Positions 1-20,000 of a stretch of 20,000 nucleotides of DNA are shown here, one piece after another (positions within the stretch are counted from its first letter, which is position 1; each line of letters begins with the position of its first letter). Both the position numbers and the translations under genes were made by a program. The stretch is taken from IMG/VR virus record IMGVR_UViG_3300025141_000074; one strand, written 5' to 3'. A model generated the notes under the pieces. That model saw only the letters and a program-made list of their open reading frames with translations. It made no database searches and had not been told where the DNA came from. This DNA comes from an uncultured virus (IMG/VR IMGVR_UViG_3300025141_000074). Taxonomy: Duplodnaviria; Heunggongvirae; Uroviricota; Caudoviricetes.

Positions 1-588
1 TACGGTATAGGAAATGGTAGTGCGGCATTAGAATTTAGTGCGTTAACCAAATTACAGACAGACCCACCAGTGTGGTTTTTGGATGTAGGTGACACGCGAA
101 TGGAATTACAAACAGAGGAGTTACAGATACAAACAAAGTTTCAAAAGAAATGTATGAATTCTTTGGACACGATGCCTCCTCTAGTAAAACAGTCAGTATG
201 GCAGGAAATAATTGAAAGGCTAATGAATAACCTTATCAAGATTCCTGTTTCTGATGATGGGTCCTTGGCCGGTCAATTTGAAGCTTTCCTCCAGGAGTTT
301 TGTACTGATCGCGCCCAGGCCTTAAATCGAGATGAATTATTATTACGAAAACCCTGGACAGAGGAAGGAACTACTTGGTTTCGGTTAAAGGACTTACAGG
401 ATTATTTAACGAGAAATAAGTTTACCTATTTTAACACGGGGCAATTAGTCCAAGCTTTGAGACATCTTAAAGGTAAAAGTGAAAAATATAATTTAAAAGG
501 CAGGACAGTTCGTGTGTGGGGTGTGCCTGCATACCAAACACAGGATTCAGCTTTTGATATAAAGGAGATTGATAGTGCCCCATTCTAA
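1..588 (+). CDS. Probable primase/primase-polymerase, C-terminal part (5' truncated)
   Basis: Frame 1 is open from base 1 to the stop at 586-588. It sits first in the replication block ahead of the helicase and PolA. No catalytic motif is visible in this fragment, so the product is inferred from context. Confidence 0.5.
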   Translation, partial: YGIGNGSAALEFSALTKLQTDPPVWFLDVGDTRMELQTEELQIQTKFQKKCMNSLDTMPPLVKQSVWQEIIERLMNNLIKIPVSDDGSLAGQFEAFLQEFCTDRAQALNRDELLLRKPWTEEGTTWFRLKDLQDYLTRNKFTYFNTGQLVQALRHLKGKSEKYNLKGRTVRVWGVPAYQTQDSAFDIKEIDSAPF

Positions 589-997
589 TTTTAAATACGG
601 AGACAGAAGAAAAGATGGATATGTGTGGGTTGGATTGAGATATAGCCGAGGGAAAAGAAAAGATGGAACTTATCCAAATGATTGGCGTAGCCCACAGTCT
701 TTTGAAAAGAAAAATGAAGCAGGGAGAAAATATAAAAAGAAAATATATAATTTAATTAGCAAAATGGCGAATGATGAAAAGATAAAACATGGATGTTACC
801 ATTGTGGTTATAATAAAGATCCTGTGGCATTGGATTTTCATCACATTAATAGAGCTAATAAGATTAGAAATGTATCAAGTCATTGGAGAACAAGCATGGT
901 ACAATTTAAAAAAATGAAAGAAGAATGGAAAAAATGTATGGTTCTGTGTGCTAATTGTCATAGACTAGAGGAGAAAAGGATTAGAAATGAAAACTAA
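575..997 (+). CDS. HNH endonuclease (zinc-binding, free-standing)
   Basis: CYHCG...ALDFHH...C-x2-LCANCHRLE motifs; AAGGAG upstream of GTG at 575 (ORF track starts at 569). Confidence 0.88.
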   Translation: MPHSNFKYGDRRKDGYVWVGLRYSRGKRKDGTYPNDWRSPQSFEKKNEAGRKYKKKIYNLISKMANDEKIKHGCYHCGYNKDPVALDFHHINRANKIRNVSSHWRTSMVQFKKMKEEWKKCMVLCANCHRLEEKRIRNEN

Positions 998-2486
998 AAT
1001 AATATTAGGACCTCCTGGTACAGGGAAAACGCACAACTTATTAAATTTGGTTGAACAAGAATTAGCGAAAGGTACACCACCGGACCGTATCGCCTTCGTG
1101 GCTTTTACAAAGAAAGCGGCTAGTGAAGCGAGGGACCGGGCTACAAAGAAGTTTGATTTAGAAGAACAACATTTACCTTATTTTAGAACATTGCATTCAT
1201 TTGCCTTTCATCAGTTAGGATTAACAAAATCAGAAGTAATGTCACGTGATAATTATAAAGAGTTTGCGCAGTCATTCGGCATGGATCTAGGATCAGTATC
1301 TGATGGTGTAGATTCCGGTGGAGTATTTACAGTTGATAACCAGCTCCTATCAGAGGTTAATTTATCACGAATGAAATGTATGGATTTAGAACAACATTAT
1401 AATGATTCTAATTTAGATGTATCTTGGCACGCACTACTCAGAGCTCAACGTTCACTTGAAGAATTTAAAAAGAAAAAAGAAGTATTAGATTTTACAGACA
1501 TGATAGAAATGTACATTGAATCAGGAATGATTCCGAAATTAGATATAGTTTTTGTTGATGAAGCACAGGATTTATGCGCCCTACAGTGGCGTATGGTACA
1601 TAAAATTTGTCAAAACGCCAAACAAGTGTACGTAAGCGGTGATGATGATCAAGCTATTTACCGTTGGGCTGGTGCAGATGTAGAACATTTAATTGGTTTG
1701 GATGGTGAAAGACAAGTCTTACAACAGTCTTATAGATGCGCACGCCTTATACAAAATTGTTCACAAGGAATTATAGGTAGGGTTCAAAATAGAATTAATA
1801 AAACATGGCATGGTACAAACACTAGAGGATTAGTGCAATACCATTCTTACCCCGACAGTGTAGATATACGCGATGAGAATTGGCTTATCATGGCACGAAC
1901 CAATTATTTACTCGATGAAATAGAACGCGACATAAGATTACAAGGATTATTTTATAAAAGAAATAATCGTTTGCCTATATCGCAGAAATTATTAAATGCT
2001 ACAGCTTCTTGGAAAAAATTAAATCAAGGTGAGCATATAGAATTACCAGAAGTGAAAACTATTTATTCTTATATGTCATCAGAAATAGGAATAGAACGCG
2101 GTCACAAAGGTTTAAAAACAGCTGATAAAGAAAATTATGAACTAGAAGATTTAGTTAAGAATCATGGATTACTTGTAGGAGGAAGACCGTGGGATGTAGC
2201 TTTTGATAAGGTAGGAACGCGTGATAAAGAATTTTTACGGTCTATTGAAATGAGAAACAAGGATTTTGTAAAATCAGATCCAAAGATTCATTTAAGCACG
2301 ATTCATGGTGCTAAAGGAGGAGAAGCAGACAAAGTTATGTTGCTGACAGACTTATCAAGAAAGTCACAGGAAGCAATGGAAAAAGATTCAGATGATGAAT
2401 GCCGTGTATTTTATGTAGCAGCTACACGTGCTCGTAATGAGCTACACATAGTACAACCACAAAGACAGGGAGGGTTCATAATATGA
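987..2486 (+). CDS. UvrD/Rep-family superfamily 1 DNA helicase
   Basis: GPPGTGKT Walker A, AFTKKAA, RTLHS, VDEAQD Walker B, GDDDQAIY, STIHGAKGGE, YVAATRAR. Confidence 0.95.
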   Translation: MKTKIILGPPGTGKTHNLLNLVEQELAKGTPPDRIAFVAFTKKAASEARDRATKKFDLEEQHLPYFRTLHSFAFHQLGLTKSEVMSRDNYKEFAQSFGMDLGSVSDGVDSGGVFTVDNQLLSEVNLSRMKCMDLEQHYNDSNLDVSWHALLRAQRSLEEFKKKKEVLDFTDMIEMYIESGMIPKLDIVFVDEAQDLCALQWRMVHKICQNAKQVYVSGDDDQAIYRWAGADVEHLIGLDGERQVLQQSYRCARLIQNCSQGIIGRVQNRINKTWHGTNTRGLVQYHSYPDSVDIRDENWLIMARTNYLLDEIERDIRLQGLFYKRNNRLPISQKLLNATASWKKLNQGEHIELPEVKTIYSYMSSEIGIERGHKGLKTADKENYELEDLVKNHGLLVGGRPWDVAFDKVGTRDKEFLRSIEMRNKDFVKSDPKIHLSTIHGAKGGEADKVMLLTDLSRKSQEAMEKDSDDECRVFYVAATRARNELHIVQPQRQGGFII

Positions 2487-2776
2487 CCAAAGAAGAAATA
2501 TTAGCTGAAGCTAGTAGAATAATATCCAGAGATAGAAATTTATCTCATGGAGATGCATTCAAGAATCATGCAGAGATTGCAGAGTTTTGGAATTTGTTTT
2601 TAGATGATAAGTTACGACCTATGGCTGATATTACAGCTAAAGACGTGGCAATTATGATGATATTATTAAAAATTTCACGTTCCAATCAGGGAAAGAAATT
2701 TAACTTGGATAATTTTGTTGACATGGCGGGTTATTCAGCGATTGCAGGAGAAATTGGTGACTCAGGATCTTTTTAA
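2483..2776 (+). CDS. DUF6378-like phage protein
   Basis: DRNLSHGD...IAEFW...DVAIMMILLKISR...DNFVDMAGY pattern typical of this small family found next to phage polymerases. Confidence 0.75.
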   Translation: MTKEEILAEASRIISRDRNLSHGDAFKNHAEIAEFWNLFLDDKLRPMADITAKDVAIMMILLKISRSNQGKKFNLDNFVDMAGYSAIAGEIGDSGSF

Positions 2777-4601
2777 AACAGTAAATTCCAATTGGGTTGC
2801 ACCCACGGAATTTCCTAAACTTGAAGGCAAAGTAGCAGTAGATCTAGAGACGTGTGATCCACACTTAATCAAGGAAGGACCAGGATGGCCACGTAAGCGT
2901 GGTTATGTCATTGGCATCGCTATAGCGAATGCCTCTTTTAAAGGATACTATCCTATTGCTCACTCTGGTGGGGGGAACATGGACGAAAAGAAAGTTATTA
3001 AGTATGTTAAGTCCATATGTGAAGACGCTTTCATAGAGAAATTGTTTCACAATGCGCAATACGATATTGGTTGGCTTTCCACCCTTGGAATAGAAGTTAA
3101 GGGAAGAGTTCATGACACCATGGTAGCTGCGGCACTCATAGATGAGAATAGATTCTCCTATACATTAAACAGCATTGTGCATGAATATCTAGGAGAGTTT
3201 AAGAATGAACAAAAGCTTAAGGAAGCGGCTGACGCCTTTGGCGTTGATCCCAAGAATGAAATGTACAAGTTGCCATCCACCTTTGTGGGTGAGTACGCTG
3301 AAGCGGATGCTGATCTGACATACAAGTTGCATGAAAAATTATCATGGGAAATTGTCAAGGATAATCTTACAACGGTATATGATCTGGAATGCAATCTTAT
3401 TCATGTAATTTACAGAATGACCAAGACGGGTGTGAGATTTGATCAATATAAATGCGTGAGTCTTAATGACAAATTTAAAAATAAAGAAAAAAAATTAATG
3501 AAAAGGATTAAGGATCTAACCGGACTTAATATAGAGATATGGGCAGCAGCATCCATCTCGAAAGCTTTTGATGCGTTGAACCTACCCTATGAAAGAACGG
3601 AAAAGACCAATGCTCCTTCCTTTACGAAGATGTTCCTTACGGACCATCCACATGAGTTACCTCGGTTAATTATGCAGGCGAGGGAATTGAACAAATTAAG
3701 GGGAACCTTCCTGCATGGGTTATTAAATCACAACAATGACGGGAGGATACATGCTCACATTAACCAAATTAGGTCTGACAGTGGAGGTACTGTCACTGGT
3801 CGCTTTTCTTATAATCATCCTAATTTACAGCAGATTCCGAGTAGGGGTCAATTCGCGAAAGACATTAGGAAACTTTTCATCCCGGAAAGTGGGAAGTACT
3901 GGCTCAAAGCGGACTACTCGCAACAAGAGCCCAGGTTACTTACACACTGGGCAAGACTCGTCGACCAACCCGGTGCTAGGGAAGTACAGGAAGCATATCA
4001 TAAAACGGACCTCGACTTTCACCAACAAACAGCCGAAATGGCAGGTGTGGAGAGACGTCTTGCGAAGACTATCGGACTAGGTGTCATGTATGGCATGGGC
4101 TATAATAAATTAGCGCGTGACTTGGACCTTGAACCACAGGAAGCAAAGAAAATGCTTACTGATTTCCGTGCACGTGTACCCTTTATGCAAGGAATGCTCG
4201 AAGCAGTTATGAATAGGGCCAATTCTAAGGGTGTTATTCGTACATTGCTTGGACGTAAATGTAGGTTTGATTTATGGGAACCAACACAATGGGGTGTTCA
4301 CAAGGCACTCCCGCTGAATCAAGCAAAGGTGGAATATGGTGATGCTATTAAAAGAGCATATACTTACAAGGCATTAAATAGATTGATTCAAGGCTCAGCT
4401 GCGGATCAAACCAAGAAAGCCATGGTTGATGTATATGAACAATTAAATCTCATTCCTCACATCCAGGTACATGATGAACTTAACTGTTCTGTAACAGATG
4501 AAAATGAAGGAAAGAAAGTAAAGGAAGTAATGGAAACTTGCGTGGAACTTGAGGTTCCATCAAAGGTCGACATCAATGTAGGAGAAAGTTGGGGCGAATG
4601 A
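2757..4601 (+). CDS. polA: DNA polymerase family A with 3'-5' exonuclease (no 5'-3' exonuclease), Leu762 type
   Basis: ExoI VDLETCD, ExoII HNAQYD, ExoIII YAEAD; motif A ADYSQQEPR, motif B RRLAKTIGLGVMYGMG, motif C VHDEL; GGAG then GTG at 2757. Confidence 0.97.
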   Translation: MTQDLFKTVNSNWVAPTEFPKLEGKVAVDLETCDPHLIKEGPGWPRKRGYVIGIAIANASFKGYYPIAHSGGGNMDEKKVIKYVKSICEDAFIEKLFHNAQYDIGWLSTLGIEVKGRVHDTMVAAALIDENRFSYTLNSIVHEYLGEFKNEQKLKEAADAFGVDPKNEMYKLPSTFVGEYAEADADLTYKLHEKLSWEIVKDNLTTVYDLECNLIHVIYRMTKTGVRFDQYKCVSLNDKFKNKEKKLMKRIKDLTGLNIEIWAAASISKAFDALNLPYERTEKTNAPSFTKMFLTDHPHELPRLIMQARELNKLRGTFLHGLLNHNNDGRIHAHINQIRSDSGGTVTGRFSYNHPNLQQIPSRGQFAKDIRKLFIPESGKYWLKADYSQQEPRLLTHWARLVDQPGAREVQEAYHKTDLDFHQQTAEMAGVERRLAKTIGLGVMYGMGYNKLARDLDLEPQEAKKMLTDFRARVPFMQGMLEAVMNRANSKGVIRTLLGRKCRFDLWEPTQWGVHKALPLNQAKVEYGDAIKRAYTYKALNRLIQGSAADQTKKAMVDVYEQLNLIPHIQVHDELNCSVTDENEGKKVKEVMETCVELEVPSKVDINVGESWGE

Positions 4602-5119
4602 GTTGGTTATGTGCAGTGTTATTAATATGTGTACCTTTCAAGCCAGAAATGGATTACACCAACAATGAGGAATTCATTGAGGATATTACAGCGTGTACGT
4701 TGCATTTGAATTCAATGGAAGAGGATCACAACAGGATTCCAGTAAATTTAGTGATAGCACAAGCCATTCATGAATCGGAATGGGGACATTCCAGGTTTGC
4801 AACAATTGGTAACAATTTGTTAGGGATCCGCACTTTTGACTCAGCCGATGACCAAATGAAGCCGCTTAATATACCTAATGCTAGCTGGGGGCTTAGGATC
4901 TTTGAGACTAAATGCGAATCCATATCTTACTATATTGATTTACTTAATAATAACCATCATTATAGAGACTTTAGAGAGGAGCGATTAACCCAGTATATCA
5001 GCGACATAGTGGACCTTGAATCTTTGGCTAGGACACTTGCAATTTATGCCGAAGATGTATATTATACGCAAAAAATCACCAAAACATTAAAACAATTAGA
5101 GGCCTATGACAGAGATTAG
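4598..5119 (+). CDS. GH73/Bax-like glucosaminidase (peptidoglycan hydrolase) with N-terminal hydrophobic signal
   Basis: AQAIHESEWG.SRFA..GNNLLGIR and C-terminal YAEDVYY motifs; MSWLCAVLLICVPF N-terminus. Confidence 0.82.
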   Translation: MSWLCAVLLICVPFKPEMDYTNNEEFIEDITACTLHLNSMEEDHNRIPVNLVIAQAIHESEWGHSRFATIGNNLLGIRTFDSADDQMKPLNIPNASWGLRIFETKCESISYYIDLLNNNHHYRDFREERLTQYISDIVDLESLARTLAIYAEDVYYTQKITKTLKQLEAYDRD

Positions 5120-6215
5120 AAAACCCGGGTACCGTGAACAAGGAAAGAAACGTGTAGCAGCGAACAAGCCTATTGCGGGAGTTAAGCCAGGTTTTGCTAT
5201 TAACCCGGAGCAGATGGAATATGAAAGAAGAAAACTTTTGGAAGAAATGTCTACAAAACTTACGCCTAATAGAAAGACGCTTAATACAATGGCAGCAGTT
5301 GCGGCAACACAAGAGCCAGAGTATTTTGATGAAGAAGGAAAGAAAAGAGAGCCAACGATGCGTGTATTATCACTCGGGGCAGGGGTTCAGTCATCCTGTT
5401 TGGCACTCATGGCGCAAGAAGGACTGACAAAACACAAACCAGATTACATGATATTTGCCGATACTGGATGGGAACCTTCCTTCGTGTATGAGCATGTAGA
5501 ATACTTAAAGAAAGCAATAACGATCTGTCCACTCATTACTGTAGAACGTGGTAATATCCGTGAGGATCTTATCCGCGCAGCGAACCCCATTAAAGGGTCA
5601 AATGAGGAGCATAAATCTTTCGCCGGACGTGTACCAAATCCACCACTATTTGCTGCACGTCCTGGTGGAAAGGTTGGAATGTTATACCGTCAATGCACCC
5701 ATGACTATAAAGTTATTCCTATTCAAAAAAAGATGAGGGAATTACTTGGCATAAAACCAAGACACCGTGTTAAAAAAGGACAGTTAGTAGAACAATGGAT
5801 TGGTATATCCACCGATGAAGCAATGCGCATGAAGAAGGCGCGGATGCCATGGCTTACATCAAGATGGCCATTAATTGAAATGAAAATGTCACGTGCTGAT
5901 TGCCTGCAATGGTACCGTGATATAAAAAAACACCCTATGCCTGGCAAATCGTCGTGCATAGGGTGCCCTTACCACCATAATGATCAGTGGAAAAACATGC
6001 AGAAGAATTATCCAAAGGACTGGGATGATGCGTGTGAAGTTGATGACAAGATCAGGCATGGATTAAAGAACACACCAGCAGAACTATTTCTTCATAAGTC
6101 AGCGAAGCCGCTTAGAAGTATAAATTTCCTTGAGCCAAAGAAACAACAAAGTTTATTTGGAGAAACGTTTGATGAAGAATTTTCAGATGAATGTGAGGGA
6201 CTTTGTGGAGTATGA
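5106..6215 (+). CDS. PP-loop (adenine nucleotide alpha-hydrolase / PAPS-reductase-like) Cys-rich phage enzyme
   Basis: VLSLGAGVQSS PP-loop-like, IFADTGWE, RQCT..YK..PI, GISTDE..R, KSSCIGCPYH, C-terminal ECEGLCGV; about 80-aa N-terminal extension. Confidence 0.75.
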   Translation: MTEIRKPGYREQGKKRVAANKPIAGVKPGFAINPEQMEYERRKLLEEMSTKLTPNRKTLNTMAAVAATQEPEYFDEEGKKREPTMRVLSLGAGVQSSCLALMAQEGLTKHKPDYMIFADTGWEPSFVYEHVEYLKKAITICPLITVERGNIREDLIRAANPIKGSNEEHKSFAGRVPNPPLFAARPGGKVGMLYRQCTHDYKVIPIQKKMRELLGIKPRHRVKKGQLVEQWIGISTDEAMRMKKARMPWLTSRWPLIEMKMSRADCLQWYRDIKKHPMPGKSSCIGCPYHHNDQWKNMQKNYPKDWDDACEVDDKIRHGLKNTPAELFLHKSAKPLRSINFLEPKKQQSLFGETFDEEFSDECEGLCGV

Positions 6216-6390
6216 TAAAAGCACCGTGCGCCCAGGACCAGAATTTAAGTGTACACAATGTGGTAGATGGTTTAAAAAATTATTATATTGGACAAGTAAA
6301 AAGTTTAATCCGGAACAAAAGTATGATATAATGATGCTATGCGGACCGAAATGTTCATTAAAATCATATGGCGAAAGTAGGATTAAGTAA
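6205..6390 (+). CDS. Small zinc-finger protein
   Basis: CTQC...CGPKC; GAGG before GTG at 6205 (start uncertain). Confidence 0.6.
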   Translation: MEYDKSTVRPGPEFKCTQCGRWFKKLLYWTSKKFNPEQKYDIMMLCGPKCSLKSYGESRIK

Positions 6391-6472
6391 ACATAAAGGC
6401 CGACGAAAGTTAGGCAAGAAAAAGAGAAAGAAGAGGTCATCAAAATGGCGCAAGAAAAAGACGGGAAAGTAG
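6368..6472 (+). CDS. 34-aa highly basic peptide (not in ORF track)
   Basis: Manual translation MAKVGLSKHKGRRKLGKKKRKKRSSKWRKKKTGK; 19/34 K+R and no acidic residues; fills the gap between adjacent genes. Confidence 0.6.
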   Translation: MAKVGLSKHKGRRKLGKKKRKKRSSKWRKKKTGK

Positions 6473-7089
6473 TAATAGCGAAGATTCCAATTCAGGATAC
6501 ACGCCTGTTCTACAAGAACTATGATAATTATTCCAATCTCAACAACTTGTTGATGACGGAGATAGAGAAGGAAAAGAAAAAGGATCCTAAAGGATTAGAG
6601 GCAACCAATCCAGGTTGCTGGAGAAGTATGTTCAAGTACCAGTGTGAAAAGGAACTGATGAAACCAATTGGAATTATTCTTTCCGCCTGGACGGATCACT
6701 ACTTGCCAGGAAAGGTCGTGGATGCACAAATAACCTACTGGACAAATGTTAACGAGCCAGGTGGGGCCAACATCTTTCACACTCACTACCGTGCGGATGC
6801 GGACCTATCCGGTGTCTATTACGTGAAGGGACACGGAACCGGAGTCATTCGTTTTGCGACGCATGAGCAGATGTACAAGATGATTCCTGTACACATGCCA
6901 CACGCCAACATGATTGGACACAATCCAACGGACGGTGACATACTGTGCTTTCCATCCTATATATTGCATGATGTGGTACCTAATCCATCGAAGGGACAGC
7001 GAATTTCAATTGCGTTCAACGTGAAATTTGCCATCAAGGAAAAGGATAATGTGGTTCCCTTGACTAAAAAAGTGGAAGAGGGCAAATGA
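6445..7089 (+). CDS. 2OG-Fe(II) oxygenase (TIGR02466-like)
   Basis: W.NVN..GG.N..HTH, LSGVYYV, FPSYILH.V.PN, RISIAFN. Confidence 0.9.
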   Translation: MAQEKDGKVVIAKIPIQDTRLFYKNYDNYSNLNNLLMTEIEKEKKKDPKGLEATNPGCWRSMFKYQCEKELMKPIGIILSAWTDHYLPGKVVDAQITYWTNVNEPGGANIFHTHYRADADLSGVYYVKGHGTGVIRFATHEQMYKMIPVHMPHANMIGHNPTDGDILCFPSYILHDVVPNPSKGQRISIAFNVKFAIKEKDNVVPLTKKVEEGK

Positions 7090-7325
7090 TGGACGTTTGG
7101 GACCCAGGAGAGGAAACGACGGTATTCCGCCAAATAAAAAAGCTCATATCTCGCTCCTATCGGGGTTTAAAAGGTTGGGTGGTGTGTTTGTACCCGGGTA
7201 ATTTAGTGTTTTTGGCCAAAGACTGGTTCTATTCACTATGTGAGCATTATGGTGGGGCCATCAGCTGCTGGGCATGGCAAAAGCGTTGGAGTAAACAAAA
7301 TAGAAAGAGATACAAGCATGGTTAA
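7086..7325 (+). CDS. Hypothetical phage protein, Trp-rich C-terminus
   Basis: ATGA overlap with the upstream gene; SCWAWQKRW. Confidence 0.65.
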   Translation: MMDVWDPGEETTVFRQIKKLISRSYRGLKGWVVCLYPGNLVFLAKDWFYSLCEHYGGAISCWAWQKRWSKQNRKRYKHG

Positions 7326-7635
7326 AATGGAATGGAAGCAAGAAGACTTAGAGCTTGCTGGTGAACTAATTAAGAATCATACAGCAACTGAAGTTGGAAA
7401 AATTTTTAACAAATCTAAAAACGCTATCCTTGGTGTTCTTTATCGAGAGAAAATAAAAAATGGTTATGTGCCAGCTCCTGATTCTCCATATTCAAAAGCA
7501 CGGATGAGAAATAGATTCAAGAGTGATCCGGCATTGGGTGAAATGAAATGCTACATATGTTCAACGACTTTTACCAGGTCCGGACGATTTGATCGCTTCT
7601 GTTATGAATGTAGAAGGACGGGACGAGTTGCGTGA
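7318..7635 (+). CDS. gcrA: GcrA-like N-terminal HTH fused to a CxxC-CxxC zinc finger
   Basis: MEWKQEDLE...TATEVGKIFNKSKNAILGVLYR resembles the GcrA N-terminus (W-T...SASQIA...SRNAVIGK.HR); C-terminal CYIC...FCYEC. Confidence 0.72.
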   Translation: MVKMEWKQEDLELAGELIKNHTATEVGKIFNKSKNAILGVLYREKIKNGYVPAPDSPYSKARMRNRFKSDPALGEMKCYICSTTFTRSGRFDRFCYECRRTGRVA

Positions 7636-8033
7636 TAGAAAGGAAGTTAGATAAATATGTACAAGTACTTAACAACATTGATGACGCTCAAGATAAATTT
7701 GTTTGGATTATGGATTTTGGAAAAAATTCCAAGCCAATGGAAGACGAAAACAGGACTAGATATTTTGAAGTTCCAGGCTGTCAATCACAGACGTGGTTGG
7801 TACCGCATTTTATTGATGATAAAATATATTTTACTGCTGATTCAGCTGCACTTATATCTAAGGGCATGGTCTGTATCATTGCGGATGTGTACAGTGGATC
7901 TACGGCCCAGGACATAAATGATTTTGATCAGAGAGAATTTGAAAAAATGAATCTTAATACATTATTAACACCAGGTAGAAATAATGGTGTTAATAGTATG
8001 TTAAAAAAAATTAAATATTATGCTACAGAATAA
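7632..8033 (+). CDS. sufE: SufE-family sulfur acceptor protein
   Basis: VPGCQSQTWL with the conserved persulfide Cys, ADSAALISKG, LTPGRNNG. Confidence 0.92.
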   Translation: MIERKLDKYVQVLNNIDDAQDKFVWIMDFGKNSKPMEDENRTRYFEVPGCQSQTWLVPHFIDDKIYFTADSAALISKGMVCIIADVYSGSTAQDINDFDQREFEKMNLNTLLTPGRNNGVNSMLKKIKYYATE

Positions 8034-8039
8034 ATCAAT

Positions 8040-8135
8040 ATGCTTACATGGTTGCTTAGAGCTTATATTATATGGTCTATCTGTTTAGATGCTAGTATAA
8101 TTACAGGACTTTTATATTATTTCTTTATTCGTTAA
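8040..8135 (+). CDS. 31-aa membrane peptide (not in ORF track)
   Basis: MLTWLLRAYIIWSICLDASIITGLLYYFFIR; its stop overlaps the stop of the convergent gene. Confidence 0.55.
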   Translation: MLTWLLRAYIIWSICLDASIITGLLYYFFIR

Positions 8136-8437
8136 TCCCATTTAGCTTTAGCACGAAGTGACCATCTTTCAAACGCTGCTGCATCTATATCTTTTTTAAT
8201 TAATTTAGCACCAGCTGGTACTTCATTATAGAGCGCCATTACTTCACCATCTTCTATATGTACAATACCAGGACCACAAAAAGCATCTTTGTCATATCCT
8301 GTATTTTTCTTTTTAAGTAATCGTACTTCTTTCATACATTTAGATAATGACTCCATAGGAATATATTGTGTCATTTGAGTTTCTTGGTCATTCATATTAC
8401 CAAACATAAACATTAAAATTACACTAATTACTTCCAT
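8132..8437 (-). CDS. Hypothetical exported protein with Cys pair
   Basis: Hydrophobic N-terminus, SKC...AFC. Confidence 0.75.
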   Translation of the reverse strand: MEVISVILMFMFGNMNDQETQMTQYIPMESLSKCMKEVRLLKKKNTGYDKDAFCGPGIVHIEDGEVMALYNEVPAGAKLIKKDIDAAAFERWSLRAKAKWD

Positions 8438-8831
8438 TTGCTTCCCTCAATTTATCTTTTAATTTCTCCACGTCATTAAGCAAGCGTTCTATATCATGCT
8501 GTGCCCTCTTTATATTTACGGAATTACTCATCATTGACTCCATATCTTCCATCATGGATTCTAATTGAGAACTAAGAAATTCTATAAGGAGGTCCTGCTG
8601 AGCATCCGCGGGTAGAGCACCTAATTCACCACGTGGCCATTTTATTCTAAATTCTGTGTTTGCGGTGAGATCGGCTTCCATAAGCGTACTTCGCGTCTCA
8701 ACATTGTTAAGTCTTTCTTGTATTCCGAAAAAGGCGTAGACGCCAATTCCGACTGCTGCGAGTATTGATAAAAGGTTACGCATAGGCATAGAAATAGCAG
8801 TCTTATCACTTACATCCATCCTGTCAGTCAT
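8424..8831 (-). CDS. Membrane-anchored coiled-coil protein
   Basis: TM segment LLSILAAVGIGVYAFFGI followed by heptad-rich region. Confidence 0.8.
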   Translation of the reverse strand: MTDRMDVSDKTAISMPMRNLLSILAAVGIGVYAFFGIQERLNNVETRSTLMEADLTANTEFRIKWPRGELGALPADAQQDLLIEFLSSQLESMMEDMESMMSNSVNIKRAQHDIERLLNDVEKLKDKLREANGSN

Positions 8832-9176
8832 TTAGTCTCCGTAGGAGTAGGAGCCACCCTTGGTTTGATTCTGTTGCATCATATCAGTTGAATCATTTAA
8901 GAGATTAAACAGCTGCTTGTGCTGGTCCATGATCTCCTTGTCTTTCTTATTTCCCTGTCTTAAATCTTTCTTGATCTGCTTCACGTCCACCATGAGATTC
9001 TCCAGGTCTATTTTCATCTTGACCTGATTCTCGATGACGTCTTTCTTATTCTCTTCTTCAAAGCTCTTGTACATTTGATCCACCCGCGAATCGAGTTTGC
9101 TCACGTACCATATGACTGCCACGCCCTGAATCAGCACAAATGCCACAACGGCGAATGATATCTTAAGTCCATTCAT
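8832..9176 (-). CDS. Membrane-anchored coiled-coil protein
   Basis: TM segment ISFAVVAFVLIQGVAVIWYV followed by helical region. Confidence 0.8.
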   Translation of the reverse strand: MNGLKISFAVVAFVLIQGVAVIWYVSKLDSRVDQMYKSFEEENKKDVIENQVKMKIDLENLMVDVKQIKKDLRQGNKKDKEIMDQHKQLFNLLNDSTDMMQQNQTKGGSYSYGD

Positions 9177-9221
9177 CTAATCATCCTATCACAATCAGCG
9201 CCAACAGTAAAATGATATATC

Positions 9222-9455
9222 TCATGCCCCAATGGGCTTAGGCATTCCTGTGATAGGGAATGAGTCAAAAGGTATACAAAAAGCCTCCGTTTTAAGGGAA
9301 AGCTTGTATTCCGGTGGTTTTGCCGCATATGCTTCCCTGTAACCATCGCGTGCCACTACACACTGCTCTTCCGTTGGGTAGATAAGTGCGTTGTATTTAA
9401 CGGATGGTTGATTAGGGGAAGACAATAGCATTACCAGTAGCCATATCTTAACCAT
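9222..9455 (-). CDS. Hypothetical exported protein with Cys pair
   Basis: MVKIWLLVMLLS, EEQC...AFC; same architecture as 8132..8437. Confidence 0.75.
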   Translation of the reverse strand: MVKIWLLVMLLSSPNQPSVKYNALIYPTEEQCVVARDGYREAYAAKPPEYKLSLKTEAFCIPFDSFPITGMPKPIGA

Positions 9456-9542
9456 TTATTTTCCTCGTAAATATGTTTTATGAGGTTGATATTTTAACCA
9501 TTTTCTGAATTTATACCAGATATTTCTGATTCTTCGTGCCAT
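9456..9542 (-). CDS. 28-aa basic/aromatic peptide
   Basis: MARRIRNIWYKFRKWLKYQPHKTYLRGK with AGGA before the ATG; abuts the next gene. Confidence 0.6.
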   Translation of the reverse strand: MARRIRNIWYKFRKWLKYQPHKTYLRGK

Positions 9543-9623
9543 TGTTGTCCTATTAAAAAGGGGACCCTCCCGCAACGAATGCGCGAAAAGAGTCCACCGA
9601 GATGAAATGAAGTTGAGAACTAT

Positions 9624-9652
9624 TATATACTTGACAAGTTGTTTCAACGCAA
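9624..9652 (-). promoter_or_regulatory. Candidate leftward sigma70 promoter for the inverted cluster
   Basis: TTGCGT-17bp-TATATA on the minus strand, with TATAAT overlapping at 9627-9622. Confidence 0.4.
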
Positions 9653-9711
9653 GAAATAACTTATTTTTTACTTGACACGGTTTTTGGCTGATTTCCGGGA
9701 TAATTATTTAC

Positions 9712-9740
9712 TTGATATATCCCATAATTTACTGTATAAT
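9712..9740 (+). promoter_or_regulatory. Rightward sigma70-type promoter
   Basis: TTGATA (9712-9717), 17-bp spacer, TATAAT (9735-9740); further TTGACA hexamers at 9631 and 9672. Confidence 0.8.
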
Positions 9741-9746
9741 ATGGGC

Positions 9747-9947
9747 AACAAAGAAAGAATAATATTTGCAAATATTATTTCCTTCTGGCTGAACAACAAG
9801 TGCAAAGTTGTAAAGCAATGGCTCCGGGGGATATGTCCAAATGGATGAAGGACTGGGGTTAGGTACTGAGTACCGTTATCATTTGAAAGGATGATTTGCC
9901 GGGAAAGGTTGGGGGTGCGTTCATCCAAGACCCTCGGAGGCTTTGTT
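9747..9947 (+). ncRNA. Putative structured leader RNA / ncRNA
   Basis: Nested stems 9822-9830/9931-9939, 9842-9849/9920-9927, GAAA-capped 9878-9895, loop-E-like AGUA/GAA, hairpin 9793-9811, 22-nt palindrome 9758-9779. Confidence 0.65.
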
Positions 9948-10214
9948 ATGAAATGGAATGAGATGTTAAAAGATATGTTAAGTTTAAAAAAGTTTGATGA
10001 ATGGCTGAACAAGTCACACAGGGGCCACCGAATCTCCTACTACAGGGGATTCATCTTTGCGCCGAATGAGCAGAAGCTATCACCCACGCTTGACTTCAAG
10101 CGCGTGGAAAAGCTAGCCAAGCACGTACGCAAAGCCTTCAACAACCACCTCGTTACACTGGTACAAAAGAAGCATGATAATTTTGATTATGAATACATTG
10201 CGGTGCGTCTATGA
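9948..10214 (+). CDS. Hypothetical phage protein
   Basis: GGAGG at 9936-9940 before ATG 9948; ISYYRGF...LVQKK...YEYIAVR. Confidence 0.75.
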   Translation: MKWNEMLKDMLSLKKFDEWLNKSHRGHRISYYRGFIFAPNEQKLSPTLDFKRVEKLAKHVRKAFNNHLVTLVQKKHDNFDYEYIAVRL

Positions 10215-10309
10215 TCTGGGCCATCATTTCATTTTTTATCATCCCCATTAAGATCGTCATTGCATTATGGATAGTATACCATCTTTACATGTGGGTATTG
10301 GGCATATGA
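10211..10309 (+). CDS. 32-aa membrane peptide (not in ORF track)
   Basis: MIWAIISFFIIPIKIVIALWIVYHLYMWVLGI; ATGA overlaps at both ends. Confidence 0.65.
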   Translation: MIWAIISFFIIPIKIVIALWIVYHLYMWVLGI

Positions 10310-10473
10310 GCACAGGATATAATCTAAACGGGGCTAACAGTTCCAGGCAGCCTCCACGAAGAGTGAAGGAGTTGGATAGCCAACGACATAATCCAATTTT
10401 CACCAAACCTACGTTTAAGAAAAGACACAATAGGAGTGGGAAGGTAAAATTTATACAAATAAGGAACACATGA
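10306..10473 (+). CDS. Small basic hypothetical protein
   Basis: ATGA-coupled to both neighbours. Confidence 0.55.
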   Translation: MSTGYNLNGANSSRQPPRRVKELDSQRHNPIFTKPTFKKRHNRSGKVKFIQIRNT

Positions 10474-10664
10474 GTTTATATAAGAGATTAATAAAAGAAA
10501 AAGACCGTCTTGGAAAAAAAGCACTGCGCTTTCCGCAGACGGACAAAGAGTTGCTCGACCGTAAACGATGGGAGAGAATTTATATAATTCTCACCCGCCG
10601 TTACGAATACGAAAGAGAGTCCTTTGAGAATGAACTTCGAGGATCACCGGAACACAATAGCTAG
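10470..10664 (+). CDS. Hypothetical protein
   Basis: AAGGA RBS, ATGA overlap. Confidence 0.65.
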   Translation: MSLYKRLIKEKDRLGKKALRFPQTDKELLDRKRWERIYIILTRRYEYERESFENELRGSPEHNS

Positions 10665-10672
10665 GAGGTAAC

Positions 10673-10831
10673 ATGGCTAAAACACTACTACAAAAAATCA
10701 AGGCACAGCTTGCTAAACTAGAGAAGCTGCACGAAAAGGAAAATGATGTTGTTGAAAAGATCAATGATATTATTGAGGAAGAAGAAAACAAGGATGAGGA
10801 AAATGATTTTGATTGGGAGGGTACAGATTAA
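10673..10831 (+). CDS. 52-aa coiled-coil protein with acidic tail (not in ORF track)
   Basis: Strong AGGAGGT RBS; MAKTLLQKIKAQLAKLEKLHEKENDVVEKINDIIEEEENKDEENDFDWEGTD. Confidence 0.75.
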   Translation: MAKTLLQKIKAQLAKLEKLHEKENDVVEKINDIIEEEENKDEENDFDWEGTD

Positions 10832-10899
10832 TGGACCCCGCAACATTCGCCCTTGTGTTCTTCGGAACGCTTTGGATAGTGGGCATGCTTGGTGATTAA
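10831..10899 (+). CDS. 22-aa hydrophobic peptide
   Basis: TAATG coupling, GGAGG upstream; MDPATFALVFFGTLWIVGMLGD. Confidence 0.5.
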   Translation: MDPATFALVFFGTLWIVGMLGD

Positions 10900-11035
10900 G
10901 ATTTCCAAGTATCCCGCAAAGGTTGGGTATGGCAAGCTTCATGGATTGTGGTATGAATACTGGAATGACATGAGCTGGCGTCCCACGCTTAAAACGAAAA
11001 TTATCTTGTTTTTTAAAAGAATAAGGAGAAAGTAG
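10892..11035 (+). CDS. 47-aa hypothetical protein
   Basis: GTG start overlapping the previous stop; fills the gap up to the next gene. Confidence 0.45.
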   Translation: MIKISKYPAKVGYGKLHGLWYEYWNDMSWRPTLKTKIILFFKRIRRK

Positions 11036-11038
11036 AAT

Positions 11039-11368
11039 ATGAATAATTACATGTCAAAAAACGAATTAGCTGAATCGCTTGGGATTAGTCTTGCAACGAT
11101 TAATCGCAAACTAAAAGAAATTCCTCATGTAAAAATGGGGGGTGTCCAACAAAGTAGGGTATTATTTGATCCTGAAAAGATTAAGAAATATCTTAAAAAA
11201 TTTGAAGTTAACCTACCCATGGATAAAAAAGATTCGGAACGTGATTTGAGTTGGGCACAAAATTTTTGGCCTTACCATGACAAAGAAGGCACGATAGTCT
11301 TTCTTAACGAAGTGAATCCAAATAACAAGCGTGATCAACAGCAATGGGGCAGAATTTTAGATGGTTGA
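11039..11368 (+). CDS. Excisionase/AlpA-like winged-HTH DNA-binding protein
   Basis: YMSKNELAESLGISLATINRKLKEIPHVKMGG...RVLFD; AAGGAG RBS. Confidence 0.8.
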   Translation: MNNYMSKNELAESLGISLATINRKLKEIPHVKMGGVQQSRVLFDPEKIKKYLKKFEVNLPMDKKDSERDLSWAQNFWPYHDKEGTIVFLNEVNPNNKRDQQQWGRILDG

Positions 11369-11549
11369 CACAACAAGATACAAAAGCGTAGCGATAAAGA
11401 TTCCCTACTATGACGCATTGGTGCGCATGGGGGAGAGCATGCACCGTGGGCCGGGACAAGAAATGATGCATTTAATTGAGAAGGAATCTGTCCAGAGAGG
11501 AATGAAAATAAGAAATGAAAGAATTAGAAAAAGTAAGAAAAGAGATTAA
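11361..11549 (+). CDS. Ribbon-helix-helix-like small DNA-binding protein
   Basis: YKSVAIK beta-strand followed by two helices. Confidence 0.55.
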   Translation: MVDTTRYKSVAIKIPYYDALVRMGESMHRGPGQEMMHLIEKESVQRGMKIRNERIRKSKKRD

Positions 11550-11790
11550 GGCTGTTCTTATAGAAGGGGAGCAGAACAATGAAGCATTCCACTGGCTTGT
11601 TGACAAGCTAGGGATGATTCGCATGTATGAGCAAGGGCTACCCATTCACATGGTTCTTGGAATCATTGATGAATGGATGGAGGATGTAGAGGAGCGAAAC
11701 CGTGTTAAAGCATTGGAAGGATTTGATGAAAGGCATATTCAAAAAACCTACGCAAGTGTACAAACAAGATGGGACGCACGCAACAACTAG
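11515..11790 (+). CDS. Hypothetical protein
   Basis: ORF in a tightly packed operon. Confidence 0.7.
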   Translation: MKELEKVRKEIKAVLIEGEQNNEAFHWLVDKLGMIRMYEQGLPIHMVLGIIDEWMEDVEERNRVKALEGFDERHIQKTYASVQTRWDARNN

Positions 11791-11791
11791 A

Positions 11792-12070
11792 ATGGATATT
11801 AATTCTGTTCCTATGGTGCGTATTCACTGGGTTGATGCCCGTGATACGGAAACTGGTTGGCTGGATATCAAGGATATCCTCAAGGCCCCACTTGCAAACT
11901 GCATGGAGGTTGGCTGGATGATGGTGAATAATGACGAGAAGGTCGTGATCATGCGCTCGTGGTGCAAGGACAAGGATGACAACAGCGGTGGTGGTGTAAC
12001 AGCTATACCCAGTGGTTGGGTAAAGAAAATAGAATATTTGAGTGTGGGACATGCAGACGTACGAAATTAA
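11792..12070 (+). CDS. Conserved hypothetical phage protein
   Basis: V.I.W.DA....GW...C..VGW...IP.GW...IE pattern, common in small phage proteins. Confidence 0.75.
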   Translation: MDINSVPMVRIHWVDARDTETGWLDIKDILKAPLANCMEVGWMMVNNDEKVVIMRSWCKDKDDNSGGGVTAIPSGWVKKIEYLSVGHADVRN

Positions 12071-12440
12071 CTTATGGCAAAATAAAAAGGTTATCGAGAA
12101 GGTAGTCAAGCAGTTTGAGGGTGATGAGAAGGTGCTGGAATTTATCAAGAACAATTTTGATAAGGATGAGGAATTACCTAGACTGGACCGCGAAAAAGGA
12201 TATCTTCGTCCTAAAAAGAGTGATATAATAATTACATGGTCAAAAGTAGCTACTTATGTTCGCAAAAATGCACCAAAGAGACTGGGTCTCAATGAGCAGG
12301 AAGAGGAGCTTAAGGATACATTGGATAAGTCAATTACCCAGGAGACTATTAATGAATGGGGTAAAAATGAGATGTTTAGGCAAGTAAGAAAGCATTATTG
12401 GGGTCACCCCAATGCAAAAGGACAAGAAGATATTAGATAA
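12051..12440 (+). CDS. Hypothetical protein
   Basis: ORF overlapping the upstream gene. Confidence 0.7.
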   Translation: MQTYEINLWQNKKVIEKVVKQFEGDEKVLEFIKNNFDKDEELPRLDREKGYLRPKKSDIIITWSKVATYVRKNAPKRLGLNEQEEELKDTLDKSITQETINEWGKNEMFRQVRKHYWGHPNAKGQEDIR

Positions 12441-12456
12441 GCGACTAGGATGGACG

Positions 12457-12684
12457 ATGAAAAAGAACACGAAGAAGGAAGGATTGACACCCAAGCAAAA
12501 ATGGGTGTTTGAGGCCATCAAGGACTTCATTCAACAGAATGGACATTCACCCTCTTATGAGGAGATCAAGCAGCTGATGGGGGTACGCTCCAAGAGTAAT
12601 GTGCATGCATATGTGCATAGATTAGCGACACGTGGATGGATAGGATTTGGAAATGGCAGAAATCGGTCAATTTACATTTTATAA
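12457..12684 (+). CDS. LexA-like DNA-binding domain only (no peptidase domain)
   Basis: LTPKQKWVFEAIKDFIQQNGHSPSYEEIKQLMGVRSKSNVHAYVHRLATRGWI...RSI. Confidence 0.88.
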   Translation: MKKNTKKEGLTPKQKWVFEAIKDFIQQNGHSPSYEEIKQLMGVRSKSNVHAYVHRLATRGWIGFGNGRNRSIYIL

Positions 12685-12747
12685 GGGGTCACCATAGTGA
12701 TATATTTGCTCAAAAGTTTTTTTTATTTACGTACCGGGGATGAAACT

Positions 12748-12941
12748 GGTGCCACAGTGACACATTTACTGATTAAGCTATATAAATCAATCATTTATTG
12801 TGTGGCACCTATGTGTCACTACTCTAGACGACGCAAGGCGCTTTTTTGTTTTTTACAAAACAAAATGAGTAAAAATATAACTATACCAGGGGTTTACAAG
12901 TGGTAGATGAACGATTGAAAGGTGCCACAAGTGGTGCCACA
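12748..12941. repeat. GTG(C/A)CACA repeat set flanking an IHF-consensus site
   Basis: GGTGCCACA 12748, 12921, 12933; inverted TGTGGCACC 12801; AGTGACACAT 12756 / ATGTGTCACT 12811; AATCAATCATTTA 12785-12797 fits WATCAANNNNTTR. Confidence 0.75.
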
Positions 12942-13577
12942 AATGTGGTCAAAAAGAGGCAATGGATTCCAGGTGAAAAGGGCCATGGACGCCCAGGAGT
13001 TCCTGGAAGTGGTGGAGCTAAACACCATCCACTCAGGGCTGATGGATTGACTGACAAGCAACAGATCTTTGTTAAGATATTTACAGAGAATGAAGGTAGG
13101 ATGACACCCACTGAATGTGCTAGGCAAGCTGGTTATGCTGAAGGATCGGCGAGTATAACTGCATCTGTTTTATTAAATGGTAAAAGATACCCTAAGGTGG
13201 TAGAAGCTATCCTCGCACGACGTGCTGAGATGGAAAAGACGCATGAGGTTAAACTAAATAAACATGTACAGGAATTGGCTAGGCTGCGTGAAAGGGCTCT
13301 TAATGAGAAGTCTTATTCTGCTGCTGTTAATGCTGAGCGCTTGCGAGGGCAAGCTGCGGGATTGTACATCGATAGAAAAGAAATTCGAACGGGTTCAATT
13401 GACAGTATGTCTAGAGAGGACGTTTTAAACAAGTTAAAGGAAATAGGATTAGATGGAAAATTTAAAAAGGAAGGCAATCAAACTGTCCTTTCGGTCGAAG
13501 AGAAATCCAGTAGCGATGGAGCTGAAGACATCACCGAAATACAAACAGAGGATAGTGAAAGACAAGACAAAGTATGA
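12900..13577 (+). CDS. terS: Terminase small subunit
   Basis: LTDKQQIFV...TECARQAGYA...AS.LL...P.V pattern of the Terminase_2 family; SAAVNAE..RG...GLY. Confidence 0.85.
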   Translation: MVDERLKGATSGATNVVKKRQWIPGEKGHGRPGVPGSGGAKHHPLRADGLTDKQQIFVKIFTENEGRMTPTECARQAGYAEGSASITASVLLNGKRYPKVVEAILARRAEMEKTHEVKLNKHVQELARLRERALNEKSYSAAVNAERLRGQAAGLYIDRKEIRTGSIDSMSREDVLNKLKEIGLDGKFKKEGNQTVLSVEEKSSSDGAEDITEIQTEDSERQDKV

Positions 13578-13981
13578 CCGTAAAACCGGAAACAAACTTT
13601 TGGAAGAGTTTAAAGACATTATTAGACGGTGGTGACTATATTGTTTCACGCCTTGAATCATATGTCACACCGGGTTTTCCCGATTGCATAATATTTCACA
13701 ATGTTACAGGATTCTTCACAGTTGAATTAAAGATAGTTCAACCTAATAATAAAATACACCTCTCTCCCTTCCAAATTTCCTGGAATTCACGTCATGCGAT
13801 AGCAGGAGCCCATTCTTACATCTTAGTTAACCTACCCCTCAAGGGTACGGTTAAACTGTTTCACGGGTGTAAAACAAAGGAACTAGGGCATAGCACCGTG
13901 GACCAAGTGCCCGGGTTATACGAGGGAAGGCTCGAGGACCTAGATTGGCTTAAACTCCCAAACTCCTGCAAAAACCCTTAA
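13574..13981 (+). CDS. PD-(D/E)xK nuclease (VRR-NUC / Holliday junction resolvase-like)
   Basis: E..FW, RLES..TPGFPD...FTVELK, LSPFQISW. Confidence 0.85.
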   Translation: MTVKPETNFWKSLKTLLDGGDYIVSRLESYVTPGFPDCIIFHNVTGFFTVELKIVQPNNKIHLSPFQISWNSRHAIAGAHSYILVNLPLKGTVKLFHGCKTKELGHSTVDQVPGLYEGRLEDLDWLKLPNSCKNP

Positions 13982-14163
13982 ACCTCACTATATGGGCCGT
14001 GGATCCTGTGGTCCGGGCGCCCGGCGCGCAGCTTCTTCCTGTCAAGTTCAAACTCCGAAACTCCATAGGGGAAGCCAAAATCCTTAAATGATAATACAGG
14101 GTCAGGATCCTGGATGCCCGGGGCGCAGCTGGAGTGCGTCAGGAAAAAAGTTCAAATGAGCTG

Positions 14164-14192
14164 TTGCATTGTGGATAACTTTATGTTATAAT
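14164..14192 (+). promoter_or_regulatory. sigma70 promoter with extended -10 and a DnaA box in the spacer
   Basis: TTGCAT-17bp-TATAAT with TG at 14184-14185; TGTGGATAA at 14170-14178. Confidence 0.82.
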
Positions 14193-14198
14193 AAGGGT

Positions 14199-14279
14199 AG
14201 AAATAGAGTATTTATAAGCGCAAGTATACTTGGTCTGTTTGTATGGTTAAAAGCCCGTACTCTATTTCTTATAAATAGA
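14199..14279 (+). ncRNA. Putative structured 5' leader
   Basis: 12-bp stem 14199-14210/14258-14269 enclosing palindrome CAAGTATACTTG (14221-14232) and hairpin GTATGG-TTAAAAGC-CCGTAC; alternative hairpin 14261-14279. Confidence 0.5.
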
Positions 14280-14280
14280 A

Positions 14281-14505
14281 ATGGAGCAAAATATGGTTGT
14301 AGATGATACAATAAGCCAAGCACTCAATAGGATTGCTGATGGCATAGAAGAAAGTAATGCATTATTAGATAGGATTGCGAATCATTATGATGGGGTTGTT
14401 CCCATTATGACACGCAATCAAAAGAGAGCTGAAGCGTTAGCCGAGGAGCAAGAGCAAACTTTTGCACAAGGTATAAAGAACATCTTTAGTCCTCAAGAGC
14501 ATTAA
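14281..14505 (+). CDS. Small acidic helical hypothetical protein
   Basis: 74-aa ORF downstream of a strong promoter; its stop codon runs into an AAACTCC doublet. Confidence 0.75.
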   Translation: MEQNMVVDDTISQALNRIADGIEESNALLDRIANHYDGVVPIMTRNQKRAEALAEEQEQTFAQGIKNIFSPQEH

Positions 14506-14760
14506 ACTCCTAAACTCCCATAGGTTATCTATAAGTAAAAATTGTGGATAACCTGTGGATAATTTGGGCACCGGGGGCGCTGCGCGCTGACGCAAACTCC
14601 CGTTAAAAAACATAAGGCTTTCTGCCGTTTTGTGCGAGCTTCATTGTTCCCACCGGGCGCGCCCGGGATTTCCGTGGAGCGATGAGCTTTGGAAAATAAG
14701 AATGGCTGATTTGCTTGTGTCCCGGGCCTTAAATAAATACGCCTGGACCCTGAATACCTG

Positions 14761-14789
14761 TTGACCTTCCAGGAAGCAGGTGGTAAAGA
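14761..14789 (+). promoter_or_regulatory. Candidate sigma70 promoter
   Basis: TTGACC-17bp-TAAAGA with extended TG; lacks the final T of the -10 element. Confidence 0.45.
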
Positions 14790-14828
14790 TGGTATTTAAA
14801 CGAAGAGATGGGAAGAAAGAGAAAGAAA

Positions 14829-14921
14829 ATGGCGCATTTAATAGGTATTTTAATACTCGGAACCGTGAAGGTTGCAGCTGGAGCTGCAGTCATTTGGATC
14901 CTCGTGCAGCTGCTGGGGTGA
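14829..14921 (+). CDS. 30-aa hydrophobic peptide (not in ORF track)
   Basis: MAHLIGILILGTVKVAAGAAVIWILVQLLG; purine-rich leader; possible in-frame start at 14808; followed by an AAACTCC doublet. Confidence 0.55.
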   Translation: MAHLIGILILGTVKVAAGAAVIWILVQLLG

Positions 14922-15061
14922 TGTAAACTCCCGTAAACTCCCTTAACCTCACTAAACTGCAAATGTTTGGTCTTTGGTTTCGGGCACCGGGCGCGCCCGG
15001 GTGGAGTGGCGATGGAGATGAGACTTGGTCAAAGTTATCCACAAGAAAAAGAAAGATTGGG

Positions 15062-15090
15062 TTGAGATGAATTACATTTGATGATATAAT
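15062..15090 (+). promoter_or_regulatory. sigma70 promoter with extended -10
   Basis: TTGAGA-17bp-TATAAT, TG at 15082-15083; DnaA box just upstream at 15035. Confidence 0.8.
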
Positions 15091-15094
15091 GATG

Positions 15095-15263
15095 ATATGT
15101 GTTGGTAGCCACACATATAAAAAAGGACTACCAGTCTAAGCTGAGGAGAACCCAGTGAACGCTTATGCGTACGGAAGTGTATAAGGGCTTCCATAAGCAA
15201 CATAGTTGCCAGACGCTAGACAAGATGAGGCAAGATAAACGGAGTTATTCGGCTCTTGCCTCA
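15095..15263 (+). ncRNA. Putative ~165-nt small RNA with a 5' pseudoknot
   Basis: Own promoter, no credible ORF; stems 15095-15102/15111-15118, pseudoknot 15103-15108/15128-15133, 15161-15166/15193-15198, 15173-15177/15188-15192, 15226-15235/15254-15263. Confidence 0.65.
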
Positions 15264-15395
15264 CAAACTCCCTTGCAAACTCCTATTCCAATCTAATTGC
15301 CCATTAATACGAATCAGTTCCCGGGCGCGCACAAACTCCCACAAACTCCTATTCCAATCTAATTGCCTATTAATACGAATCAGTTCCCGGGGGCG
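15262..15395 (+). repeat. Tandem duplication of a ~66-68 bp module
   Basis: 50-bp core 15276-15325 and 15342-15391 differ at one position. Confidence 0.95.
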
Positions 15396-15432
15396 CCTGT
15401 CTTCAGGCACGGCAGTTCAGATTATTAGGCAT

Positions 15433-15460
15433 AAAAAAAGGGCGAACATTGTTCGCCCTT
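15433..15460 (-). terminator. Intrinsic terminator (possibly bidirectional)
   Basis: AAGGGCGAAC-ATT-GTTCGCCCTT with an A-run on the left (U-tract on the minus strand), just downstream of ORF 15482..15769. Confidence 0.85.
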
Positions 15461-15481
15461 CTTATAACTATGTGGATAGGT

Positions 15482-15769
15482 TTACATAGTTAAACCCATT
15501 CTTTTCAAGATGTATCCAACATCACCTTGCAGTCTTTTAATCAAGTCAAGTCTTGCCTCCTTATCTTCTGCAACCCACTCAACGAGTGAGTTCATTAGTA
15601 CACCACTAATTAGTTTCCAATCCATACTGTCTTTTGCAGGAACTTTACTAATCAGTTGTTCCAAGTCTCCAATACTTGCTTGGTCTTTGGAGTATTCTAT
15701 TACTTCCTTCATTACAGGAGTAATATCAACGTTGTTGATTGATTTCGTAGTAGTTAAATCGTTTGGCAT
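15482..15769 (-). CDS. Hypothetical helical protein, stand-alone leftward gene
   Basis: 95 aa, GAAAGGA RBS, own terminator. Confidence 0.8.
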   Translation of the reverse strand: MPNDLTTTKSINNVDITPVMKEVIEYSKDQASIGDLEQLISKVPAKDSMDWKLISGVLMNSLVEWVAEDKEARLDLIKRLQGDVGYILKRMGLTM

Positions 15770-15908
15770 AATTACCTATCCTTTCTATTTCTAATTAATA
15801 GATATCATGCATCATCAACCATTGATATAGCTAAATGCAATTAGTTGTGGATAACTATTGTCAATAGCTAATAGTAGTAAGTTGTGGATAACCTGTGGAT
15901 AACTGCGC

Positions 15909-15985
15909 CCGGGCTCTTATTGCGGCTCACTCCGTTCGCCGCCCGGTCCAGACTCCCAAACTGCGAGGGGGGAACCCCCCTTTCG
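15909..15985. other. Pair of GC-rich DNA hairpins upstream of terL
   Basis: GCGGC-TCACTCCGTTC-GCCGC (15922-15942) and AGGGGGG-AA-CCCCCCT (15966-15981). Confidence 0.6.
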
Positions 15986-16078
15986 ACTTACCTCCTCTAG
16001 AATTTTGCGAAGGCAAGATTGAGAGTGACAATCACCCCAAAAAACGTTATGACTCTTATTTGTAAAAATTTTTAAAAA

Positions 16079-17539
16079 ATGGAAACAGTTTCGAATTTAG
16101 AATCCCTCGATACAAACACGCTCAAGCTACTTTTAAGAAATGAGCTTGCAAGAAAGCAAGAAGCCTCCCAGGCAGATTTTTTAAAATTTGTGAAAGTTGT
16201 TTGGCCAGACTTCATCGAAGGAAAACATCACAAAATTTATGCGGAGAAATTGAACCGTATAGCAAATGGGGACCTAAAAAGGCTTATTGTCAATATGCCT
16301 CCTCGTCATACAAAATCAGAATTTGCTTCACACCTCTTTCCGGCCTTTTATATGGGCCGTCACCCAAAAGCCAAATTAATTCAGACAACACATACTGGGG
16401 AATTAGCCATTCGCTTTGGACGTAAGGCCAAGAACATGATAGAGTCCTCGGATTATGAAAAAGTTTTTCCAGATGTCAGGTTGGCAGCCGATTCAAAAGC
16501 TGCTGGACGTTGGGAGTCTAATCATGGTGGTGAGTATTTTGCTGCTGGTGTGGGTGGTGCTATCACTGGGCGTGGTGCTGATCTCCTTATTATTGATGAT
16601 CCTCATTCGGAACAAGATGCTCTTTCACCACACGTTTTGGAGCAACATTACGAGTGGTACACTTCTGGTCCTCGTCAGCGTTTACAGCCAGGAGGCGCTA
16701 TAGTTCTTGTTATGACAAGATGGTCTGTCAAAGACCTCACTGGTAAATTGCTCGAGGCCCAAGGAAAAAGTGAAATGTCGGACGAGTGGGAGATCGTGGA
16801 ATTTCCTGCCATTATAAAAGATAAACCCATGTGGGGAAATTTCTGGACCATGGACGGATTGCAAGGCGTCAAGGCTTCCATCCCACTAACCAAGTGGCAA
16901 GCACAATGGATGCAGCAGCCTACTTCCGAGGAAGGTGCACTTATAAAACGTGAGTGGTGGCAGATATGGGAAGAGGAAAAGATTCCTCAATTGGAATTTA
17001 TTATTCAGTCCTATGACACAGCATTCTCCAAAAAAGAAACAGCCGATTATTCAGCGATTACGACGTGGGGCATATTTGACCCCGACAACGGAAAGGGAAA
17101 GGCCCTTATCCTGTTGGATGCGAAGCGTGATCGGTGGAATTTTCCGGAGCTAAAAAAGGAGGCCATGGACCAATTTAAGTACTGGGAACCGGAGATGGTT
17201 ATTGTGGAAGCGAAGGCTTCTGGGCTACCATTAACTCATGAGTTGCAAAAGATGGGAATACCTGTTATAAATTTTACACCCTCAAAAGGAAACGATAAAC
17301 ATTCGAGGGTAAACAGCGTGGCTCCACTATTCGAAGCAGGAGCCGTTTGGGCGCCCAAAAAAGATTTCGCTGAAGAGGTTATCGAAGAATGCGCAGCATT
17401 CCCTTTCGGCGACAATGATGACTACGTGGATTCTACCACGCAGGCCTTGATGAAATATAGACAAGGCTACCACGTTATGCTAAAAGATGACTTTGAAGAT
17501 GAGCCAAGTGCTGAAACCGCGGGGAGGGTTTACTACTAA
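16079..17539 (+). CDS. terL: Terminase large subunit
   Basis: VNMPPRHTKS Walker A, LIIDDP Walker B, VMTRW, RNase H-like nuclease SYDTA...IVEAKASG...DDYVDS. Confidence 0.97.
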   Translation: METVSNLESLDTNTLKLLLRNELARKQEASQADFLKFVKVVWPDFIEGKHHKIYAEKLNRIANGDLKRLIVNMPPRHTKSEFASHLFPAFYMGRHPKAKLIQTTHTGELAIRFGRKAKNMIESSDYEKVFPDVRLAADSKAAGRWESNHGGEYFAAGVGGAITGRGADLLIIDDPHSEQDALSPHVLEQHYEWYTSGPRQRLQPGGAIVLVMTRWSVKDLTGKLLEAQGKSEMSDEWEIVEFPAIIKDKPMWGNFWTMDGLQGVKASIPLTKWQAQWMQQPTSEEGALIKREWWQIWEEEKIPQLEFIIQSYDTAFSKKETADYSAITTWGIFDPDNGKGKALILLDAKRDRWNFPELKKEAMDQFKYWEPEMVIVEAKASGLPLTHELQKMGIPVINFTPSKGNDKHSRVNSVAPLFEAGAVWAPKKDFAEEVIEECAAFPFGDNDDYVDSTTQALMKYRQGYHVMLKDDFEDEPSAETAGRVYY

Positions 17540-18519
17540 TGGCAGATTATACAGTATTAGAAAACGCATCGGAAAGAGAACCTAGAACATGGTGGAAGGA
17601 CCCTTTATTTTATAAAGGACTTGGACAATTTCTTCCCACTGTAGGAAAAGATTATTGGAATACCGCCATGTCGTCAGCTGGGGGTGTATCTGATTTTATT
17701 CCTGGACTTAACCTACTTAATCCTGGGGAATTTTTCATAAATAGAATGTTCAGGGATGAAGAGGCGATGGAGTCAGACCCAACGTTCGATATAGTCTCTG
17801 ACAGAGAAATTAAAAAAATTAAAAATGACCCTTATTATGGTCCTCTCTTAGAGGATATGATGGCTGAAGGGGTAACGGAAGATGATGCGATTTTTATGTT
17901 TAAAGCGGCTCCATTCATGAGCCAAGATCCTAACGAATCGTGGCTTGACTGGGCAATGGATGGGCCAGCGTGGAAAGAACGCGCAAAGGCGTTTCCATAT
18001 GTTGGTGGTGATATGTTACAGATGATTGGAAATGAAATATTTCAGCCAAGTTTGGTTGATGATTTTAATCCGTACGCGGAAGGTTTTGGAAAAGCGCGTA
18101 TGTGGGCCAACATCGCTCCTCAAGTTGCCAATATGTATTTTACACGAGGAACTGGCGCACCTATAGTAGGGGTGTCAACTTTGATGAATAAGCTTTCTCC
18201 AAAACTTAGAAAAACAATTCAACAAGGATTACCTGTGACTACAGGTGCACCTAATAAGTGGTCAAAGTTTGGAAGAAACATGGTCCTTCAAGCACCAACT
18301 AATCCTCTTAATCCTTGGGGCATGAATTTTTCAGCAGAAGCGGCTGAGCCAAGTAATATTTCAGATTCATGGGATCGCGACCCAGTAGTATTTGATTCTT
18401 ATATGCAAGACAAATTAAACAATTATAGCCCACCAAAGCCAAAACCAAAACCTAAACCAAGAATAGGAATTGGATTTGGCGACGGCCCAACACATTGGGG
18501 CGGCGGGGATATTGAGTAA
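17539..18519 (+). CDS. Hypothetical, probable virion/ejection protein
   Basis: TAATG-coupled to terL; acidic N-terminal half, PKPKPKPKP low-complexity tail. Function inferred from position only. Confidence 0.6.
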   Translation: MADYTVLENASEREPRTWWKDPLFYKGLGQFLPTVGKDYWNTAMSSAGGVSDFIPGLNLLNPGEFFINRMFRDEEAMESDPTFDIVSDREIKKIKNDPYYGPLLEDMMAEGVTEDDAIFMFKAAPFMSQDPNESWLDWAMDGPAWKERAKAFPYVGGDMLQMIGNEIFQPSLVDDFNPYAEGFGKARMWANIAPQVANMYFTRGTGAPIVGVSTLMNKLSPKLRKTIQQGLPVTTGAPNKWSKFGRNMVLQAPTNPLNPWGMNFSAEAAEPSNISDSWDRDPVVFDSYMQDKLNNYSPPKPKPKPKPRIGIGFGDGPTHWGGGDIE

Positions 18520-18556
18520 TGGACCAAGGACCTTGGAACGAGTTTGAGGGCTAGGG

Positions 18557-20000
18557 ATGGCCATTTGGATCAACATAGCATTAGCAATCCCCAAGGTATT
18601 AAGGGCGGTTTCTAAGAAGGGAATAGATAAGAGCACTATAAAAGGATTGGTCAGAAAACAGCTTTCCGAACAGCCGGAATTCGCCAATAATTATTCGTCA
18701 TTTTTTAAAAAAAGAGTGGATCCTGTAACGGGAAAACCAACTACTACCCAAGGATCTAATTATTCCACAACTTTTGATGATGCATGGAATTCTGATGTAG
18801 TTACAGCTGAATTAAAAAAATTAGGAATTAAGAGAGCCTATAGTGGTAAAGTCACTGGAGTATTGGGCGGAGAAAAAGGGGTTGATAAAGCGACAGGAAA
18901 AATAATTCGTGCCCATTCCGAAGCATCCAAAAAGAAATTTTCTAATAGGGCCTTAGAGCAAATAGAAAAAGGTAAGACAGCAATCCATCCGGATACAGGT
19001 GAAGTAGGTTATCACTCTAATTCCACCTATCAGCATATTATTGATCTCCTTAATTCATCGGAGATGTCGCAAGGAAGTACTTCTTTCGCCAGGGTGCAGC
19101 AAAAATTCGCGAAGGACCTTGGAAAAGGATCTATACAGAAACTTAAAAGCAATGATGAATTTCTAGAAGCTTTTGCTCATCGTCGCGCCGAGGCGCAGAT
19201 GATAAGTCGAGGGCTTCTCGACGACTTTACGCCAGCTGATCAGCTCTTGACCAAGTACGGCAAGCAAGGATGGGGAAGTAAAACTGAGGGTCTTATAAAG
19301 GAAAGACAGGACCTTACGGATCTTCTTTTAGGTCATACAGGAAAAGATAGTGAGGAAATATATAAATTATTGTCTAAAAAGATGGGTCTTACAAAACAGC
19401 AAATGCTTGGCGGAATGGGGCACCAGTATCCTCTGATGCATTTGGCAAGACTCATAGCAGGAAGTGGAAGGCCCAACATGTCCGTGATGAGGGCGATACG
19501 ATTAATGAACAATCCGCAGAACATCAAAGCTGAGCCAAATTTCATGAACATGGCAAAGAGGGGAATTGAGAATTACCTTTATCAAAAACCCCTAGCGTCT
19601 GCGAGTGATTTAGGCATCATTGATAAAATTATGAAACATGGCCAGGTGTCATCTAAATTTTATTCCCCTACGGGAACGCGTCAGCAGATTGGAATGCCTG
19701 GAAGGGAGATTGATCCTAAACAATTACTGGATTATTTGGAGATAATTCAGAAGGACGCTCCGTTTGGGTTCGTGCCAAAAGGAAAGAGATTTCTTCCCAT
19801 AAGAAAATACATAGAAGCTCTTATGGAAGGAAAGCAGAAATGGAATTATCAAGCCGGCGGACTGGTAAGCATCGGATCGAAGATCCTAGCCAAGCTCGCC
19901 AAGAAGCTTTCGGAAAAGGAACTCAAGATGCTCATGGGCTCGCTGTGGAAGGGCGTTGATCCGAAGCAGGCGCCGCACTACAAGGCGTGGGCCAAGAACC
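18557..20000 (+). CDS. Large probable virion protein (3' truncated, >480 aa) with possible HNH/GH-E-like nuclease segment
   Basis: Manual translation is open from ATG 18557 to the window end (absent from the ORF track); MGH...NNPQNIKAE...N...E motif; internal YQAGGLV motif. Confidence 0.8.
   Translation, partial: MAIWINIALAIPKVLRAVSKKGIDKSTIKGLVRKQLSEQPEFANNYSSFFKKRVDPVTGKPTTTQGSNYSTTFDDAWNSDVVTAELKKLGIKRAYSGKVTGVLGGEKGVDKATGKIIRAHSEASKKKFSNRALEQIEKGKTAIHPDTGEVGYHSNSTYQHIIDLLNSSEMSQGSTSFARVQQKFAKDLGKGSIQKLKSNDEFLEAFAHRRAEAQMISRGLLDDFTPADQLLTKYGKQGWGSKTEGLIKERQDLTDLLLGHTGKDSEEIYKLLSKKMGLTKQQMLGGMGHQYPLMHLARLIAGSGRPNMSVMRAIRLMNNPQNIKAEPNFMNMAKRGIENYLYQKPLASASDLGIIDKIMKHGQVSSKFYSPTGTRQQIGMPGREIDPKQLLDYLEIIQKDAPFGFVPKGKRFLPIRKYIEALMEGKQKWNYQAGGLVSIGSKILAKLAKKLSEKELKMLMGSLWKGVDPKQAPHYKAWAKN

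What the first reader, a model, noticed from the sequence alone, without database searches (positions are those of the whole stretch)
9747..9947. ~200-nt highly structured leader RNA with loop-E motif whose closing stem sequesters the Shine-Dalgarno
Seen: directly after a consensus promoter (9712-9740) come nested helices CUCCGGGGG/CCCUCGGAG (9822-9830/9931-9939) and UGGAUGAA/UUCAUCCA (9842-9849/9920-9927). Inside is an arm ACU-G-AGUA-CCG...CGG-GAA-A-GGU (9865-9875/9900-9909) matching the sarcin-ricin/loop-E AGUA/GAA motif, capped by a GAAA tetraloop hairpin with G-U pairs (9878-9895). There is also a GCU-GA-ACAAC...GUUGU-AA-AGC hairpin (9788-9816). G-U pairs, a GNRA loop and loop E argue for RNA rather than DNA structure. 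The GGAGG RBS (9936-9940) of the first gene lies in the outer stem. Inference: an unassigned riboswitch-like or protein-binding leader, or a stable phage ncRNA, heading the early operon.
Basis: partly seen in the sequence, partly recalled or inferred. Interest (0 to 1): 0.78.

Follow-up and report, generated by a model that had tools for sequence, protein, structure and literature searches.

The report
Compact manA-type RNA of marine phages
This ocean phage carries a real, tightly folded 200-base RNA gene that is a slimmed-down relative of the known "manA" RNA, a family recently reported to build RNA-only cages in the test tube, and it does not look like an on/off switch for the gene behind it.

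Summary
Real, conserved RNA, but neither unassigned nor a Shine-Dalgarno switch. Window 9747-9947 (+), in a HTVC023P-like marine phage, has homologues in four kinds of phage gene context, including cultured Pelagibacter phage HTVC008M. Of 40 homologue loci scanned, 24 match Rfam manA (RF01745) over the whole model (25.9-40.9 bits, all under the 55.2 cut-off); the window itself does not. Loop E and the promoter are confirmed. The variant lacks manA's P5/P7, keeps the L3-L8 and L8-L9 pairings (intermolecular in a 2026 cryo-EM preprint on manA cages) and has a palindromic L1. GGAGG sits at ribosome-site distance in 1 of 66 homologues; close relatives lack the RNA or hold another element there. 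Best reading: a stable RNA of its own, made from a dedicated promoter, that probably self-assembles by loop-loop pairing; its target is inferred, not shown. Expression evidence is weak (two contigs). The scan noted other, mostly enlarged, manA variants on other DNA; I found no note of this compact one.

The parts
9712..9740 (+). sigma-70-type promoter TTGATA-17-TATAAT; predicted start at about 9747
   Evidence: 11 of 12; 33 of 65 homologues have a 9-of-12 or better site in the same 24-nt window, 18 at exactly the same offset, against 103 of 2423 control windows
9747..9947 (+). whole RNA, about 201 nt, compact manA-type motif; ends paired by P0 (9747-9753 with 9941-9947)
   Evidence: model R1 scores it 199.7 bits (by construction). 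P0 seen by eye and by script in many homologues with changed letters, not counted against a null
9757..9780 (+). P1 hairpin with palindromic loop UGCA (9767-9770); candidate two-fold self-kissing loop (inference)
   Evidence: 4-nt palindrome at the apex in 65 of 66; second parse 63 of 66, shuffled loops mean 27, max 43; L3 23 and L9 19 of 66. Mostly the same UGCA; CAUG, GAUC/UCGA and UAUA in a few lineages
9781..9785 (+). P2, 5' strand (pairs with 9936-9940)
   Evidence: 5 of 5 pairs change on both sides; 84.5% paired (a block of rows is misaligned by one column)
9786..9817 (+). P3: UG-GCUGAACA core motif (manA UGACUGAAUAA), lower stem 9788-9790/9814-9816, upper stem 9796-9800/9807-9811, loop L3 9801-9806
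   Evidence: 346 of 348 and 575 of 580 cells paired in 116 copies; Rfam consensus
9802..9806 (+). L3 strand of the L3-L8 pairing (GCAAA with UUUGC 9895-9899)
   Evidence: 330 of 330 cells, 5 of 5 pairs with two-sided change; all five pairs in 115 of 116; second-ranked column pair by mutual information
9819..9861 (+). P4 (9819-9827/9853-9861) enclosing a single hairpin, P6 (9834-9838/9843-9847); manA's P5 and P7 are absent
   Evidence: P4 94.3%, 9 of 9 two-sided; P6 98.5%, 3 of 5 two-sided
9865..9909 (+). P8 arm with loop E (AGUA 9869-9872 opposite GAA 9903-9905); its apical part supplies 9889-9894 (to L9) and 9895-9899 (to L3)
   Evidence: loop E as an AGUA/GAA motif is established knowledge (recalled), its 3D form is not tested here
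9911..9935 (+). P9 hairpin (9911-9915/9931-9935); loop strand UCAUCC 9921-9926 pairs with GGAUGA 9889-9894 (L8-L9)
   Evidence: P9 99.4% paired. L8-L9: 73.7% in the alignment (loops misalign); alignment-free, 4 or more Watson-Crick pairs in 97% of 66 own pairs against 32% of 4144 swapped pairs
9936..9940 (+). GGAGG = 3' strand of P2; resembles a ribosome site in this allele only
9948..10214 (+). first gene of the operon, 88 aa from the first ATG, no PHROG family; the start shared with relatives is probably 9963 or 9975
   Evidence: 10 of 23 related loci match from residue 10; relatives start at the M10 equivalent or the M6 equivalent (L008)

Best explanation
The stretch encodes a compact member of the manA RNA superfamily. 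It is transcribed from its own sigma-70-type promoter as the front of an early transcript, folds into a P2-closed multi-helix core whose ends pair (P0), and works as a stable RNA in its own right, not as a switch for the next gene. Its loops are built for loop-loop pairing: L3 and L9 both bind one continuous 11-nt strand of the P8 arm, and L1 is self-complementary. By analogy with the manA cryo-EM structures, at least some of these contacts most likely form between molecules and give a closed RNA oligomer; the likeliest use is a multivalent scaffold or decoy for a host or phage protein early in infection. Shown: conservation, fold, manA kinship, promoter, optional presence, no conserved ribosome-site control. 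Inferred: release from the transcript, oligomer, any partner or purpose.
For: Kinship: 9 of 20 and 15 of 20 homologue loci hit RF01745 over positions 1-192; the HTVC008M copy scores E 6.8e-6 in its whole genome, 0 of 14 control genomes ring; my model R1 finds 4 of 8 Rfam-confirmed manA copies at E<0.01 with filters off. Fold: 93.7% of 3083 cells paired, covariation 0.581 against 0.180 shuffled and at most 0.130 slid. Same long-range pairings visible in canonical manA rows (GGCAU/AUGCC changing to GGAAU/AUUCC; CUGUA/UACAG; PMC2864571 supplementary file 5; loci). Preprint 10.64898/2026.07.01.735769 reports L8-L9' and L3-L8' as intermolecular contacts in manA pentamers. Independence: fixed promoter offset; a second 12-of-12 promoter between RNA and next gene in L028 and L093, a T4 late-type motif there in 5 T4-like loci; empty or differently filled slot in close relatives; canonical manA flush between two tRNAs in S-CREM1. 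One metatranscriptome contig covers 9759-9915 with no mismatch and nothing else of 7000-13000 at that likeness; a contig of a relative spans 9747-9944.
Against: No copy reaches the Rfam cut-off and the window gives no manA hit at all (and its twin L289); with default filters R1 finds 1 of the 81 loci from the manA side, and background reaches 15.5 bits. The L5-L7' contact, used by both pentamers described in the preprint, cannot form here. Covariation cannot tell intra- from intermolecular pairs. The match of my loop numbers to the preprint's is made from the Rfam helix order; its supplement was closed. No terminator follows 9947, so in this phage the RNA is joined to mRNA unless processed. 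Expression rests on two low-depth contigs (5.3 and 2.5) that may be DNA. The L1 palindrome is mostly one conserved word (UGCA), with only a few switches.
Confidence: 0.55

Rival explanations
1. Cis-acting 5' leader without switching: the compact fold caps and stabilises a highly expressed early mRNA, or enhances its translation.
For: Copies lie at the head of a transcript, in sense with a following gene in 57 of 66; P0 would shield the 5' end; no terminator behind the window's copy; often in front of single-strand DNA binding protein genes (gp32 in T4-like, gp2.5-like in T7-like loci); Weinberg 2010 filed manA as cis-regulatory.
Against: Separate promoters between RNA and gene in several loci; relatives do without it; S-CREM1 manA lies between tRNAs; a simple hairpin would do for a cap, as in the L009-type element.
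Confidence: 0.2
2. Independent RNA that acts as a monomer: both long-range pairings are ordinary intramolecular pseudoknots that close a compact fold binding a protein or small molecule.
For: L3 and L9 pair with adjacent parts of one strand, as in a stacked double pseudoknot; P5/P7 are missing; the preprint lists monomer models for two manA variants.
Against: The palindromic L1 has no use in a monomer; all five manA variants named in the preprint's main text formed oligomers.
Confidence: 0.14
3. Riboswitch or protein-binding translational switch that hides the ribosome site.
For: In this allele GGAGG lies 7 nt before an ATG and is paired; two folds of similar energy exist; the core has invariant bases; manA was listed as a probable riboswitch candidate.
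Against: 1 of 66 has that spacing; both folds bury GGAGG, so there is no ON state among them; the alternative helices are not conserved; no common pathway downstream.
Confidence: 0.06
4. Ribozyme that cuts itself out of the transcript: the L3-L8 pairing docks the P3 internal loop on loop E, as two docked loops build the active site of hairpin and VS ribozymes (recalled analogy).
For: Invariant unpaired bases in two loops joined by a perfectly conserved pairing; no terminator or tRNA to supply the ends.
Against: No Rfam ribozyme family rang; the contigs run through the core; the preprint purified full-length manA transcripts.
Confidence: 0.05

Closest known systems
manA RNA motif (Rfam RF01745; Weinberg et al. 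2010, PMC2864571)
   Same: Order of helices P1, P2, P3, P4, P8, P9; UG-xCUGAA core and UAAG in P3; UUG-GGGU...AUCC in P9; about 190-200 nt; marine phages; L3-L8 and L8-L9 complementarity; some 2010 rows also have a single hairpin in P4 or an AGUA/GAA loop in P8; one locus from the manA-pattern scan also lies before a gp32-like start (L241).
   Different: All scored copies are under the cut-off; P5 and P7 with their GUGGUG/ACCA pairing are absent; loop E is fixed; L1 is UGCA or another palindrome rather than mostly GACG/GAUC; an extra end-pairing helix P0; found in Pelagibacter-type phages, no sugar-metabolism or photosynthesis gene follows, no tRNA nearby (0 of 60 loci). Four diagnostic strings of this subtype were not found in the manA rows of the 2010 alignment file (gaps can hide strings).
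manA RNA-only cages (Ren et al., bioRxiv 10.64898/2026.07.01.735769)
   Same: Family, size under about 200 nt, complementary L8-L9 and L3-L8 loops.
   Different: No L5/L7, so the pentamer interface common to both described sets is missing; how pentamers are joined is not stated in the main text; their construct sequences were not seen.
Retroviral self-kissing loops (palindromic dimer-initiation loops; GACG tetraloops; PMC516450)
   Same: A hairpin loop that is a palindrome (this variant) or GACG (canonical manA), both named as dimer-linking elements in that review.
   Different: No homology; analogy of mechanism only, untested for L1.
Loop E / sarcin-ricin motif (recalled)
   Same: AGUA opposite GAA between two helices.
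   Different: No conserved GNRA cap on top: the apex varies in length and sequence, so it is not a copy of the ribosomal loop.

Membership tests
manA RNA (RF01745) | Score at or above the gathering cut-off of 55.2 bits | tested here: not met
   Window: no hit. Homologues: 24 of 40 loci hit at 25.9-40.9 bits, none above
manA RNA (RF01745) | Significant full-length match to the model (homology) | tested here: met
   E 8.7e-8 to 2.4e-3, model positions 1-192, in 24 of 40 loci; HTVC008M E 6.8e-6, controls 0 of 14; reciprocal hits weak, 4 of 8
manA RNA (RF01745) | P1, P2, P3, P4, P8, P9 in order, with the CUGAA/UAAG core | tested here: met
   against the consensus printed
manA RNA (RF01745) | Three hairpins P5-P7 inside P4 with the GUGGUG/ACCA pairing | tested here: not met
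   One hairpin only in all 66 rows; a few rows of the 2010 alignment also lack them
manA RNA (RF01745) | L3-L8 and L8-L9 complementarity | tested here: met
   330 of 330 cells; 115 of 116; 97% against 32%
manA RNA (RF01745) | Position 5' of mannose/fructose, nucleotide, chaperone or photosynthesis genes | tested here: not met
   Following genes: unknown small proteins, gp32, gp2.5-like and others; 17 neighbouring proteins scanned, PHROGs only
manA RNA cages | RNA-only oligomer in Mg2+ through intermolecular kissing loops | not testable with these tools
   Needs SEC-MALS or cryo-EM; covariation does not separate intra- from intermolecular pairs
Translational riboswitch | Conserved expression platform overlapping the ribosome site | tested here: not met
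   1 of 66; alternative helices 53% and 62% paired
Translational riboswitch | Ligand binding with a change of fold | not testable with these tools
   No probing data
Self-cleaving ribozyme | Match to a known ribozyme family | tested here: not met
   No such Rfam hit

The most novel reading that the evidence does not exclude
A minimal manA RNA, shared among unrelated phage lineages of SAR11-type hosts as a swappable promoter-proximal cassette, builds an RNA-only particle of a new geometry inside infected cells without the L5-L7' contact, using L3-L8', L8-L9' and a two-fold L1-L1' kiss; the L3-L8 sequence (10 pair types among 66 copies) would act as a key that keeps RNAs of co-infecting phages from mixing.
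Probability: 0.25. Interest if true: 0.82.

Novelty: new variant of a known kind. Interest (0 to 1): 0.55.

Why it matters
The function of manA RNAs has been open since 2010, and the only new data show cages in vitro. This variant is missed by Rfam's cut-off, strips the family to the contacts that matter, and occurs in a cultured phage-host pair (HTVC008M on Pelagibacter HTCC1062, record 5017-5242), where a hypothetical CDS is annotated over it. Natural pairs with and without the cassette exist among close relatives. It predicts two things that can be tested at once: which loop pairings are intermolecular when P5/P7 are gone, and whether L1 is the two-fold contact that joins rings. It also argues against the standing riboswitch label for the family.

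Tried and rejected
Rfam on the window alone: nothing relevant. The window's assembly is not held; the nearest record G001 (8.5 kb fragment) does not cover the place. blastn against annotated phages found only HTVC008M and chance 26-nt hits (none in 69). HTVC023P, HTVC027P and DSL-LC04 carry no copy by R1 or RF01745. Cellular genomes: 2 pattern hits among 185,579 species; L266 is a true copy on a 9.8-kb contig with the same phage-type genes, L267 is chance; the pattern is exact, so more distant cellular copies are not excluded. tRNA link: 0 tRNAs in 60 loci. RNAalifold missed P1, P8 and both long-range pairings. Rows dropped before A1: 8 truncated, 30 duplicates, 2 chance matches (L042, L056), 26 over 93% identical. 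One search had helices 4-6 shifted by one column and was replaced; P3 in A1 is invariant because the search pattern fixed it, so it was retested; the PK1 figure picks its own best strand and is not used. The absence of cover over most of 7000-13000 proves nothing by itself. The RNA tree puts 11 T4-like copies in one clade and interleaves the other contexts (7 changes, minimum 3, shuffled 20.8); groups were assigned by me, 20 rows left ungrouped, no one-clade test, so transfer between lineages is suggested, not shown. No complex or protein-structure job was run: none bears on an RNA.

Full report
Setting. The window is part of a marine phage: helicase, family A DNA polymerase, endolysin, small and large terminase; the polymerase is 48-51% identical to those of Pelagibacter phage HTVC023P, phage 023Pt_psg01 and DSL-LC04. 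The finding lies at a divergence point between a leftward group of small genes and a rightward operon that begins at 9948.

Observation. All quoted strings are present and the promoter is one of the two best in the window. The sequence alone folds with z = -2.6 and has no relevant Rfam match.

Homologues. Relatives of the downstream ORF gave 23 loci. By eye some carry the RNA, L006 and L007 have the same promoter directly followed by the gene, and L009-L011, L014 and L021 hold an unrelated hairpin element instead. After dropping 8 truncated, 30 duplicate, 2 chance and 26 near-identical rows, 66 remained, median pairwise identity 56% (alignment A1). Two patterns anchored on loop E and P9 gave 50 viral and 119 metagenome stretches, 116 distinct and complete, partly overlapping A1. 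In all, 170 distinct core sequences are in my loci. One copy is in cultured Pelagibacter phage HTVC008M, upstream of gp32.

Fold. Mutual information and pair counts give P2 9781-9785/9936-9940, P3, P4 9819-9827/9853-9861 with one inner hairpin, P8 with loop E, P9 9911-9915/9931-9935, and two long-range pairings: L3 9802-9806 with 9895-9899, and L9 9921-9926 with 9889-9894. For 47 pairs, 93.7% of 3083 cells pair, 30 pairs change on both sides, covariation 0.581 against 0.180 in shuffles and 0.090-0.130 when slid (shuffles ignore relatedness, and the structure was derived from these rows). L3-L8 holds in 330 of 330 cells there and in 115 of 116 copies of the second set. L8-L9 is 73.7% in the alignment; without alignment 97% of own pairs against 32% of swapped pairs reach four Watson-Crick pairs. 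P1 ends in a 4-nt palindrome in 65 of 66 (63 of 66 by a second parse, shuffles mean 27).

Identity. Rfam on homologue loci hit manA over the full model in 9 of 20 and 15 of 20, 25.9-40.9 bits, cut-off 55.2; the window's twin did not hit. HTVC008M scores E 6.8e-6 genome-wide, controls 0 of 14. A model of my alignment finds 1 of 81 manA-side loci with default filters and 4 of 8 Rfam-confirmed manA copies at E<0.01 with filters off, background up to 15.5 bits. The helix order and core words agree with the Rfam consensus. In the 2010 alignment (PMC2864571; passages of the main text; supplementary file 5, parts 119, 120 and 126 only) I saw rows with a single hairpin in P4, rows with AGUA/GAA in P8, and the L3-L8 and L8-L9 complementarity with compensating changes. 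So this is a homologue that fails two defining features (score, P5/P7): a variant, not a listed member.

Not a ribosome-site switch. The P2 3' strand reads GGAGG in 12 of 66; only the window has a long ORF's ATG 12 nt from its start, 56 have it 18-181 nt away, 9 none in reach. Relatives start the protein at residue 6 or 10. In the window the two candidate folds are near equal in energy and both bury GGAGG. Neighbouring genes belong to four contexts: HTVC023P-like small genes, T4-like gp32, T7-like gp2.5 with primase-helicase, and polymerase with a Cas4-type exonuclease.

Own transcript start. A sigma-70-type site lies at a near-fixed offset in 33 of 65 copies (18 at exactly 47 nt before the core) against 103 of 2423 controls; several loci have a second promoter between RNA and gene. 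Canonical manA of cyanophage S-CREM1 lies flush between two tRNAs (PMC9964418, passages). The run search listed 2 runs with small shares; laid on 7000-13000, X1 has one contig at 9759-9915 without mismatch and one of a relative at 8639-8807, X2 one of a relative at 9747-9944 and a 38-nt piece at 8620-8657. These are low-depth contigs that may be DNA: a weak hint. No terminator follows 9947.

Mechanism. The preprint 10.64898/2026.07.01.735769 (whole main text read; supplement closed) reports manA pentamers, octamers, decamers and a 60-mer held by L5-L7' plus L8-L9' or L3-L8' and L6-P6' contacts. My loop numbers follow the Rfam helix order and may not match theirs exactly. This variant keeps L3-L8 and L8-L9, lacks L5/L7, and has a self-complementary L1; canonical L1 is mostly GACG or GAUC, and both GACG loops and palindromes are named as RNA dimer links in retroviruses (PMC516450, passages). 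I infer a stable RNA that oligomerises and serves as scaffold or decoy (0.55); leader (0.20), monomer (0.14), switch (0.06) and ribozyme (0.05) are the rivals. No partner is identified.

Novelty. Searches found no paper on this subtype or on a manA-like RNA in Pelagibacter phages; the library lacks most subscription journals, and large candidate-RNA catalogues in supplements were not checked. PMC7779021 and 10.1101/2020.02.04.933952 (passages) only note that manA's structure was revised; 10.64898/2026.10.21.760802 has no mention in its main text. Earlier notes of this scan describe enlarged or double manA RNAs and a partner RNA on other DNA (seen after my own assignment, not tested); look-ups by sequence and by the words of this variant returned nothing. 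Verdict: new variant of a known kind, interest 0.55.

Noticed in passing
L009-L011, L014, L021, L272 (same promoter slot as window 9747): A different structured element, a long hairpin GGUAGGUCAAU...GGUUGGCCUACC with variable inner hairpins and a small 5' hairpin, replaces the manA-type RNA; 6 viral hits, no Rfam match at E<=1.
   Followed up: partly
L001:2081-2501: A near-identical phage contig lacks the promoter and the 5' two-thirds of the RNA (joins the equivalents of about 9680 and 9881); deletion or assembly error.
   Followed up: no
window 13950-15964: Gene-poor region with seven TTATCCACA/TGTGGATAA words (DnaA-box-like, label recalled), AAACTCC and CCCGGG repeats and a 55-nt direct repeat at 15276/15342; possible origin or genome-end region.
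   Followed up: no
window 9622-9717: Three ACTTGACA/ACTTGATA words at 41- and 40-nt spacing upstream of and in the promoter; possible tandem promoters or operator sites.
   Followed up: no
L144:2956-3126 (HTVC008M record 4993-5163): Annotated hypothetical CDS AGE60342 overlaps the RNA (record 5017-5242) and is probably not a gene.
   Followed up: partly
L097:711-1025: A tmRNA gene called by ARAGORN about 450 nt upstream of the RNA in a T4-like contig.
   Followed up: no
A1 rows L004, L008, L019, L039, L076, L113, L119: The same P4 module occurs in copies that differ elsewhere, suggesting recombination between modules of the RNA.
   Followed up: no
window 15432-15466: Strong inverted repeat with A/T runs on both sides, like a two-way terminator.
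   Followed up: no

Follow-up and report, generated by a model that had tools for sequence, protein, structure and literature searches.

CRISPR arrays and solitary-repeat RNA anti-CRISPRs are examples of variable non-coding arrays and of RNA-based counter-defence, as may be encountered here. Mimicry by a phage RNA has a precedent in pseudo-ToxI, as described in PMC5086642, and the units of UG27 reverse-transcriptase ncRNA arrays are reported to share one structure of ~150 nt and to template cDNA beside the reverse transcriptase (bioRxiv 10.64898/2026.09.22.753630). We describe a locus that is one arrangement in a family of promoter-driven, non-coding arrays of separately conserved RNA folds, located between the terminase genes of HTVC023P-type marine phages.

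The window, i.e. the whole stretch of 20 000 nt analysed, is a phage fragment with genes for a helicase, DNA polymerase A and both terminase subunits (terS and terL). Its TerL is 65.5% identical to that of 023Pt_psg01, 64.0% to that of Pelagibacter phage HTVC027P and 55.8% to that of HTVC023P, which identifies the source as an uncultured HTVC023P-type marine phage. The gap between terS and terL (~2.1 kb, 13981–16078) holds seven DnaA-box matches (at 14170, 14543, 14554, 15035, 15846, 15883 and 15894), 11 AAACTCC motifs, all on one strand, and five GC-rich palindromic repeats, against none, two and none, respectively, in the remaining 17.9 kb. This clustering could mark an origin, a packaging site or a site of DnaA titration. 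The features of the region are as follows:

12900..13577, + strand: terminase small subunit (terS; phrog_51, E 6e-13), upstream boundary of the region
14164..14269, + strand: second promoter TTGCAT-17-TATAAT (14164–14192) with a DnaA box in its spacer, and second module RNA (14199–14269)
15035..15043, + strand: DnaA-box consensus at fixed spacing, 27 nt before the -35 and 50 nt before the -10
15062..15090, + strand: sigma-70-type promoter with extended -10 (TTGAGA-17-TATAAT with TG, 11/12)
15097..15133, + strand: module 1, H-type pseudoknot (P1 15097–15101/15112–15116; P2 15104–15110/15126–15132; A-rich loop 3)
15134..15221, + strand: module 2, three-way junction with k-junction-like tandem GA/GA, both distal loops variable in relatives (P1 15134–41/15215–21; P2 15145–52/15186–92; P3 15197–15201/15205–09)
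15154..15183, + strand: module 3, 30 nt long and nested in the P2 loop of module 2; in loci L002 and L217 it stands free within another stem
15226..15263, + strand: module 4, commonest hairpin of the clade; its internal loop is conserved, while the outer stem varies and covaries
15265..15396, + strand: AAACTCC repeats and a 55-nt duplication (15276–15330, 15342–15396), behind the array
15432..15466, no strand assigned: terminator-like hairpin, with a long T-run on the - strand (ending a 95-aa ORF) and a weaker one on the +
16079..17539, + strand: terminase large subunit (terL), downstream boundary of the region

The two copies of the 55-nt tandem duplication (15276–15396) are 96% identical, and locus L001 has a single copy.

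An earlier note on this DNA had taken 15095–15263 for one stand-alone RNA of ~165 nt. Instead, it is one arrangement of four modules, and the unit of conservation is the single module; this modular array, rather than a single RNA, is our finding, and its architecture is well supported. A search with TerL found 80 loci; identity was 83% or more in 16 of them, 13 of which extended more than 2 kb upstream. All 13 carry the hairpin core, one the pseudoknot, one the middle insert and none the junction. As read from the sequences, modules have been exchanged, added and nested between close relatives. Indeed, locus L496 is 95.8% identical to the window over 1251 nt up to 15139 and 100% identical over 106 nt from 15218, and the middle module between these near-identical flanks differs from that of the window, while L001, with a 96.6% identical terL, has yet another middle module and an extra module behind the hairpin.

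The same comparison bears on the earlier suggestion of a packaging-associated RNA, which would work with the terminase like the pRNA of phi29. The terS–terL position would suit such a role, and terL lies downstream on the same strand in 93/93 loci having it (of 244, among the matches listed; identity 63–100%). However, array content differs despite a 96.6% identical terL, the pseudoknot, junction and insert occur in one, none and one of the 13 close relatives, and the arrays lack the one structure conserved in all members that defines the phi29 type. As these phages, moreover, encode both TerS and TerL, we regard a packaging RNA as extremely unlikely.

From 355 anchor matches, 188 distinct arrays were delimited among the matches listed (58–391 nt, median 166), in a catalogue biased to arrays with one of three anchors and from which 119 stretches of a looser pattern scan (L081–L199) were left out. 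Fold stability was below z = -2 in 50 of 60 sampled arrays (2-nt block shuffles). Greedy clustering of the 188 arrays, again among the matches listed, gave 160 cores, 96 of them of at least 20 nt, in 134 architectures; 61/96 of these longer cores (among the matches listed) had at least two different neighbours on one side. Since cores are fragments, some modules being split in two and a few cores being flanks, distinct modules are fewer than cores, and we estimate their number at 50–70.

The surroundings of the arrays allow another explanation to be weighed, namely that the modules are cis-acting leader elements that determine the level of downstream early genes, whether as stabilizers, as riboswitch-like sensors or as sites of RNase processing. 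In favour of this, 65/188 arrays (among the matches listed) lead into a ribosome-binding site (RBS) and an ORF, the pseudoknot is nearly always first (35/36 contexts, see below), and the long constant stems of the HTVC027P lineage could conceivably be RNase III substrates. By contrast, 123/188 arrays (among the matches listed) end at AAACTCC-type repeats before any RBS-ATG, so that no gene is there to be regulated, and within the window no gene lies between the array and the next terminator-like hairpin. The same modules turn up whether or not an ORF lies downstream, in an order and at distances that change, and no riboswitch family matched the window or the source entries of array-bearing loci in Rfam. 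A cis-acting leader is thus rather unlikely. ORFs led by arrays matched no known anti-defence family (21 scanned), and only GP88 passed the Pfam cut-off. In loci L509, L565, L571 and L473, arrays often lead into early proteins of ~120 aa (phrog_36747, of unknown function).

The near-consensus extended -10 promoter of the earlier note is present and is the top of 20 sites in 12000–18000 (shuffles: 12.4 ± 3.7 sites of any grade). Upstream lies a motif that we take to be a DnaA box. Of the 245 matches listed, 198 had an upstream match to this box and 16 had none, 31 being too short. In 145 distinct arrays (among the matches listed), the -35 TTG stood at +27 from the start of the box in 101, and the -10 T/A/T/A/T at +50, 51, 52, 53 and 55 in 87/84/82/83/78%; the sequence of the promoter spacer varies while the geometry of box, -35 and -10 stays fixed. 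No credible ORF follows, as had been claimed: the - strand has only chance frames of 25–74 aa, and the + strand a 43-aa frame without a ribosome-binding site. The region folds at -57.2 kcal/mol (z -4.06, 0/200 shuffles as stable), and the opposite strand also folds better than chance (z -3.81), so that fold stability alone assigns no strand. An Rfam search gave no gathering-level match in the window, with nothing near the cut-off, nor in 60 source entries of array-bearing loci, where the sole find was a tRNA in L473 (527–599, 73.5 bits, anticodon UUU by alignment), ~600 nt upstream of an array.

The second promoter of the gap stands before the second module RNA, which sits ahead of a 74-aa ORF and folds with z -2.51 (5/200 shuffles as good); its inner hairpin is found again inside another array (L254). 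Modules of this second RNA (14164–14269) recur in other arrays. Between the two promoters, a 30-aa hydrophobic ORF without a Pfam match follows a purine-rich RBS (14829–14921), and relatives have similar hydrophobic mini-ORFs there.

The reading as a cassette-borne phage ncRNA with a genuine pseudoknot at its 5' end is borne out by conserved promoter spacing and by compensatory changes, which homologues show in pseudoknot, junction and hairpin, i.e. in three of the four modules. In module 1, the stem 15095–15102/15111–15118 and the complementarity of its loop (15103–15108) to 15128–15133 lie where they had been placed, and the A6 of the proposed linker is there, although the full linker is A6 plus GGA. 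In homologues, the pseudoknot helix extends to 15104–15110/15126–15132, and stem 1 keeps only five pairs. Relatives were found with a stem-only pattern (44 stretches); the complementary 3' strand was present in 38/45 distinct contexts, and the seven without it were dropped. In 35 of 36 distinct contexts with enough flank, the pseudoknot starts 5–6 nt after the -10 hexamer, and it would almost always be the first module of the transcript. An alignment of 10 variants shows two-sided change at two pairs of the pseudoknot helix (9 cells, 0/500 shuffles), a number of pairs that 234/500 shuffles also reach; these variants are related sequences of two subtypes with few independent events, and stem 1 was fixed by the search pattern. 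In L355, L461 and L467 the second of these subtypes is placed at the second promoter. A separate, second family of small pseudoknots, whose loop and 3' strand change in a fully compensatory way, occurs in L483, L497, L474 and L489 (six copies, two types).

Type III antitoxin monomers are H-type pseudoknots of ~34–45 nt, a description that module 1 also fits: with ~37 nt and an A-rich loop, it is close to the ToxI and antiQ monomers of 34–36 nt (PMC5086642). The 5' pseudoknot might act as a pseudo-antitoxin on a type III toxin of the host, as known from phage PhiTE, and the arrays do contain the second covarying pseudoknot family. The antitoxin role proposed earlier is nevertheless undermined by the lack of its defining tandem repeats, terminator and toxin: the pseudoknot is single-copy in the window and its relatives and without an Rfam match, no ORF follows in the window where a ToxN, CptN or TenpN gene would be expected, and none of the 21 ORFs examined downstream of arrays in relatives belongs to one of these families. 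Moreover, it is fixed at the transcript start, and an antitoxin would account for one module of dozens. We therefore consider this explanation improbable.

Module 2 was gathered by pattern scan in 39 distinct copies. P1 and P3 covary in 20 junction copies (94.9% of cells paired, 29 two-sided cells, 0/500 shuffles; slid controls pair in at most 60.8%), while P2 and the 5' GA were fixed by the search pattern; the invariance of the core in searched modules is likewise a consequence of pattern design. Of the 39 junctions, 27 have a tetraloop as their P2 loop, eight a loop of 11 nt, three another insert, of 31 nt, and one the 33-nt insert of the window; several relatives carry other modules in P3. 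In L336, L511, L555, L559 and L561, a purine-rich internal loop, which we liken to loop E motifs, replaces the short P3 hairpin, and the stems covary. In the description of k-junctions, the NC helix ends in tandem G.A/A.G, and the third helix is on the non-bulged strand (PMC4005666). In module 2, the flanking helices covary and GA/GA is kept, and we infer that its layout fits a k-junction.

Module 3 occurs in only two other viral contigs, there within its own stem. In the window, this nested insert makes the energy model favour GGAAG/CUUCC over the homologue-supported P2: the junction-breaking fold reaches -26.4 kcal/mol against -14.3 kcal/mol for a hand-built homologue fold, and the pair probability of GGAG/UUCC is 0.0. 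Given this preference, the nested variant may not fold like its relatives. Of the helices proposed earlier for this domain, the closing stem GUCUA/UAGAC stands at 15134–15138/15217–15221. GGAAG/CUUCC and CUG/CAG are indeed favoured in the window by the energy model (0.999 and 0.868), but homologues support another fold, and both stems are doubtful, as they join two modules found apart elsewhere. The GCUUAU/AUAAGC stem finds no support: its pair probability is 0.0 here, and one of its arms lies in an insert absent from 38/39 distinct homologous scaffolds.

Module 4 was traced by hairpin-core scans in 114 viral and at least 120 metagenome stretches, chance motif matches (L258, L327, L332) being dropped. 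Across 41 distinct flank pairs (among the matches listed), the outer stem forms its six inner pairs in 41/41, with 3–5 pair types for each; hairpin variants differ at the tip but retain the internal loop. The earlier note had this terminal stem rightly at 15226–15263, but it does not establish the 3' end of the RNA: the hairpin has no U-tract and was not called as a terminator, and because the core is often followed by more modules in relatives, with 13 different right-hand neighbours, 15263 is no established 3' end. The hairpin at 15432–15466 could be the 3' limit of the array transcript. A genome scan with the hairpin 18-mer gave 18 matches, none in marine alphaproteobacteria, and pointed to no host. 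The 18-mer sits in 13 copies (L438–L455) of an intergenic repeat that is found in Pontibacter, Nibribacter, Botryobacter and Rufibacter and looks to us like attC-type cassette sites. These bacterial repeats have no counterpart of the stem that flanks the phage hairpin, and the shared 18-mer is probably a coincidence.

Small ribozymes, too, typically combine conserved cores with variable distal loops, as seen in the modules. It is nonetheless very unlikely that the modules are ribozymes of unknown classes, self-cleaving or processing, as each of dozens of unrelated folds would need a new class; no known ribozyme family, which the earlier note had envisaged, matched by covariance model in the window, nor in the 60 source entries of array-bearing loci (Rfam).

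The arrays might also act as DNA, i.e. as single-strand hairpins, recombination cassettes or selfish, near-neutral repeats near an origin or packaging site. The clustering of DnaA boxes, AAACTCC motifs and palindromic repeats in the gap would suit such elements, as would the folding of both strands and the 18-mer shared with 13 copies of a bacterial repeat; besides, comparative methods do find ssDNA structures (PMC5737381). Against this, the arrays start exactly at a conserved promoter, pseudoknot and junction covary, the bacterial copies of the 18-mer do not share the flanking stem, and the strands are not equivalent: GNRA tetraloop hairpins number 41 on the + strand against 20 on the -, and 23 hairpin stems contain 14 G.U against two A.C. 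We thus give DNA-level elements a low probability, and the RNA of the window is real, structured and probably transcribed. Transcription of the array is itself weakly indicated, by RNA-library contigs that cover 15227–15264 in two of four runs (depth up to 103 in X2) and 14164–14418 in two of four; their loose ends run on into other sequence. The hint is weak, as these contigs, which are mostly from relatives and may include DNA, give no strand, ends or level; the runs were sampled at small shares (0.05–0.09), and the lack of cover at pseudoknot and junction is uninformative.

The cultured phages HTVC023P, HTVC027P, 023Pt_psg01 and DSL-LC04 have no 16-mer in common with the module library, and their sharing of 10–13-mers with it is not clearly above chance. 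HTVC027P nevertheless has, in the same gap, an unannotated promoter followed by ~430 nt of stem-closed modules (MN698241, about 17690–18200; z -4.80), and 023Pt_psg01 a similar stretch (z -4.62), whereas the leader of HTVC023P folds no better than shuffles (z +0.89). The promoter-driven hairpin array of HTVC027P lies just upstream of gp34/gp33 (L434 2200–2600, - strand), two genes described in PMC12753301 as highly expressed at 6–9 h. We gathered 80 HTVC027P-like loci, 35 of them extending more than 2 kb upstream. One constant stem recurs in 20 of 82 loci scanned in this lineage around ~20 different inserts (39 counting both strands), and two further scaffolds hold six and five inserts. Both flanks of the window's common hairpin surround another tip in L604, and L660 has a 16-mer and an 11-nt core in common with two modules of the window's clade; these two cases suggest that both lineages may draw on a common module pool. 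Most 14–16-mer matches in HTVC027P-like loci are due to chance and sit in coding DNA, and one HTVC027P loop had no match in viral contigs.

One module of this lineage is known to Rfam. Flavobacterium-1 (RF02976), which we believe was originally described in the same paper as the finding of ssDNA structures, is listed in Rfam as a single sRNA, an orphan motif. In HTVC027P and relatives it is one module of an array, found at eight loci (83–92 bits; cut-off 58.9) either inside the array or alone before terL:

L434 2190–2310 (MN698241 about 17750–17875, - strand), L596, L597, L601, L604, L609, L611 and L628: Flavobacterium-1

The covariance model (58.9 bits) did not match the window or 20 loci of its wider clade. 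As a movable module of HTVC027P-like pelagiphages, Flavobacterium-1 is probably a phage RNA rather than a Flavobacterium RNA, and the array would give this orphan motif a context.

What the arrays do is a reasoned guess. The conserved cores, disposable tips and rapid turnover are best accommodated if the modules are early-made, aptamer-like decoys for host proteins or signals, a reading that we favour tentatively, at a little under an even chance. The host RNA polymerase would transcribe the array soon after entry, from the sigma-70 promoter, upstream of which the DnaA box stands at a fixed position. Modules would fold independently of one another, each closed by its own stem, and each would present a conserved core (internal loop, junction or pseudoknot). 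As a natural aptamer or decoy, this core might bind a signal molecule of the host or one of its nucleases, defence sensors or RNA-binding proteins. Which set of modules is favoured would depend on the host strain, and these sets would be reshuffled by recombination between the closing stems and neighbouring modules that they share; the 5' pseudoknot may additionally protect the 5' end. In its broadest form, abundant marine phages would keep an evolving library of many dozens of natural RNA aptamers, in interchangeable and nestable arrays behind early promoters, each neutralizing a different host protein or signal, which we consider possible but less than evenly probable.

Alternatively, the modules could be antisense small RNAs whose loops are seeds pairing with mRNAs of the host or of rival phages. 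Some modules consist of a short, unique loop held by a closing stem, C/U-rich in some cases, and nearly every insert of one HTVC027P-lineage stem is unique; junctions and pseudoknots, however, leave little free seed. In addition, the shared substrings of 52 cores showed no excess over expectation against the window genes on either strand (476 versus 481 and 473 versus 476) or against Escherichia coli rRNA (421 versus 415.5 ± 6.0 in sense, 408 versus 410 in antisense), and blastn against 50 697 phage records gave no significant match; antisense action is accordingly unlikely. A 12-mer of module 3 in E. coli rRNA was within chance. As to particular targets of a decoy, anticodon-like 7-nt stem-loops, as expected of tRNA anticodon decoys, were not enriched in the arrays (21 on the + strand versus 29 on the -), and nor were T-loop mimics.

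The array reading is testable, as HTVC027P is cultured on Ca. Pelagibacter HTCC1062 and infection RNA-seq exists (PMC12753301). Structured RNAs in a hypervariable array, with purifying selection acting on their fold, would add an unrecognized layer to the phage–host arms race. If the aptamer-library reading is true, the arrays would do with RNA what anti-defence islands do with proteins, and new ligand-binding folds could be mined from them. Even without a decoy role, dozens of new covarying RNA folds are available, together with swap experiments made by nature. This module-array architecture appears to be undescribed: no description of such arrays in pelagiphages was found in open full text, subscription journals lying mostly outside that scope, and the main text of PMC9599517 contains none of the words ‘noncoding’, ‘intergenic’ and ‘DnaA’.

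Among known RNAs, the preQ1-I riboswitch presumably comes close to module 1, with a pseudoknot of five-pair P1, a 9–10 nt loop and an A-rich loop 3; what we take to be its ligand-pairing C position is G or A in module 1. There was no Rfam match to preQ1-I at E up to 10, and no queuosine genes follow. With the k-junctions of TPP riboswitches and rRNA, module 2 shares the tandem GA/GA and the third helix on the non-bulged strand (PMC4005666); unlike that of the TPP riboswitch, its loop has 2 nt, it has no TPP match and it is known here from sequence only. Unlike CRISPR arrays, the window array has no repeat-spacer period. A 16-bit match to CRISPR-DR4 lay on the opposite strand across a module junction and was treated as chance. 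As in the UG27 arrays, phage ncRNA units are gained and lost between close relatives (bioRxiv 10.64898/2026.09.22.753630), but the units of the present arrays measure 25–120 nt and differ in structure, and a reverse transcriptase (PF00078) was found in 0/5 related records, two of them complete. Finally, ToxI, antiQ and CptI are toxin-processed tandem repeats of one unit, whereas the arrays described here consist of dozens of unrelated single-copy folds, shuffled and nested, without a toxin gene; with these RNAs and with pseudo-ToxI of PhiTE they share a phage-encoded structured RNA, an H-type pseudoknot of similar size and a plausible decoy role (PMC5086642, PMC3475682).
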